Positions 1-64,000 of a stretch of 64,000 nucleotides of DNA are shown here, in pieces. The position numbers were made by a program, and so were the translations under genes. The notes beneath the pieces were generated by a model. It had not been told where the DNA came from. It searched no databases and was given only the letters and a program-made list of their open reading frames with translations. Source of the DNA: an uncultured delta proteobacterium (GTDB lineage: Bacteria; Desulfobacterota; Desulfomonilia; UBA1062); contig CAWAUM010000011.1 in the NCBI GenBank assembly GCA_963785235.1, positions 64,001 to 128,000 on the forward strand, written 5' to 3'. Every line of letters begins with the position of its first letter. The first letter of the stretch is position 1.

Positions 1-668
1 ATACGGGCACGGCACACCCGTTGGTCATGTTTGCCGCCGCCCTCTCCGAGGCAAAGCCCGGTGACAAGCTGCTGCTTGCCGGTTTCGGCCAGGGCTGCGA
101 TGTGCTCTGCTTCGAGGCCACGGACAAAATTACAAAGTTCAGGCCGAATAAAGGCATCAAGGGCCACCTCGCTGCAAAGGTGGACTTCACCAACTATCTG
201 AAATTCGCCAAGTTCAGGGACCTCATCATGGCAGACCTGGGCATCAGGGGCGAGGCAAACCCCAATACCTCCTTAAGTACCCTGTGGAGGAAGCGCAAGA
301 TGATCATGGGCTTTGTGGGCCACAAGTGCACCAAGTGCGGGACAGCCCAGTTTCCGCCCATGCCCATGTGCGTGAAGCCTGACTGTAATGCCACAGGGCA
401 GTTTGTGGACTATGAATTTGCTGACAAGCCCGGAAGGGTGGAGATGTTCACGGGTGACCTGCTCTCACCATCGGTGGACCCGCCGGCGGTATACGGCATG
501 GTCTCGTTCGACGGCGGCGGCAGGGTCTTTGTGGACTTCACCGACTGCGACATGAACCAGGTCAAGGTCGGCATGCCCGTCAAGATGACCTTCAGGCGCA
601 GGTCGTCGGACCAGGTAAGGGGCTTCACCGGGTATTTCTGGAAGGCCGTGCCCCAGGTTGCACGTTGA
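1..668 (+). CDS. HMG-CoA-synthase-like/DUF35 (Zn-ribbon + OB-fold) fusion protein, 5'-truncated by window edge
   Basis: Frame open from position 3 (TGTAHPL...AGFGQGCD, condensing-enzyme C-terminus), followed by CTKC...CVKPDC Zn ribbon and an OB-fold ending YFWKAVP; directly upstream of a thiolase. Confidence 0.8.
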   Translation, partial: TGTAHPLVMFAAALSEAKPGDKLLLAGFGQGCDVLCFEATDKITKFRPNKGIKGHLAAKVDFTNYLKFAKFRDLIMADLGIRGEANPNTSLSTLWRKRKMIMGFVGHKCTKCGTAQFPPMPMCVKPDCNATGQFVDYEFADKPGRVEMFTGDLLSPSVDPPAVYGMVSFDGGGRVFVDFTDCDMNQVKVGMPVKMTFRRRSSDQVRGFTGYFWKAVPQVAR

Positions 669-679
669 GGAGGCAGACA

Positions 680-1885
680 ATGGCAAGCGGAATTAAAGAT
701 AAGGTAGCCATCTTGGGAATGGGGTGTTCGAAGTTCGGCGAGCGGTGGAACGACAGTGCGGAAGATCTCATGGTAGAGGCCTTCCAGGAGTGCATCGCCG
801 ATGCCGGTATTGATAAGAATCAGATCCAGGCAGCATGGCTGGGCTTATGCTTCGACGAGATCAACCTGGGCAAGAGCGCGCTTTCGGCCTCTGTGACGCT
901 GAGGCTGCCCAACATCGCGGTGACGCGGGTGGAGAATTTCTGTGCCAGCGGCACGGAGTCATTCAGGGGGGCGGTCTATGCCGTTGCCTCCGGGGCCTGT
1001 GATATTGCGCTGGCTATCGGTGTTGAGAAGCTCAAGGATATCGGCTATGGCGGGCTGCCGGAATTCAGTTCCGCCATGGGTATTTCCAACTCGCTGTGGT
1101 TTCCCAACCTGACTGCGCCAGGCGGTTTTGCCATGCTGGCCACGGGTTATGCGGCAAAGTATGGTCTGGACATCCAGGAGGTGAAGAGGGCCATGGCCCA
1201 TATCTCGGTGAAGAGCCATGCCAACGGCGCCCTGAACCCCAAGGCCCACCTGCGGAAGCCCGTCACCGAGGAGCAGGTGCTCATGTCACCCATGATCGCC
1301 TTCCCTCTGGGGCTCTTCGACTGCTGCGGTGTGAGCGACGGTGCGGCTTGTGCCATCGTAACCACACCGGAGATCGCCAGGTCTTTCGGCAAGAAGGACA
1401 TCATCTCGGTAAAGGCCCTGCAGCTGGCGCTCTCCAACGGGACCGAGATCGCCTACGACTGGGACGGAGCTCACTTCCTGACCACCACCAAGGCGAGCAC
1501 GGCAGCCTACAACGAGGCGGGCATCAGGAACCCAAGGGAGGAGATCAGCATGATGGAGGTGCACGACTGCTTCTCCATCACCGAGCTCGTCACCATGGAA
1601 GACCTCCACATATCCGAACGGGGCAAGGCACCGAAAGACATCATGGATGGTTTCTACGACCGTGGTGGAAGACTCCCCTGCCAGGTCGACGGCGGTCTCA
1701 AGTGTTTCGGCCACCCCATCGGTGCATCGGGGTTGAGGATGCTCTATGAGATGTACCTCCAGTTCCTTGGACGTGCGGGAGACAGGCAGCTCAAAGATCC
1801 GAAGTACGGGCTTACCCACAACCTCGGCGGGTTTCCCATGCTGAACATCTGCAGCATTGCCATTTTGGGCAGATACGGGAATTAG
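680..1885 (+). CDS. SCP-x-type thiolase / acetyl-CoA acetyltransferase
   Basis: VENFCASG, EVHDCFSITE and GHPIGASG motifs; SD GAGGAGG upstream of ATG 680. Confidence 0.92.
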   Translation: MASGIKDKVAILGMGCSKFGERWNDSAEDLMVEAFQECIADAGIDKNQIQAAWLGLCFDEINLGKSALSASVTLRLPNIAVTRVENFCASGTESFRGAVYAVASGACDIALAIGVEKLKDIGYGGLPEFSSAMGISNSLWFPNLTAPGGFAMLATGYAAKYGLDIQEVKRAMAHISVKSHANGALNPKAHLRKPVTEEQVLMSPMIAFPLGLFDCCGVSDGAACAIVTTPEIARSFGKKDIISVKALQLALSNGTEIAYDWDGAHFLTTTKASTAAYNEAGIRNPREEISMMEVHDCFSITELVTMEDLHISERGKAPKDIMDGFYDRGGRLPCQVDGGLKCFGHPIGASGLRMLYEMYLQFLGRAGDRQLKDPKYGLTHNLGGFPMLNICSIAILGRYGN

Positions 1886-1895
1886 GAGGCATTTC

Positions 1896-2345
1896 ATGGC
1901 AGACAAAAGCAAGGTCGGAAAGGAATATGCCCCGGTCAGCTGGGAGGTGGAGCGTGGCAAGATCAGGGAAATGGCAAAGGCCATCGGCGACCCCAACCCC
2001 ATATATTTGGATAAGGATGCAGCCGTTCAGGAGGGGTACAAGGATTGCCCTGCGCCCCCGACATTTCTCACGGTCCCCCTCATGTGGTCGTCCTCCATGC
2101 CTGGTGTCATCACGGACCTGGCCATCAACTTCATGATGGTGCTCCATGGAGAAGAACAATACGAGTACTACCAGGAGATCTATCCCGGTGACGTGATAAC
2201 CGCTACGCCCAAGGTGGCGGCCATCGAGGAGAAGACGAACAAGGCGGGCAGGAAGATGGACATGGTGACCTTGGAGTTCCTCTATACGAACCAGAGGGGC
2301 GAAAAGGTCGCCAAGGCCACGTCGCTGCTCGTTGAGAGAAAGTAG
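1896..2345 (+). CDS. MaoC-family dehydratase, N-terminal-type (hotdog fold) subunit
   Basis: VERGKIREMAKAIGDPNPIY, APPTF and LHGEEQYEY motifs; SD AGGAGG. Confidence 0.85.
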   Translation: MADKSKVGKEYAPVSWEVERGKIREMAKAIGDPNPIYLDKDAAVQEGYKDCPAPPTFLTVPLMWSSSMPGVITDLAINFMMVLHGEEQYEYYQEIYPGDVITATPKVAAIEEKTNKAGRKMDMVTLEFLYTNQRGEKVAKATSLLVERK

Positions 2346-2355
2346 GAGGGACTCT

Positions 2356-2790
2356 ATGGCGCATCAGATCTATTTTGAAGACATCGCAATCGGAACCCAG
2401 ATGCCCGCCCTCGTCAAGGGGCCCCTTATAAAGCTCCAGCATGTCATCTATGCAGGTGCATCGGGCGACTTCAACCCGCTGCACACGGACGATGACTTTG
2501 CCAGGGCAGTGGGTATGAAGGACGGGGTGATCACCCACGGCATGCTCGTCATGGGTTTTGTGGGGCAGGCCATTACGAGCTGGATACCAAAGAAGAATCT
2601 CAAGCGTTTCGCCTTGAGGTTTGCCGGCATGACCAGGCCGGGCAACACCATCACCATAACCGGCAAGGTTATTGACAAGAGGAAACAGGCAGGGGAGAAT
2701 CTCATAACCTGTGAGGTTGTTGCCGTTGATGAGGCTCTCGATGTGAAGGTCACCGGGAGTTTCGACGCGGCCCTTCCCACAAAGTCCTGA
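2356..2790 (+). CDS. MaoC-family (R)-hydratase/dehydratase
   Basis: YAGASGDFNPLHTD...ITHGM hydratase motif; SD AGGAGG. Confidence 0.9.
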   Translation: MAHQIYFEDIAIGTQMPALVKGPLIKLQHVIYAGASGDFNPLHTDDDFARAVGMKDGVITHGMLVMGFVGQAITSWIPKKNLKRFALRFAGMTRPGNTITITGKVIDKRKQAGENLITCEVVAVDEALDVKVTGSFDAALPTKS

Positions 2791-2827
2791 TTAAGTGATT
2801 GATGTAACTAAGAGGAAGGGAGAGCAT

Positions 2828-3736
2828 ATGGCAAAGATAGATTTTACCGGAAGGGTTGCAATAGTAACGGGCTCCGGCGCCGGCCTGGGAAGGCAGTACG
2901 CCCTTGAGCTGGCCAAGAGGGGCGCAAAGATCGTGGTGAACGATCTGGGGGGAAGCCGTGACGGCGTGGGCCACAGCGATGCGGCGGCGAACAAGGTGGT
3001 GGAAGAGATCAAGGCCCTGGGCAGCCAGGCAGTCCCGAACTATGACAACGTGGCAACGGCAGCCGGCGGGGAGAACATCGTGAAGACCGCCATCGATGCC
3101 TTCGGCAAGGTGGATATACTCATCAACAACGCCGGGATCCTCAGGGACAAGTCCTTCAACAAGATGGAAGAGGAGAACTGGGATACGGTCATGGCCGTGC
3201 ATCTGCGCGGCGCCTACTGCGTGAGCAAGCCCGCCTTCGTCAATATGAGGGAGAACGGCTACGGCCGGATCATCATGACCACATCCGGGGCAGGCCTGTT
3301 CGGCAACTTCGGGCAGAGCAACTACGCATCGGCAAAGATGGGTCTCGTCGGGCTCACCAACGTGCTCAAGCTTGAAGGCGCCAAGTACAACATCAAGACC
3401 AATGTGATCGTGCCTGTGGCCGCATCGCGCCTCACCGAAGATGTCCTGCCGCCCCAGCTCTTTGAAAAGATGAAGCCGGATTTCATCACCCCGGCAGTGC
3501 TCTACATGTGTTCCGAACTCTGCAGCGATTCGGGCATGATCATCAATGCCACGCTGGGCTATTACAGCCGCTCGGCAATGGTGACCGGACCCGGCGTGTT
3601 CCTCTCCGACGGGCACAGAATCCCTGAGCCTGAAGAGATCATGGAGGCCTGGGACAAGATCAAGAGCCTTGAAGACCCGAAGTACTTCGATCAGCTTCCC
3701 GAGATGTTCGGGGTGCTGGGGCCGTTGCTTCAATAG
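2828..3736 (+). CDS. SDR, MFE-2-like 3-hydroxyacyl-CoA dehydrogenase
   Basis: TGSGAGLG, VVNDLGG, NNAGILRD and YASAK (YxxxK) motifs. Confidence 0.92.
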   Translation: MAKIDFTGRVAIVTGSGAGLGRQYALELAKRGAKIVVNDLGGSRDGVGHSDAAANKVVEEIKALGSQAVPNYDNVATAAGGENIVKTAIDAFGKVDILINNAGILRDKSFNKMEEENWDTVMAVHLRGAYCVSKPAFVNMRENGYGRIIMTTSGAGLFGNFGQSNYASAKMGLVGLTNVLKLEGAKYNIKTNVIVPVAASRLTEDVLPPQLFEKMKPDFITPAVLYMCSELCSDSGMIINATLGYYSRSAMVTGPGVFLSDGHRIPEPEEIMEAWDKIKSLEDPKYFDQLPEMFGVLGPLLQ

Positions 3737-3760
3737 AGCCCATTGAAAAAGTCTAAGATT

Positions 3761-3829
3761 GTCATTCCTGCGAAAGCTGGAATCCAGTCTTTCCAAGAAC
3801 TTCTGGACCCCCGCTTTCGCGGGGGTGAC
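3761..3829. repeat. REP-like palindromic doublet (GTCATTCCCGCGAAGGCGGGAATCCAG family), copy 1
   Basis: GTCATTCCTGCGAAAGCTGGAATCCAG followed by the inverted CTGGACCCCCGCTTTCGCGGGGGTGAC. Confidence 0.85.
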
Positions 3830-3890
3830 ACCTTTTTTGAGTTTTGCAATTGCCTCGAAAGACTAAGGTTAAGGATCACGCCACCGGGGA

Positions 3891-4523
3891 TTATCCCCGG
3901 CCCAGCTGTAGAAACCGTATTTCATACTCCTCAGGCAGGAAAAGGGCTAGTGATGCCTCCTCAACGGCTCCGACCGTAATCACATAGCGCCTGTCCCTTA
4001 AAAGCCTTTTTTTCATCCCTGCTCCGGCAGGGATTTTTTCAATGGTGGTTCCGTCGATTTCCATAATGGATGGTGTGTGTGAGTGGCCCCTGAAAAGGAT
4101 CTTGTACGGTATAATAGATCCCAGGTCTACGAGGGGATGGCTGTCGGTAATGGGCCAGCTCGTTGCAGCGGGCCAGTCAAAGGGGGCCGAGTGGGCAAAG
4201 CAAATATCATCGATGGTGATGGTGTAGGGCAACCCGGAAAGGAAGGAGAGGACCTCCGGGGAAAGGCTGTTCGCATGGCTGCCCTGGTGGTTGACCATGA
4301 TGGCATACTCGTTGTTGCCCATGACCGTTCGCACGCCATGTTCCATCAACATGGGTACGGCATCTTCCAGGGCAAGAGGGGCCAGCGAGTCGCAGATATC
4401 GCCCAGGTGGAAGATGGTCTGGACGCCCCTATCTTTGAGCAGGAGGATCGCCTGGAGGAGGAGCTCGTTTTCCCCGTGGCTGTCTGCGATGATGCCGATC
4501 GGGCCGTGCAAGCCGGATTCCAT
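3891..4523 (-). CDS. metallophosphoesterase (calcineurin-like, YfcE-type)
   Basis: DSHG, HLGD, GNNE, AH and GHSH motifs; exact start uncertain (4523/4535/4559). Confidence 0.85.
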   Translation of the reverse strand: MESGLHGPIGIIADSHGENELLLQAILLLKDRGVQTIFHLGDICDSLAPLALEDAVPMLMEHGVRTVMGNNEYAIMVNHQGSHANSLSPEVLSFLSGLPYTITIDDICFAHSAPFDWPAATSWPITDSHPLVDLGSIIPYKILFRGHSHTPSIMEIDGTTIEKIPAGAGMKKRLLRDRRYVITVGAVEEASLALFLPEEYEIRFLQLGRG

Positions 4524-4619
4524 TGCTAAAGGCATAGAGGATGGATTTTTTATTTGCAAGGGAAATGAAAGAGAGTGTCAATCCCTCATGAAATGTTGTT
4601 GCAAAAAGGTGTTTTTTTT

Positions 4620-4688
4620 GTCGTCCCCGCGAAGGCGGGGACCCAGGGGCTCTTATAAAGACTGGATTCCCGCCTTCGCGGGAATGAC
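4620..4688. repeat. REP-like palindromic doublet, copy 2
   Basis: GTCGTCCCCGCGAAGGCGGGGACCCAG...CTGGATTCCCGCCTTCGCGGGAATGAC. Confidence 0.85.
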
Positions 4689-4751
4689 GCATGAGATGCT
4701 TTTTCACCCCGAGGGTTGAAGAAGCTTCTGTCGGGGATATGACAATCCCCC

Positions 4752-4800
4752 TTGACACCCTTACCCCCCGGAGGTTATAAAGTTTAAAGTGAAACTTTAA
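4752..4800 (+). promoter_or_regulatory. sigma70-type promoter with overlapping 7-3-7 operator palindrome
   Basis: TTGACA(4752)-18 bp-TATAAA(4776); TTAAAGT-GAA-ACTTTAA at 4784-4800. Confidence 0.6.
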
Positions 4801-4823
4801 CATATCCCTTCAGGGGGTTCTTT

Positions 4824-6318
4824 ATGCCCGACTATGATGTGGTGGTTATCGGCGCAGGCAACGGCGGTATGACAGCGGCGCTCACCCTTGCCAAGGCAGG
4901 CCGCAAGGTACTTCTTCTCGAAAGGCACAATATCCCGGGCGGGTGTGCCACGAGCTTTATCCGCGGCAGGTTCGAGTTCGAGGTGGCACTCCACCAGCTC
5001 AGCGGCATGGGCTCAGCAGAAAAGCCCGGTCCTTTGAGGTCTATTCTCGGCGAGATGGGGGTCCTTGAGCAGGCTCGAGTTCGTGGAGATAGAGAACCTT
5101 TACCGGGTCGTGTTCCCCGGAACCTTCGATGTGACGCTCAAAGCGGACCGGGAAGAGGCCATAAAGGAGCTCGCCAAGCGATTCCCCAAGGAGGCCGATT
5201 CCATCCGCAGGTTCTTCGATCTGATCTATGATTTCTGCATGCAGCTCGTCCAGGGGATTTTCTTCCACGACCCCGACATCTCCAAGGAGAAGTACCCGCT
5301 CTATTTCAAGTATGCCCTGAAGAACTCCCAGGAGGTCCTGGATGAATACTTCGAAAACCCCTTCCTGAAGGCCATCCTGAGCGTTTACTGGGGGTATGTT
5401 GGCGTACCTCCCCGCCAATTGCCCTTCGGCGACCTGGCCATCATGCTGTGGGCCTACATAGAGTTCAAACCCTACCACCTCAAGGGAGGGTCCCAGGCCC
5501 TGTCCAATGCCCTCCTTGACGTTTTCCTTCAGGCCGGAGGCGAGGTGCGCTTCAACTGTGCGGCCCAGAAGATCATTGTTGAAAACGGAGCGGTAAAGGG
5601 TGTCATCACCGAGCATGGCGACCGTGTGGATACCGGTTATGTGGTATCCAATGCGAGCTCCATCCAGACCTACATCGACCTTATCGATCGCAGTGAAGTC
5701 CCCAAAAGCCAGCTGGATACCTTCAGGAGCTCCACCATCGGCCCTTCCGCCTTCACGGTGTATATGGGCCTTGATTGTGAACCCGGCGATATCGGCATAC
5801 ACGAGACCACGAACTTCCTCACCACAACCACCGACGCGGACAGGGCCTTTGATCTCTGGAAGACCATGGAACCCCAGGGCTGGGCGCTACTCACCTGCTA
5901 CGACGTGTCCGACCCTGACTTCTCTCCCCCGGGCACCTGCCAGGCAGCCCTTGTTGCCCTGCAGTATGCCGACCCATGGTACACGGTCTCTCCCCAGCAG
6001 TATGCAGATGCAAAATACCGCTATGCAGATGCCATGCTCGATCTTGCCGAGCGGGTTTTCCCCGGGCTGCGGGGCCGCATCGAAGAGCTGGAGGCAGCCA
6101 CCCCCCTTACCCATATGCGCTACCTGAACCATCCGGGCGGGGCCATCTACGGGTTCGATCAGTATGCCAAGGACTCCGCGTATTTCCTCTCGGGCAAATC
6201 CGCCATCAAGGGGCTCTACCACGCGGGCGCATGGGCGGGCAGCGGCGGGTTCCAGCCCACGCTTACCTCGGGCAGGTCCACGGCGCGCACGATCCTGAAG
6301 GCAATGAGGAACAAGTGA
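4824..6318 (+). CDS. phytoene desaturase/retinol saturase-like FAD-dependent oxidoreductase (apparent +1 frameshift near 5070)
   Basis: N-terminal VVVIGAGNGG...LLERHNIPGGCA in ORF 4824-5231 continues in ORF 5065-6318 (ATPLT...GGAIYG, GLYHAGAW). Confidence 0.85.
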
Positions 6319-6332
6319 GGAGGTTTTAAGCC

Positions 6333-7493
6333 ATGGCGCTCAAAGATGTATTGAAGGACATGGAAGGTTACCAGGAGATAGCACGCGAGATAGAGGTGCT
6401 GAGAAAATACGGCTCCGACTACAGCTCAAGTAAGGGTGTTGTGGAGCACATCATATCGCTGCTCCACCCCAAGAGGATCACCCTGAAGCTCTCCGAGGTC
6501 ATCCAAGAGACGAGTTCCAGCAAGACCTTCAGGTTTGCGGCAAAAGGCGGCTATCTGCCGCCCTTCCAGGCAGGCCAGTATGTCAACATCTTCGTGGATG
6601 TGGGCGGAATAAGGACAAGCAGGCCTTACAGCATGTCTTCGGCGCCAACGCAGCTGGGATACTATGACATCACCATCCGCAACATGGCAGACGGTTTTGT
6701 CTCGGGGTTTTTCCTCGATGAGGTTGCAGTGGGCGCCGAGTTCGAGGCCACATCACCCTCGGGTAATTTCATTTACAACCCGCTCTTCCATGGTGAAGAC
6801 CTGGTTTTCCTGGCAGGGGGCAGCGGTGTGACCCCGTTCATGAGCATGATCCGCGAGGTTGCTGACCGGGGCCTGTCACGCCGGATCCACCTCATCTACG
6901 GAAGCCAGGACCCCGATGACATCATCTTCGCAGGCGAGCTTTCGGCCATAACGGAAAAACATGGGAATATCTCCTGCAGCCTGGTCATATCCAACCCACC
7001 CAAGGGATACAAAGGTTTGACCGGCTTCATCACGGCAGAGCTCATGAAAAAAATCCTGGGCGATGTCACAGGAAAGACCTTCTACCTGTGCGGGCCAGAC
7101 GCCATGTACACCTTCTGTCTGAACGAGCTGGAAAAACTCGGTATCCCCAGAAGGAAGATCCGCACCGAGGTCTATGGACCGCCCAGGGATGTTACCACCC
7201 AGCCCGGGTGGCCCTCAGATGTGAAACCGGCTCATGTCTTCACCGTGAAAATCAAGGGAGGCAAGACGATCCCTGCAAAGGCATCCGAGCCGTTGATGAT
7301 CTCGCTGGAAAGAAATGGGGTCGTGATCCCGGCGCTGTGCAGATCCGGAGAATGCAGCCTGTGCCGGACAAAGTTGCTTACGGGAAAGGTATTCCAGCCC
7401 GAAGGGGTAAGGCTGAGAAAATCCGACAGGCAGTTCGGCTACATCCACCCATGCATGGCCTACCCCCTAACCGACCTGGAGATCCTGCTGTAA
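6333..7493 (+). CDS. FAD/NAD(P)H ferredoxin reductase with C-terminal 2Fe-2S domain (PaaE/KshB/Hcr-like)
   Basis: RPYSMSS, AGGSGVTP, YLCGP, then CRSGECSLC...C. Confidence 0.9.
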   Translation: MALKDVLKDMEGYQEIAREIEVLRKYGSDYSSSKGVVEHIISLLHPKRITLKLSEVIQETSSSKTFRFAAKGGYLPPFQAGQYVNIFVDVGGIRTSRPYSMSSAPTQLGYYDITIRNMADGFVSGFFLDEVAVGAEFEATSPSGNFIYNPLFHGEDLVFLAGGSGVTPFMSMIREVADRGLSRRIHLIYGSQDPDDIIFAGELSAITEKHGNISCSLVISNPPKGYKGLTGFITAELMKKILGDVTGKTFYLCGPDAMYTFCLNELEKLGIPRRKIRTEVYGPPRDVTTQPGWPSDVKPAHVFTVKIKGGKTIPAKASEPLMISLERNGVVIPALCRSGECSLCRTKLLTGKVFQPEGVRLRKSDRQFGYIHPCMAYPLTDLEILL

Positions 7494-7537
7494 GCATAGA
7501 TAGTACGGATATAACTCAATTGCAGAACCAGCAGGAC

Positions 7538-7632
7538 GTCATTCCCGCGAATGAATTAGCATGTGTCATTCCCGCGGAGGCGGGAATCCAGTTTTTCAAA
7601 TCCTTCTGCACCCCCGCCTTCGCGGGGGTGAC
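7538..7632. repeat. REP-like palindromic cluster, copy 3 (truncated unit plus doublet)
   Basis: GTCATTCCCGCGAA at 7538, GTCATTCCCGCGGAGGCGGGAATCCAG at 7565, inverted CCCCCGCCTTCGCGGGGGTGAC ending 7632. Confidence 0.85.
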
Positions 7633-7658
7633 ACATATTCTGAACAGGTAAAATTTCT

Positions 7659-8813
7659 TCACCTCGAAGCAACAAGCCGTGCTGGCTGCTCAAGCACATC
7701 CAGAATCCCCTGTGCGCAGTAAACGCGGTCGCGCCTGGTCTGCCTGATCTCCTTTACGATACCCAAGCTCACCAGCTTATCAATGGCCCGCTGGGCCGTA
7801 GTGAAGGCAATGCCCAGGTCAACCGAGAGCTTCTTGGCCGTGATATACGGGTTCGCAGCAAGGCAGTCCAGTGTCTGGGGCAGCACCCTGGAGACTGTCA
7901 CCGCCACTTCGGCACGCCACTTGGCCATGAGGTCGTTGATGGTCTCCGCCCGGTTCAAAGCATCTTCGGCCTGGCGGGCAATGCCGTTGAAAAAATAGAC
8001 AAGCCATGCCTCCCAGTTGCCCTGGCTGCTGACGCTGCGCAGCATTTCGTAGTAATGGTTCCTAGTCGCCTCGAAAAATGCGCTCAGGTAGAGCATGGGT
8101 GTAGGCAGCACGCCCCGCTCCACCAGGAACAACGTGATGAGGAGACGTCCCACCCTGCCGTTGCCGTCGAGAAAGGGATGGATCGCCTCGAACTGGTAGT
8201 GGGCCAGGGCTATCTGCACTAAAGGCGGCAGCGTCGCATCCTGGAGAAAGGCCTCAAGACCTGCCATGCATTCGGCCAGCATGTCGGGCGGTGGCGGCAC
8301 ATAGGTGGCGTCCATCAGTGTGCAGCCAGGCGCGCCGATCCAGTTCTGGGTCCTACGGAATTCGCCCGGTGTGGCATGCTCCCCCCGCACGTCGTGCATG
8401 AGCTTCTCGTGGATCTCTAAGATGAGCGGGGTGGAGAGCGGAAGAGTTTTCAGCCGCTCGATGCCGTAGTCCAGCGCTGCCACATAGTTGGCCACCTCCT
8501 TGAGGTCATCGGGGCTGCGGTCGACAAAAGCGCCTGCATCCGAGGCCAGAATCTCACCCAGGGTGGCCTGGGTGCCCTCGATGCGGCTCGACAGCACCGC
8601 CTCGCGGGTAAGGAACGGCCGCATGAGCAGGTGCGGGTTGGCAAGCCTCCCGCCTTCACCTGCCAGCCACCCGATGAGCCGGTCCGCCTCGGAAAGGGCG
8701 CGGAGCAGGGCAGGAGTCCAGGTGAGCACGGGGGGCAAGCGGTCGGGCATGAACGCAGTGATGCCGGGCTTGATCTTTACCGCACGCCCCGGGCTTTTTA
8801 ATGGTTTTGCCAT
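7659..8813 (-). CDS. Fic family protein (class II, N-terminal inhibitory motif, C-terminal HTH)
   Basis: HPFLDGNGRVGR catalytic motif; SSRIEG (S/T)xxxE(G/N) motif; SD AAGGAGG. Confidence 0.92.
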   Translation of the reverse strand: MAKPLKSPGRAVKIKPGITAFMPDRLPPVLTWTPALLRALSEADRLIGWLAGEGGRLANPHLLMRPFLTREAVLSSRIEGTQATLGEILASDAGAFVDRSPDDLKEVANYVAALDYGIERLKTLPLSTPLILEIHEKLMHDVRGEHATPGEFRRTQNWIGAPGCTLMDATYVPPPPDMLAECMAGLEAFLQDATLPPLVQIALAHYQFEAIHPFLDGNGRVGRLLITLFLVERGVLPTPMLYLSAFFEATRNHYYEMLRSVSSQGNWEAWLVYFFNGIARQAEDALNRAETINDLMAKWRAEVAVTVSRVLPQTLDCLAANPYITAKKLSVDLGIAFTTAQRAIDKLVSLGIVKEIRQTRRDRVYCAQGILDVLEQPARLVASR

Positions 8814-8914
8814 GGTTCCTCCTTATGTGCAGCAGTGAAAATAGCGCAGGATGCTATTAGCGATATCGTATGTATTCGAAAATAGCAAGGGTATGTCGGA
8901 TGTGGTGGGGTATA

Positions 8915-9102
8915 CGGTCATATTCTCTAATCTCATCATGGCCCTGCAGGCAGGACTGCCGCTTCTGGATTTCACCAGTATCCGAGGGAGAACAAGAGAA
9001 GAATATTTTCAGGCAGTCCGTATTGGTATGCGTAAGGATTATAACCCTATGAAGAAGATATTCTTTTCCGTAGTTTCAAAGACTTTGAAGTCCTCGCAGT
9101 AA
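8915..9102 (+). pseudogene. C-terminal remnant of a second Fic (cell filamentation) protein
   Basis: MALQAGLPLLDF...EEYFQAVRIGMRKDYNPMKKIF resembles the post-motif C-terminus of small Fic toxins; the HPFxxGNGR motif is absent; start approximate. Confidence 0.5.
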
Positions 9103-9265
9103 TATCTCCGGACGCGTTTTTTTTAGACTCACACTCTCCGGTACGAAGGGCGCCCCTGATCCCTTCAATGTCGGAAGACGACTCCACGGTTCGGATAAGG
9201 GCCTCTTTTCTGGAAAGGCTGTCTTTCAGGTAAGGATTTGTTGAAACCAATGCCCGTTTCTTCAT
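9047..9265 (-). CDS. putative Fic antitoxin (VbhA/YhfG-like small protein)
   Basis: 72 aa MKKRALVSTNPYLKD...TVESSSDIEG containing the (S/T)xxxEG inhibitory motif; adjacent to Fic genes. Confidence 0.55.
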   Translation of the reverse strand: MKKRALVSTNPYLKDSLSRKEALIRTVESSSDIEGIRGALRTGECESKKNASGDITARTSKSLKLRKRISSS

Positions 9266-9692
9266 AAAGTAAATATACCACAAATCCCTGGAAACATCAT
9301 CAGGTAACACTATCAGGCGCCTCAACTCCCTTATAACCAAACTGCTGAGTATTCGGGGTTATAATCTAACAGTGTCTATTGCCCTGTCAGTTCCATCCAT
9401 GCCTGGTGATACTTTTACATCCTCCCGCCAAGTTCGGCTACATTCTGGCTGAGGTGAAGGCCGTTATCGGGAATGAATGATCTTTCCCTATTGAAGTATT
9501 GTTGAATAAGAGAGTCTGGAAGGCATCCTTATTCAATTATTCTTGAATAACCCTGCGCATGGGACTATATTATTCAACATTATTCAACCCTTGAGATTCT
9601 CGCTTACCTGGCGCGATTTGCCTGGTATTCTTTTCTCCGACGGATACCCTCAGCCGCATCTCGGTGAGGGAGGATCTGTAACTTATTCAGGC

Positions 9693-9736
9693 ACCATGAA
9701 AATCCTGCTTTACATGCAGGATTTTCATGGTATGAT
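9693..9736 (+). promoter_or_regulatory. 16-bp perfect inverted repeat (operator) abutting a -10 box of a probably leaderless gene
   Basis: ACCATGAAAATCCTGC-7-GCAGGATTTTCATGGT (9693-9731); TATGAT at 9731-9736, 6 nt before ATG 9743; no SD. Confidence 0.6.
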
Positions 9737-9742
9737 GCCTGC

Positions 9743-10891
9743 ATGATCGAACGGTCTGCATTAAAATCCCGCATCGATTCAGCCCTTGCCAGGAGCCGCA
9801 TCGTCTCGCTCCTTGGTCCCCGCCAGTGCGGGAAGACAACCATGGCACGTCTTTTCGTTCCCCCCGAATCTCTGAATTATTTCGACCTCGAAGATCGTTT
9901 AAGTCTTGCCCGCCTCGAAGAACCCATGACTGCACTGAAAGACCTCAAGGGCCTCGTGGTGATCGATGAGGTTCAGCTCCAGCCCGAGCTCTTCCCTGTC
10001 CTGCGGGTGCTCGCGGACAGGCGACCCCTGCCCGCACGGTTCCTTATCCTCGGGAGTGCCTCACGGCAGTGGCTCCGGCAGTCTTCCGAGTCACTTGCCG
10101 GGCGAATGGAAACCATCACCCTGACCGGGTTCTCCCTGTCCGAAGTCGGCCTGGAAAACCAGGCCGGGCACTGGCTAAGGGGCGGGCTGCCCCTTTCGTA
10201 TCTTGCAGGGAGTGAAGAAGACAGCTTCTCCTGGAGGAGCGCCTTCATCCGTACCTTTCTGGAGCGTGACCTGCCCATGATGGGAATAGGTGCATCGCCG
10301 AACACCCTCATGCGGTTCTGGTCCATCCTCGGCCATTATCACGCCCAGGTCTGGAACTCTGCCGAACCGGCCCGGTCACTCGGCGTGAATGAATCCACCG
10401 CGCGGCGATATCTCGATCTCCTGGACGGGTTGTATATGGTCCGCCAGCTCATGCCCTGGCATGCAAACTTGAAAAAACGCCAGGTCAAGGCCCCCAAAGT
10501 ATATTTCAGGGACGCAGGCATCCTGCACTGCCTGCTCGGCATACGATCGGAAAAGGAACTCTTCACCCACCCCAAGTGTGGTGCATCATGGGAAGGGTAT
10601 GTGATCGAAGAGGCCATTAAGGCCCTGCAGCCGCAGGAGGTCTATTTCTGGGCCACGCATAACGGGGCTGAGCTCGACCTCCTGATGATCATTGGGAACA
10701 GGAAGATCGGGCTTGAATGCAAGCGTATGGATGCCCCCCGTCTCACCCCCTCTATGAAGACCGCGCTGAAGGACCTTGAACTTGACCGTCTCATCGTCGT
10801 CTACCCGGGGGAAAAGGCCTACCCCCTTTCCGAGGAGGTCGAGGCACTCCCCCTGAGTATGATAACTTCAGTGCCCGGGTTGGCGCGATAA
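9743..10891 (+). CDS. AAA+ ATPase (AAA_14) with DUF4143 / PD-(D/E)xK-like C-terminus
   Basis: GPRQCGKTT Walker A, VIDEVQ Walker B, KAPKVYFRDAG, ELDLL...ECK. Confidence 0.9.
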   Translation: MIERSALKSRIDSALARSRIVSLLGPRQCGKTTMARLFVPPESLNYFDLEDRLSLARLEEPMTALKDLKGLVVIDEVQLQPELFPVLRVLADRRPLPARFLILGSASRQWLRQSSESLAGRMETITLTGFSLSEVGLENQAGHWLRGGLPLSYLAGSEEDSFSWRSAFIRTFLERDLPMMGIGASPNTLMRFWSILGHYHAQVWNSAEPARSLGVNESTARRYLDLLDGLYMVRQLMPWHANLKKRQVKAPKVYFRDAGILHCLLGIRSEKELFTHPKCGASWEGYVIEEAIKALQPQEVYFWATHNGAELDLLMIIGNRKIGLECKRMDAPRLTPSMKTALKDLELDRLIVVYPGEKAYPLSEEVEALPLSMITSVPGLAR

Positions 10892-11025
10892 ACCTTCAGA
10901 GCCTGTGTTTACCCTTTAACCGGCAGCATTTTGTCGTGGTACAGGAGTACCTGGTGGAGATGTCTGCACGATGTCATACAATAAGCCTTTAAAAATTATG
11001 GGAGTGAATCAAGCGCTCATTCACA

Positions 11026-11057
11026 CAAAAAAACCACGGCCTGTTCAGGGCCGTGGT
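11026..11057 (-). terminator. intrinsic terminator of small-protein cassette copy 1
   Basis: Minus strand ACCACGGCC-loop-GGCCGTGGT followed by a T-run. Confidence 0.7.
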
Positions 11058-11109
11058 CTATGGATGGATCGTTCGGGGTTTTACGCCTTTGGGGAGGCGC
11101 GTGCTTTTT

Positions 11110-11214
11110 TTACCGGTGGGCCGCCTTCTTTGCCAGGCGTGCCTCGTGCCCGGTGAACCGCAGGGTAATGGCCAGGAATGCCGCGATGCCGGTTGCGATG
11201 AAGAAGACTGTCAT
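11110..11214 (-). CDS. 34-aa single-TM microprotein (cassette gene 3, copy 1)
   Basis: MTVFFIATGIAAFLAITLRFTGHEARLAKKAAHR; SD GGAGG; same length and position as the paralog at 63572-63676. Confidence 0.6.
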   Translation of the reverse strand: MTVFFIATGIAAFLAITLRFTGHEARLAKKAAHR

Positions 11215-11216
11215 GG

Positions 11217-11459
11217 CTATACCCTCCGTGCCTTTCTTTCAATAACGACCTCTTCAATGAACCCCTTGAAGCCCAGTACGATGCCGGCCACCAGTCCAAC
11301 CAGCGTAAAGTTGGGCGCCATGCCCAGGGCCTTGTCAAGCTCCATGCCGCCGTACATGCCGAGGAAAGTCATGGTCACGAGCACCAGGCAGTATGCGCTG
11401 ATCCTGCTGAGCCGGTTTTTCACTTCGCGTGTTACGGTCTCTTTGTGCGTGCGTTTCAT
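11217..11459 (-). CDS. AtpZ/AtpI-family (ATPase_gene1-like) 2-TM protein, copy 1
   Basis: GMYGGMELDKALGMAPNFTLVGLVAGI matches the GxxLDxxxxxxPxFxxxGxxxG family pattern; SD AGGAGG. Confidence 0.7.
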   Translation of the reverse strand: MKRTHKETVTREVKNRLSRISAYCLVLVTMTFLGMYGGMELDKALGMAPNFTLVGLVAGIVLGFKGFIEEVVIERKARRV

Positions 11460-11498
11460 GGCCTTTCCTCCTTTGACGGGGTTCTAAATCAATCCTGG

Positions 11499-11675
11499 TT
11501 AGAAGAGGTTCATGATGATGTGACGGGCCGGGCCGGTGTTGATGCCCACCAGGGCGACCATCAGGACGAACACTGCCGCTGCTTCAACCGGGATGAGTCC
11601 CAATACCTTGTAGGTGAACCGGATCCCGATGCCTACCATGAACAGTGCGCCGATTACGATCCATAATGTCATCAT
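11499..11675 (-). CDS. 58-aa 2-TM membrane microprotein (cassette gene 1, copy 1); below the ORF-track cutoff
   Basis: MMTLWIVIGALFMVGIGIRFTYKVLGLIPVEAAAVFVLMVALVGINTGPARHIIMNLF; SD AGGAGG; paralog at 63113-63289. Confidence 0.75.
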   Translation of the reverse strand: MMTLWIVIGALFMVGIGIRFTYKVLGLIPVEAAAVFVLMVALVGINTGPARHIIMNLF

Positions 11676-11721
11676 TGTCTTGCCCTCCTGGGGTTTGTTT
11701 TTTCTTTCTGACCTCTATAAG

Positions 11722-11894
11722 GCAAGGGGCGTGCCAGGGCGGGCATGTTTATAACTTATTGAAATCAAAACTACTATCAATTTATGAAAAACCTGGTATT
11801 GTCATTCTGTCATTATTGCTTTGGGATAAGGGTCGTCGGGGTACAATTTGTCAAACCGGTATACCCTGCCATAGGGGCGGAATGACAGAATGGC
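11722..11894 (-). promoter_or_regulatory. sigma54 (-24/-12) promoter with IHF-like site and candidate enhancer (UAS), copy 1
   Basis: Minus strand TGGCACGCCCCTTGC (11722-11736); TTTCAATAAGTTA (11752-11764); inverted GTCATTCTGTCATT (11801) / AATGACAGAATGGC (11881). Confidence 0.8.
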
Positions 11895-12084
11895 AAGCCA
11901 GGAGAACCAGAGGGGTTTCCCTGCCAAGGCAAGACCGGAACAACACCTTAATATTCCTTTGAAATACAGGCCTGGAATTATCCTGTCACCAACAGGACAA
12001 AAAACCTCTGGCATTGGAATGCAATCCGGGGCATTATGAAGGCCTGTAGTCCATGTCATGCAATGAGGAGGCTGTGCAGCACCC

Positions 12085-12612
12085 ATGGCGGCATCGGCAC
12101 GCACCATCGTGCCCGGCTGTCCCCATCACATCACCCAGCGGGGAAACAGGCGACAGAAGGTGTTCTTTTGTGATGACGACTACCGGGCATACCGGGATCT
12201 GGTGGCCCACTGGACCAAATTCTACGGGGTTGAGGTGTGGTGTTACTGTCTCATGCCCAACCATGTGCACCTCCTGGCCGTGCCCTGCTCGAAGGATGCC
12301 TTTTCCCGTGCGTTCGGCCAGGCGCACCGAAGGTACACCCGCATGGTGAACACCAGGTTCAGCTGGCAGGGTCACCTGTGGCAGGGCAGGTTCTCGTCTG
12401 GCGTGGTGCACAACGAATCGCTCCTGGCAACCGCCCGCTATATCGAGATGAATCCGGTTCATGCACGTCTGGTGAAGAACCCGCAGGATTACGAATGGAG
12501 CAGCGCCGGCGCCCACATTGAAGGCAGGCCCGATTGCCTGGCCAGGGGCGGACCCTTCTCGGCGCTTGCGGATGAGTGGAAGGCGTTCCTGCTGCTTGCC
12601 GGGCAGCGGTGA
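12085..12612 (+). mobile_element. REP-associated tyrosine transposase (RAYT, Y1/HUH family), possibly C-terminally shortened
   Basis: HHITQRGNRRQKVF, YCLMPNHVHLL (HUH), LWQGRF, YIEMNPV and YEWSS motifs. Confidence 0.85.
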
Positions 12613-12789
12613 TCCCCTGTGGCCAGGGGTGACGGCCCTGCACGGAAACCGGTGAGGAACCTGTTGCCTTGGGGTAAGAAACATTGCATATAGAAGCATC
12701 GATAAGGCAACATGATCAGTCCGTAGGTTGATGGTGCGTTTTGAATCGATACCCGTACTTTGCACCACTTAAGAAGGAGGAGGTTTTCT

Positions 12790-13218
12790 ATGGCAGGTTC
12801 TGTAAACAAGGTTATCCTGATCGGCAGGCTTGGCAAGGACCCGGAGATGAGGTTTACCCCGAGCGGCAAGGCTGTTACCAATTTCACCATGGCAACGAAT
12901 GAATACTGGATGGACCAGAGCGGGGAAAAGCAGGAACGCACCGAGTGGCACCGCATCGTCACCTGGGGAAAGCTGGCTGAAAACTCCGCCAAGCTTCTGG
13001 CCAAGGGCAAGCATGTATACGTAGAGGGCAGGATCCAGACGCGGTCGTGGGACGACAAGGACGGGAACAAACGCTACACCACCGAGATCGTTGCCAATAA
13101 CATGCAGATACTCGGGCCCATGGAAAGCGGCGGCAGGGGCTTGAGCGATGACAGTCAGGATCTAGGATCCGGCGATGGCGCACCGGGTTCCCCTGAGTTT
13201 GATGACGTGCCGTTCTAA
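12790..13218 (+). CDS. ssb: single-stranded DNA-binding protein
   Basis: [23 protein letters not shown], acidic tail FDDVPF; SD AAGGAGG. Confidence 0.97.
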
Positions 13219-13240
13219 CATAGGTATGTTTTGATCTCTA

Positions 13241-13269
13241 TCCCCCTCTCCCGCTGTGGGAGAGGGGGA
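13241..13269. terminator. GC-rich hairpin between convergent genes (REP-like or bidirectional terminator)
   Basis: TCCCCCTCTCCC-GCTGT-GGGAGAGGGGGA. Confidence 0.6.
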
Positions 13270-13321
13270 AAAATTCCTGAGTGGGAAGGATTGTCTCTGG
13301 TCTTCAGGCCTTTCTCTTTGT

Positions 13322-14485
13322 CTACAGGCCGAGGCTGTTCCTGACCGCCTTTTTGATTCCCGGTGCAGCCGCCTTGATGATCGCCTCGTCCACGCAGTAG
13401 GTAAACCGCACATATCCGCTCCGGCCGAATCCCCTGCCCGGGACAGCAAGGACGCATTCGTTCACCAGGCAGTTGCACAAGGCCAGCTCGTCTTCAATGG
13501 GAGACTTCACAAAGAGGTAGAAGGCCCCTTCAGGCGGTGCATAAGTCAGGCCTGCATCGTCAAAGATCCCCTTCATCACATCACGGCGCTTCCGGTAGAT
13601 CTCCACATCCACCCGCTCGTTCAGGCACCCGGCCAGGACTTTCTGCATAAGGGCCGGGGCATTGACGAAACCGAGGATGCGGGTGGCAAGGATCATGGCG
13701 CCGATGATCTCCTTCTTCTGGTATAAATCCGGGTTTACTGCGATATAGCCGATACGCTCCCCTGCCAGTGAAAGCTCCTTGGATGCAGAGGTGACAACAA
13801 CGGAATTGGGGATGTGCTTGAGCACCGAGGGCACCTGGCGGTTGTCATACACAATGGCCCGATACGGTTCGTCAGAGATGACAACCACCTGGGGGTGTTG
13901 CTGAAGCAGCTTTCCCATTGCCGCGAGTATGCCCTCAGGATAGACCCTGCCCGTGGGGTTATTAGGGGTGTTTATGATGATGGCCTTGGTCCGTTCTGTT
14001 ATCTTTTCTGCGATCTTTTCCACATCAGGCAGGAACTGCTCGTCACACTCGGCAACTACAAGCCTGCCGCCGTGGTTATCAACATAGAAACCGTACTCCA
14101 CAAAGTAAGGTGCTAACGCAATCACCTCGTCTCCGGGGTCCAAAATGGCCTTCAAGGCCACATTCAGCCCTCCGCCTGCGCCGCATGACATGACGATGTC
14201 ATCGGCCGTCAGGGGCACTTCATATATCCCGGTTAGATGGGCGGCTATACTTAAGCGTACATCCTCATAACCAGCATTGGCCATGTAGCCGTGGAACATG
14301 GTGCCGGTCAGTGCCGCCATTCGTTCAAGGACCCTGGCGGGCGGCGGCACATCGGGGTTGCCCAGGCTGAAGTCAAAGACATTGTCCGGCCCATGGATGG
14401 ACTTGAGACGTGCGCCTTCCTCAAACATCTTCCGGATCCACGAGGCCTTTTCCATGAACTGGGTCATCTTTGCTGAAGCCGGCAT
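13322..14485 (-). CDS. PLP-dependent aminotransferase class I/II (aspartate aminotransferase-like)
   Basis: FSLGNP, NTPNNPTG, SDEPY and SASKELSLAGERIGY motifs; SD AGGAGG. Confidence 0.92.
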   Translation of the reverse strand: MPASAKMTQFMEKASWIRKMFEEGARLKSIHGPDNVFDFSLGNPDVPPPARVLERMAALTGTMFHGYMANAGYEDVRLSIAAHLTGIYEVPLTADDIVMSCGAGGGLNVALKAILDPGDEVIALAPYFVEYGFYVDNHGGRLVVAECDEQFLPDVEKIAEKITERTKAIIINTPNNPTGRVYPEGILAAMGKLLQQHPQVVVISDEPYRAIVYDNRQVPSVLKHIPNSVVVTSASKELSLAGERIGYIAVNPDLYQKKEIIGAMILATRILGFVNAPALMQKVLAGCLNERVDVEIYRKRRDVMKGIFDDAGLTYAPPEGAFYLFVKSPIEDELALCNCLVNECVLAVPGRGFGRSGYVRFTYCVDEAIIKAAAPGIKKAVRNSLGL

Positions 14486-14711
14486 AGCTACCTCCTGTAA
14501 GGCAAATAAGGACAGATGATAACAAGCATCAGCTTGAAAGTACAGGTGAAAAAGCAGTTTAAAAAGAGCTTGGCAACGTTTGCCCGCAATGGGGCGATAC
14601 ATGTTTTTGTGCCTTGTAGGCCATGGGAAGTGATGCTATCGTGAGCCTGCATGATTTAGGACCGGATCAGCCCAAGCACTAGATCTTCAGAGCGTGAAAG
14701 GATATTTTATT

Positions 14712-16586
14712 ATGACGGAAAGGATAAAATCACCGCTGATCATCAACATACTGCTGGCTGTGATGATCTTTGCCCTGTACTTCACTATATTCGAAAACAG
14801 CCCGACCAACTGGGATGACCCTGCCCTTTTCAGGAATACCTTACTCCACAGCGCTACCATGGATAATATAAAGACATTACTTTCGTACCAGAGCGGGACC
14901 ACGTACCAGCCTGTGAGGGACTTGAGCTATATGGTCGACTTCAGCCTGTGGGGTCGTGAAAAGGTGGTTTTCGGCATGCACCTCCAGAGCCTGATCCTCT
15001 ATATCCTCATGGTGATCGGATGTTATGCCTTCATGAGGGAGCTGCTGAAGGCCTTTCACGATGATACGGAAGAGCGTTACATCTGGGCTGTTCTCACCAC
15101 GGTTATCTTTGCCGTCCATCCTGTACATGTGGAGAGCGTGACATGGCTTTACGCACGAAAGGAGCCCCTGCTGGGCATATTCACCTTTCTGTCCCTGTGG
15201 GCCTTCATCAAGGCCAGGAGCGCATCCTGGAAATATTATCTCCTGAGCGCTACCTCTCTTCTGCTCGCCATCCTTTCCAAGCCCACGGCCCTTGTCATTC
15301 CGGGCATCATGTTCATGCTCGATATCGCCCTGCAGGCAAGATTAAAGGAACCTTCATTCTGGAAGAGGCGCCTGGCCCTGTATATCCCCATCCTTGTTGT
15401 GGTGTCGCCCATGATAGTGCGGCTTGTTACCATGATGCACACCACCGGGGGCATCAAGCCCTACCACGGCGGAAGTTTTGCCACGAACCTGCTGGCCGTA
15501 TCCCAGATCTTTATCAGCTACATCAAGCTCATAGGCTTCACGGTTAATTATTCGGCAGACTATCCCATACCTCTGTACTCTGACCCACACACCTGGCAGC
15601 CCTGGTTCTTTGTCTGTCTCAATGTGCTGCTCATTGGCAGTGCGGTATTGGCCTTTATCAAAAAAAGATACATCTACAGCTTCTTTGTTGCCTGGTATTA
15701 TATCTTTATCATTCCGGTATCCCACATCTTTCCCATCTCCCAGACCATGACCGACCGTTATGCACTCCTGCCATCTCTGAGCTGGTGCGTGCTGCTCGGT
15801 TATCTGGCCACGAAACTCTGGCATGTAAGGCTCAAGCAAGGTTCCCTTTCTTCCAGGTTCCCTATGGCGCTTGCCATTGGCCTGTTCTGCTTTGTGACCC
15901 TCTTTTATTCCTTCATGACCTTCCGCCAGAATGGCATCTGGAGGAACAGCCAGACCTTGTGGGAAGATACCCTGGCAAAGTATCCCACTTCAAGCCCGGC
16001 AAATGTCAACCTTGCAGCCATCTACATACACCAGGGACGCTACGAGGAGGTCCAGCAGCTCTGTCTTACCGCCATAAAGGCCCTGCCGTATGATTACCTT
16101 GCCATCAGCAACCTTGCGCTGGCCCAGATGATGATGAAGCAGTATGACAATGCCATCAATAATTACAAGCAGGCCCTTAAGCTCAAGCCCGATCTTACGG
16201 AAGCCCGAATGGGGCTTGCATATGCATATTCTGAGAAGAAAGATCATGCAAACGCGTATGAGATGTATACCAGGCTTTTTCAGGATAATGTAAAGGGTTC
16301 GCCGGCTTTTATAACAAAGGCCTACTATCAGTTGGGGTACGCTGCATGGAAACTCGGCAGGAAGGACGAGGCCTATCGCAGCCTGGCCATGGCCGAACCG
16401 GGGATGCGAAAGGACAAGTTCCTCCTGGCTGACCTGGCAGGGCTCTACACGAGCATGATGGATATGAACAAGGCTTATGAGCTGTACTCAGCGCTGTATC
16501 CCATGCTTGAACAGGGTGATGCAAAGGATAAGCTCTCCATGCTGCTGAGGGCTCTTGAAAAGAGGATAAAAAAGCCTCAGGGGTAA
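14712..16586 (+). CDS. TMTC-like GT-C glycosyltransferase membrane protein with C-terminal TPRs
   Basis: NWDD, YQPVR, FAVHPVHVESVTW, RKE, SKP, DRY, multiple TM segments, W(R)NSQTLW then TPR repeats. Confidence 0.8.
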   Translation: MTERIKSPLIINILLAVMIFALYFTIFENSPTNWDDPALFRNTLLHSATMDNIKTLLSYQSGTTYQPVRDLSYMVDFSLWGREKVVFGMHLQSLILYILMVIGCYAFMRELLKAFHDDTEERYIWAVLTTVIFAVHPVHVESVTWLYARKEPLLGIFTFLSLWAFIKARSASWKYYLLSATSLLLAILSKPTALVIPGIMFMLDIALQARLKEPSFWKRRLALYIPILVVVSPMIVRLVTMMHTTGGIKPYHGGSFATNLLAVSQIFISYIKLIGFTVNYSADYPIPLYSDPHTWQPWFFVCLNVLLIGSAVLAFIKKRYIYSFFVAWYYIFIIPVSHIFPISQTMTDRYALLPSLSWCVLLGYLATKLWHVRLKQGSLSSRFPMALAIGLFCFVTLFYSFMTFRQNGIWRNSQTLWEDTLAKYPTSSPANVNLAAIYIHQGRYEEVQQLCLTAIKALPYDYLAISNLALAQMMMKQYDNAINNYKQALKLKPDLTEARMGLAYAYSEKKDHANAYEMYTRLFQDNVKGSPAFITKAYYQLGYAAWKLGRKDEAYRSLAMAEPGMRKDKFLLADLAGLYTSMMDMNKAYELYSALYPMLEQGDAKDKLSMLLRALEKRIKKPQG

Positions 16587-16590
16587 GTTA

Positions 16591-18126
16591 TTAAAACTTT
16601 CTTTTCGGCGAAACCATTACCAGCGCATAGGTGCTCTCAGCCCGGTAAGAATCCACCAGCACGGAGTGCATACGCCCTTTAAGGCCCTCGAGCAGACCTG
16701 CTAGGTCAGATGTGCTTGCAGCGAGGAAAGCGGTGTCATTCAGTGGCACGACGTCCCTGGTCACGATCATGGGGTCAGCATGTGCAGCACTCATATATCC
16801 GCGCATGACAAGGTCATCTTCATACACGATCAGTGGTGTATTTTTCGATATGTCGCCCATGTAGGACATCTTCTGGTCCCACTGGTCTTCCGGGCTCACA
16901 AAGGCCATATACCAGACTATGGAGACAACGGCGAACAGGGTGACCATGAACTGGGCGGTCATCTTGCGCTTAACGGTCAAGATCATAAAGAGTATGGCAG
17001 CTGTGACGAACCCTGCGCAGCCAATGAGCTGCTTTGTGTTTATGGCGAACCCTAAATACACGGGAAGCAGCAGAAGAACGAGTGCACAGAGAAAAACGCT
17101 TAAACCGGCCAGCATCATCATCCAATAGGCCAGACGACCTTTTTGCACACCCGTGAATACTGCTTGCGAGAGCCAGCGCCCTATTAAAGGTGAAGCAAAT
17201 AGTGCAAGGATGGTGGCATACTGGTTCAGTCCGGAAGATGAGCTCCAGAGCATGAGGACGATCAGCACAATAGCAATTCTGACAGGCAGCAGGGTCCGCC
17301 AGGCATCCTGGTCTGAGGGTCCGCCGCCATAAACCCAGGCCGGTATAACCAGGAATATCCAGGGGGATGAATAGGTGATAACTGAGTACATCCCTTTAAA
17401 CAGGCCGATATGCCCACCCGGTGTAAAGGCCCCGCTTGAAAAGCCCTCCCCCAGTATGATCCTGTATGATGTGTAATACGCTGCCATGGCACATGCTATG
17501 ATAACCAGGCCGGGGATAAGGTGTATGGAAAGGAGCTGTGATGGGGAAAGGTCGAGCAGGGTGAGAAGGAGCGCTCCAAGGAGAAAGAACACGAGCATGA
17601 AGTAGCCCCCGGTGAGCGCGGCCAGACCGGCGAGCAGGTATGACAGGATATACAGTCCGGAATTTAGCCCCTTCAGGTAGACAAGGGAAAAGAGGCCAAA
17701 GGCCCATACAACAAGGGTTACAGGCAGCGCCATGAGGTTCAGTGTACCGAACAGGGCTAAAAAACCAAGGCTTGTCATGGCCACAAGGCATGAGGCAAAG
17801 GCGCATGAAAGGCCGAAGATGGCAAGGCTGTAAAGGAAGACGCCGGATATAATGATACAGCCCAGCAGGCAGGACACCAGTCTCGGTGTGGATACGTCAA
17901 TGACGGGAAGTAACGACATGGCCGTCAAGGTCAGGGGATTCTGGCCCGGCAGGGATTCGGCGTTGAGCACAGGCACATGGCGCTGCTGATCCTGCATCTC
18001 GTTTATGATCTGGAAGAGCCACACCTCTGAGTCTCTTGGCGGTGTGAAAAGGCTCAGCGGCAGGAGCAGGGCAAGGCATGCCGCAAGAATGACGAAAAGA
18101 GATGCGGCGGATTTCAGTGATTTCAC
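16591..18126 (-). CDS. ArnT/PMT-like polytopic membrane protein (divergent GT-C)
   Basis: About 12 hydrophobic segments; N-terminal E...INEM...VPVLN...P layout resembles degenerate ArnT. Confidence 0.55.
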   Translation of the reverse strand: MKSLKSAASLFVILAACLALLLPLSLFTPPRDSEVWLFQIINEMQDQQRHVPVLNAESLPGQNPLTLTAMSLLPVIDVSTPRLVSCLLGCIIISGVFLYSLAIFGLSCAFASCLVAMTSLGFLALFGTLNLMALPVTLVVWAFGLFSLVYLKGLNSGLYILSYLLAGLAALTGGYFMLVFFLLGALLLTLLDLSPSQLLSIHLIPGLVIIACAMAAYYTSYRIILGEGFSSGAFTPGGHIGLFKGMYSVITYSSPWIFLVIPAWVYGGGPSDQDAWRTLLPVRIAIVLIVLMLWSSSSGLNQYATILALFASPLIGRWLSQAVFTGVQKGRLAYWMMMLAGLSVFLCALVLLLLPVYLGFAINTKQLIGCAGFVTAAILFMILTVKRKMTAQFMVTLFAVVSIVWYMAFVSPEDQWDQKMSYMGDISKNTPLIVYEDDLVMRGYMSAAHADPMIVTRDVVPLNDTAFLAASTSDLAGLLEGLKGRMHSVLVDSYRAESTYALVMVSPKRKF

Positions 18127-18209
18127 AGGGTTTGGCCTCCCACTTGCTAAAAGGGATTACATGATGCACCTCGAAAGTGTCAAGACTGGAGATGACTTAT
18201 TTGTAAGGG

Positions 18210-18238
18210 TTGACATCTTAGGGCGCTGACCGTAGAAT
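18210..18238 (+). promoter_or_regulatory. sigma70 promoter for rph-rdgB
   Basis: TTGACA-17 bp-TAGAAT. Confidence 0.75.
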
Positions 18239-18270
18239 CGGCCCCCAGAAAGGGCATAAAGGGTTTATAT

Positions 18271-19047
18271 ATGGCATCTATTGAGGAATTGTTGAAAGAT
18301 AAGGGCATTATCCGGCCCAAGGCATTGCGCCGCAGTGATAACCGGGCTCTCGACGAGATCAGGCAGGCAAAGATAACCAGGGGCTATTGCAAACATGCAA
18401 TGGGTTCGTGTCTCATCGAGATCGGTGACACCAAGGTGATATGCGCTGCCAGTGTAGAGAACAAGGTCCCTCCGCACCTGAAAAATTCCGGGTCTGGCTG
18501 GGTTACGGCCGAATACGGGATGCTTCCGGCATCCACGAATGTAAGGACCATACGGGAGTCCTCAAGGGGGAGGACCAAAGGAAGGACCCATGAGATCCAG
18601 CGGCTCATCGGGCGCTCGCTCAGGGCCGCGACATCGCTTACCGACCTCGGTGAACGGACGATCTGGATCGACTGCGATGTGCTCCAGGCAGACGGAGGTA
18701 CCCGCACCGCAGCCATCACCGGCTCATATGTTGCGCTCCATGAAGCCATCAAGTCCATGCTCTCCCATCAGCTCATAGTAAAGAACCCGCTGCTGGAACA
18801 GGTTGCCGCGATATCGGTGGGCATTATCGACGATCAGCTGTTTCTCGATCTGTGCTACGAGGAAGACTCGAGCGCGGCTGTAGACATGAACGTGGTCATG
18901 ACCAAGACCGGCAAGATCATAGAGGTGCAGGGAACAGCCGAAAAGGCCCCTTTCACGATGGAGCAGATGATGATGCTCATGCATCTCGCCAAGAAGGGGA
19001 TCGATGAGCTTATACTGAAGCAGGCCCAAGTCCTCGGTATTCCATGA
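18271..19047 (+). CDS. rph: ribonuclease PH
   Basis: [40 protein letters not shown]. Confidence 0.97.
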
Positions 19048-19643
19048 AGGTCCTGGCGGCCACCTCCAACAGGGGAAAGATCAGCGAAATCTCCCAGATC
19101 CTTTCCGGCACGGGCATAAGCATTCTTACCCCGCAGGAGACTGGCCTGAGTCTTGATGTTGAGGAAAACGGCGACACCTTTGAGGCCAATGCACTCATAA
19201 AGGCTCGTGCCTGGCGCATAGCAAGCGGATATCCGACCCTGGCAGACGATTCGGGCCTGTGCGTGGATGCCCTTGCCGGCAGGCCCGGTGTCCATACAGC
19301 CAGGTTCGCAGGTGATAACGCCACCGATCAGGAAAATTACGAACTGCTGCTCAAGCTCATGGAAGGGGTCACGGACAGGAAGGCCCATTTCATGTGTGTT
19401 GTTGCCCTTGCCATCTCCGATGACAAGGTGATTACCGCAACGGGACGGTGCGACGGTGTCATTTTACATGGGCCCATGGGTGAGGACGGGTTCGGCTATG
19501 ACCCGGTATTTTTTGATCTTCAGACCGGAAAGAGCTTTGCCCAGCTTACGGACAACGAAAAAAATGCGCGCAGCCACAGGGGCCGGGCCCTCATATCCTT
19601 GAAGCAGAAGCTTGAAGAGCAGGGGCTCATAGGGCATAGGTGA
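19044..19643 (+). CDS. rdgB: dITP/XTP pyrophosphatase (Ham1 family)
   Basis: [25 protein letters not shown]; ATGA overlap with rph. Confidence 0.95.
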
Positions 19644-19737
19644 GGCGCTGTTTCGGGGCTTATCTTTATTCCATTCTGCATTAAAGTGAGCCTTCGTATC
19701 TTCTTAGAACATTTTGTCTGTTGATAAAAAAACCTGA

Positions 19738-19806
19738 CCTGTTAAAAACATGCGTCTCGCCCTGCCGGCATAATTTCTCCGGAGCGAGACGCATGTTTTT
19801 AACAGG
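19738..19806. repeat. 23-bp perfect inverted repeat (long hairpin 1)
   Basis: CCTGTTAAAAACATGCGTCTCGC ... GCGAGACGCATGTTTTTAACAGG. Confidence 0.85.
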
Positions 19807-19853
19807 CTATGTTTTTATCCGGATTTTGCGTTTATGATGGGTGAAAACCTTTT

Positions 19854-19939
19854 ACCGTTCAAAACATCAATCTCGCAGCCTTTGTGGAGTGCTGATTTTA
19901 TCGGTTCTTCTAGGCTGCGGAATTGATGTTTTGAACGGT
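19854..19939. repeat. 28-bp inverted repeat with 2 mismatches (long hairpin 2)
   Basis: ACCGTTCAAAACATCAATCTCGCAGCCT ... AGGCTGCGGAATTGATGTTTTGAACGGT. Confidence 0.85.
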
Positions 19940-20077
19940 CCGATTAAAAAACAATTCCATGGTTTTCTGAAGTGGTTGGCTTAAAGAAAATTAGGGGGTA
20001 TACACGGGTCTCCTCGTGCACATGTCTCCATGTTGTAGTAAGATGAGTATTCTTCTGCGGAAAGGAGGCCTTTTGCA

Positions 20078-20479
20078 ATGCCCTACGAGCTCATCGACCA
20101 TACTGCGGATATGGGTTTGCGGGTGAGTGCACCCAGCACGGAAGGCCTGTTCGAAGAGGCTGCCTATGCCCTTGCCGACATCATGGGCGGACGCAGCGAT
20201 GAAGGCAGGGAAGAGGTTATGGTGGAGTCGCAGGGTATCGACCTGGTGGACCTGTTCGTGAGGTGGCTCCAGGAGATACTCTATCTCATTGAGGTGAAGG
20301 GTTTCAGGCTCAGGGCTGCAACCATTCAGAGTTTGACCGGGACTCTGGCTAGGGGTGTCATTCAAGGGGCATATACCGATAGTCCGCTCACAACCGAGAT
20401 CAAGGCCGTCACCTATCATAACCTCGATATCACCCATAGTGACAATGACTTCACCGTAACCATAATTCTCGATAGGTAA
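20078..20479 (+). CDS. archease (RtcB activator)
   Basis: YELIDHTADMG at the N-terminus and EIKAVTYH...ILD at the C-terminus; directly upstream of rtcB. Confidence 0.93.
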   Translation: MPYELIDHTADMGLRVSAPSTEGLFEEAAYALADIMGGRSDEGREEVMVESQGIDLVDLFVRWLQEILYLIEVKGFRLRAATIQSLTGTLARGVIQGAYTDSPLTTEIKAVTYHNLDITHSDNDFTVTIILDR

Positions 20480-20493
20480 AGGGGGACAAGTAT

Positions 20494-21936
20494 ATGACCA
20501 CCCTGAAAACAAGACGCATCGATCCCTTTCGTATCGAGATAGAAAGATCAGGGGCCATGCGGACAACCGGCCTTGTTTATGCGAACCACGCCATCGAGCG
20601 AACACTCGAACACGATGAGGTGCTGCAGCAGGTGGCAAATGTAGCCATGCTGCCCGGCATCATCGGGCCTTCGCTGGCCATGCCGGACATTCATGTGGGC
20701 TATGGGTTCCCCATAGGCGGCGTAGCCGCATTCTCAAAAGATGATGGCATCATCTCGCCCGGCGGTGTTGGCTATGACATAAACTGCGGTGTGTGCTGCA
20801 TGCTCACCGGCCTGAGGATCGATCAGGTGAGACCCAGGCAGGAAAAGCTGCTGGCCTCACTGTTCAGCAAAGTACCCTCGGGTGTGGGGTCGAGCAACAA
20901 GGGCATGGCCGTGGGCAGCAAGGAGTTCAGGCAGGTGCTCGAAAAGGGTGCGCTCTGGGCAGCCAAGAAGGGCTACGTCCCCCAAGAAGACCTTGATGCC
21001 CACGAGGATGGAGGCTGCATGGAGGGGGCAAACCCTGATGCCGTATCAGGAAGGGCCATGGAACGTGGCCAGCCCCAGATGGGCACCCTGGGCTCGGGCA
21101 ATCATTTCCTGGAGCTTGATGTGGTCGATCTCATCATCGACAGCGAAAAGGCAAAACACTTCGGGCTTTTTGAAGGCCAGGTGGTTGTCCAGGTGCACAC
21201 GGGCTCGCGCGGCCTTGGTCACCAGGTCTGTGACGATTATGTGCATGATATGGTTGCAGCATCCTCGCGCCATGGAATCAGCCTGCCGGACAGACAGCTT
21301 GCCTGCGCCCCGGTCATGAGCAAGGAAGGCAGGGCCTATTTCGGGGCAATGGCCTGTGCCGCCAACTTTGCCTTTGCCAACCGGGCGATCATCACCTTTC
21401 TCATCCGGGGAACCTTTGAGCAGGTCTTTGGGGGCTCCTTTGAAAGGCTGGGCATGCATCTGCTGTATGACTGCTGCCACAACATCGCCAAGATGGAGCG
21501 TGTCATGTGGAAGGGATCGGCCACAGAGGTATGCATCCACCGCAAAGGCGCTACCCGGTCGTTGCCGCCTGGCGACAAGAGGCTGCCGCAGCGCTTCAGG
21601 AAGACAGGCCAGCCGGTGCTTGTGCCCGGCGATATGGGCAGGATGTCATTTATCCTTGCAGGGGCGATAGGGTCGTCCGAGACATTTTTCAGCGCCTGCC
21701 ACGGGGCGGGAAGACTCCTGTCCCGGCATGAGGCGAAAAAGCGTTCAAAGGGGAGACAGATCCTTGAAGAACTGCTCAGGAAGGACATCCATGCCATGGC
21801 TGCCTCCCGGGCAACACTGGCTGAAGAAATCCCGGAGGCCTACAAGGATGTATCGGACGTTGTAGACACCATTACCGGGGCCGGCATTGCCACGGCAGTG
21901 GCCAGGCTCAAACCCTTTGCCCTGGTCAAGGGGTAG
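20494..21936 (+). CDS. rtcB: RNA-splicing/repair ligase RtcB (archaeal/eukaryotic-like type)
   Basis: MPDIHVGYGFPIGGV, GYDINCG, GTLGSGNHFLE, HTGSRGLG, HRKGAT, HGAGR, AYKD. Confidence 0.96.
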   Translation: MTTLKTRRIDPFRIEIERSGAMRTTGLVYANHAIERTLEHDEVLQQVANVAMLPGIIGPSLAMPDIHVGYGFPIGGVAAFSKDDGIISPGGVGYDINCGVCCMLTGLRIDQVRPRQEKLLASLFSKVPSGVGSSNKGMAVGSKEFRQVLEKGALWAAKKGYVPQEDLDAHEDGGCMEGANPDAVSGRAMERGQPQMGTLGSGNHFLELDVVDLIIDSEKAKHFGLFEGQVVVQVHTGSRGLGHQVCDDYVHDMVAASSRHGISLPDRQLACAPVMSKEGRAYFGAMACAANFAFANRAIITFLIRGTFEQVFGGSFERLGMHLLYDCCHNIAKMERVMWKGSATEVCIHRKGATRSLPPGDKRLPQRFRKTGQPVLVPGDMGRMSFILAGAIGSSETFFSACHGAGRLLSRHEAKKRSKGRQILEELLRKDIHAMAASRATLAEEIPEAYKDVSDVVDTITGAGIATAVARLKPFALVKG

Positions 21937-21943
21937 ATCAGGC

Positions 21944-22594
21944 TTAGGCTGGTTTCGCCGGTTCTGTTGCTGTTGCTGTTGCTGCTGCAGCGGCCTCTTC
22001 TTCGGTTACAGGAGCGGCCTCTGCGGCGCGGGTGGTTACAAGTGACGCAATAACCTTTTTCTCGCTCACGCCATGTCCAAGGGCCACGCCCTCGGGAAGC
22101 TTCAGGTCAGAGGCATGGATGACATTGTGCTTGTCAATGATACCTGAGATATCCACCACGATCTCCGATGGGATATCCGCAGGGGAACACTTGAGGTGGA
22201 TGGAAGTTTCTTCGTGGGTAATCTTGCCCTTGCCCTCTTTTTCGCCGGGAGAGACGCCTACGAAAACCAGCGGTACATTCACCGTGACCTGCCTGTTGGC
22301 CTCGACCTTCAGAAATTCCACATGGAGGGCCTCACCCCTGAGCTTATTCCTATGGACCGCATGGATGAGCACCTGGATGGTCTTGCCGCCAAGCTGAAGA
22401 TTTACCAGCGATGTCCCATGGGCCTTTTTGTAGAGCTGCTCGAACGGCCGTTCACCAACCTGGACATGAATGGGCTCGAAATCCTTCCCGTGAATGATGC
22501 CGGGTATGACGCCTTCTCTGCGAAGCTTGCTTACCTTCTTCTTTCTCAATACACGCTCGCTGATTTCAAGGTTAAGCTCTTGTTTTGCCGTCAT
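21944..22594 (-). CDS. rplY: 50S ribosomal protein L25/Ctc
   Basis: LRREGVIPGIIHG, HVEF, VPLVFVG...G, IP..IVVDIS; Ala/Glu-rich tail. Confidence 0.9.
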   Translation of the reverse strand: MTAKQELNLEISERVLRKKKVSKLRREGVIPGIIHGKDFEPIHVQVGERPFEQLYKKAHGTSLVNLQLGGKTIQVLIHAVHRNKLRGEALHVEFLKVEANRQVTVNVPLVFVGVSPGEKEGKGKITHEETSIHLKCSPADIPSEIVVDISGIIDKHNVIHASDLKLPEGVALGHGVSEKKVIASLVTTRAAEAAPVTEEEAAAAATATATEPAKPA

Positions 22595-22741
22595 ACAATC
22601 TCCTCCGCTATTTAAAATAGAGACTCTCTATACTGGGAAGCCTAGGATTAAGTCAATGGGGAAGTCCATAGCACAGAAAATGTGCAGGGGTAAACCGTTT
22701 GAGAAAACCTTCTTAATACCCCTGCAACGCTGATTGTCCCC

Positions 22742-22818
22742 TTGACATCAATTCTCCTTTGGGCATAATGGTTCCTCCATGATACTGGTAGTTTCACTAC
22801 CGGTATTTTTCATTTTTT
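22742..22818 (+). promoter_or_regulatory. greA promoter and leader terminator (attenuator)
   Basis: TTGACA(22742)-16 bp-CATAAT; hairpin ATACTGGTAGT-TTC-ACTACCGGTAT plus T-run at 22782-22818. Confidence 0.6.
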
Positions 22819-22832
22819 AAGAAGGACCTGCT

Positions 22833-23306
22833 ATGAAACGTAGTCCCATAACGAAAGAAGGCTATGCAGCGCTCAGGGAAGAGCTTGCGCGGTTGAAAAA
22901 ACACGAGCGGCCGAAGATCATCGCTGCCATCGAAGAGGCCAGGGGGCATGGGGATCTATCGGAGAATGCAGAATATAAATATGCCAAGGAGCGGCAGGCC
23001 TTAATCGAGGTCCGGATGCAGGATCTGGAAAACAAGCTGGGCAATGCAGAGATAATCGACACCACCAAGCTGCCTGCAGACCGTATTGTTTTCGGGTCCA
23101 AGTTCATGCTGAGCAATATTGATACGGACGAAGAGTTCTGTTACCAGATCGTGGGTGTGGACGAGTCCGACCTCAACAAGGGTAAGATATCCGTGGAGTC
23201 ACCCATGGCCAAGGCCCTTATCGGTAAGAGGATTTCAGACGAGATCATTGTAGACACCCCGAACGGCAAGCGGGAATTCGAGATACTCGATATCATCAGT
23301 GTTTAA
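22833..23306 (+). CDS. greA: transcription elongation factor GreA
   Basis: ARGHGDLSENAEY, ISVESPMAKALIGK. Confidence 0.96.
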   Translation: MKRSPITKEGYAALREELARLKKHERPKIIAAIEEARGHGDLSENAEYKYAKERQALIEVRMQDLENKLGNAEIIDTTKLPADRIVFGSKFMLSNIDTDEEFCYQIVGVDESDLNKGKISVESPMAKALIGKRISDEIIVDTPNGKREFEILDIISV

Positions 23307-23402
23307 AAAGCAGGCAGAACATCTTCGGCTTCATTCACCCCCTTGCCGAAATAATAAAAAGCATGGTTATCTATTTGAGTATGGTCACCGATCTATATTA
23401 AG

Positions 23403-24776
23403 ATGCGCAACATGAAGAAACAGCTCATTACGACCCTCTTGTGTTCTTTCTTTCTCATAGGTGCAATCAGCCAGTCAGCGACTACCTATACGGTCCAAAG
23501 CGGGGATACCCTCTCCAGGATCGCTGCCAGGTACATGCCGTATACCGCTGCCTATACGAAGAAGGAGCTTATAAACAACATCAAGGAGATCAACAAGATC
23601 GACGGCTCCCTCTCGCTGGGACAAACACTGAGCATACCCGTTGTCTGGGACCAGCCGCTTAAACCAAAGACCATAGCGAAACCCAAGATCTTCGCAGCCA
23701 AGGGCCTCTATATGAATACGTCCTCGGCAGGAACACGGATCATCCTTGATTCTGCTGCCAAGCTCAAGAAGTTTGGCGGGAACACACTTGTTTTCGACGC
23801 CAAGGATGATTTGGGCGCCATCACCTTTCCCAGTTCCTTACGGGCGAAGTATTGCCCCGCAGAGAAGTATACACCCAACATCGAAGAGCTGCCCAAGATG
23901 ATAGAATACCTGCATCGCGCCGGAGTACATGTGGTGGCGCGGGTGGTGATGTTCAGAGATCCGATCATGTCGCGGGTTCAGCCCGGCTGGTGTATGAACA
24001 AGGAAAAGCAATGGCTTGACCCTGCAAACCCGGAGGTGCAGGAATATCTCCTGAGCGTGGTAAAGGAACTCTCAGGCAGCGGCGTGGATGAGATCCAGCT
24101 GGATTATTTCCGCTATTTTGCAGATGGAAAGACCACGACGGGCAGGGAAGGTGTCCAGCGGACGGATGTAATAGCAGGTTTCCTGAAGAAAGTGCACGAC
24201 GTTACTGAGCCGAAGGGCATTCTTTTATCCCTGGACATGTTCGGGATCGTGATCTGGCAGAAGGATGAGGATGTGCTTGTGGTAGGCCAGGATGTGACAA
24301 AGATGAAGCCATATGTGGACATCATCTCGCCCATGCTCTACCCCTCGCATTTCAGCTCCGGTTTCGCAGGGGTGAAGAACCCTGCCGATGATCCCTACCG
24401 CTTTATATTCAGCGGGGTAAAAAGGATGAAGGAACTCGTAGGCGATGAGGTGGTAATCCGCCCATGGCTCCAGTCATTTCCGCTGCGTGTGACAAAGGGG
24501 TTCGGCCCGAAATACATCCAGGCCCAGATCATTGCATCCAATGATGCCGGGGGTACGGGATGGCTGCTGTGGAGCCCGGGCAATCACTACACCGACTCCT
24601 ATGTGGCCATGCAGAATATCCCGAAGCCCAAGCCCGGGGCTCATAATGCAGGCGCTGGAATAAAGAGAAAGGAAATCAGAGAGCCGGCTCCTGCAAAGAA
24701 TTCCCTGCCATCAGGCCAGCCGGTCGGGGTGATCCAGCAGCCTGCAACAGGGCCTAGGCCAGGTGCCAAGAGCTGA
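23403..24776 (+). CDS. secreted LysM-domain protein with putative glycoside hydrolase (DUF4015-like TIM barrel)
   Basis: Signal peptide, YTVQSGDTLSRIA LysM, DEIQLDYFRY, SPMLYPSH, RPWLQSF. Confidence 0.8.
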   Translation: MRNMKKQLITTLLCSFFLIGAISQSATTYTVQSGDTLSRIAARYMPYTAAYTKKELINNIKEINKIDGSLSLGQTLSIPVVWDQPLKPKTIAKPKIFAAKGLYMNTSSAGTRIILDSAAKLKKFGGNTLVFDAKDDLGAITFPSSLRAKYCPAEKYTPNIEELPKMIEYLHRAGVHVVARVVMFRDPIMSRVQPGWCMNKEKQWLDPANPEVQEYLLSVVKELSGSGVDEIQLDYFRYFADGKTTTGREGVQRTDVIAGFLKKVHDVTEPKGILLSLDMFGIVIWQKDEDVLVVGQDVTKMKPYVDIISPMLYPSHFSSGFAGVKNPADDPYRFIFSGVKRMKELVGDEVVIRPWLQSFPLRVTKGFGPKYIQAQIIASNDAGGTGWLLWSPGNHYTDSYVAMQNIPKPKPGAHNAGAGIKRKEIREPAPAKNSLPSGQPVGVIQQPATGPRPGAKS

Positions 24777-24845
24777 CCTGAGGGATATCAACAAAGATTT
24801 CGCGCTTAAGAAGTGTAAAAACTTTTCCCGTTGAAGAATCAGGCT

Positions 24846-26147
24846 TCAAGGTTCGTCGATCAGCAGCTCTTCTTTTTCTGCTTCACCGATACCCAACACG
24901 GTGATGGACTCAGCCTCCGGCAGCTGTTCCACATCGCGGAGTTTCCTCGCCATTGCCTTAGTCCGGATCTCGGTGAGTTCAATGGTTTGAGACGCCGTGT
25001 TCAACTGTTTCTTGACCTTTGAAAGGACATCTCCGAATTTAGAGAATTCGGTCTTTACCGCTGCAAGTATAGACCATACCTCGTGTGAGCGTTTTGCCAG
25101 GGCCAGGGTCTGGAAACCCATGCGCAGGCTGCTGAGGATCGCAGCCAAAGTAGTGGGGCCTGCAATGACAACACGGTATTTGCTCTGCATCTCTTCAACC
25201 TGGCCGGGCTGGCGGAGGACCTCGGCATAAAGGCCTTCAGTGGGGAGGAACATAATGGCGAAATCCGTGGTCCTGGGCGGATCAATATACTTGCTGCTTA
25301 TATCCCTGGCAGAAGCCTGGACGGCCCTCAGCAAATTGGCTGTTGCCTTTTGGACGGCCTCGGTATCGGCAATATCCGCAGCTTCCACAAGGCGTATATA
25401 GTCCTCCTGGGGAAACTTTGAGTCTATGGGCAGCCAGACATGGGATTCGGCGCTGTCGTCTGTTCCGGGCAGGCGGATGGCATATTCGATAATTTCACGG
25501 GAGTATTCTTTTACCTGCACATTTTTTGCGTATTGTTCAGGGGTGAGTATCTGCTCAAGCAGCGCGCCGAGTTGAACCTCGGCCCAGGTGCCCCGCACCT
25601 TGACATTGGTAAGGACCCGCTTCAGGTCTCCGACCCCGGTTGCAAGGTTCTGCATTTCTCCAAGGCCGCGCTGGACCGCTTCAAGGCGGTCGCTCACCAG
25701 CTTGAACGACTCACCCAATCGCTTTTCAAGTGTGTTGTGCAGCTTCTCGTCAACGGTCTGCCGCATTTGATCAAGCCTTTTTTCATTGCTTTCCTGTATA
25801 CTTTTAAGCTGGTTCTCAATGATGCCGCGGACACTCTCCATACGTGCTTCATTCGACTCTGTTAATTCCTTGATCCGTTTGGCAACCAGTTCCTGATTTT
25901 CATTTTGCGATCTTCCCATTTCACAAATAGTATTCACCAACGTTTCCGAATAGGTCTTCTGAACCATGGACATCTCTTCACGCAGCTCTCGTGAAGCCTT
26001 AGCCGTGTCTTCTCTTACAATACGAAATTCATCACGCAGCGCCTGATCAAGCTGACCTGTCTGGGTTGCCGATTTTCTTGTAATGAAGATCAGGACAACA
26101 AATCCCACTGATAAAACAATCAGTATAAAGAGAAGAACCGTTTCCAT
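24846..26147 (-). CDS. rmuC: DNA recombination protein RmuC
   Basis: N-terminal TM, coiled coil, KVRGTWAE, PIDSKFP, TTDFAIMFLPTEGLYAE, GPTTL. Confidence 0.93.
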   Translation of the reverse strand: METVLLFILIVLSVGFVVLIFITRKSATQTGQLDQALRDEFRIVREDTAKASRELREEMSMVQKTYSETLVNTICEMGRSQNENQELVAKRIKELTESNEARMESVRGIIENQLKSIQESNEKRLDQMRQTVDEKLHNTLEKRLGESFKLVSDRLEAVQRGLGEMQNLATGVGDLKRVLTNVKVRGTWAEVQLGALLEQILTPEQYAKNVQVKEYSREIIEYAIRLPGTDDSAESHVWLPIDSKFPQEDYIRLVEAADIADTEAVQKATANLLRAVQASARDISSKYIDPPRTTDFAIMFLPTEGLYAEVLRQPGQVEEMQSKYRVVIAGPTTLAAILSSLRMGFQTLALAKRSHEVWSILAAVKTEFSKFGDVLSKVKKQLNTASQTIELTEIRTKAMARKLRDVEQLPEAESITVLGIGEAEKEELLIDEP

Positions 26148-26372
26148 GAAAAAGCTCCTTTATTGAGTCTTGTAAACTCATGCTGGAACATGTGCCCGGG
26201 TTTTACTCATGCAATCTCACTCATGAACACGATCATTTTATTTTGGCCCGTCTTCCGGGATAGGTAATCTATTGGAGCACATTAGCGGACTAGTATTCAA
26301 GGTTGAAATTGAAGGGATGTATTCACAAGATGCAAGGCCTTTGTTGAAGCCTGGGTTATCCCGACTGATGAT

Positions 26373-27872
26373 TCAAGTCTCCTCGCACAGCGATCTGATC
26401 CCGTCCAGCACCACCCGGGTTGCCGTGCAGTCGTCCTCATTGTACTCCAATATGCGCTGCCTGATAGCGGGATCGCCTGTCTCAATCCACCGGTGGTACC
26501 ATTCAATGGAATCCGCCCCGGAAGGGCTCTGGTCCCTCCACCCAAAGCCCAGAAAGGTCGCCAGGGTCTTTATGGAATGATCCATGGTGGGCCAATGCGT
26601 GCAGGGGACAACAACCCCGTAATACAGATCAACTGCAATACTCGGATCAAACATCTCCTTTATCTGCTGTTCGCTTGCTATGTCCGGGTATCTTTTTTGA
26701 AGCCTTCTCCACCATGTATGTTCGTACCTTGAATAGAAGAACAGGGTGCAGGGGAATGACGAGCGCACATATTCCCAGGCTGATGCAAAGGCCCGCCTCT
26801 CTCCATCCTGGTCAGGGGTTTCTGCAAGGAATGCCATATACCGCTCGGTGGATCTGTCCCGCCCGGTCCGCTCTACAAATCCGTGGAGGTAGCAGATGTC
26901 ACGCATGGGGTCTGTCTCGATATCAAAGAACAGCTCCTTGTCGCGCTCCGGAAGATGAGGTCGTTTCTTTATGACGGGGCGTGCCTGTACATCGGCTATA
27001 AGGCATGCCCTTGTATGGAATTTTTTCAATGTGCTCGCGTTGATACCTTCGAATACCGTCTTTTTGCCGCTCATGAGCGTGGCAGGGTCTGTGAGGGCAA
27101 ACTGCCTGACGCTTTTAATCCGTGGATACATTGCATCGCGCCTTTTTCTCCCCAGCTCCGGGATGAGGGTGAGGTCATCGAGTGTGCGCAACTGCTGCTT
27201 GCACAATGAGTTCCAATGGCAGAGCTTGCAGGTGCCGCTGCTGTATGCCGGCAATGTCGTTTCCTTCAGGCTCACTATGCGCCGGGCCTGCTCCAGAGAG
27301 TCCCGGTACAGCTTCCAGAGGGTATCCCCTGTTCCAGGGCCTGTTTGAATATCCAGGTCATAGTATATCTTCCGGCCATGGATATCCCATATGAACGGAT
27401 GCCTGCCGGCAGAGACCCCCATCCTTTCCAGTATGTCGGTATACAGGCTGAGCTGGAGGGCGTAGTGCTTTTTCGGCCTCCGGCCAGGCTGATCCCCGGA
27501 GCCATCCTTTAATCCTGAGCCGCTCTTGATATCGCCCGCCGCATAGCCCGTTTCCATTCGCAGCAGAAGGTCCGGCTCTCCAAGGAGATCGCAAAAGCGT
27601 ATACGGCCCCCATAGATCAGGCCGTCCCCCCTTGTCATGGCCTGACAGGTAAGTTGCTCGCGAACATCATCTTCCAAGACGCTGAAATCGGAAAAGGGAA
27701 TCCGGAGACCGTCTATCACCTCTTTCTCATAGGCAGTGCCTTTTTCCCACAGCAGCTGAACGAACCTGCTTTCCGGGTCTCTCTTTGCCTGGTCCTCATG
27801 GACATCGAGGAACAACCGGTGCGGGCATTGGGCCAGATTGTAGAGCATCGATGCAGTGATCGGACGACTCAT
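26373..27872 (-). CDS. TM0106-family RecB-like nuclease with C-terminal RNase H-like domain
   Basis: N-terminal CPHR, PDLL...DIK, QLSLY, CKLCHWNSLC, FFDIE, YNEDDC. Confidence 0.85.
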   Translation of the reverse strand: MSRPITASMLYNLAQCPHRLFLDVHEDQAKRDPESRFVQLLWEKGTAYEKEVIDGLRIPFSDFSVLEDDVREQLTCQAMTRGDGLIYGGRIRFCDLLGEPDLLLRMETGYAAGDIKSGSGLKDGSGDQPGRRPKKHYALQLSLYTDILERMGVSAGRHPFIWDIHGRKIYYDLDIQTGPGTGDTLWKLYRDSLEQARRIVSLKETTLPAYSSGTCKLCHWNSLCKQQLRTLDDLTLIPELGRKRRDAMYPRIKSVRQFALTDPATLMSGKKTVFEGINASTLKKFHTRACLIADVQARPVIKKRPHLPERDKELFFDIETDPMRDICYLHGFVERTGRDRSTERYMAFLAETPDQDGERRAFASAWEYVRSSFPCTLFFYSRYEHTWWRRLQKRYPDIASEQQIKEMFDPSIAVDLYYGVVVPCTHWPTMDHSIKTLATFLGFGWRDQSPSGADSIEWYHRWIETGDPAIRQRILEYNEDDCTATRVVLDGIRSLCEET

Positions 27873-28112
27873 CAGTTAATCTCCAAAAATGATAACAGGT
27901 TATTAACACAAAATAATTAAAAAATGACAAGGGATTGTAATGAAAAGAAACTCAGCGAAACGTTACTATCAGAAAACACAAACTTCATTTTGTATTGTTT
28001 TGGCCTGTTTTATGAGAGTTTTCATCTATACAGGGTGGCTGCATTTGTGTAAAACACTAGATAAGTGGGAGTTATGCAGTTCCAAACATACCTGAATGGA
28101 GGGATGGTTCTG

Positions 28113-28544
28113 ATGAAGACATTTAAAGAACTTCGGAAATCAAAGGGATTGACCATGGGCAGCCTGGCTGAACTCAGTGGTGTATCGGCAAAAACCGTAT
28201 CCGTGTACGAGCAGGAACCGCCTGCACGGCCAAGCAGAAAGGTCGTGGGCAAGCTCTCTGAAGCTCTCAAGATCAAGCCGGAAGAACTTATGGCATGCAT
28301 ATATCCCGCAAAGAAGGGCACAGGCGTACGGGGCAGCGTGACCACAGAAGACAACATCATGCTGGAAGAAGTGCATGTGAACAGGCTCGTCAGGCTCATT
28401 GACAAAGAGCTCGAAGAACTCCGCTACATACTTCTGGAAAGTGTTGAACTCGCTGATGATTATCCCTCCATCGGCAAATGCATGGACATGGTCGCCTTTG
28501 ACATTGAGCTGCTCTCTGAGATAAAGGGTCGGTTCCTGGAGTAA
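28113..28544 (+). CDS. XRE-family HTH transcriptional regulator
   Basis: FKELRKSKGLTMGSLAELSGVSAKTVSVYE HTH; SD GGAGG. Confidence 0.8.
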   Translation: MKTFKELRKSKGLTMGSLAELSGVSAKTVSVYEQEPPARPSRKVVGKLSEALKIKPEELMACIYPAKKGTGVRGSVTTEDNIMLEEVHVNRLVRLIDKELEELRYILLESVELADDYPSIGKCMDMVAFDIELLSEIKGRFLE

Positions 28545-28611
28545 TTGAGGAAGTGAGACGAGATATTCTTTCAGGCAGGACAACTATCGCAAGATCACAT
28601 AAAGAGCATAG

Positions 28612-29271
28612 ATGATCATCCTTGATAATGTCACAAAGATCTATCACGATACCGTCTATGCTGTCCGGGACATATCCCTGAACATTGAAAAAGGCGACCT
28701 GTGCTTCATTGTCGGGCCATCCGGTGCAGGCAAGACAACGCTGTTGAAGCTCATGTTCGGCATGGAGGCCCCATCACGGGGCACTGTGGGTGTCTTCGGC
28801 CGGAATCTTGCGGGACTCAGCGCTTCGAGTATTCAGGCCATCAGGCGCCATACAGGGTTTGTATTTCAGGACTTCAGGCTCATCGAAGACTGGACTGTCT
28901 TTAACAACGCCGCCATCATCCTGGAGATCCTGGGCAAGCCGGCTGTATATGTCAGGGGCAGGGTGTGGAGAATGCTCAAATGGGTCGGGCTCCAGCACAA
29001 GGTATATGAGCGGGCCAGGGACCTTTCAGGCGGCGAGAGGCAACGCCTCGCCCTTGTACGTGCAATGATCCATGATCCTGACATTATCCTGGCGGATGAA
29101 CCTGTGGGAAACCTTGATGAATCCATGGCCAGGTATATGATGAATGTGTTCCTGAAGCTCAATAAAAAGGGCACAACCATCATTATAGCCAGCCATCGAA
29201 GCGACCCGCTCATGGATTATGCAAAGATCATCCACATGGAACGAGGCGGCATCACGGGTGAGGGCACGTAA
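28612..29271 (+). CDS. ftsE: cell division ATP-binding protein FtsE
   Basis: GPSGAGKTT, VFQDFRL, LSGGERQR, LADEP; followed by ftsX. Confidence 0.88.
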   Translation: MIILDNVTKIYHDTVYAVRDISLNIEKGDLCFIVGPSGAGKTTLLKLMFGMEAPSRGTVGVFGRNLAGLSASSIQAIRRHTGFVFQDFRLIEDWTVFNNAAIILEILGKPAVYVRGRVWRMLKWVGLQHKVYERARDLSGGERQRLALVRAMIHDPDIILADEPVGNLDESMARYMMNVFLKLNKKGTTIIIASHRSDPLMDYAKIIHMERGGITGEGT

Positions 29272-30141
29272 ATGATCCGGTTTTATTACATCCTCAAACT
29301 CATCATGCGGGGTCTGCACCTGCGGCCATGGGGCGGCCTTCTTACGCTTGTATCCTGCTGGTTCGCCCTGTGCCAGCTCTCGGTTGTGTTTTATACGGTG
29401 AATGTGGCCGACAGGATAAGCACCATGCCCGCCACCTCGGGTTCCATAATTGCTTACCTGGAAGACTCCACCCCACAGCCACGTATCGCGCAGATGGAGG
29501 AGGAGCTTCGTAAAATGGGTGCGGTCTCAAAGGTGCAATACATTCCCAGGCAGTCCGGCCTGGACAAGATGACACAGTGGCTCGGGCCTGATAACCCTTT
29601 GGTGGAAGGCGTGGATCCACGGATATTGCCTGATGCCTTCGAGATTACCCTCAAGCGCGAGTATGCAGACAAGGTTGCCATGATTGCACAGACAGTGGGC
29701 AAATTAGCAGGTGTGGATGATGTCCGCTACCGCAAGGGCCTCATCGGTTCAATTGCCGGATCCTTCTCCCGAATTGTATTCGGTGCATCCGTGCTGGGCG
29801 CAATTGTGGTGATCTGCCTGGCCCTGGTGATCTTTCTTTCCATCCGGGTGGGAATTATCTCCAGGAAGCAGGAGATAGAGGTCATGGGCATGCTCGGCGC
29901 CAACTATATCTTCATCTATGCACCCTACCTGATCGAGGCCGGGATGTACGGGTTTCTCGGGTCCATTGCAGCCCTTGCAACAACTGGAGCAGGGATTGCC
30001 TATCTGCAGGTCCAGTTCACTTCACTGCAGGCTTTTTTACGGCCCATGGACACCTACCAGGCGGCCACGGTGGTATTTTTTGCCTGTTTCTGCAGCATCT
30101 TAGGAGCGCTATTAGCCATCAAGAGGAGTATTGATGCCTAG
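29272..30141 (+). CDS. ftsX: cell division permease FtsX
   Basis: TM1, large periplasmic loop (LPDAFEI), then 3 TM with RKQEIEVMGMLGA...IYAPY. Confidence 0.88.
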   Translation: MIRFYYILKLIMRGLHLRPWGGLLTLVSCWFALCQLSVVFYTVNVADRISTMPATSGSIIAYLEDSTPQPRIAQMEEELRKMGAVSKVQYIPRQSGLDKMTQWLGPDNPLVEGVDPRILPDAFEITLKREYADKVAMIAQTVGKLAGVDDVRYRKGLIGSIAGSFSRIVFGASVLGAIVVICLALVIFLSIRVGIISRKQEIEVMGMLGANYIFIYAPYLIEAGMYGFLGSIAALATTGAGIAYLQVQFTSLQAFLRPMDTYQAATVVFFACFCSILGALLAIKRSIDA

Positions 30142-31190
30142 GAAGCTCCTCATGGCGCTTCTTATCCTGGTGCTCTTGTACACCCCGGCGTCTGCAAAAA
30201 ACGAATCGAGCCGCTTGAAGGAGCTTGGCAAAAAGGTCCAGGCCATTGATCTCAAACGCCGTTCAGAGGAGCAAAGGGTTCAGGATATTGACAGGAATAT
30301 CTCTGCCATGCAGGGCGAGATAGCCGCTGTCAGGAATGAGGCCGTTGTCATTAACGAGAAGATCAGGGAGCTCAGGGCACAGATTGTGTATTACCAGCGG
30401 GCCCTGGGCGAGTCCCAGGGGATGTTGAGACGGAAGTGGGTTGCACTGTACAAGGGTGCATATCTCGATATGGCGGACATTGTATACACCCACGGCGAGT
30501 ATTCGGGATACATAGATGCCATCATCTCCAAGAATAAGGATGAGCTCATGGGTTACCGCAAGACACGTGAGCAGCTGTTTAATGCCAAAGCACGGCTCGA
30601 TAATGTCTCCAGGGAACAGAAGGATAACCTGAACATGCTCCAGGGAAAGGTCGGTTCGCTTAATGGCCAGCGGGAGAAAAAGTCTGTTCTGCTGGCCTCG
30701 CTGCGCAAAGAAAAACAATCCTATCAGGAAGAGATTCAGCGTCTCCTGAAAGAATTACAGGCCCGAAAGACGTATGCTCCCAACAGGGGCATGGCCAAAA
30801 AGATGGGAGATCTGCCCTGGCCTGTGGCAGGAAGGATTGTGCGGGGATTTGGGATATCAAGGGAGAAGGGATATGCCCTCATATCCCATGGGGTGGACAT
30901 AGAGGCCGATGAGGGGGCGCCGGTGAAAACAATCCATGCCGGCAAGATCGTATTTTATAATTGGGTCACAAACTTCGGCAATACCATGATCATCGACCAT
31001 GGAGGCTCTCTGTATTCCGTCTATGGCCATCTCCAGAAATCCTTGAAATCTCCCGGAGAGTCCGTGGAATACACGAGAGGATGTGGCGCTGGTGGGTCAG
31101 AGCGGGGATGTGTTACGGCCGACCCTGCATTTTGAAATACGCTATAACGATAAACCCCAGGACCCGGCCAAGTGGCTCTCTCGGAAATAG
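30134..31190 (+). CDS. envC: murein hydrolase activator EnvC (M23 family; apparent +1 frameshift near 31065)
   Basis: Signal peptide, coiled coil, LPWPVAG, HGVDI, YGHL; the shifted frame continues VALVGQSG...LHFEIR...DPAKWL to stop 31190. Confidence 0.8.
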
Positions 31191-31258
31191 TGGATATTTT
31201 AACCTCACGAAAGATATGGTATATGACGATTCTATAACAAAGCATTCGCTTTGAGAGG

Positions 31259-32552
31259 ATGGGTATGAGAAACGCTAAGAGAATACTGTTGGGTTTTGTT
31301 GTTGCCGCATTCATGGGTTTCTTCCTTCTGCAGCACACGGACACACTCAATGCAGAATCCACAAATATTTTTCCGGATCTCCAGAAGTTCACCGACTGCC
31401 TTGATCTTATTCAGAAGTATTATGTGGAGGAGGTAAAAGCAGGTACCCTCATTGATGGCGCCATCAAAGGAATGGTCTCAGTCCTTGACCCGCATTCAGC
31501 ATACCTTTCCAAGGAAGATTACAAGGAGATGCAGATCAGCACAACCGGGACCTTCGGCGGGCTTGGAATCGAGATAGGGCTTCGGAACGGCCAGCTTACC
31601 ATCATTACTCCCATTGAAGGCACACCCGCCTTTATTTCCGGTATCCGCCCCGGTGACAGGATCATAAAGATAGACAGCACGTTCACCAATGAAATGACCA
31701 TCGAAGATGCGGTCAAGCTCTTAAGAGGCCCCAAGGGATCGAAGGTGAAACTGACAATCCTGCGCGAGTCCCAGGAGAAACCCATTGAGTTTGTCATTAC
31801 CAGGGCCATCATCCATATCGACAGCGTGCATTTCTCAGATGATCGAGCCTGGTTATGGATACATCAAGGTCAGGAACTTCCAGGTGGATACCTCCGAGGC
31901 CGTGCGCAAGGCCATGCAGAAGATGGCGCCGCTCAAGGGACTGGTACTTGACCTCAGATACGACCCGGGCGGACTCCTGGATCAGGCCATTGCGGTGAGC
32001 GACCTTTTCCTCTCCGAGGGGAAGATCGTTTATACCGATGGCCGTAAACCCGAAGACCGTACCGAGTACATTGCCCACAAGGAGGGGACCTTTGAAGGGT
32101 TCCCCATCGTTGTGCTCATAAATGGCGGTACGGCCAGTGCTGCAGAGATAGTTGCCGGTGCATTGCAGGATAACAAGCGTGCGATCATCGTGGGTGTGAG
32201 AAGCTTTGGTAAGGCATCGGTCCAGACCATAAGGCCCTTGAGCGACGGGTCGGCACTGAAGCTTACCATTGCAAGGTACTATACGCCCCTGGGCAGATCG
32301 ATCCAGGCGAAAGGCATTGAGCCTGATGTGGTTGTGGAGCAGAAGGCGCTTGTGAAGGAAGACGCCAAGGCCCAGACCTTTGTCCGGGAAAAGGATCTGA
32401 AATCGCATCTGGAGCCCGAGGGAGAAGGTCCTGCAGAGACGGCAGAGGGTGCTTCGGGGCCTGTGAACCTGGATAAAGACTATCAGCTCAAGTATGGGCT
32501 CGACATGCTTAAGACATGGGAGGTGTTCCACCGTATCAAGAAGGCAGCATGA
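31259..32552 (+). CDS. ctpA: S41 carboxy-terminal processing protease (apparent +1 frameshift near 31832)
   Basis: LDPHS and PDZ GLGIEI in the first ORF; DLRYDPGG, TASAAEI, GKASVQ, YYTP in the second. Confidence 0.88.
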
Positions 32553-33649
32553 GAAAGAAGAGCAGAAGGAAAAGGCAAAACACGATCCTCATTACTGCCG
32601 TTATCGGTGGCTTGATTGCTGCGATTCTTATTGTGAGCGGTATCTATTACCTCGCCAGGAAACATCACAAGCCACCCGAGAACACACAGACTCCCGGTAG
32701 TATCACCATCACCAAATCACTGATTGCAGGAGAAGAACTCCTCATCAAGGGGTGTCTGTTCGACCTCGGTATACCAAAGGAGAGTGTCCGGATTGTGGGC
32801 CGGACTATGGATATCACACTCCCGAAGCCGCTGGATGCAACCCGCATAGAGAAGGTGTTTTCGGGTCTGCGTGTGGCCGAGGGTGTGGAGGTGAGTCTGA
32901 AAGAGCCCTCACGGCTTATGGTCATGATCAATGAAAAACAGTGGAATATCTTCTTTCATGTGAGAAAGGCGCCTGAAAAAAGGCTCTCACAGGTCGCAAT
33001 CATCATAGATGATATGGGCATGGATATGGAAGTTGCCCGCAAACTGGCTGCCATTGATGCAGACATCACCTTTTCAGTCTTTCCCCAGGAAAAGTATACG
33101 CAGGAGGTTGCGCAGTATCTCCACAAACACGGGAAAGAGGTTTTGCTCCACCAGCCCATGGAAGGCGGGAATGGGAAGAACCCGGGGGTCGGGGCAATCT
33201 TCCATGATACCGACCCTGCCCAGGCCCAGAAGATCCTGGAAGACTCCCTTGGGAGGGTTCCCATGGCCCTTGGGGTGAACAACCATATGGGCTCTGTGGT
33301 CACCCAGAACGAGGTCATCATGAAGGCAGTGTTTTCAACCATCAAAGAGCATGGACTCTTCTTCATTGACAGCCTCACTACGGGGAACTCGGTATGCCGC
33401 GTCGTTGCAGCCGAAGTGAATCTACCCTTTCAGGCTCGCGATGTATTTCTTGATAACGATCAGACATACCAGTATATAGCAGGACAGTTAGATGAGCTGG
33501 TCGTGGCGGCCAGGCACCGTGGCGAGGCTATCGGGATCTGTCATCCGCACCCCGCAACCGTGGAGGCGCTGGTTAAAGAGGTCCCCCGGCTCAAGGAAAA
33601 GGGGATAGAGGTGGTTCGTGTCTCAAGGCTTGTTGATAACGGCAGATAG
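32549..33649 (+). CDS. divergent polysaccharide deacetylase (YibQ family)
   Basis: AIIIDDMG, HQPME, NNHMGS, FIDSLT, RDVFLD, IGICHP. Confidence 0.9.
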   Translation: MRKKSRRKRQNTILITAVIGGLIAAILIVSGIYYLARKHHKPPENTQTPGSITITKSLIAGEELLIKGCLFDLGIPKESVRIVGRTMDITLPKPLDATRIEKVFSGLRVAEGVEVSLKEPSRLMVMINEKQWNIFFHVRKAPEKRLSQVAIIIDDMGMDMEVARKLAAIDADITFSVFPQEKYTQEVAQYLHKHGKEVLLHQPMEGGNGKNPGVGAIFHDTDPAQAQKILEDSLGRVPMALGVNNHMGSVVTQNEVIMKAVFSTIKEHGLFFIDSLTTGNSVCRVVAAEVNLPFQARDVFLDNDQTYQYIAGQLDELVVAARHRGEAIGICHPHPATVEALVKEVPRLKEKGIEVVRVSRLVDNGR

Positions 33650-33731
33650 GCGCATGAATAACGATGACGTTCTTTTATTGGATCCTATGGTCATTCTTAT
33701 GAGAGATGAAGATGCTTAAAGGCTTACATTC

Positions 33732-34232
33732 ATGAAGCAGTGGTTCGTTGTGCAGACAAATCCCAAGGAAGAGAACCTTGTCTCCCTTGTCCTTTCCAAG
33801 CAGGACATCCCCATCTATCAGCCGTTCATGGAGAAGTTCGTGTTCCATGCCCGGAAAAAGACCCTGAAGCAATACCCTCTCTTTCCCAATTATATCTTTG
33901 TAAACATAGAGCCTACCGAAGAAGAGTTCCATAAGATCCGCTGGAGCAGGGGTGTGCGGAGGATCCTCATCGACAATTATCAGCCCATTCCCATCGAGGA
34001 GGAGTTCATCGCCTCTCTGCAGATACTACAGGACAATGATACCGGTATCATCAAAAAGCCTGTTGAGTTCGCACCCGGAGACATGGTGCGGATCAAGTCG
34101 GGTCCCATGAAAGACCTTTACGGGATCTTCGAGGAGTGGGGCTCTGATGAGGGCAGGGTAAAGATCCTGATCCAGATGGTCAACAACAGGGCAAAGGTGG
34201 TCATGCACTCCTCCCTTATCGAAAAGGCGTAA
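33732..34232 (+). CDS. NusG paralog (RfaH/UpxY/LoaP-like antiterminator)
   Basis: WFVVQTNPKEE, PLFPNYIFV NGN domain, GDMVRIKSGP KOW. Confidence 0.88.
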   Translation: MKQWFVVQTNPKEENLVSLVLSKQDIPIYQPFMEKFVFHARKKTLKQYPLFPNYIFVNIEPTEEEFHKIRWSRGVRRILIDNYQPIPIEEEFIASLQILQDNDTGIIKKPVEFAPGDMVRIKSGPMKDLYGIFEEWGSDEGRVKILIQMVNNRAKVVMHSSLIEKA

Positions 34233-34249
34233 GATCACAGGAGGGATCC

Positions 34250-35884
34250 ATTCAGAAGATCTTCGGCAACTCCAAAACCCTGAAGGCCTCCGAGGCAAAA
34301 GCCATAGAGCGGCTCTACCGGAGGCGCATGCCCTCCAATGTAGTTGTCACCCATGAACTCTGCACAGAGCTGACCCGTATTTCTTATGATGCCGGCATCC
34401 AAATCGGGCTGCTCATCAACAGACTTGGCGCCATAGAATATGCCATAGCAGGAACTGCAGTCGGCATCACCATCCCTGCGCTGCAACGCATGAGGACTCA
34501 CCCGGGAAGGCTTCAGGGCCTGAGGTTTATCCACACCCACTTCAAGGATGGCCGTCTCACCTCCGAGGATCTTACCGACCTTGCCAAGTTGCGCCTGGAC
34601 ATGATCTATGCCATCGAAGTAGGCCAGGACGGTCAGCCGGGGCCGGCTTATGGGGCGCACCTGGTTCCAGCGGGCGACGCCGCCACCTTGTGGAAACTCT
34701 TGGACCCGGTCCCCACCTACCGCATGGACATACCCTTTGATGCCTTCATCACAGAGCTGGAGTACGAGATCACCAGGAAACAGACCGCACTCGTTGCAGG
34801 CTCGCATGAAGACCGGGCCATCCTGGTTGTTATGGGCACCAAAGGCGGTGATGTCCTCAAGGACACCATTGCAGAATTCCAGGCACTGGCAAAGGCGGCC
34901 GAGGTTACGGTCATGGATACGGTGGTGCAGAGAAGGCCCAAGCCCGATCCCAGGTATGTGGTCGGCAAGGGCAAGGTGGCTGACATCTACATGATGGCTT
35001 TAGCCAGGGATGCCAACCTCCTTATCTTCGATCATGAGCTTACACCGTCGCAGGCCCGCTCCATTGCAGAGATAGCGGACATGAGGGTCATCGACCGCAC
35101 CCAGCTTATCCTCGACATCTTTGCCCGCAGGGCCCGGACAAGGGAAGGCAAGATCCAGGTGGAGCTTGCCCAGCTCAGGTATAACATGTCCCGGCTCGTG
35201 GGCAAGAACCCGTCGCTGAGCAGGCTGGCTGGTGGCATCGGCACCAGGGGGCCTGGAGAGGCCAAGCTCGAGGTGGACCGGCGCCGTGCCAAGGAACGCA
35301 TGGAGCGCCTGGAAAAACAGGCGCGCCAGATCGGCCGCAAGCGCATGCTCACCAGGCTGCGCAGGGGCAGGAGGGCATTGCCAGTTATATCCATCATCGG
35401 CTATACCAACACCGGCAAGTCAACCCTGCTCAACACCCTGACCAAGAGCAGCGTACTCACGGCAGACATGCCCTTTGCCACGCTGGACCCCTCCAGCAAG
35501 CGGCTGAGATTCCCCAAAGACATCGAGGTGATCATCACCGACACGGTGGGATTTATCCGCGATCTGCCCAAAGACCTGAAGGCCGCCTTTGCGGCCACGC
35601 TGGAAGAATTGATGGATGCCGAGCTTCTGCTAGAGGTCATAGACCTCACCGATGGCCATATCGACTACAGAATCCAGGCTGTGGAAGAGATCCTGAAAGG
35701 GTTGAACCTCCAGGATAAACCGCGACTCAAGGTGTTCAACAAGTCTGACCAGTGTGGGCAGGATCTGGCCGAGACCTTGTCCGGGCGTTATCACGGCGTA
35801 GCCGTATCCGCGCTGGATAAAAAGACCCTCATCCCTCTCATTGAGCGGATGCAGAGCTATTTTGTGCATGGAAAGGCCTATTGA
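34250..35884 (+). CDS. hflX: ribosome-splitting GTPase HflX (long form; probable ATT start)
   Basis: IDRTQLILDIFA, GYTNTGKS, FATLD, DTVGF, NKSD; reading frame extends upstream to ATT 34250 behind SD AGGAGG. Confidence 0.93.
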   Translation: MQKIFGNSKTLKASEAKAIERLYRRRMPSNVVVTHELCTELTRISYDAGIQIGLLINRLGAIEYAIAGTAVGITIPALQRMRTHPGRLQGLRFIHTHFKDGRLTSEDLTDLAKLRLDMIYAIEVGQDGQPGPAYGAHLVPAGDAATLWKLLDPVPTYRMDIPFDAFITELEYEITRKQTALVAGSHEDRAILVVMGTKGGDVLKDTIAEFQALAKAAEVTVMDTVVQRRPKPDPRYVVGKGKVADIYMMALARDANLLIFDHELTPSQARSIAEIADMRVIDRTQLILDIFARRARTREGKIQVELAQLRYNMSRLVGKNPSLSRLAGGIGTRGPGEAKLEVDRRRAKERMERLEKQARQIGRKRMLTRLRRGRRALPVISIIGYTNTGKSTLLNTLTKSSVLTADMPFATLDPSSKRLRFPKDIEVIITDTVGFIRDLPKDLKAAFAATLEELMDAELLLEVIDLTDGHIDYRIQAVEEILKGLNLQDKPRLKVFNKSDQCGQDLAETLSGRYHGVAVSALDKKTLIPLIERMQSYFVHGKAY

Positions 35885-38800
35885 CTACTGGGCCTTTTCC
35901 CTGATGAGCCTCAGCGCGTCATCGATCAGCCGCCCGGGGAGCTTCAGCGACCTGAGAAGTGATGCCGCAACCGTGTTGGACAGGGTATTGATGGGCTCCA
36001 GCTTGACCCTGGGTTCATCCATCGTTCCCTTAAGGCCCATGCTCACCACGATCATCTTCCCCTTATCGCCGGTGAGCACCCAGCCTACGAGCGGGATCTT
36101 GCTGACCGTCCAGTCCACACTCTCTAAAGGTTGGATGCCGATATGGGCATCGATCTTTTTGGTCTTTAAGGCATACTTTCCCACGGCTGAGATCTGTATG
36201 GAGTTGCTCTCAAGTGCGAAATCATTGAAATCCACCACATTGTCTTTTATATTCAGTGTCGATGAGATGCGGTTATAGGTGAAGTGATTGCTCAGGAAGT
36301 CGATGTCCCGGTTCTGGATGATCTTATATACATTCAGCAAAGAGAAGATCTGCGAGATAAGCGCATATTTCCGTATCTCGCCATCCCTGGCGGCAATGGT
36401 GAGCGTCCCGTTTAAAGAGTCTTCCTGGCCGAAGATATGCCCCTGGATATCGAGGTTGCCATCCACAACGGATTTGATATTTGTCGCGCGCAGCAGCTTA
36501 CGCATATCAGCGTCTTTGATGGAGACCATCATGTCAAAGGTTGAGGTGCCGTCCACCGCAACATTCATAGCCCCCCTGGCAGTACCTGAGACGGTTTCCA
36601 GCACTACCTGGGAGAGGCTTAAGTTGCCGTCTGTCAGATCGGCCTGGGCGGTTGCGTTCTCAACAGGCAGCCCCGAGAAGATGCAATCGACAAACTGGAG
36701 CGCTGCCTGCGCCCGTAAACCTTCCAGCCCTTTCAGGGATGCAGCCCCATCTCCTGTGACCATGCCCTTTATGACAGCGCTTCCCCTGAAAGATGGCTTA
36801 CTGTCATATTCGAGTTTTCCGCTTAAAGTTATAGAAGTATCACCTGAGGTAATGCGCACCGAGTCGGATGAGATAATGGGCGTGCTGATGGCAAGCGGAC
36901 CGTTTATGGTAACGAGGCCGTCTTGATAGGGCAGCGCAGCATCACTTAAGCTAAGGGTTCCTTCAACCGAGGTGAGATTCCCCCACGTGATCTTGACAGA
37001 GCCATCCGCAATGCCCTTTAAAGCCTGGATGCCCCGGGAATTTTTCAGGGATATGTCCTTGAGGAGCAGCTGGCCGGACAGGGTTGCAGAACCTGCATCA
37101 GCGTTGATACCGGCGCTGCCGGACAGCGAGCCCGATGGGGTCTGGATGACCATGTTGCTTACATCGATTGCGTTCAAGCCAGCAGGACCGGCCTTGAAGT
37201 CACCTTTTATGGAGGCCCCCTGAGAAGAGAATGAATTGCTGCCGGTCGCATAGGCCATGCTCGAGGCCTTCAGTTCGAACGAGCCTTTGAGCCTGGTTGC
37301 CTTCCCCGACCCTGTGAGCTTGAGAACAGGGTTTTCCAGGGCAATCTTCCCCAGTGGCGGCAGGTGGTCTGCGACAAGCGTATAACGGGAGAGGTTTTCG
37401 CCGAAGGGTGCAACCAGGCTTACATCGAGACTCCTGATATGGGCCTTGTCGAATGAACCGCTCAAGATGATGTGCTGTGGAGTGGAGAAGCTCTCGGCAT
37501 GGATAGAGCCTGACTGATCGGCAATGGTATGCGTGCCCCAGTTGTACGCGCACCCGGTAAGCCTGATATCACCCTTGCTCCTGAATGGGTTTTTGAGAGC
37601 TTCATCGTAATAGGTGTTTACCAGGGCCTTTATCTGGCCGCTCTTCACCCTGGTCACCGGATTTAATATCTTGTAGATGTCCGGGGGCACCATTGCGGCA
37701 CGCCACGCGCGCATGAAATCGGATACAGGCATATCCAGATCTACATCCACCCCTACACGCATGAGCGGCTTCACTGCCCCGGGGAACACGATATCAACCC
37801 TCTTCAGGGTTGATCCGCCCACGACCCCGGAGATGTTGCTGAACCTGATATCACCGTTGCCATAGATTACCCGGCCCCTTATGCCGGTTATTCTCTCAGG
37901 CGCATGAAGGGCACTGAAACTCTGGGCATTAAGATCCTGGACCACAGAGAGGTTCTGCATAAGGCTCTCCCCGGACAGGAAACCACTGATAGGGCCGTTG
38001 TACCTCGCCAGGGAAAACCGGGAGCGGCCGCCTCTGATCTGCTTTGTAAGCAGGGTTCCAAGCCACTCGGGGAACAGCTGAACCGGGAGCACCTCAACCA
38101 CCTTCTCATAATCGAAATCCTTGGAAGCGGCCTCCAGGTTGAGCACTGCATCCTTCCAGGTATCCAGATCCTTTAACCCGATAACCTCTCCCTTGCCTGA
38201 TATGGTAATGACCGGGGTATTGATGGAGATGTCCGTAAAGTTCATGCGCTCCCGATCACCGGATAAAGCTGCAGTGACGAGGATCTTGCTCATGGTGCCG
38301 CGCATACAGGGAAGACTCAGGTCTTTTGCCTGGAAGGAAAAAGATCCGGTCTTTGCGTTTTTCATATCCTCTATGGTGAAACTCATGTGCGCGGTACCCT
38401 TGAAACCGGCATCGATCTGGTCAAGGGGGATACCATAGGCATCAAAGGTCACCTTGCCGGGCTTGAGAAGGTCGGCCTGGAGGAGCACCCTGCCGCCAAG
38501 GGTGCGAGCCCTGAGGTTGATCCAATCCCTGGTGATGCGGCCGCTCAGATCGGTAAGGGGGAAATCCATGCCCTGGTAGATGAACTTTACCGAGCCCTTC
38601 CACATGATTACAACAGGCCTTTTGCTCGAGGCCTGGTGGAGCTTGAGCCGCCTCAGCCCGTCAACATCGACCTCTCCCGCAGGCTCCACAAGCCTGAGCT
38701 TGTTGACATTCACATCTCCATAAATGAGTCTCCAGATCGTCAGATATACGGTGATGCTTTTGACGCGCAGCGTGATGGCCCCGGGGGAGTCAATAGTGAC

Positions 38801-39016
38801 CTTGGTGAGGATGACGCGCGGGCCCTGCTTCCATTCGAAACGCGCCCTGGCAATGGAAATGGGCAGGGGAAAGTGCTGACGCAGCTGACTCTGCACTGCC
38901 GATGTAACCGCCTCAGGGGACCTGGCGGCAAGACGGGTAAAGAAAATAACAGCACCCACCATCACGACAATAACCACGAGCACTGCAACGGCAATGATCT
39001 TGAAGGATCTCTTCAT
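35885..39016 (-). CDS. AsmA-like (YhdP/TamB-type) bridge lipid-transport protein
   Basis: 1043 aa, N-terminal TM, beta-rich body, AsmA_2-like C-terminus (IPLVGWVL...LKGTMDEP). Confidence 0.75.
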   Translation of the reverse strand: MKRSFKIIAVAVLVVIVVMVGAVIFFTRLAARSPEAVTSAVQSQLRQHFPLPISIARARFEWKQGPRVILTKVTIDSPGAITLRVKSITVYLTIWRLIYGDVNVNKLRLVEPAGEVDVDGLRRLKLHQASSKRPVVIMWKGSVKFIYQGMDFPLTDLSGRITRDWINLRARTLGGRVLLQADLLKPGKVTFDAYGIPLDQIDAGFKGTAHMSFTIEDMKNAKTGSFSFQAKDLSLPCMRGTMSKILVTAALSGDRERMNFTDISINTPVITISGKGEVIGLKDLDTWKDAVLNLEAASKDFDYEKVVEVLPVQLFPEWLGTLLTKQIRGGRSRFSLARYNGPISGFLSGESLMQNLSVVQDLNAQSFSALHAPERITGIRGRVIYGNGDIRFSNISGVVGGSTLKRVDIVFPGAVKPLMRVGVDVDLDMPVSDFMRAWRAAMVPPDIYKILNPVTRVKSGQIKALVNTYYDEALKNPFRSKGDIRLTGCAYNWGTHTIADQSGSIHAESFSTPQHIILSGSFDKAHIRSLDVSLVAPFGENLSRYTLVADHLPPLGKIALENPVLKLTGSGKATRLKGSFELKASSMAYATGSNSFSSQGASIKGDFKAGPAGLNAIDVSNMVIQTPSGSLSGSAGINADAGSATLSGQLLLKDISLKNSRGIQALKGIADGSVKITWGNLTSVEGTLSLSDAALPYQDGLVTINGPLAISTPIISSDSVRITSGDTSITLSGKLEYDSKPSFRGSAVIKGMVTGDGAASLKGLEGLRAQAALQFVDCIFSGLPVENATAQADLTDGNLSLSQVVLETVSGTARGAMNVAVDGTSTFDMMVSIKDADMRKLLRATNIKSVVDGNLDIQGHIFGQEDSLNGTLTIAARDGEIRKYALISQIFSLLNVYKIIQNRDIDFLSNHFTYNRISSTLNIKDNVVDFNDFALESNSIQISAVGKYALKTKKIDAHIGIQPLESVDWTVSKIPLVGWVLTGDKGKMIVVSMGLKGTMDEPRVKLEPINTLSNTVAASLLRSLKLPGRLIDDALRLIREKAQ

Positions 39017-39109
39017 AGCATTCTCTCCTTCATTAGAACACAGAGCCTTAAAATTGCAAGTATTTGTGCTCGATTTTCCTGAACATAAGATTTTGTACCC
39101 TCGGACTCC

Positions 39110-39138
39110 TTGACGAATTTCCGTTAAACTGATACACT
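39110..39138 (+). promoter_or_regulatory. sigma70 promoter placing +1 on the serS ATG (leaderless)
   Basis: TTGACG-17 bp-TACACT with extended -10 TG; ATG 6 nt later; no SD. Confidence 0.65.
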
Positions 39139-39144
39139 GTGTGC

Positions 39145-40417
<1,273 letters not shown>

Positions 40418-40431
40418 AGGTAAATCCGTGC

Positions 40432-40519
40432 GGAGGGATGGCCGAGTGGTTGAAGGCGGCGGTCTTGAAAACCGTTGTGCCGCAAGGTACCGCGGGTTCG
40501 AATCCTGCTCCCTCCGCCA
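40432..40519 (+). tRNA. tRNA-Ser(TGA)
   Basis: GGAGGGA/TCCCTCC acceptor stem, anticodon loop CTTGAAA, long variable arm, GGTTCGAATCC, encoded CCA. Confidence 0.97.
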
Positions 40520-40535
40520 TTTTTTATTATAATGT

Positions 40536-40730
40536 TCATGATTTATGACCCTGTTTTTTGGCTGCCAACAACTTGCCGACAATGGGGAGATGGATAACAT
40601 CAATGTCTTTCTGATATGCCTTCCGTTTATTCTCTGCAGTACCTTGGTTGAGGCTTTCTCGGACCCTTTCCGAGGTATCAGATAAGGTGTGGGTGACATC
40701 TGCTTGTTCAATGACTGCAACCTGATTCAT
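40536..40730 (-). pseudogene. N-terminal remnant of a Cre/TnpS-like tyrosine recombinase
   Basis: Strong SD GGGAGG; VRESLNQGTAENKRKAYQKDI resembles the 'xxNTxRAYxxD' core-binding N-terminus; no catalytic domain follows. Confidence 0.45.
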
Positions 40731-40745
40731 GATACCTCCCCTTTA

Positions 40746-40778
40746 TTATGTCTGATAATAATCTCTTATCGGACATAA
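40746..40778. promoter_or_regulatory. 13-7-13 inverted repeat, lox/res-like recombination core site
   Basis: TTATGTCTGATAA-TAATCTC-TTATCGGACATAA (12/13 match). Confidence 0.55.
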
Positions 40779-40916
40779 AAAACAGACCTCAATAATAGTG
40801 ATTTGGAGCTTCTTCTGATTGTATGCTTATGATGATTATGAGAAATATTCAGTAATCACAAAGCGTGTCCTATGGCACGTGATCAGCAGTCTCGATAATC
40901 CCCACGTGAGATAAAG

Positions 40917-40950
40917 AAAGGGTGAGGCATCGTATCACCTCACCCTTTTT
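40917..40950. terminator. intrinsic (bidirectional) terminator
   Basis: AAAGGGTGAGG-loop-CCTCACCCTTTTT. Confidence 0.65.
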
Positions 40951-40972
40951 CATCAGTTATATTGCCTTATAA

Positions 40973-42438
40973 TCAAAACCCTGCATCGACTGCCTTGATT
41001 ATATCAACGAAAGCAGCTGTTGTGGGCCTCAAAGTTTCCACCAGCACGGTATTCGGAGTATCAGCACTCGTGAACTGAGGGGCATTTTCTGCAATATGCC
41101 CGACAAAAGGAATACCAGATGCCATCCATTTCAATGCTTCTCCATGGGCATAATGTACGAGTGAGGTCCTATCAAGCTGATATTTCATCATTGCAGTGGA
41201 GGCTCTATTGATAAGAAATGGACCTGATGGTAAAAAAGCGTTCATAAGGAGTCCCCTTGGTGAGGCCAGCCCGGTGGAGACATATTTCCCATCAATGATC
41301 TTGAATTGCTTTGCAATCATTTCGATGGGAAAGGCGCATTTGATCTTGCCACTGTTGGAGAAGTTCGTATTCATAACTGTCATAAGAACCCCAAGCAGCC
41401 TTCTTGCCGAAATGACTCCCGAGAGCACAGAATACGATCGAATAATTTCTTGTCGTCGCTGGAAACTGTGAGAAATATTTCGCTATCGCCAGCACGACGG
41501 ATGTCCCTGATGCCTTCATTGCATGCCCATCCATCATGATGCGTTTCAACGACAATGAATCGATCAGCCTCTGTTCCATAGTTCTTCCCGGGTATAGTCC
41601 CATACACGTTGTAAACCTCTCCGGACCCATTTGACCCCGTTAACGTCAGCTTTGCTTCGACTGGACCCGATGCTATGAGATTTCTCAGATATGCACCTTC
41701 TACCGGACTCACAGACACACCCGGAATAGAGCCATCGAAATAGTAGTGAAGGAACTGATTATTGTCATCTACTGTGAATGTGAGAATCGCCACATAGCCG
41801 GCAGCACCTCGATCCCTGGCTTTATCGTATGAGTTAAAATTGATTGGCGGCCAGTTCTCCATTACATTGTCGCCAACCAAGGTACCGTCAGGGTCATACT
41901 GAAAGAGTGTCGCAGGAAGAAAAGCTGATGTTGGCGTGGGTAGAGCGTAGATATCCACCACCACTATCTTCCCTGCTACACCACCGGGTACCGCATCAAA
42001 CTCCGCATCTGATCCTCTTCCCACATACACCATGGGAGCTGTTATGCCCTGAGGAGATGTGAATCCCACATAACGCAAGAAATAGCAGGGCATGTCGTTG
42101 CCGTTGACCTCCAAATTCCATGTGTCGGGAAAACTGTAGGTGGCAGGTACTGGCTCAAGAAAAGTGTCCACCAAACCAAATTTCTGGAATTTGTTCAGGA
42201 CATAGTCCGTCCCCTGAAGGTCTGCAACTGTCCCGGGCATACGGTAACCATATTCACCTTTCACTCCGATCTTCCACAGGTCTTTGATCCATCCATACAT
42301 TTCTCCATTTGACGGGAGATATTTTGCCATCCGGCCATACTCAATATCATTGTCAGCTGCAACTGACTGGGTAATGGAGAACGGGATCATTAGTGAAAGT
42401 GATAGGACAACCATTAGAAGCATTACCTTTGTTTTCAT
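40973..42438 (-). CDS. secreted PA-domain M28-like peptidase (apparent +1 frameshift near 41512)
   Basis: Signal peptide, APMVYVG...GKIVVVD PA domain, NVYGTIPG, THHDG...NE[g]ASGTSVVLAIA. Confidence 0.7.
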
Positions 42439-42887
42439 AGTGCTCCTCCTCATTTTTTAATTGGATAGTCATTTCATCTATTGACGCTGTGTAATTTAAA
42501 CCGTCCCGTGAGCAGTAAATTTATCTGAGGTGAGTATCAATGGATGTGGCTGTTGCTTGAATATGATCAATGATAATGTTGGGAGCCACTAAGTCAATGA
42601 TACCTTATCATAGTGCATCCACACCTATTGACTTTCTTCAAGTCAGGAGTATTGTTTCTTAAGTCTATTAAATGTCATTTTGATTTTTTTAAATATGTAA
42701 TTCAGTGTTCTTTTTAATATGGTCAATTGTTTACCCTTTAATTCAAACCACATCGGGGAATAGCACCTCATCAATTGTTGTTCAGAAGAGAGGAGATGAT
42801 GTCCACCTGAAAGGTTTAAATACACGTTTATTAGGTCATTACCAGTAGGTTGAAGCAATAAGTCCCTGCGAAATAAGGAGGTAACCA

Positions 42888-43187
42888 ATGGTTATTATTG
42901 GCATGATGTCGTATCCCACCGAAGCGGCAAACGAAATAGGAAAACGATTTCTGGCCCTGAAAGCTTTACCAACTGATATCACCATGAGAGGGCCTTATAT
43001 ATACAGCTCAAAAGGTGTGGGTATTCAGACTCTTACTATTTATGAGTGTGATAAATCGAAATTGGCTGATACGTCTGAGTTGATTGGGACTAGGTATGCA
43101 GCCTTCTTTGGTGTACCTGGCTTTACCTATTCAATCCAAGTCTGGTTTGCTGTTAGTGAGGCCTTGAAAATGATCGGATTAGCATAA
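42888..43187 (+). CDS. hypothetical protein (99 aa)
   Basis: SD AAGGAGG; clean ORF in AT-rich DNA. Confidence 0.7.
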   Translation: MVIIGMMSYPTEAANEIGKRFLALKALPTDITMRGPYIYSSKGVGIQTLTIYECDKSKLADTSELIGTRYAAFFGVPGFTYSIQVWFAVSEALKMIGLA

Positions 43188-43333
43188 AAGAGTATGTGTT
43201 GTAGTTTCTGTGCCTGCCTTTGCACGATGATCTAGAATTATTATGAACGAACGCTGAATAAATTGTCCGGAAGTGGTGGTTTGGTGGTTTAGGCATAATC
43301 TCAGAAGAGAAATGAACAAGGGAGGAAAGGATA

Positions 43334-43762
43334 ATGGAAAGAATTCATAAACGCATAGAGATCAAGGCGCCAGTAGAGAAGGTTTTCTCTTATCTAGATG
43401 ATCCCAAGAATTCAACAGAATGGATCAACAACATGATCGAAGTTAAGGATGTAACAGGGTCTGGAGTTGGTAAACACTTCAACTGGGTCTGGAAGATGGC
43501 CGGGATAAACTTTAAAGGAGAAAGCACGAACACTGAATATATTCCAAACAAACGAATAGCACTCAAAAGCAAAGGGGGTATTGATGCTACGTGGGATTTC
43601 AAGGTTGAATCTCAGAAAAACGTGACAATCTTGGACCTGGATGTTGATTATACAGTCCCTGTTCCAGTACTTGGGAAACTGGCAGAAAAGCTAATATTAA
43701 AACGCAATGACAGAGATCTTGAAATGGGCCTTATGAATATCAAAGAAAAATTAGAGTCATAA
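43334..43762 (+). CDS. SRPBCC (polyketide cyclase/START-like) family protein
   Basis: IEIKAPVEKVFSYLDDP...W N-terminus and C-terminal helix LMNIKEKLES. Confidence 0.85.
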   Translation: MERIHKRIEIKAPVEKVFSYLDDPKNSTEWINNMIEVKDVTGSGVGKHFNWVWKMAGINFKGESTNTEYIPNKRIALKSKGGIDATWDFKVESQKNVTILDLDVDYTVPVPVLGKLAEKLILKRNDRDLEMGLMNIKEKLES

Positions 43763-44071
43763 GACCTGATCTCGTTTTCACCAAAGGATTTAAGAGCGAT
43801 CAGTACTAGATAACACAACTGAGCTGTTAAAGGCTGGGTACAATAACTCGGCCTTTTTTCAGGAGCTTATCCACCTACTGGCCGCTTGAAGATCTCTGCG
43901 ATTACGTGGCACTTTTCAAGGGCCCCAAAACCGGTGATCTTTGTTTGAAACATATGCGGCAAGACGTGTATCATTCCAGAATACGACACAAGGCACAAAA
44001 TCTACAGTGAACTTTCTCTGGATAAGGTGGCAGACGCCCCATCGCGGCCATACGGCTATTCATTGATTTGA

Positions 44072-44728
44072 TTATCTAAAGTTTATCGTTTTCCCATCTG
44101 GTAGTGTAACTGTACCAGTGCCCTTGAGATAGACAAGACCTTTGCCTTCGATAACACCAAAATACATTGGTTCGTCTCCCGGTGTCTCAAAGAGGAATCC
44201 CTTGAACAGTTCGAATTTCAGACCGTATGTGCGAAATGCAACGATTGATCTGTCACCTGTTGGACTGATGAGGATTCCTCTCTCATCGAATGAGAAGGTA
44301 TCCTGATGTGGGGTCTTCCCACCACTGAATGGTTTTGGGGTGAACCTTCCTATTTTATTTATGCCTTCGCCTTTTTTTGTGAAGTATCCAATAATACCTT
44401 TTCCAGGCATTCTTTTTTGCCACGCATTCCATCTTTCTCCCAGCATGTCGACGGAGATCGTGACGCTAGTTTCAGGCTTTATTTCATTGAAGGCAGCCAG
44501 TTTGTCCTGCAACTCAATGGCAGTCTTGGCTTGTTGGGCAAGGGAGCCTTCCGGGAATCTCTTCAGAAAATCTTGAAGAGATTGTATACTAAATGAATCT
44601 ACCTCTTCCCATGCTTTCTGCTCAGGTGTTTTAGGTTTTTCTTCCTGTGCGGCGACCCATGAAGCCATTGACATTGTCGTTGCTACGACAAGGCACATCA
44701 TTGTGTAAAATACCGATCTTTTTTTCAT
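44072..44728 (-). CDS. hypothetical secreted protein
   Basis: Signal-peptide-like N-terminus; AWEEV...FLKRFPEG..AQQA motif. Confidence 0.6.
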   Translation of the reverse strand: MKKRSVFYTMMCLVVATTMSMASWVAAQEEKPKTPEQKAWEEVDSFSIQSLQDFLKRFPEGSLAQQAKTAIELQDKLAAFNEIKPETSVTISVDMLGERWNAWQKRMPGKGIIGYFTKKGEGINKIGRFTPKPFSGGKTPHQDTFSFDERGILISPTGDRSIVAFRTYGLKFELFKGFLFETPGDEPMYFGVIEGKGLVYLKGTGTVTLPDGKTINFR

Positions 44729-45146
44729 CAGCCTTCTTTTTGAACTCAAATCTTACAAGGTGTCAATGATTACTATATCGATTTCATATCAAAATATAAA
44801 CCTTCCCTGTCCTTGCATATCACTGAGACTCAATTATTATCCTTACATCAACACCGATCAAACCTGGATGGTCGGTAAATAGGCATGGGTATCGATCATC
44901 TCAGGATACATATCAAGCACTATTCTTTTTCTATGCCGGCATGTCCTTCCTATCTATTTTGTTCAGGTGATCTGTTTAGACCAGGGAGTATCAGGTGATT
45001 TTTAGATAAAGCCCCCCGGTTAAAAGTCTATACGTTTACTAAAACGAAGCTACTCAATTCTTTCAATCAAAAGAAAATCTTAAAGAAGTAACTCAAGTTT
45101 TGCACCCCCCTGATTTTAAGGAGTGCGATAACGTAACAATAAGGCC

Positions 45147-46614
45147 TCAAGGTGATTTATCGGCATCCCTGCCTCGCCTTGGGCGAAGCCTGTATGCCCG
45201 AAGAAGCAGCGCGATCGCAAACCATCCACTGATGAGAGCAAACGGCACTGCAATCCATTCCGGCCTGAGTACGGCCAGCACGGCAAGTGCAAGGAGCAGT
45301 ACGCCTGCTCCGAGTGTGATCTTCGCCTCCGCAGGGCCCAGCGTCCGGCGGTTGCTGATGGCTGCCTCGACCACACTGCCGACCCTGATGACCCCGACCC
45401 CTGCGCGACCGATGCTCCCTTGAGCATGCCCTTTCATGCGGGGAGGTCTTTTGGGCCGTTCCTGGGCCAGGCAAACCTTGTGGCGAGCGCTCAGGACGAT
45501 CTCCGTGGAACGCGTCAGGTCCTCCAGGTACATCCGCTCCATGGACTGGGCGAAGCCCTCATCTTCCACTGCCACATCCAGCTCGTAATTTCCGAGCCAG
45601 CTTGAAAGGTTGAGGTTTGTGGACCCGATCCTGGCCCACCTGCCGTCGGCAACTGCGGTCTTGGCATGGAGCATGGACCCGTTCCATTCAAAGACCCTGA
45701 CCCCGGCCTCCAGCAAAGGCTGGTATCCTGCCCTTGACAGTGCCCCCAATATCGGGATGTCTGTGGTCCCCGGCACGAGCAGTCTGACATCCACCCCGTC
45801 TTTCGCCGCAGCGCCAAGGGACTGCACATACGGGGCTATGCCTACAAAGTAGGCGTCTGTCAGCCACAGAGACTTTCTGGCCACTGCCGCAATCATCTGA
45901 TCCAGGCGATAAAGGCCTGCTGTGTTCGGAACACTTGCCACCACCCGCAGCGTCACATCACCTGCAGGATGAATGGCGCTCATGTCCGGCATCTCGTCTT
46001 CAGGAAGGGGGGCGCCCATGGTAGCCCATACATCGGCAAAGGCGCGTTCGATATCCGCCACCGCAGGACCCTTTACCATGATGCCTGTGTCGCGCCACGG
46101 TTCGATGGAGCGCTCCGGATAGCCGACCCATATGCTGCCTATACACAGGCCTGTGACAAAGCCGATCTGTGGAGTCGACCACGATCATCTTGCGGTGGTC
46201 CCGGCTCAGCCAGCTCATTGGATGGTCGAAGCGCGGCGGGTTGAAGCATCGCACCTCCACACCGGCGGACTTGAGCCTCTCCCAGAAGTGGTTAGAGGCC
46301 TTTCCCACAGAGCCCAGCCAGTCATAGATAAGTCTGACACGGATCCCTTCCCTGGCCTTGGAGGCAAGGACATCGGCGAACTGGTTGCCGATATCGTCCT
46401 CGGTTATGATGTAGTTCTCGAAAAGTATGCTTTTTTTTGCAGAGCCCATGGCATCGAGCCAGGCAGGATAGTTTTCATGGGCGTCTTTGAGGATTTGAAC
46501 GCTGTTCCCTGCTATGAGTGGGGCCCCTGCAGCCCTTGAGAAGGCCTGCTCGGCGAGCAGGCGGACATATGGATTCGCCTCTGGGGAGGGAAGCTGGGGG
46601 GAATGCCGTTTCAT
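45147..46614 (-). CDS. cardiolipin synthase-like phospholipase D with C-terminal TM hairpin (apparent +1 frameshift near 46168)
   Basis: Two HKD motifs, [10 protein letters not shown] and LHAKTAVAD, split across ORFs 46000-46614 and 45147-46079. Confidence 0.88.
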
Positions 46615-46722
46615 AGAAATACAATCTAACAGGGCAGGCCAGGGACGTCCATATATTTACTGGGGAGAGGAAAATAGTTTGATTATTTCGATATAATTAT
46701 GAGGTGTATACTCCTTGTTCAT

Positions 46723-48232
46723 TCACTCAAACCGGAAAAGGTGGCCGCAATGGGTACAGTTGAACTGAGGAAGCTTGAATGCAGGTGATACCTGGACTAT
46801 CCGGCCGCAACTGATGCAGGTGAAACTTTGCCAGGTCCCGGGGATCCTTGTCTCTTCCTGGTACCCCTTAATCAGGGCATCAGTCTTTGCCTTCTGCGGT
46901 TTTTCCGGTTGCCCGGGTCTTGAAAAGGCAGCCGTATCGGCCAGGATGGCGGACATGGCCTGCTGATCGGCCACTTTCACCGTGTGGGGCCTGTTGCACC
47001 GGGGGCATCTGATTTCTCCGCGGGCGAATTCAGGGGGGATCTTCATCTTCATCCCGCATTCGCAGGCAATGAAGACGAACTGGTTCATGGCCCTGATAAT
47101 GTCTCCGGCCTTCCCGGCATTCACCCGAGAACCCGGCTGGGATTGCACGGTTGGCGGGGAAGGCTCGCGTATGCGCAATCCCAACACCCAGCTTCATGTC
47201 GGATGCAGCGATCAATTCCTTATGCGTATGGGTCACGGTCCAATAAGCCTTTACATAATCTTTGAACGCGGCCCCTGTACTCATGAGCCGCAGGATCTTT
47301 ATCCTCTGCCCCAAAGGCGGGTGGGTGGCAAACACAGAGTCATCCAGGTCCTGTTTGTAGGGGTTTGCTATGTAGAACGGAGCGGTTGCCTTGGGGGCGG
47401 TAGTGAGTTTTTCCGGGGACAGCATGATCTTTTCCAGCGCGCAGGCCAGACCTTCCGGGTACCTTGTCAACCTGGCGCTCGTGGCATCGGCCAGGTATTC
47501 GCGGCTGCGGGATATGGTGAAGTAGAGGATGCGTGAAAGGATGGGGCTGAAGATGACAAGGAAGAAACCGAGCACAATCAGCCATACATTGATCAGGCCC
47601 TTGCCCGCCCTGGATGCCGATGAGCGGTACCGGGCAACGGGGGCGTACCGCAAAGAGTGGAGAAAGCTGTCTGCGATGAGGGTAACAGCGCCCAGCATGG
47701 TCGCTGCGACCGTCATAAAGAGAACGTCGCGGTTGATGATATGGCCCATCTCGTGGGCGACCACCCCCTGAAGCTCATCCCTGCTGCACATGGCAAGCAG
47801 GCCGGCTGTCACGCAGATGCTGCTGTCTTCGGGTGATTTTCCCACGGCAAAGGCATTGGGGGCCGGGTCGTCGATGATGTAGATATCAGGCATCTTCGGC
47901 AGTGAGGATGCAATCTTCATCTCCTCGATGATGTTGTAGAGCTGCGGGTAAAGGTCATGGGTAACCTCTTTGGCGCCCGAGAGGCTTAGAAAAAGCTGAT
48001 CCGAGCCCAACAGGCCCGTCAGGAGAAGCCCCAACCAGATGGCAAGGGCCACACACAGGCCTATGTATCCGGCCTTGAAGGTATCTTCTGCCTGTTGCGG
48101 GGCTGATATGAAACCGCTCCAGATATTGACAAGCTCGCCCACAAAAAATCCGAGCAGGGCAAGGACCATCCCCATGATGAGGACCAGGAGCACGGTCTTG
48201 CGTTTGTTCGCCTCGGCGATCTGCAGGAACAT
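46723..48232 (-). CDS. M48 (HtpX-like) membrane zinc protease with C-terminal double Zn-ribbon (apparent +1 frameshift near 47182)
   Basis: PNAFA, AHEMGH, SRSREYLAD, THPP; the shifted frame gives CEC...CPRC...CISC...CTHC. Confidence 0.8.
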
Positions 48233-48237
48233 GGCTG

Positions 48238-48805
48238 TCAGTGGAAGGTGACCTTGGGTACGGTGCGTTCCGTGGTGTCGGTCTATCTCGAAGGACACCT
48301 CCTTCCTGAAGGTGAACATGCCTGCAACGATACTTGAAGGGAACATCTCGATTTTATTGTTCAGAAAGAGCACTGCATCGTTGTAGGCCTGGCGGGCAAA
48401 GGCTATGCGGTTCTCGGTAGAGGCAAGCTCCTCCTGTACGGCAAGGAAATTCTGGTTGGCCTTGAGCTCGGGGTAATTCTCCACTATGACCATGAACCGT
48501 GATATGGCCTCGCTGAGCCTGGACTCGGCCTGTGCGATCTGGGGTATACCCTTAGCGCCGGTTGCCTCGGATCGAGCCTTGGTTACGGCCTCAAAGGTTC
48601 CCCGCTCATGTCCCATATATCCTTTTGCGGTCTCCACCAGGTTGGGGATAAGGTCGTGCCTGCGCTTGAGCTGGACATCGATCTGCGACCAGGAGTTCTT
48701 TACCAGGTTCCTCAGGCCTATGAGTGAATTATAGGCAGTTATCAGGTAAAGGACTATAAAGATAAGGATACCAATGATCACCCAGAACACGATTGTTCCT
48801 GTCAT
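48238..48805 (-). CDS. lemA: LemA family protein (apparent +1 frameshift near 48281)
   Basis: N-terminal TM, YNSL, QIDVQLKRRHDLIPNLV, YPELKAN, ENRIAFARQAYN; corrected end DTTERTVPKVTFH*. Confidence 0.9.
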
Positions 48806-49200
48806 ACACTCCCCTCCTTTTGTGCGGTAAACATAGCATCCAGCAGCCTTATGAGCGGGCTTGACTGCCTCTCGGTGCTGCTGAGTGCAAGGATCTTTTT
48901 CAGCTCACCCGCATCGGACCACATGCCATGCCCTTTGCATCGGTCCAGCAGAACCTTTTCGGCCTTTCCGAGAAACTCTTTTTCCATGGGCCTGCGGCAC
49001 ACCGGGCATTTTCTTTTTTTCTCCAGGGTTGTGGCGCTGGTTAAGGTCTTCATGAGATGGTCTTTCCCGCCTGCAATCCTGATAAGGTGCTCCATCTCGC
49101 CCTTGTCAAGCCAGATACCCCTGCACGTGAAGCAATAATCCACCTCGATATCGGCAAACTCAAGGGTCACCAGCTGGTTCGAGCAACGTGGGCATTCCAT
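48802..49200 (-). CDS. zf-TFIIB-type double zinc-ribbon protein
   Basis: CPRC...DYCFTCRGIWLDKGE and CPVC...DRCKGHGMWSDAGE; ATGA overlap with lemA. Confidence 0.85.
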   Translation of the reverse strand: MECPRCSNQLVTLEFADIEVDYCFTCRGIWLDKGEMEHLIRIAGGKDHLMKTLTSATTLEKKRKCPVCRRPMEKEFLGKAEKVLLDRCKGHGMWSDAGELKKILALSSTERQSSPLIRLLDAMFTAQKEGSV

Positions 49201-49404
49201 AGTAAAGTTCCTTCCCCTCTTTGTCGGACTCTTGGCCGGCACACTTGAACATGTGAAGGGTTGCATGCACGCCAGCCTTAGAGAATCAACCTATTAACCC
49301 AAGATTTTGCAGGTGGACCAAAATTCTATGAACATCAGGCGAGCTTTTAACGGCAATGAAGATTTTACGCATTGAGTGAAAGCCCGGGTTCATACAACCC
49401 GCAA

Positions 49405-49470
49405 GAGGCATTTGCAAAAAAAACTCAATATAAAGCTGTCAGCTCGCCTGCGAAGGCGGGGGTCAAGATC
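49405..49470. repeat. degenerate REP-like unit with conserved flank, copy 4
   Basis: GAGGCATTTGCAAAA...CTCAA mirrors the flank at 3837-3856; contains CCTGCGAAGGCGGGGGTC. Confidence 0.5.
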
Positions 49471-50825
49471 ACTCTTTCTTATCCATCTTCCGGTACAGGG
49501 TCCTTGTCGATATTCCCAGCAGTTTGGATGCCAGGCCCTTGTCGCCCTTGGTGCGCTTGAGGGTCTCTTCCATGAGGATGCGCTCCACCTCCTCCATGGG
49601 CGTGCCAAGCGGGATGGTTACGGATTCCATGGCCGGGATGCTCTCCGAGAGGATATCAGCAGGCAGGTCATCGGCGCCGATGATGCCGTCCCGGTCGAGT
49701 ACTACGCTGCGTTCGATTACATTTTCCAGCTCCCGGACATTGCCCGGCCATTCATAGCCTAAGAGGATCTCCATGGCCTTGGATTCGAGCCCTTTCATTT
49801 CCTTGCCGTTCTTTCGGGAAAACCGGTTGATGAAGTGCTGGACCAGGTTAGGGATATCCTCCCTGCGTTCCTTTAAGGATGGGAGCTGCAGAGAGATGAC
49901 ATTAAGTCTCCAATAGAGGTCTTCGCGGAACTGGCCCTGCTTCACCATGGCGGCAAGGTCCTTGTTGGTGGCGGTGATGATGCGGACATCCACCTTGACG
50001 GTCTTGTTGCTGCCGAGCCGTTCAAAGGTTTCCTCCTGGAGGATCCGCAGCAGCTTTACCTGAACCGCAGGCGGGACTTCACCGATCTCATCCAAGAAGA
50101 TGCTTGATTTGTCCGCAGCCTCAAAGCGGCCTTCCTTTCTGCCCGCAGCGCCGGTGAAAGCGCCTTTTTCGTAGCCGAAAAGCTCCGACTCGATGAGCGT
50201 CTCAGGGATAGCAGCGCAGTTGACCTTGACCATGGGGCGTTCGGCCCTGGGCGAGAACTTGTGGATCATGTCGGCAATCACTTCCTTGCCCGTGCCCGAG
50301 GCTCCCATGATGAGGATCGTGGCCTGGCTCGGGGCCACCTGATGCACGATCTCCACGAGTTTCTTCATCTTGGGGCTTGCGGTCTCGATAAGGGGGGTTG
50401 ATTCAATGGCCTCGATGCGTTCCTTCATCTTGACGTTGTCCATGGTGAGGACCTGCTTCTCGATGGCCTTTTGGACCGCCTTCAAAATATCCGCCTTCTT
50501 GAAGGGCTTGGTGATATAGTCGTAAGCGCCCTGCTTCATGGAATCTACCGCGGTGTCCACCGAGGCATAGCCTGTAATCATAATGACCTCGGTGTAGGGG
50601 GAGATGGACTTGCATACCTTGAGCAGCTCAAGCCCGTCCATGCCGGCCATGCGGATGTCCGAGATAAGGAGGTCGATATCGCTAGCCGCGTATGAGCTTG
50701 AATGCCTCATCTCCGTTGGACGCGGTCACCACGTCAAACCCCTCTTTTTCAAGGATCTTCTTCAGGGACTGCCGGATGCCTATTTCATCATCAACTACCA
50801 GGATCTTTTTAGTCAGGTTGCTCAC
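49469..50825 (-). CDS. sigma54-dependent NtrC-family response regulator (apparent +1 frameshift near 50684)
   Basis: ILVVDDE receiver in the upstream frame; DIRM, GASGTGKE, ESELFGYEKGAFTGA, WPGNVREL, Fis HTH. Confidence 0.92.
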
Positions 50826-51877
50826 GGCTCAAATGGGTCCTTTTTTTGGGTTTCGATTTTTATTTTATTCCTGCCTTCTTCTATGATGATCTCTTCAAAG
50901 ATGGTCTTTCCTGCGGTAGAAGTTGCGTACACATAATATTTGCCGGGCTTTACTGTTTGGATGGTTGCCCTGTTCTTTTTCGGATCGACAGCTCCTTTGT
51001 AGCGCATCGACGCCTTTTTCAACTCGTTCGATCTGGTTTTGAAATCACTGATGACACCCTTGGTATCTCGCTCAAAGAGACCCCTGGCAGTTGCAAGTGC
51101 CTCGGTTTTTGCTTTATTCTCATCATGTGCCCGGGCAGATGCCCCCTGGTATGCCGCCAGGACATCGGCAAAGGCCTCTTTCACGTCCATGACCTTGGTC
51201 TGGCCTTTATACCCTTTCTGGGAGACAAAGTGGAGATCAGTAACCTCGAAGGATAAACCACCCGGCATGGAGGTCTTGATGCGGTCGATGTCCTTGTCCG
51301 TGAGTTCGCTGAGGAAGAAAGAAAGGTGCTCAAGATCAGCGCCCTGATTCGTGAGGCTTTCGCCGGGGGCCAGGCCGGAAATAAGATTCTTGGAGTTGAT
51401 GAATTCGAGCACGAGCATGGTGGTGATGGGCAGCGGTGTATTGCCGATGAGCGGCTTGTATATGATGTCGCTGATGACCTTGTCCGAGTTGTTGTGCACC
51501 GTATAGGTGAAGGTAATTTCACCCAGGGCCGATGCCTTGGTGATCTGTGCATTGGCGGAATGGATCGTGATGGGGATCTTGGCGATATAGTGCTTTCTCA
51601 AGCTGTCGATCTTTTCTTTATAGGCCTTGTCGGACTGGACAACCTGCAGGGCTGATGCCTTCAATTCGGACTCGAGTCTGCTTATCTGGTAGCGATTATT
51701 TTCTTCCTTGAGCCCCGAGTTCAACCTTTCCTTGAGATGATCCAGCACTGCAAGGGTTCCGCTCGAGAGGAGCTCAACCTCGGTGATGCCCTGGGGGACC
51801 GTTACAACAAGCCTGGCCGGAAAGGCGCTGATGGGAAGCAGGAGCAGGAAACATATGGTGGTCAAAAGTAATCTCAT
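50822..51877 (-). CDS. hypothetical secreted coiled-coil protein
   Basis: Signal peptide MRLLLTTICFLLLLPISAFPA; lies between kinase and regulator with tight coupling. Confidence 0.7.
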   Translation of the reverse strand: MRLLLTTICFLLLLPISAFPARLVVTVPQGITEVELLSSGTLAVLDHLKERLNSGLKEENNRYQISRLESELKASALQVVQSDKAYKEKIDSLRKHYIAKIPITIHSANAQITKASALGEITFTYTVHNNSDKVISDIIYKPLIGNTPLPITTMLVLEFINSKNLISGLAPGESLTNQGADLEHLSFFLSELTDKDIDRIKTSMPGGLSFEVTDLHFVSQKGYKGQTKVMDVKEAFADVLAAYQGASARAHDENKAKTEALATARGLFERDTKGVISDFKTRSNELKKASMRYKGAVDPKKNRATIQTVKPGKYYVYATSTAGKTIFEEIIIEEGRNKIKIETQKKDPFEP

Positions 51878-51878
51878 A

Positions 51879-54047
51879 TCACGCCTCCGCCAGAGTCTTT
51901 TCTTCTTCCGGATGGAAGGGGACTGAAAAGATAAAGGTCGATCCTGTCCCCTTCTGGCTTTCCACATCGACCCACCCGTCATGGGCGTTTGCAATGTACT
52001 GGACAAGGGACAGACCGAGGCCTGTGCCATTGTCCTTGGTGGTGAAATACGGGTCGAATATCCTCCTGGAGATCTCAGGGGGGATGCCGTATCCGGTATC
52101 CTTCACCAGGAGCAGGAAGTTGTCTTTGATCCCCATGAGGGATATCTCCAAACTGCCTCCAGAGGGCATTGCATCTTCCGCATTCTTAATGAGGTTTATC
52201 AAAAGCTGCTTGAATTGTCCACGGTCTATCATGATATTCGGCAGCCTTTCCTGGCATACGATGGCCGTTTCGATGGCTCTTCGCTTGAGCTCGGGCAGCA
52301 GCATGGACACTACGGTGGACACCTCGGTCTCCGGGTTTACGAGCTGTTTTTTCGGGCGTGGGAGGCGGGCATAGGACAGGTACTCGTCAGTGATCTGGGA
52401 GAGACGGTCAATCTCTTCCTTGATAATCCGGACGAGCTCAAGGCCCTCCTCGTTTTTGTCGTGCTCCTTGAGCTCGTCCTCCAGCAGTTCGGAATGGAGC
52501 AATATGGAGGTCAAAGGGTTGCGGATCTCGTGGGCCACATGGGCCGACATCTGGCCTACGGCTGCGAGTTTCTCAGCCTGTATGAGCTTCTCTGTGAGCG
52601 CCTTCTTATCCGTGATATCCACCGCATACTGGACAACATAGTCCACCTCACCCTTTGATCCGAACAAGGGGATGGCGCTCATATCGAAGAAGTAGGGCTT
52701 GCCGAGGATATCCATTCGTGTGTCCCTTTCGGTGACGATTCCTGCGCTTTTAAAGCACTTTTCCACGAGCCTGGTGTTGCAGATGCGCTCGTTTTCGGAA
52801 AAATCAAGGGAGCAGTGCTTGTCGATCACGTCTTCCCTCTTCAGGCCATAGAGGTCGCACAGACGCTGGTTGATGTCCGTGATGGTAAAGGCGGCATCGA
52901 TCATGGCCAGGTAATGCGGCACGCCGTTGAAGATGGTCTCCATCCGCTTGTGGGCTACAAGGACCTTGTCCGCCCACTTATTCCTCTCAGAGGCCCCGGC
53001 CCGGGCCCTGTTGATCCTGAGCATGATGATGGTTGCTATCAGCACGAAGCCTATGCTCACCGAGCCTAACATGAGGGTGTTGCGGAAGGTGCCGGACATG
53101 AGCGAGATGACCTCGCGGTACGGCGAAGTAGAGATGGTGACCCATCTTCTATTGAGAAAATGCACCGAAGAGAAGGCCAGGAGCTTTTTCGCCGGCTCTT
53201 TTTCAGGGTAGCTGGGGAAGATGAACTCATGCATGCCGTCATTTTTCAGGGTCATGGCATCCTGGATGGCATCCACGCCCGATATCTTTAAGCCCTGCTT
53301 CTTGAGCCCGATGATCACATCATTCAGATTGAGCCCGATCCATTTCGGGTTGGGGTGGTAGAGGATCATGCCTGTCTCGTCGAGCATCCAGACATAACCG
53401 GATTTTGACGGCCTGATGGGTGCTACATAGTGGGCAGTGATATTCGACAGGTCGATGGCACAGCCGATTACACCATGGAATTTACCATCATCGCCCTTTA
53501 AGGGGAAAGAGATGATAAAGGTCTCGAAGCGTCCGGGTATATCGTAATACTGTTCTCCCCCCACCATGATGATGTCCGAGACATAGGGGACATTAAGCTC
53601 CCTGGCCACACGGAAATAGGTCCTGAAGCTGAAATCTTTGCCCTCGAGCCCCGGGAGGAGTTGTCTGGGGTAGTGGTAGCGCATGATGCCGCTTTTGTCC
53701 TCCCAGAACACGAATATCACCTTGCTCTTCAATGAGTTGAAAACATTCTGAACCGATACCCTGATGGCCTCAGGATCGCCGTTGGATACCCCTTTGATGT
53801 GGGCGGTGAGGCTCAGGCTGTTGGTGATGTCGTGCATATACTGCTCGATACCCATGGCTGTCTGCTGGGCCAGCAGACCCTGCTCGCGGTTGAACTGGGC
53901 TGCCATTTCCCTCTCGACGCCGTGGTAGGAGTACATGGCGAACATGATCACGAAGCCGAGAACAATAAAGGTGCCCAACCAGATGAGGATATCCCACTTG
54001 GTCTCTTTGAGTTCTATGGTATGCCGCTTTGTCGTATTTTGTCTCAT
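51879..54047 (-). CDS. sensor histidine kinase (2 TM, dCache-like, PAS, HisKA, HATPase)
   Basis: AHEIRNPL, NLIKNA, DTGYG, FTTK, GTGLGL. Confidence 0.93.
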   Translation of the reverse strand: MRQNTTKRHTIELKETKWDILIWLGTFIVLGFVIMFAMYSYHGVEREMAAQFNREQGLLAQQTAMGIEQYMHDITNSLSLTAHIKGVSNGDPEAIRVSVQNVFNSLKSKVIFVFWEDKSGIMRYHYPRQLLPGLEGKDFSFRTYFRVARELNVPYVSDIIMVGGEQYYDIPGRFETFIISFPLKGDDGKFHGVIGCAIDLSNITAHYVAPIRPSKSGYVWMLDETGMILYHPNPKWIGLNLNDVIIGLKKQGLKISGVDAIQDAMTLKNDGMHEFIFPSYPEKEPAKKLLAFSSVHFLNRRWVTISTSPYREVISLMSGTFRNTLMLGSVSIGFVLIATIIMLRINRARAGASERNKWADKVLVAHKRMETIFNGVPHYLAMIDAAFTITDINQRLCDLYGLKREDVIDKHCSLDFSENERICNTRLVEKCFKSAGIVTERDTRMDILGKPYFFDMSAIPLFGSKGEVDYVVQYAVDITDKKALTEKLIQAEKLAAVGQMSAHVAHEIRNPLTSILLHSELLEDELKEHDKNEEGLELVRIIKEEIDRLSQITDEYLSYARLPRPKKQLVNPETEVSTVVSMLLPELKRRAIETAIVCQERLPNIMIDRGQFKQLLINLIKNAEDAMPSGGSLEISLMGIKDNFLLLVKDTGYGIPPEISRRIFDPYFTTKDNGTGLGLSLVQYIANAHDGWVDVESQKGTGSTFIFSVPFHPEEEKTLAEA

Positions 54048-54053
54048 ACGGAA

Positions 54054-55412
54054 TCACCCCAAAAAGGTGTTTATCCCGATGTGCCGGGGCAGGGTTGCGG
54101 CCCTGAGCAACAGGTCTTCGTAGTCGAGGGCAAACAGGGGGCTGATCTCTACGGATATGCCAGGGTCCACATCCACCCCGAGCCGTTTCAGCCAGGAGGT
54201 ATGCAGCTCGCTCTGGAGCAGCCGGGAACTATCAAGGGAATCCGCACCAGTGAGGTTTTTGACCGGGGCGAACTCCTCTTGGCGCATAACTTCGAGGGTA
54301 ATGGTCTTATCCGCCAGGGGCAGCGCATCGAAGAGAAAGGCCTCGAACTTGATGCCGGGGGTCTCCATGGGTCTTCCCTCCGGTCCCCGGACAGTGATCA
54401 TTTTCCGGGCGCGGTGGAACGGCAGTTTGGTCCCCCCTGCGGTGATCTCCTCGGCGAATGTCCGGGTGATCATGTGTATGGCGAGGTTCCCTGCCCAGTG
54501 GAGCATTTCACCATCAGATCCTTTTGCATATCTAACCTCATCACTCATATCACTGTATTCCAGCAGGGTGGTCTTGTTGTTGATTCTTGTGATAACCCCC
54601 ACTTTTTCCTCATAGGTTGACTTTCTGACCACCTTGGAGGACATCTGTGCGCCTGAGAGGTTGTGGAGCCCGAGAAACAGGGGGTCACACACCTTTGCCA
54701 GGGGGTTATCCACCTGGAAATAGAATATTTCCTCGATGCCGAGGTCCTTCATCAGGCGTAAAGAACCGCTGGTGCGCAATGCATTGAAGGTGCCCCCATG
54801 GCCGTCGGGGTTCATGAAGAGCCCGCCGTCTTGCCCAATGATGAATTTCCCTTCTGCGGTTACGGACGGCAGCATCCCCTGGACGAAGAAATACACACGA
54901 TCCCGGTTCAGCCCGAAATACGCGTTATCCCGGAAGTATTCTCGAGTAGGGCCGTCATTTTCCCTGGAGGTCATGATGAACCATGGGATTTTGCCCTGGA
55001 ACTTATGCTCAAGCGCAAGGATCTTTTCTGCAAAAAGCATAAAGAGGCTTTTCCCCTTCACCGGGGTTACCCCTACAACGCCCTTTGGTGCATCAATGCC
55101 CAAGCGGGACCCCTGGCCGCCTGCAACAACAAGTGCTGCAACCTTGCCCGAGCGAAGAAGCTCATGGCCGCGGCGGATGTATACAGAAGCCTCCCCGGAT
55201 GAGGCGAAGGTTGCAGGGATGATATCCGCAGGCTCCACCTCGCCTTGAGGCGGCTCGTAGAGGGTCTCGCCCCTGATGAGCCTCTCCACAAGGTCCATAT
55301 CCACCCCTTCAAGATCGGTTGCGATCCGTTCCATCAAGAGGGGATTATCCCTACTGCTTAGTAGACTTGCGATATGGTCCTGGCCCAGTCTGTTTAGCCT
55401 TTTGACGAGCAT
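54054..55412 (-). CDS. UDPGP-family uridylyltransferase (UAP1-like UDP-GlcNAc/UDP-sugar pyrophosphorylase)
   Basis: VAGGQGSRLG..APKG, MTS, PDGHGG, QVDNPL, EYS, KFEAFLFD, EFAPVKN. Confidence 0.9.
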   Translation of the reverse strand: MLVKRLNRLGQDHIASLLSSRDNPLLMERIATDLEGVDMDLVERLIRGETLYEPPQGEVEPADIIPATFASSGEASVYIRRGHELLRSGKVAALVVAGGQGSRLGIDAPKGVVGVTPVKGKSLFMLFAEKILALEHKFQGKIPWFIMTSRENDGPTREYFRDNAYFGLNRDRVYFFVQGMLPSVTAEGKFIIGQDGGLFMNPDGHGGTFNALRTSGSLRLMKDLGIEEIFYFQVDNPLAKVCDPLFLGLHNLSGAQMSSKVVRKSTYEEKVGVITRINNKTTLLEYSDMSDEVRYAKGSDGEMLHWAGNLAIHMITRTFAEEITAGGTKLPFHRARKMITVRGPEGRPMETPGIKFEAFLFDALPLADKTITLEVMRQEEFAPVKNLTGADSLDSSRLLQSELHTSWLKRLGVDVDPGISVEISPLFALDYEDLLLRAATLPRHIGINTFLG

Positions 55413-56637
55413 CCAAGATCTCCCGTATCCTTTTTTCTACCCCTGTGTCCCCAGGGGTGTAAAACGCTGCCTTGGGCAGATTTTCCGGCATATAGTCGAG
55501 TGTCAACGCACCGGCGGGGTCATCATGCGCATAGATGTACCCTTCTGAATAGCCGAGCTCTTTCATGAGCCGAGTAGGGGCGTTTCTCAGGTAAAGAGGA
55601 ATCGACGGCGTTCCGGTCTTCCGGATCAGGTCCGCAACCCTTTTTTCAGCCATATATACGGCGTTGCTCTTGGGGGCGCAGGCAAGGTATATGGCTGCCT
55701 CATAGAGTGCGATATCCCCTTCCGGGCTGCCAACAAAGGTGAAGGCATCCTTGGCGCTGGTGGCGATGCGCAACGCATTGGGGTCTGCCATGCCGATGTC
55801 TTCACAGGCGAGACGGATCATGCGTCTCAAGATAAAGAGCCTGTCTTCGCCTGCCTCCATCATCCTGCCGAGCCAGTAGATGCTTGCGTCCACATCGCTC
55901 GCCCGAACGCTCTTATGGAAGGCGCTTATGAGGTCATAATGGTTCTCGCCGGAGCGGTCATGATAGAGCGGCCGGTCCATAAGACCTTTCAGGTCTTCGA
56001 GTTCTATCTGTTCCTTATCGATGTTCGTAATCACAAGCTCCAGCAGATTCAATGCGGCACGGGCATCTCCGTCAGCCGCCCTGGCCATGGCGGCCAGGCA
56101 TTCTGCCGATAGGGTCTTCTTCTGGGATTTGATGAGGGTGTCCTGGTTGACGGCGCGTTTGAGGATTTCCTCGATAACACCGGTACTCAAGGCCTTGAGC
56201 ACGATCACCTGGGTTCTGGACATGAGCGGTGAGGTAATGGCGAACGATGGATTCTCGGTGGTGGCGCCGATGAGGATGATATTGCCATTTTCCACAAAGG
56301 GCAGCAACGCATCCTGCTGCACCCTTGTGAACCGGTGGATCTCGTCTATGAAGACGATGGGCTTCTTTTCGCTCTGTGCCGCCGTACCGGTCACGCGGCG
56401 GATTTCCTGGACGCCTCCGGTAATGGCGCTGATGGTGAAGAAGGAATCCGGATACATGCGCTCGATAATGCTTGCCACGCTTGTCTTTCCGGAGCCTGGC
56501 GGACCCCAGAGCATGGCCGAGCGAAGATTCCCTTTTGAATAGTCCTTCAGCAGTGTTCCGGCATCATCCTGTCCCAGGAGGTCGTCCACACTCGATGGTC
56601 TTACCCTGAACGCAAGGGGTGGCAGCTGTTTCGGCAT
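55351..56637 (-). CDS. rarA: replication-associated recombination protein A (MgsA)
   Basis: PLAFRVRP, WGPPGSGKT, FIDEIHRF, GATTENP, HYDLISAFHKS, EDIGMADP. Confidence 0.95.
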   Translation of the reverse strand: MPKQLPPLAFRVRPSSVDDLLGQDDAGTLLKDYSKGNLRSAMLWGPPGSGKTSVASIIERMYPDSFFTISAITGGVQEIRRVTGTAAQSEKKPIVFIDEIHRFTRVQQDALLPFVENGNIILIGATTENPSFAITSPLMSRTQVIVLKALSTGVIEEILKRAVNQDTLIKSQKKTLSAECLAAMARAADGDARAALNLLELVITNIDKEQIELEDLKGLMDRPLYHDRSGENHYDLISAFHKSVRASDVDASIYWLGRMMEAGEDRLFILRRMIRLACEDIGMADPNALRIATSAKDAFTFVGSPEGDIALYEAAIYLACAPKSNAVYMAEKRVADLIRKTGTPSIPLYLRNAPTRLMKELGYSEGYIYAHDDPAGALTLDYMPENLPKAAFYTPGDTGVEKRIREILDARQKAKQTGPGPYRKSTKQ

Positions 56638-56950
56638 AAAGGGATATATAGCATAAAACCGTCCATGAAAGGAAAAAGAGAAAACCTTATTTTTTATCCT
56701 TATGTGATTCCGGAACCTGACGATACAATTAAATAGGTTCTTCAAGATTCATTCCCCATAGAACCTCCTCATTTTGCAGGCCAACGCGGCCTGCATTTTT
56801 TTTGCCCTGACGAAAGGCATGGGGATACGGGTTTAGGATCATGGCATTCACTAGGTATGTAGAGGCTCAGATCCTTACACCTGGTCCCATATGCCTGACA
56901 CCTTATACCTTGACAAACCTTCTTCTTTGATTGTAGAAGGCCTGGTGTGA

Positions 56951-57027
<77 letters not shown>

Positions 57028-57087
57028 TTTAATTATATCAATGAGTTACAGAGAAAATCAAAACTGCTGTTTCAGTGAATTCCGAGG

Positions 57088-57116
57088 CTTGACTTTTTTC
57101 TCTTGCGACCCCATAT
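57088..57116 (+). promoter_or_regulatory. sigma32 (RpoH)-like promoter upstream of htpX
   Basis: CTTGAC-15 bp-CCCCATAT. Confidence 0.6.
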
Positions 57117-57176
57117 GTAATTTGACTGATTCATAGAGGCTATGGCATATAGTTATATCCTGTTATTGCTGCGGCA

Positions 57177-57271
57177 GTAAAGGGGAGTAGCTGAATCAGT
57201 GGACATCGTCAACACGGCAGAGATGCCCGGTGCCACTGGTTAGGGAATAACCTAACAAGCGAGACCTTTAC
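57177..57271 (+). ncRNA. yybP-ykoY (Mn2+) riboswitch aptamer
   Basis: GTAAAGGGGAGTAGC...CGTCAACAC...CGGT...AGCGAGACCTTTAC signature. Confidence 0.85.
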
Positions 57272-57307
57272 CGTGATCGAGTACATCGCGGTAAAGGTCT
57301 TTTTTTT
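57262..57307 (+). terminator. riboswitch expression-platform terminator
   Basis: AGACCTTTACCGTGAT-loop-ATCGCGGTAAAGGTCT plus T-run; overlaps the aptamer P1 3' strand. Confidence 0.8.
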
Positions 57308-57325
57308 AAGAAAGGAGGCACAGAC

Positions 57326-58174
57326 ATGAACATAATGAAAACGATGGTTCTTATGGTGGCACTGACATTGATGATGGTGTTCTTTGGCGGTTTGATGGGC
57401 GGAAAAACAGGAATGACCGTGGCACTCATCATGGCTTTCGGCATGAATTTTGTCACGTACTGGTTCAGTGACAAGATTGTGCTCAAGATGTACGGTGCCC
57501 AGCCCGTGACCGAGGCCGAAGCCCCGGAACTATACCGGATGATCGAAAAGCTTGCACAAAGGGCCTCACTTCCCATGCCGCGGCTCTATGTGATCGATGG
57601 TGACCAGCCCAATGCCTTTGCGACAGGCAGAAATCCGGAACATGGCGTGGTTGCGGTGACTAGGGGCATTATGCGGATCCTTTCACGCGAGGAGCTTGAA
57701 GGTGTCCTGGCACATGAACTGGCGCACATCAAACACCGGGATATCCTCATTGGCACGGTGGCAGCATCTGTCGCCGGTGCCATCAGCTACCTGGCACAGA
57801 TGGCGCAGTGGGCCATGATATTCGGCGGGCGCAGCGATGACGAAGGTGAGGGCGGTTCGGTTCTGTCTTCGCTTGTCATGATGATCGTCGGTCCGATTGC
57901 CGCCATGATCATCCAAATGGCCATCTCACGCTCGCGTGAATACGCCGCCGATGCCGGGGGGGCAAGGATAGCCGGTAATCCCATGTATCTTGCGAATGCC
58001 CTGCGTAAACTGCACATGGCCTCTCAACGGATACCCATGAATGCAAACCCGGCCACTGCACATATGTTCATAGTGAATCCTCTGAGCGGTGGGGGGCTCA
58101 TGAAGCTCTTCAGCACACATCCGCCCATGGAAGAGCGTATTGCCAGACTGGAATCAATGCGACCGGAGGCATAA
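57326..58174 (+). CDS. htpX: heat-shock membrane zinc protease HtpX
   Basis: [31 protein letters not shown]; SD AAGGAGG. Confidence 0.95.
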
Positions 58175-58253
58175 GGGTAGGGGGTTAACCTGGCGAGATC
58201 CTAATCGATCCCATGCCCGCCACACTCTGTAATGAAGGAGATCACGTAGCACT

Positions 58254-58670
58254 ATGAGGCCCAAAACCAGAGATAGGCTGATAATCTGCGGGGAAGTCGG
58301 TTTGTTTGCAATCGTTCTCTTTGTTTTATGGCTTGATGAGTTCATTGATCTCCCCCATCTTTTTTTCGGAGCACCTTCGAAACCATTCAGGCTAGAGGAG
58401 TTTTTAATCGAGACTGTCTCAATTCTTATTGTTGCGGCAATCGTCATCGCCGTAACCTTTTTTATTCAGTATAGATCCAGGAGGATCGAGCAATTCTTGA
58501 GGGTCTGTGCATGGTGCAGAAAGGTATGGATGGATGATAAATGGGTACGTTTTGAAGATTATATACAAAAGAGCCAGGCTCTGAGATCTAGCCATGGCAT
58601 CTGTGAAGAATGCCTTTCAAAACAGAATTCAAAGGCCAAGCACAAGGATGAGGATAAACAGCAGCCCTGA
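58254..58670 (+). CDS. 2-TM protein with C-terminal CxxC...SHGICxxC zinc-binding module
   Basis: Two hydrophobic helices, then VCAWCRKV...W...SHGICEEC. Confidence 0.7.
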   Translation: MRPKTRDRLIICGEVGLFAIVLFVLWLDEFIDLPHLFFGAPSKPFRLEEFLIETVSILIVAAIVIAVTFFIQYRSRRIEQFLRVCAWCRKVWMDDKWVRFEDYIQKSQALRSSHGICEECLSKQNSKAKHKDEDKQQP

Positions 58671-58835
58671 TACCCGAAGCTGAAGGAGAACCTGTCAGCT
58701 GTCTCTCTGGCTGTTGTCAATAATGACCAGTACAATCCTCACTTGATAATCAACGAAAATGGCTGATCTCGAACTTAACTTGTGGTACAAATAGTATAGG
58801 AAAATAAGTGATAAGTATAATTGAAGGAGGAAATT

Positions 58836-59333
58836 ATGTCCAAATCAGAAGATGCGTTGAAAGAAGCTTTTGCCGGAGAATCACAGGCAAACCGAAAATA
58901 TCTGGCTTTTGCGGTTAAGGCCGATCAGGAAGGATTTCCGCAGGCGGCAAAATTGTTTCGGGCAGCCGCTGAAGCAGAAACAGTTCACGCCCATGCCCAT
59001 TTACGGGCATTAAAAGGAATTCGATCCACCAAGGAAAACTTGCAGGAGGCGATAGCCGGAGAAACTCACGAGTTTAAAAGCATGTATCCGGGAATGATTG
59101 AAGCGGCGAAGGTTGAAGGCAATAAAGAGGCCGAGCGATCTTTTAATTTTGCCAACGAAGTGGAGAAAATTCATGCCCGGCTCTATCAGCAAATGCTTGA
59201 TAATATGGAAAGTGCAAAAGAATCTTACAGCTATTATGTATGTCCGGTATGTGGATATACTTCAGAGAAGGAGGCGCCGGAGACTTGTCCTGTATGCGGG
59301 GCTAAAGGAAAGATGTTTAAAAAAGTTGATTAA
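58836..59333 (+). CDS. rbr: rubrerythrin
   Basis: AFAGESQA, EAETVHA, EKIH, C-terminal CPVCGY...CPVC. Confidence 0.93.
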   Translation: MSKSEDALKEAFAGESQANRKYLAFAVKADQEGFPQAAKLFRAAAEAETVHAHAHLRALKGIRSTKENLQEAIAGETHEFKSMYPGMIEAAKVEGNKEAERSFNFANEVEKIHARLYQQMLDNMESAKESYSYYVCPVCGYTSEKEAPETCPVCGAKGKMFKKVD

Positions 59334-59586
59334 AAGATAGTGTGGATGCCGGGGGCTAAACACCCCCGGCTACCCCATTTGGGAATATCGTAAAAGGGGC
59401 TGCAGAGTTCAAATTACTATAAGAACCCTCCCGGTCGGATATGGTGAGCCGGGATTTGAGTTTTCTGGCCTCGATGTGGTGCACCACATGCATCACCTTC
59501 AGAACCATGCATGCATGCCTCTTCTATGGACCCGCCTCGCAGAACCAGGCGCGCCCGTTCGATCTCACCCAGTGATAACTTGACGA

Positions 59587-62295
59587 TCACGGCAGGCCCC
59601 TTCTTTCCCTCCTGCGGACAAAGAACTTCTCAATACCCACTACCACCATTATCAGGGAAGCCGCGGCAAGAATGCGAACCCAGGAATCGAGGCCGATGGG
59701 TCTGCTGTGAAAGGCGGTGTTCATGGCAGGCACATAGGTGAAGAGCAGCTGAAGGATGAACATTAGACCAGCCCCGCCGAACACCGAGAGATTGGAGAAG
59801 AACCCCACCTCGAAAACGGATTTCGTGAGAGACCGGCAGTTGAAAAGGTACATGAGTTCGCCCATGACGAACACGTTCACCGCCACGGTCCTGGCCTCTG
59901 CTATGCCTGTACCGCTGGATAATTCATACTCGAAGAGCCCGAATGCACCCAGAAGCAGCAGGAAACCCACGATGGCGATCCGCCATATGAGCGTGCGGGT
60001 GAGGATGGGCTCTTTCGGGTCGCGCGGCGCCCTCTTCATGATGCCCGGCTCCTTGGGTTCGAACACCAGCATGAGGCCCAGCAGCACGGCCGTAGTCATG
60101 TTGATCCACAGGATCTGCACCGGCAGGATGGGCAGGGTCACCCCCGCGAATATGGCCGCCAGGATCACCAGACCCTCGCCGATGTTTGTGGGCAGGGTCC
60201 AGACGATGAACTTGGTGAGGTTGTCGAAGGTTCCCCTGCCTTCCTCCACCGCCGCCTCGATGGATGCGAAGTTGTCGTCGGTGAGCACCATGTCCGAGGC
60301 CTCCTTGGCCACGTCCGTGCCCGTGATGCCCATGGCCACGCCGATATTGGCCCGCTTCAGGGCGGGCGCGTCGTTCACCCCGTCGCCGGTCATGGCCACG
60401 ATGTTTCCCCTTGCCTGCAGGGCCTCCACCAGGCGGAGCTTCTGCTCGGGGGCCACCCGGGCAAACACCGATACGTCCTCCACGATATCGATGATCTCAG
60501 CGTCGCTGATGCTGCCAGCTCCCTGCCGGTGACAACCTTCCCTGCATTGTGCAGGCCGATCCTGGCTGCGATGGCCGAGGCGGTGAGCGCATGGTCGCCG
60601 GTGATCATCTTCACGTGGATGCCGGCACTGTGGCAGTTCCTGCACCGCTTCGACGGCCTCGTTCCGGGGCGGGTCGATCATCCCCTGCAGCCCCAGGAAG
60701 GTCAGCCCCGAGGCGATATCCTTGTGGTCGATCTTTTCCCTGCCGTCCTCAATGGCCTTCCGGGCAAAGGCAAGCACCCTGAGCCCTTTGGCGGCCATGG
60801 CGTCCACGGCCGCGTGGATGGCCGCAGTATCCAGATCAACTGGAGAGCCCTGCGGGTCCAGGGCCGAGGTGCAGCGCTCCAGCAGCGCCTCGACCGATCC
60901 CTTGACAAACGCCACGGCGGTCCTCCCCGGCAGATCGCCATGCAGGGTGGCCATGTACTGGTGGTGCGATTCAAAGGGGATGGTGTCGAGACGCCTGAAC
61001 CGGGCACTCTCCTGCTCCATGAAAAGGCCGGCCTTTGCCGCTGCGGCAATGAGGGCCCCCTCGGTGGGGTCGCCCTGCACGGTGAGGCGCTCCTCCTTTT
61101 CCACGAGCAGGCTGTCGTTGCACAGCAGGCCGCACCTGAGTGTCTCCATGAGAGCCTCGGACAGAGGGCCGTCTGATTGAGCGTCTGCACGGACGATCTC
61201 GCCCTCAGACGCATAGCCGGTACCGCTCACCGTATATGCATCACTGCCGGCAGCGATCTCCTGGACCGTCATCTGGTTCTCGGTGAGCGTGCCTGTCTTG
61301 TCCGAGCAGATGACCGTGGTGCTGCCCAGGGTCTCCACGGCCGGCAGCTTGCGGATGATGGCCCGCCTCCTGGCCATGCGCGCCACGCCGATGGCGAGCG
61401 TGATGGTCATGGCTGCGGGCAGGCCCTCAGGGATGGCGCCCACGGCAAGGGCCACGGCTGCCATGAACATCTCGAAGGCACTCTGGCCTCTCAGCATACC
61501 CACCGCAAAGGTGGCCAGCGGCAAGCCCCAGGATCAGGTAGAGCAGGATCCTGCTGAATTCCGCGATCTTCTGAAGAAGCGGGGTCTCGAGTTCTTCGGT
61601 GGAAGAGATAAGCTCCGAGATGCGGCCCACCTCCGTGTTGTCGCCGATGGCCACCACCACGCCCGAAGCCTGTCCGTAGGTGACCAGGGCCGAGCCGTAG
61701 ACCATGTTCTTCCGGTCGGCCAGGATCGTATCGTGGGGAAGCTGCGCTGTGTCCTTCTCAACGGCCACGGACTCCCCGGTGAGCGCCGACTCGTCCACCT
61801 GCAGGTCCCGGGCAGGCGATCAGGCGCATATCCGCAGGGACCTTGTCTCCCGGACTGGAGCAGGACAATGTCGCCCGGCACCACCTCGGCAGAGGATATC
61901 CTCGTCTTTGCTCCCGAGCGCACGACCGTCGCTTCGGTGACCATGGTCTTTGCCAGGGCCTCCATGGCCTTGACCGCCTTGGCCTCCTGGATGAAGCCTA
62001 TGATCGCATTGACTATCACAACACCGAAGATGACCCCGGCGTCCACCCATTCCTGGAGCAGGGCCGTGATGAGCCCGGCCGCCAGAAGGATATAGACCAG
62101 GGGCTGGTGGAACTGCAGGAGAAACCGGAGCAGGGGGCTCTTGCCCTTCTTAGTGGTCAGGACATTATAACCGAAGCGCTCGCGCCGGTGGTTGATTTCG
62201 AAGAGGTCAAGGCCCCGCTCACGATCGCTTTCCAGGAGATCGACCACCTCGTCGGCTGGCAGGTAGTGCCAGTGTTTCCCGATCAGTTTATCCAT
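59587..62295 (-). CDS. cation-transporting P-type ATPase (P2A, Ca2+/Mn2+-type); about 5 apparent indels
   Basis: [27 protein letters not shown] and [11 protein letters not shown] recovered across frames. Confidence 0.9.
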
Positions 62296-62348
62296 GACGT
62301 TCCTTTTAGCCCAGTGTTTTGAAACCAGCGACGTTCTCAATCTCTTCT

Positions 62349-62371
62349 GAGTAACTTCAAAAAAGTTACTC
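62349..62371. promoter_or_regulatory. 9-5-9 palindrome upstream of the P-type ATPase (candidate operator)
   Basis: GAGTAACTT-CAAAA-AAGTTACTC. Confidence 0.45.
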
Positions 62372-62422
62372 TATGAGAAAGCGCCGTCCAGGCGGTGTGG
62401 GACGCTATTTATTTACGTATCC

Positions 62423-62620
62423 TTAACCGGCAATACGCTTAACGGACTTGTCAGCAATTAGGTCGTTCAGTTCCTGCATCAGCACTCGTTCATGCGCATC
62501 AATCACACCGTCAGCATGGATCAACTCAAAGATCTCTTCGTACTCTGAGTTCGTGATAACATGGTCATCAATGGCTTTCTTAATGATCTCTTCAAGTTTT
62601 TTTCCGCTCTTGGTAAGCAT
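62423..62620 (-). CDS. small acidic protein with two EF-hand/TerB-like loops
   Basis: DDHVITNSE and ADGVIDAHE; SD GGAGG. Confidence 0.7.
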   Translation of the reverse strand: MLTKSGKKLEEIIKKAIDDHVITNSEYEEIFELIHADGVIDAHERVLMQELNDLIADKSVKRIAG

Positions 62621-62893
62621 CTACCTTCCTCCATGCGCAGTCTGTATTGTTTGCAGCAAATTATCATATCTCACCATCTTTTTCCAGAAATTTCAATAGA
62701 TAACATGCCATCCACATGCCCTGATGTTGAGCGCCCGTGAAGCATAGATCTTGACTCAAGAAGCAGCTCTTATCGGACCTAAAAGGTTTGGTGCCACCAT
62801 AAACTAGTACAGCTGACCGGTTGGCTTCATCAATACAGGGTTTATTGTATAATTGCAGGGGGAACAGGTATTGATTGGCAAATCCCGGTCTTT

Positions 62894-63065
62894 GCCATTC
62901 TGACAATCTTAGCAGTGCCCCTGAGGTCATTTTGTCATTTTGTACCCACCCACATCCTTGCAGGGAGCTTTTTTTGCCAAAATGACAATTCCAGGAAAGG
63001 CCATTACATGAATGTTTTATGATATCAATAAGTTATAAGTTGCCAGAACCTGGCACGCCCCTTGC
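62894..63065 (+). promoter_or_regulatory. sigma54 promoter with IHF site and candidate UAS, copy 2
   Basis: TGGCACGCCCCTTGC (63051-63065); TATCAATAAGTTA (63023-63035, WATCAANNNNTTR); GCCATTCTGAC, GTCATTTTGTC and GCCAAAATGAC boxes at 62894, 62926 and 62976. Confidence 0.82.
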
Positions 63066-63112
63066 CTTATATGAAGTAGAAAGAAAAAAAGAAACCCCAG
63101 GAGGGCAAGACA

Positions 63113-63289
63113 ATGATGACATTATGGATCGTAATCGGCGCACTGTTCATGACCGGCATAGGGATCAGGTTCACCTACAAGGTATTGGGACTCACCCCGG
63201 TAGAAGCAAGCGCGGTATTCGTCCTGGTGGTCGCCCTGGTAACCATCAACACCGGCCCGGCACGTGAGATCCTCATGAGCCTGTTCTAA
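63113..63289 (+). CDS. 58-aa 2-TM membrane microprotein (cassette gene 1, copy 2)
   Basis: MMTLWIVIGALFMTGIGIRFTYKVLGLTPVEASAVFVLVVALVTINTGPAREILMSLF; SD AGGAGG. Confidence 0.75.
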   Translation: MMTLWIVIGALFMTGIGIRFTYKVLGLTPVEASAVFVLVVALVTINTGPAREILMSLF

Positions 63290-63329
63290 GGCAGGACTCA
63301 GATAGAAAAAAAGGATAAGGAGGAAGGCC

Positions 63330-63569
63330 ATGAAGACAAAGAAAGAAAAGATCGAAAAGGCACTGGCCAACAGGCTCAGCAGGATAAGCGCATACAGCCT
63401 GGTGCTCGTTATGATGACCTTCCTCGGACTCTACGGCGGCATGTATCTGGACAGGGTTCTCGGCATGGCACCCAACTTCACGATGGTAGGACTGGTGGCC
63501 GGCATAGCACTGGGCTTCAAGGGGTTCATCGAAGAGGTCGTGATCGAGAGAAAGGTAAAGAGGGCATAG
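63330..63569 (+). CDS. AtpZ/AtpI-family 2-TM protein, copy 2
   Basis: GLYGGMYLDRVLGMAPNFTMVGLVAGI; paralog of 11217-11459. Confidence 0.72.
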   Translation: MKTKKEKIEKALANRLSRISAYSLVLVMMTFLGLYGGMYLDRVLGMAPNFTMVGLVAGIALGFKGFIEEVVIERKVKRA

Positions 63570-63571
63570 CC

Positions 63572-63676
63572 ATGACAGTCATCTTTGTAATTGTTGGCTT
63601 CACGGCATTCCTGGCCCTGACTGCACGGTTCGTGAAACGCGCAGGGCATGCTGCCAGGGCAGCGCAGATCCGGTAA
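63572..63676 (+). CDS. 34-aa single-TM microprotein (cassette gene 3, copy 2)
   Basis: MTVIFVIVGFTAFLALTARFVKRAGHAARAAQIR; same length as copy 1. Confidence 0.6.
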   Translation: MTVIFVIVGFTAFLALTARFVKRAGHAARAAQIR

Positions 63677-63728
63677 TCGAACAGGCCTCCAGCGAACTTC
63701 CTCCCCGGGAACGATCCATATCACACAC

Positions 63729-63756
63729 CACGGCCCCGAAAGGGTCGTGTTTTTTT
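63729..63756 (+). terminator. intrinsic terminator of cassette copy 2
   Basis: CACGGCCC-CGAAA-GGGTCGTG-TTTTTTT. Confidence 0.7.
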
Positions 63757-63857
63757 ATTCAACTGATTATCCTGCGAGAAGCAACGGGCCGCCTTGAGGG
63801 CGACCCGCATTCGTGATGTAGGCTGCCGGATTGTAACCCGGCTTTCTTGAGTATCGA

Positions 63858-64000
63858 CTAGGACTGGTATCTGACCCTGCGGTTGTTCAACTCATCTTTG
63901 GCCTTTGTGTAGTCCGTGAACATCCGTGCAAAGCACAATCCCATGCCCAGCACAAACAAACCAAGCATGAAGGTCGGTTCCGTATTGAACTTCACATCGA
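63858..64000 (-). CDS. third AtpZ/AtpI-like protein, 3' part (start lies beyond the window)
   Basis: ...DVKFNTEPTFMLGLFVLGMGLCFARMFTDYTKAKDELNNRRVRYQS* fits the DxxFxTxPxFxL pattern. Confidence 0.55.
   Translation of the reverse strand, partial: DVKFNTEPTFMLGLFVLGMGLCFARMFTDYTKAKDELNNRRVRYQS

What the first reader, a model, noticed from the sequence alone, without database searches (positions are those of the whole stretch)
62894..63756. Duplicated sigma54-driven cassette of three tiny membrane proteins built around an orphan AtpZ/AtpI-like gene (copy 2)
Seen: an approximately 860-bp unit of UAS boxes, IHF consensus, perfect -24/-12 TGGCAC-N5-TTGC, a 58-aa 2-TM ORF, a 79-aa AtpZ/AtpI-like ORF, a 34-aa 1-TM ORF and a terminator recurs in inverted orientation at about 11026-11894. 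Lengths of the flanking ORFs (58 and 34 aa), SDs, promoter elements and hydrophobic patterns are conserved while the spacers have diverged. This points to selection on all three ORFs, two of which the ORF track misses. Known: ATPase_gene1 (AtpZ/AtpI/AtpQ) proteins normally sit in F- or N-type atp operons and are linked to c-ring assembly or divalent cation uptake. Inference: this is a stand-alone, signal-activated small-membrane-protein module, perhaps an ion channel or a regulator of ATP synthase, with no described function that I recognise.
Basis: partly seen in the sequence, partly recalled or inferred. Interest (0 to 1): 0.82.

Follow-up and report, generated by a model that had tools for sequence, protein, structure and literature searches.

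The report
Seven-copy sigma-54 small membrane-peptide operon
A tightly switched three-gene unit for three tiny membrane proteins, one of them related to an ATP-synthase accessory protein, is real, sits in seven copies in this genome and is confined to one uncultured anaerobic bacterial lineage, but what it does is still unknown.

Summary
The unit at 62893-63759 carries three upstream activator boxes, an IHF-consensus match, TGGCAC-N5-TTGC, ORF A (58 aa), ORF B (79 aa, PF09527 at 39.4 bits against a 26.6 cut-off), ORF C (34 aa) and a terminator. It occurs 7 times in this genome, not twice.

A genome-wide scan finds exactly 7 clusters of the upstream box, all at these cassettes. None of the other 93 sigma-54-like boxes has one.

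A and B are under purifying selection; C is looser but keeps its frame, G9 and R19.

ORF A is found in 21 of 24 other genomes searched in the same family and 0 of 16 in a sister family. It has only 15 representatives among 1.84 billion proteins. C is probably a paralogue of A's first helix.

A second cassette type with its own sigma-54-like box and its own PF09527 gene exists in 5 copies. The genome holds 15 PF09527 genes, 13 of them outside atp operons.

Links to AtpR, the N-ATPase and mobile elements were tested and not supported. Function remains inferred: probably an inducible membrane complex acting on cation or energy homeostasis.

The parts
62893..62905 (+). Upstream activator box 1 (TGCCATTCTGACA; TGNCA-N3-TGNCA type)
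   Evidence: direct repeat D3 with box 3; conserved in all 7 own copies, including the diverged c10 copy; part of one of only 7 such clusters in the genome.
62933..62945 (+). Upstream activator box 2 (TGTCATTTTGTAC), inverted relative to box 3
   Evidence: inverted pair I5: 11 nt, 100% complementary to 62978-62988.
62975..62987 (+). Upstream activator box 3 (TGCCAAAATGACA)
63023..63035 (+). IHF-consensus match TATCAATAAGTTA (WATCAA-N4-TTR)
   Evidence: the core around ...TCA.T.AGTTATAA is conserved in the 7 own copies. In other genomes the strict consensus is met in only 24 of 76 loci. The consensus itself is recalled, not from a call.
63051..63065 (+). Sigma-54 -24/-12 box TGGCAC-N5-TTGC
   Evidence: A box 52-64 nt before the ORF A ATG in 20 of 20 relatives' loci. 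In the 80-locus set, 66 strict plus 2 loose of 77, and 7 more with TTGA or TTGT at -12.
63113..63289 (+). ORF A, 58 aa, helical hairpin, new narrow family; invariant W5, G9, R19, F20, E31, N46, P49, R51
   Evidence: 16 invariant columns in 33 sequences; AlphaFold2 pLDDT 92, helices 2-25 and 29-57.
63330..63569 (+). ORF B, 79 aa, PF09527 (AtpZ/AtpQ-type) hairpin
   Evidence: 39.4 bits, cut-off 26.6; 20 of 20 homologues hit PF09527; pLDDT 83, helices 3-44 and 49-78.
63572..63676 (+). ORF C, 34 aa, one TM helix plus basic tail; probable paralogue of ORF A residues 1-26
   Evidence: searches (G9 and R19 invariant; M1, F5, F20 nearly so; hhalign 87.5%, E 3.5e-6, register 1-26 to 1-26), controls 62-64, and 97 (present in 65 of 73 loci).
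63729..63759 (+). Intrinsic terminator (8-bp stem with 6 GC pairs, then a T run)
   Evidence: conserved at the right edge of the shared unit.
63858..64000 (-). 3' part of the 87-aa PF09527 gene of a convergent type-II cassette; it runs on beyond the window end
   Evidence: 37.2 bits. Its 92-aa partner gene and TGGCAC-N5-ATGC box lie beyond the window, in L001.
11800..11895 (-). Copy 1: cluster of three upstream activator boxes
   Evidence: (C11:75800-75895).
11721..11736 (-). Copy 1: sigma-54 box TGGCACGCCCCTTGCC
   Evidence: C11, minus strand, 75736.
11499..11675 (-). Copy 1: ORF A (58 aa, 86% identical to copy 2)
11217..11459 (-). Copy 1: ORF B (80 aa, PF09527 at 36.0 bits)
11110..11214 (-). 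Copy 1: ORF C (34 aa)
11026..11056 (-). Copy 1: terminator hairpin plus T run
   Evidence: Read; aligned with the copy 2 terminator.

Best explanation
The unit is a real, self-contained operon. One dedicated sigma-54 activator protein binds three TGNCA-N3-TGNCA boxes 70-170 nt upstream, DNA bending (an IHF-type site) brings it to a TGGCAC-N5-TTGC promoter, and one short transcript ending at an intrinsic terminator encodes three tiny inner-membrane peptides.

The three peptides are:
- A, a 58-aa hairpin of a new family;
- B, a 79-aa AtpZ/AtpQ-type hairpin;
- C, a 34-aa single helix that is a paralogue of A's first helix.

The genome carries seven such units, which together make up the whole regulon of that upstream motif. 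One signal would therefore fire seven promoters at once and flood the membrane with the three peptides. B and C are often translationally coupled.

Shown: the anatomy, the copy number, the exclusivity of the motif, purifying selection, family-wide conservation, and that A and B are predicted helical hairpins.

Inferred: that the three peptides assemble into one hetero-oligomeric membrane complex with A (with C) as its constant core and B as an accessory. Also inferred, by analogy with AtpZ, is that the complex acts on cation or energy homeostasis at the membrane, as a divalent-cation or proton/sodium conductance or as a modulator of a rotary ATPase. The signal, the activator and the substrate are unknown.

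My odds: real co-regulated multi-copy operon for three membrane peptides, about 0.9. One complex, about 0.6. Ion or energy role, about 0.3.
For: Anatomy and copy number:
- The parts are read directly.
- There are 7 copies with all three ORFs intact.

Regulon:
- Of 100 sigma-54-like boxes in the genome, only the 7 cassette promoters have the upstream boxes, three each; the other 93 have none.
- Of 79 single sites genome-wide, the only 7 clusters are at the cassettes, against about 0.11 chance pairs expected.
- rpoN is present, and there are about 30 activator-like genes.

Selection:
- dN/dS for diverged pairs is 0.16-0.43 for A, 0.08-0.28 for B and about 0.2-0.6 for C.

Conservation:
- ORF A is in 21 of 24 same-family genomes at 1-5 copies each.
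- A sigma-54 box is present in 20 of 20 fetched loci.
- In 80 further loci from named uncultured genomes: box in 68 of 77, plus 7 with a variant -12; at least 2 upstream boxes in 71 of 76.
- By HMM over 73 of those loci, B is in 64, C in 65 and both in 60.
- The B stop overlaps the C start by 4 nt in 34 of 57 loci.

Structure and homology:
- A folds as a hairpin at pLDDT 92 and B at pLDDT 83.
- C matches A(1-26) by hhalign at 87.5% against 0.6-6.6% for three controls.
- All 20 B homologues hit PF09527.

Background:
- The AtpZ link to Mg2+ acquisition comes from passages of PMC4453477 and PMC3543383.

Expression:
- Contigs from RNA libraries in 4 of 4 laid runs (4 studies) cover 63069-63685, and one 569-nt contig spans A to C. 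This is a weak hint only.
Against: - No experiment or raw-read data show a sigma-54-dependent start. The RNA evidence is contigs from relatives at 88-99% identity, and DNA carry-over cannot be excluded.
- No activator is identified. The only adjacent NtrC-type regulator is next to a cassette in just 3 genomes of one genus, and its phyletic pattern disagrees with ORF A in 3 of 24 family genomes.
- The strict IHF consensus is met in only 24 of 76 loci outside this genome.
- B is missing in 9 of 73 loci and C in 8 of 73, and 4 loci have A alone. An obligatory three-part complex is therefore not universal.
- The ion-homeostasis role rests only on the family name and one study in a distant Bacillus.
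- The cassette does not track the N-type ATPase.
- Neighbouring genes differ at every copy.
Confidence: 0.55

Rival explanations
1. A Psp-like envelope-stress output. The peptides are membrane-stabilising or signalling effectors, like the small sigma-54-dependent membrane protein PspG of enterobacteria. They would be produced in bulk when the membrane is damaged, with no ion-specific or ATPase-specific role. The PF09527 fold would be just a convenient hairpin.
For: - The logic is the same: a sigma-54 promoter, an IHF-type site and a dedicated upstream site in front of tiny membrane proteins.
- Dosage amplification to 7 copies fits a bulk structural role.
- Several copies lie near stress genes: an HtpX-type M48 peptidase and rubrerythrin near copy 2, and KatG with a Fur-family regulator near copy c2b.
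- The description of PspG is recalled, not taken from a call.
Against: - No Pfam family other than PF09527 reaches significance for A, B or C at E up to 1, so there is no homology to Psp proteins.
- The contexts are heterogeneous and the ancestral locus lies between an amino-acid ABC transporter and a glyoxalase-like gene plus a helicase, which is not an envelope-stress context.
- I did not search the genome for pspA or pspF.
Confidence: 0.2
2. Dedicated accessory or regulatory subunits of a rotary ATPase, F-type or N-type. A, B and C would bind the c-ring or a-subunit to assist assembly or to brake the enzyme under energy limitation, as AtpI, AtpZ and AtpR are thought to do.
For: - B belongs to PF09527. 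In this genome's canonical operons that family sits directly before AtpI (F-type, contig C1) and AtpR (N-type, contig C7).
- Copy c1 lies about 1.1 kb downstream of atpC of the atpHAGDC operon.
- The carriers are labelled as members of anaerobic lineages, where tuning of the ATPase would matter; that last point is my inference.
- The assembly roles of AtpI and AtpR are from passages of PMC2881411 and PMC4154653.
Against: - ORF A shows no relation to AtpR (hhalign 0.2%).
- No Pfam AtpI, AtpR or c-subunit hit for A or C at E up to 1.
- AtpR is not found in 3 near-complete genomes that carry ORF A (G019, G020, G022), and is found in 2 sister-family genomes without ORF A.
- Only 1 of 7 copies is near atp genes. 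That copy has its own promoter and is separated from atpC by two toxin-antitoxin-like genes.
- The F-type link cannot be tested by phyletic pattern.
Confidence: 0.15
3. A selfish or mobile cassette, or a toxin-like small membrane peptide module, that spreads within genomes. Its high copy number would reflect mobility, not host benefit.
For: - The shared unit has sharp edges (about -222 to +606/650 relative to the ORF A ATG) in different genomic contexts.
- Five copies are 90-94% identical in DNA.
- An IS200-like Y1 transposase gene lies about 190 nt beyond the upstream edge of copy 1 (window 12085-12612).
- A TumE-family toxin-like gene pair lies beside copy c1.
Against: - There are no terminal inverted repeats; the only strong repeats are the activator boxes.
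- A transposase is beside only 1 of the 7 copies.
- ORF A has no match in 72,556 plasmid or 50,697 phage records.
- The c10-type copy sits in conserved synteny across at least four genera and forms an orthologous clade with 98/98 support.
- Identity is highest in the A-B core (dS 0-0.07) and lower at the edges (dS in C 0.07-0.3). That is the pattern of gene conversion between old paralogues, not of recent transposition.
- Purifying selection acts on A and B.
Confidence: 0.07

Closest known systems
AtpZ of Bacillus pseudofirmus OF4 and AtpQ ('gene 1') of N-type ATPase operons (Pfam PF09527, ATPase_gene1)
   Same: ORF B meets the PF09527 model above the curated cut-off, as do 20 of 20 homologues. 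It is a short two-helix membrane hairpin of the same size. By tblastn it is nearer the F-type AtpZ of this genome (32% over 60 aa, E 9e-6) than the N-type AtpQ (E 1.4).
   Different: It is not in an atp operon. It has its own sigma-54 promoter and terminator, is flanked by two peptides that atp operons lack, and is present in 7 copies. The canonical genes here are followed by AtpI or AtpR and by the a and c subunits. A role in Mg2+ uptake is known only from the Bacillus protein (passages).
AtpR (PF12966) and AtpI (PF03899), the membrane partners encoded next to PF09527 genes
   Same: They are small membrane proteins encoded beside a PF09527 gene. AtpR carries conserved arginines in its helices (passages of PMC2881411), and ORF A and ORF C each have an invariant arginine at position 19.
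   Different: No detectable homology: A against AtpR gives 0.2% and C against AtpR gives 1.0% by hhalign. There is no Pfam hit at E up to 1. The gene order also differs, because A precedes B.
pspG-type genes: a sigma-54 promoter with an IHF site and a dedicated activator site driving a tiny membrane protein (recalled, not from a call)
   Same: The same regulatory architecture and the same class of product.
   Different: No sequence relation was found. Here there are three cistrons, seven copies, and an upstream motif that occurs nowhere else in the genome.
Qrr1-5 small RNA genes of Vibrio: several paralogous sigma-54 promoters fired by one activator, LuxO (abstract seen in the listing, 10.1101/2021.07.01.450815)
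   Same: One activator plus sigma-54 controls a set of dispersed, near-identical small genes, giving control of dosage.
   Different: Those genes encode regulatory RNAs, not membrane peptides, and the organisms are unrelated. This is an analogy of circuit design only.

Membership tests
PF09527 ATPase_gene1 (AtpZ/AtpQ) - ORF B | Match to the Pfam model above its gathering score | tested here: met
   39.4 and 36.0 bits against a cut-off of 26.6 for the two window copies; 20 of 20 homologues match.
PF09527 ATPase_gene1 (AtpZ/AtpQ) - ORF B | Short two-helix membrane hairpin | tested here: met
   AlphaFold2 model with helices 3-44 and 49-78, pLDDT 83.
PF09527 ATPase_gene1 (AtpZ/AtpQ) - ORF B | Encoded in an F- or N-type atp operon, upstream of atpI or atpR and atpB | tested here: not met
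   The atpB and atpE genes lie only at C1 (about 340 kb) and C7 (about 27 kb). All 7 cassettes are elsewhere, each with its own promoter and terminator. PMC2881411 notes that atpQ is not limited to N-ATPase operons, so this is typical but not strictly defining.
PF09527 ATPase_gene1 (AtpZ/AtpQ) - ORF B | Contribution to Mg2+/Ca2+ uptake or ATPase assembly | not testable with these tools
   Needs complementation or transport assays.
   PF03899 is not listed for either B copy at E up to 1, while the genome's true AtpI scores 53.4 bits.
AtpR (PF12966) - considered for ORF A and ORF C | Sequence or profile similarity to AtpR | tested here: not met
   No Pfam hit at E up to 1. hhalign gives 0.2% for A against AtpR and 1.0% for C against AtpR. 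The genome's true AtpR scores 75.9 bits.
F/V-ATPase c subunit (PF00137) - considered for ORF A | Sequence similarity to c subunits | tested here: not met
   No PF00137 hit at E up to 1. The only hit among solved structures is a mitochondrial subunit 9 at E 0.052, out of register with the predicted hairpin.
Sigma-54-dependent promoter with a bacterial enhancer-binding protein | -24 GG and -12 GC elements with correct spacing upstream of the gene | tested here: met
   TGGCAC-N5-TTGC at 63051-63065. Present in 7 of 7 own copies, in 20 of 20 fetched loci and in 68 of 77 of the wider set.
Sigma-54-dependent promoter with a bacterial enhancer-binding protein | The organism encodes sigma-54 and activator proteins | tested here: met
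   One PF04552 match at 208.8 bits; 30 activator-like AAA+ matches.
Sigma-54-dependent promoter with a bacterial enhancer-binding protein | Repeated, conserved activator sites about 70-200 nt upstream | tested here: met
   Three TGNCA-N3-TGNCA-type boxes in each of the 7 copies. There are exactly 7 such clusters in the genome against about 0.11 expected. At least 2 boxes in 71 of 76 loci elsewhere. Protein binding itself was not tested.
Sigma-54-dependent promoter with a bacterial enhancer-binding protein | IHF site between the activator sites and the promoter | tested here: inconclusive
   There is a consensus match at 63023-63035, and the surrounding block is conserved in the 7 own copies. 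The strict consensus is met in only 24 of 76 loci elsewhere.
Sigma-54-dependent promoter with a bacterial enhancer-binding protein | Transcript start about 12 nt downstream of the -12 GC; dependence on rpoN | not testable with these tools
   Only assembled contigs of RNA libraries were available. Cover begins in the bin 63069-63109 in one run, which cannot define a start.
Insertion sequence, MITE or other mobile cassette | Terminal inverted repeats, a transposase, or presence on plasmids or phages | tested here: not met
   No terminal repeats. A Y1 transposase is beside only 1 of 7 copies. No plasmid or phage match. The c10-type copy is in conserved synteny.

The most novel reading that the evidence does not exclude
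This lineage has built a dosage-amplified 'burst' device for membrane energetics. One enhancer-binding protein fires up to seven identical sigma-54 promoters, plus perhaps the five type-II cassettes through a second activator. The membrane is then flooded with a hetero-oligomer made of a previously unknown peptide pair (A and its one-helix paralogue C) and an AtpZ-like hairpin. That complex would directly gate ion flow, either as an inducible cation or proton pore or as a plug or brake on the rotary ATPase c-ring. It would let energy-starved anaerobes switch their membrane state quickly. The 13 orphan PF09527 genes of this genome would then reveal the true, general function of the AtpZ/AtpQ family as a modular pore or c-ring-binding element.
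Probability: 0.15. Interest if true: 0.8.

Novelty: new variant of a known kind. Interest (0 to 1): 0.62.

Why it matters
PF09527 (AtpZ/AtpQ) is a widespread small membrane protein family whose role is still unsettled. The papers I could search treat it only inside atp loci (passages).

Here the family has left the ATPase operon. It has acquired two new peptide partners and a private sigma-54 switch, and it has expanded to 13 orphan genes in one genome. The 24 other genomes of this family have 2-9 PF09527 genes and the 16 sister-family genomes have 1-2.

That gives a natural handle for asking what an AtpZ-type hairpin does on its own. It also offers an unusually clean regulon, one motif and seven identical targets, for identifying the activator and its signal.

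It adds a well-supported case of very small proteins (34 and 58 aa) under selection, of the kind that gene callers tend to miss.

My searches for 'AtpZ' with 'sigma-54', 'PF09527', 'AtpZ' alone, 'ATPase_gene1/COG5536/TIGR02230' and 'UBA1062/Phosphitivorax' turned up no description of such a cassette. The library lacks most subscription journals, and supplements were closed, so this is not proof of absence.

Tried and rejected
ORF A as a shortened AtpR. By eye, 'GIGIRF' and 'PAREILM' recalled the two arginine helices of this genome's AtpR. hhalign of a 33-sequence A alignment against a 17-sequence AtpR alignment gave 0.2%. Rejected.

ORF A as a c-subunit relative. The only hit among solved structures was a mitochondrial subunit 9 at E 0.052, Pfam gave none, and the register does not fit the hairpin model. 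Rejected as noise.

Remote relatives of ORF A. The profile search of 1.84 billion representatives gave 15 hits, all the same family. The protein atlas gave only unnamed clusters, with a weak DUF2768 lead at 0.83, below the level the tool treats as meaningful.

Complex prediction of B, C and A. The result was 'no answer', score 0.00 in two runs, and controls were not run. This is no evidence either way.

Link to the N-type ATPase. The phyletic patterns disagree.

Regulator by adjacency or phyletic profile. The HK plus NtrC-type pair is beside a cassette only in G000, G003 and G004. There are three discordant genomes. No upstream-box cluster lies in front of any activator gene. The regulator stays unidentified.

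Conserved gene neighbourhood as a clue to function. The seven copies have seven different contexts. The ancestral c10-type locus lies between an amino-acid ABC transporter and a glyoxalase-like gene plus a helicase, which suggests no function to me.

Known RNA elements. None lies in the unit. The only hits in the window at gathering score are two tRNAs elsewhere, and the one weak hit near the unit is a mammalian lncRNA model at E 0.21.

RNA runs. Shares of words were small (0.06-0.17). The laid contigs come from relatives, so the lack of cover upstream of 63069 and downstream of 63724 says nothing. I name no habitat from them.

My first regex tallies of B and C missed variants: one search was too strict and was corrected, and the regex counts were replaced by the HMM counts.

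The fold of the terminator region as a whole is not more stable than shuffles (z -0.10). The terminator call rests on the local hairpin and T run.

I did not run fold searches on the two hairpin models, because any helical hairpin would match.
Full report
OBSERVATION

The window stretch 62893-63759 holds, in order:
- three related boxes: TGCCATTCTGACA at 62893-62905, TGTCATTTTGTAC at 62933-62945 (inverted relative to the third), and TGCCAAAATGACA at 62975-62987;
- a match to the IHF consensus at 63023-63035;
- TGGCAC-N5-TTGC at 63051-63065;
- three ORFs, each preceded by a purine-rich ribosome-binding stretch: A at 63113-63289 (58 aa), B at 63330-63569 (79 aa) and C at 63572-63676 (34 aa);
- a hairpin plus T-run terminator at 63729-63759.

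No sigma-70-type promoter is called on the + strand upstream. The inverted copy at about 11026-11895 has the same parts, with ORFs of 58, 80 and 34 aa. Both B copies meet Pfam PF09527 above the gathering score (39.4 and 36.0 bits against 26.6) and show no AtpI (PF03899) match.

COPY NUMBER AND EDGES

The window is G000:C11:64001-128000. The whole genome holds seven copies. Two are in the window, two on contig C2, and one each on C5, C1 and C10.

All seven keep the three ORFs (58 aa; 79-80 aa; 31-35 aa). Five copies are 90-94% identical in DNA to the finding, copy 1 is 82% and the C10 copy is 67%.

The shared unit runs from about -222/-237 to +606/+650 relative to the ORF A start. That is from the first box to the terminator. 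In three copies homology continues to about +1520 to +1740.

THE EXTENSION IS A SECOND CASSETTE TYPE

On the opposite strand the extension carries:
- a sigma-54-like box, TGGCAC-N5-(A/T/G)TGC;
- a membrane protein of about 91-93 aa with no Pfam family;
- an 87-100-aa PF09527 protein (37.2 bits).

This type-II cassette exists in five copies. Three of them are convergent to type-I copies, including the one that runs off the end of the window at 63858.

In all, the genome has 15 PF09527 matches. Two are canonical. One precedes AtpI, atpB and atpE on C1. The other precedes AtpR (PF12966, 75.9 bits), atpB and atpE on C7, in an operon with the N-ATPase order described in PMC2881411. The other 13 are orphans: seven of type I, five of type II and one lone gene.

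Across the same 40 relatives, PF09527 counts are 2-9 in the 24 genomes of this family and 1-2 in the 16 genomes of the sister family.

REGULON

I scanned the genome for TGGCA(C/T)-N5-(T/C/A)TGC(A/T/C) and found 100 boxes. Only the seven type-I promoters have TGNCA-N3-TGNCA-type sites within 220 nt upstream, three each. The other 93 have none.

Scanning independently of promoters found 79 single sites in the genome. The only clusters are these seven, against about 0.11 chance pairs expected. No cluster lies before an activator gene.

The genome encodes sigma-54 and about 30 activator-like proteins. One histidine kinase plus NtrC-type regulator pair lies directly upstream of copy c2a, with an amidase gene between them. 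The same pair is next to a cassette in G003 and G004, in other arrangements.

Orthologue-level matches to its DNA-binding end (61% identity or more) occur in 22 of 24 family genomes and in none of the sister family. They disagree with ORF A in three genomes: G016 and G021 have the regulator but no ORF A hit, and G020 has ORF A but only a 51% match. I treat this regulator as a lead only.

SELECTION AND CONSERVATION

Nei-Gojobori counts give, for diverged pairs, dN/dS of 0.16-0.43 (A), 0.08-0.28 (B) and about 0.2-0.6 (C). Among the five near-identical copies, dS is 0-0.07 in A and B but 0.07-0.3 in C, and some C pairs have dN/dS near or above 1.

ORF A is found in 21 of 24 other genomes of the same family, at 1-5 copies each, and in 0 of 16 genomes of the sister family with this query. 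The three family genomes without a hit are 78%, 77% and 96% complete.

The word-based search gave 223 homologue clusters. Every name listed was 'hypothetical protein' and none had a Pfam domain. A full HMMER profile search of 1.84 billion representatives gave only 15 hits.

In 33 aligned sequences, 16 columns of A are invariant, among them W5, G9, R19, F20, E31, N46, P49 and R51. In B, F31, G33, G37, D41, P48, F50, T51, G58, G62 and R74 are invariant. In C, G9 and R19 are invariant, and M1, F5 and F20 nearly so.

In 20 loci fetched from eight other genomes, a sigma-54 box lies 52-64 nt before the ORF A start in all 20. B and C are each present in 18 of the 20.

In a second set of 80 loci from the species-representative collection:
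- 66 of the 77 loci with enough upstream sequence have a strict box, and 2 a loose one;
- of the remaining 9, seven have TGGCA(C/T)-N5-TTGA or TTGT, one is preceded by a second ORF A in tandem, and one has nothing;
- at least two upstream boxes occur in 71 of 76 loci, and three in 52;
- the strict IHF consensus occurs in only 24 of 76.

Every one of these 80 records is titled as an uncultured metagenome-assembled genome. The labels are Desulfomonilia, 'Deltaproteobacteria', Thermodesulfobacteriota, 'Syntrophaceae UBA1062', some 'Bacteriovoracaceae' and one 'Firmicutes', and one record is titled Phox-21.

HMMs built from my B and C alignments find B in 64 and C in 65 of the 73 loci with at least 700 nt after the ORF A start. 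Both are in 60, A with C only in 5, A with B only in 4, and A alone in 4. The B stop overlaps the C start by 4 nt in 34 of 57 loci.

EVOLUTION OF THE COPIES

In a maximum-likelihood tree of A+B (25 rows; the two loci without B were left out), the C10-type copy groups with copies from two other species of the genus (support 98/98). The other copies group by genome: the five near-identical own copies together (99/94), and likewise pairs in G003, G023 and G024.

The C10-type locus keeps its neighbours in several genomes. The amino-acid ABC transporter lies upstream in L039, L043 and L046. The glyoxalase-like gene and helicase lie downstream in L029, L037, L043 and L046.

Copy c2a shares neighbours (an amidase, a DHH/CBS protein and a poly(A)-polymerase-like gene) with a very divergent cassette in G023, yet its sequence is nearly identical to the other own copies.

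Identity is highest in the A-B core and decays towards the edges. Together with the tree, this points to old paralogues homogenised by gene conversion, plus lineage-specific duplication. It does not point to transposition.

Other evidence against mobility: there are no terminal inverted repeats, no plasmid or phage matches, and a transposase gene (IS200-like Y1, window 12085-12612) beside only one of the seven copies.

THE PROTEINS

AlphaFold2 with my alignments predicts A as a hairpin (helices 2-25 and 29-57, pLDDT 92) and B as a hairpin (helices 3-44 and 49-78, pLDDT 83).

From the distribution of basic residues I infer the following topology; it is not computed:
- A has both ends outside and the R19-K23 loop inside;
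- B has both ends inside, with the invariant D41 and P48-N49-F50 in the outer loop;
- C has its N-terminus outside and its basic tail inside.

C aligns to residues 1-26 of A in the same register by hhalign (87.5%, E 3.5e-6). Three controls between other membrane-peptide alignments give 6.6%, 1.0% and 0.6%. So C is probably a duplicate of A's first helix.

A has no detectable relation to AtpR (0.2%) or to B (0.6%). Neither A nor B has a significant relative among solved structures.

EXPRESSION

Fifteen runs on record as RNA hold small shares of the stretch's words, among 20 listed rows from ten studies.

In the four runs I laid (four studies), contigs at 88-99% identity cover 63069/63110 to about 63600/63685. 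One 569-nt contig spans A to C.

These are contigs from relatives in RNA libraries. They cannot show a start, a strand or a level, and DNA carry-over is possible. I count this as a weak hint that the coding part is transcribed in nature.

WHAT IT MOST LIKELY IS

Shown: a conserved, self-contained, sigma-54-type operon for three tiny membrane peptides, amplified to seven copies that share a private upstream motif.

Inferred:
- one activator drives all seven;
- the peptides form one complex in which A (with its paralogue C) is the constant part and B an accessory. The basis is co-conservation, translational coupling, and the existence of A+C and A-only variants but no stand-alone B+C variant in the loci examined. 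Those loci were all found through A, which biases this point;
- the complex acts on cation or energy homeostasis. The basis is the PF09527 family's association with ATPase operons and the reported effect of AtpZ on Mg2+ acquisition (passages of PMC4453477 and PMC3543383).

The rivals are set out in their own section: a Psp-like membrane-stress output, a dedicated ATPase accessory, and a selfish or toxin-like cassette. The N-type ATPase link is contradicted by phyletic patterns.

NOVELTY

B is a new, orphan, differently regulated branch of a known family. A and C form a narrow family that, in the searches I ran, has no name or described relative. The cassette as a whole, its seven-fold amplification, its private motif and the parallel type-II cassette were not found in the literature I could search. 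Of those papers I saw only search listings and the passages cited above, and supplements were closed.

I rate it a new variant of a known kind. The interest is moderate to high for people working on small membrane proteins, sigma-54 regulons or ATPase accessory proteins. It is limited by the lack of any functional data and by the uncultured hosts.

Noticed in passing
window 63858-64000 (-) and beyond; L001 2499-3136; also G000 C5:536854-537365, C2:266684-267176, C1:155264-155810, C12:218684-219240: A second, unrelated-looking cassette type in 5 copies: a sigma-54-like box (TGGCAC-N5-A/T/G-TGC), a membrane protein of about 91-93 aa with a signal-peptide-like start and no Pfam family, and an 87-100-aa PF09527 protein. 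Three copies are convergent to type-I cassettes. The partner protein is found in 17 of 24 family genomes and 0 of 16 sister-family genomes.
   Followed up: partly
window 59587-62340 (-): A P-type cation ATPase appears split into two adjacent ORFs. The 268-aa ORF has Cation_ATPase_N and the start of the E1-E2 domain. The 645-aa ORF has the end of the E1-E2 domain, the hydrolase domain and Cation_ATPase_C. This is a frameshift, a pseudogene or an assembly error.
   Followed up: no
window 12085-12612 (+): An IS200-like Y1 transposase gene (PF01797, 52.8 bits) lies divergent to copy 1 of the cassette, about 190 nt beyond its first upstream box. No such gene was seen beside the other six copies.
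   Followed up: partly
G000 C1:~580431-581165 (L025 6863-7593): A toxin-antitoxin-like pair (TumE family, 44.8 bits; HVO_A0114/HTH protein, 71.8 bits) sits between atpC of the atpHAGDC operon and cassette copy c1.
   Followed up: no
G000 C5:569532-569783: A lone 83-aa PF09527 gene (63.5 bits, the best score in the genome) stands outside any atp operon and any cassette. It closely resembles the canonical AtpZ on C1.
   Followed up: no
L042, L069, L079, L080, L084, L093; L070; L041/L075, L098, L105: Natural variants of the cassette in other genomes: ORF A followed directly by ORF C with B cleanly absent, one tandem A-A, and several A-only copies. These are useful as natural deletion series.
   Followed up: partly
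L001 3500-3921 (G000 C11:~128860-129280, just beyond the window end): A run of tRNA-like sequences on the minus strand lies downstream of the type-II cassette. This was read by eye and not run through a tRNA finder.
   Followed up: no
window 57326-59333: An HtpX-type M48 peptidase and a rubrerythrin lie upstream of the P-type ATPase near copy 2. KatG and a Fur-family regulator lie near copy c2b on C2. Several copies therefore sit near stress-response genes, without a consistent pattern.
   Followed up: partly
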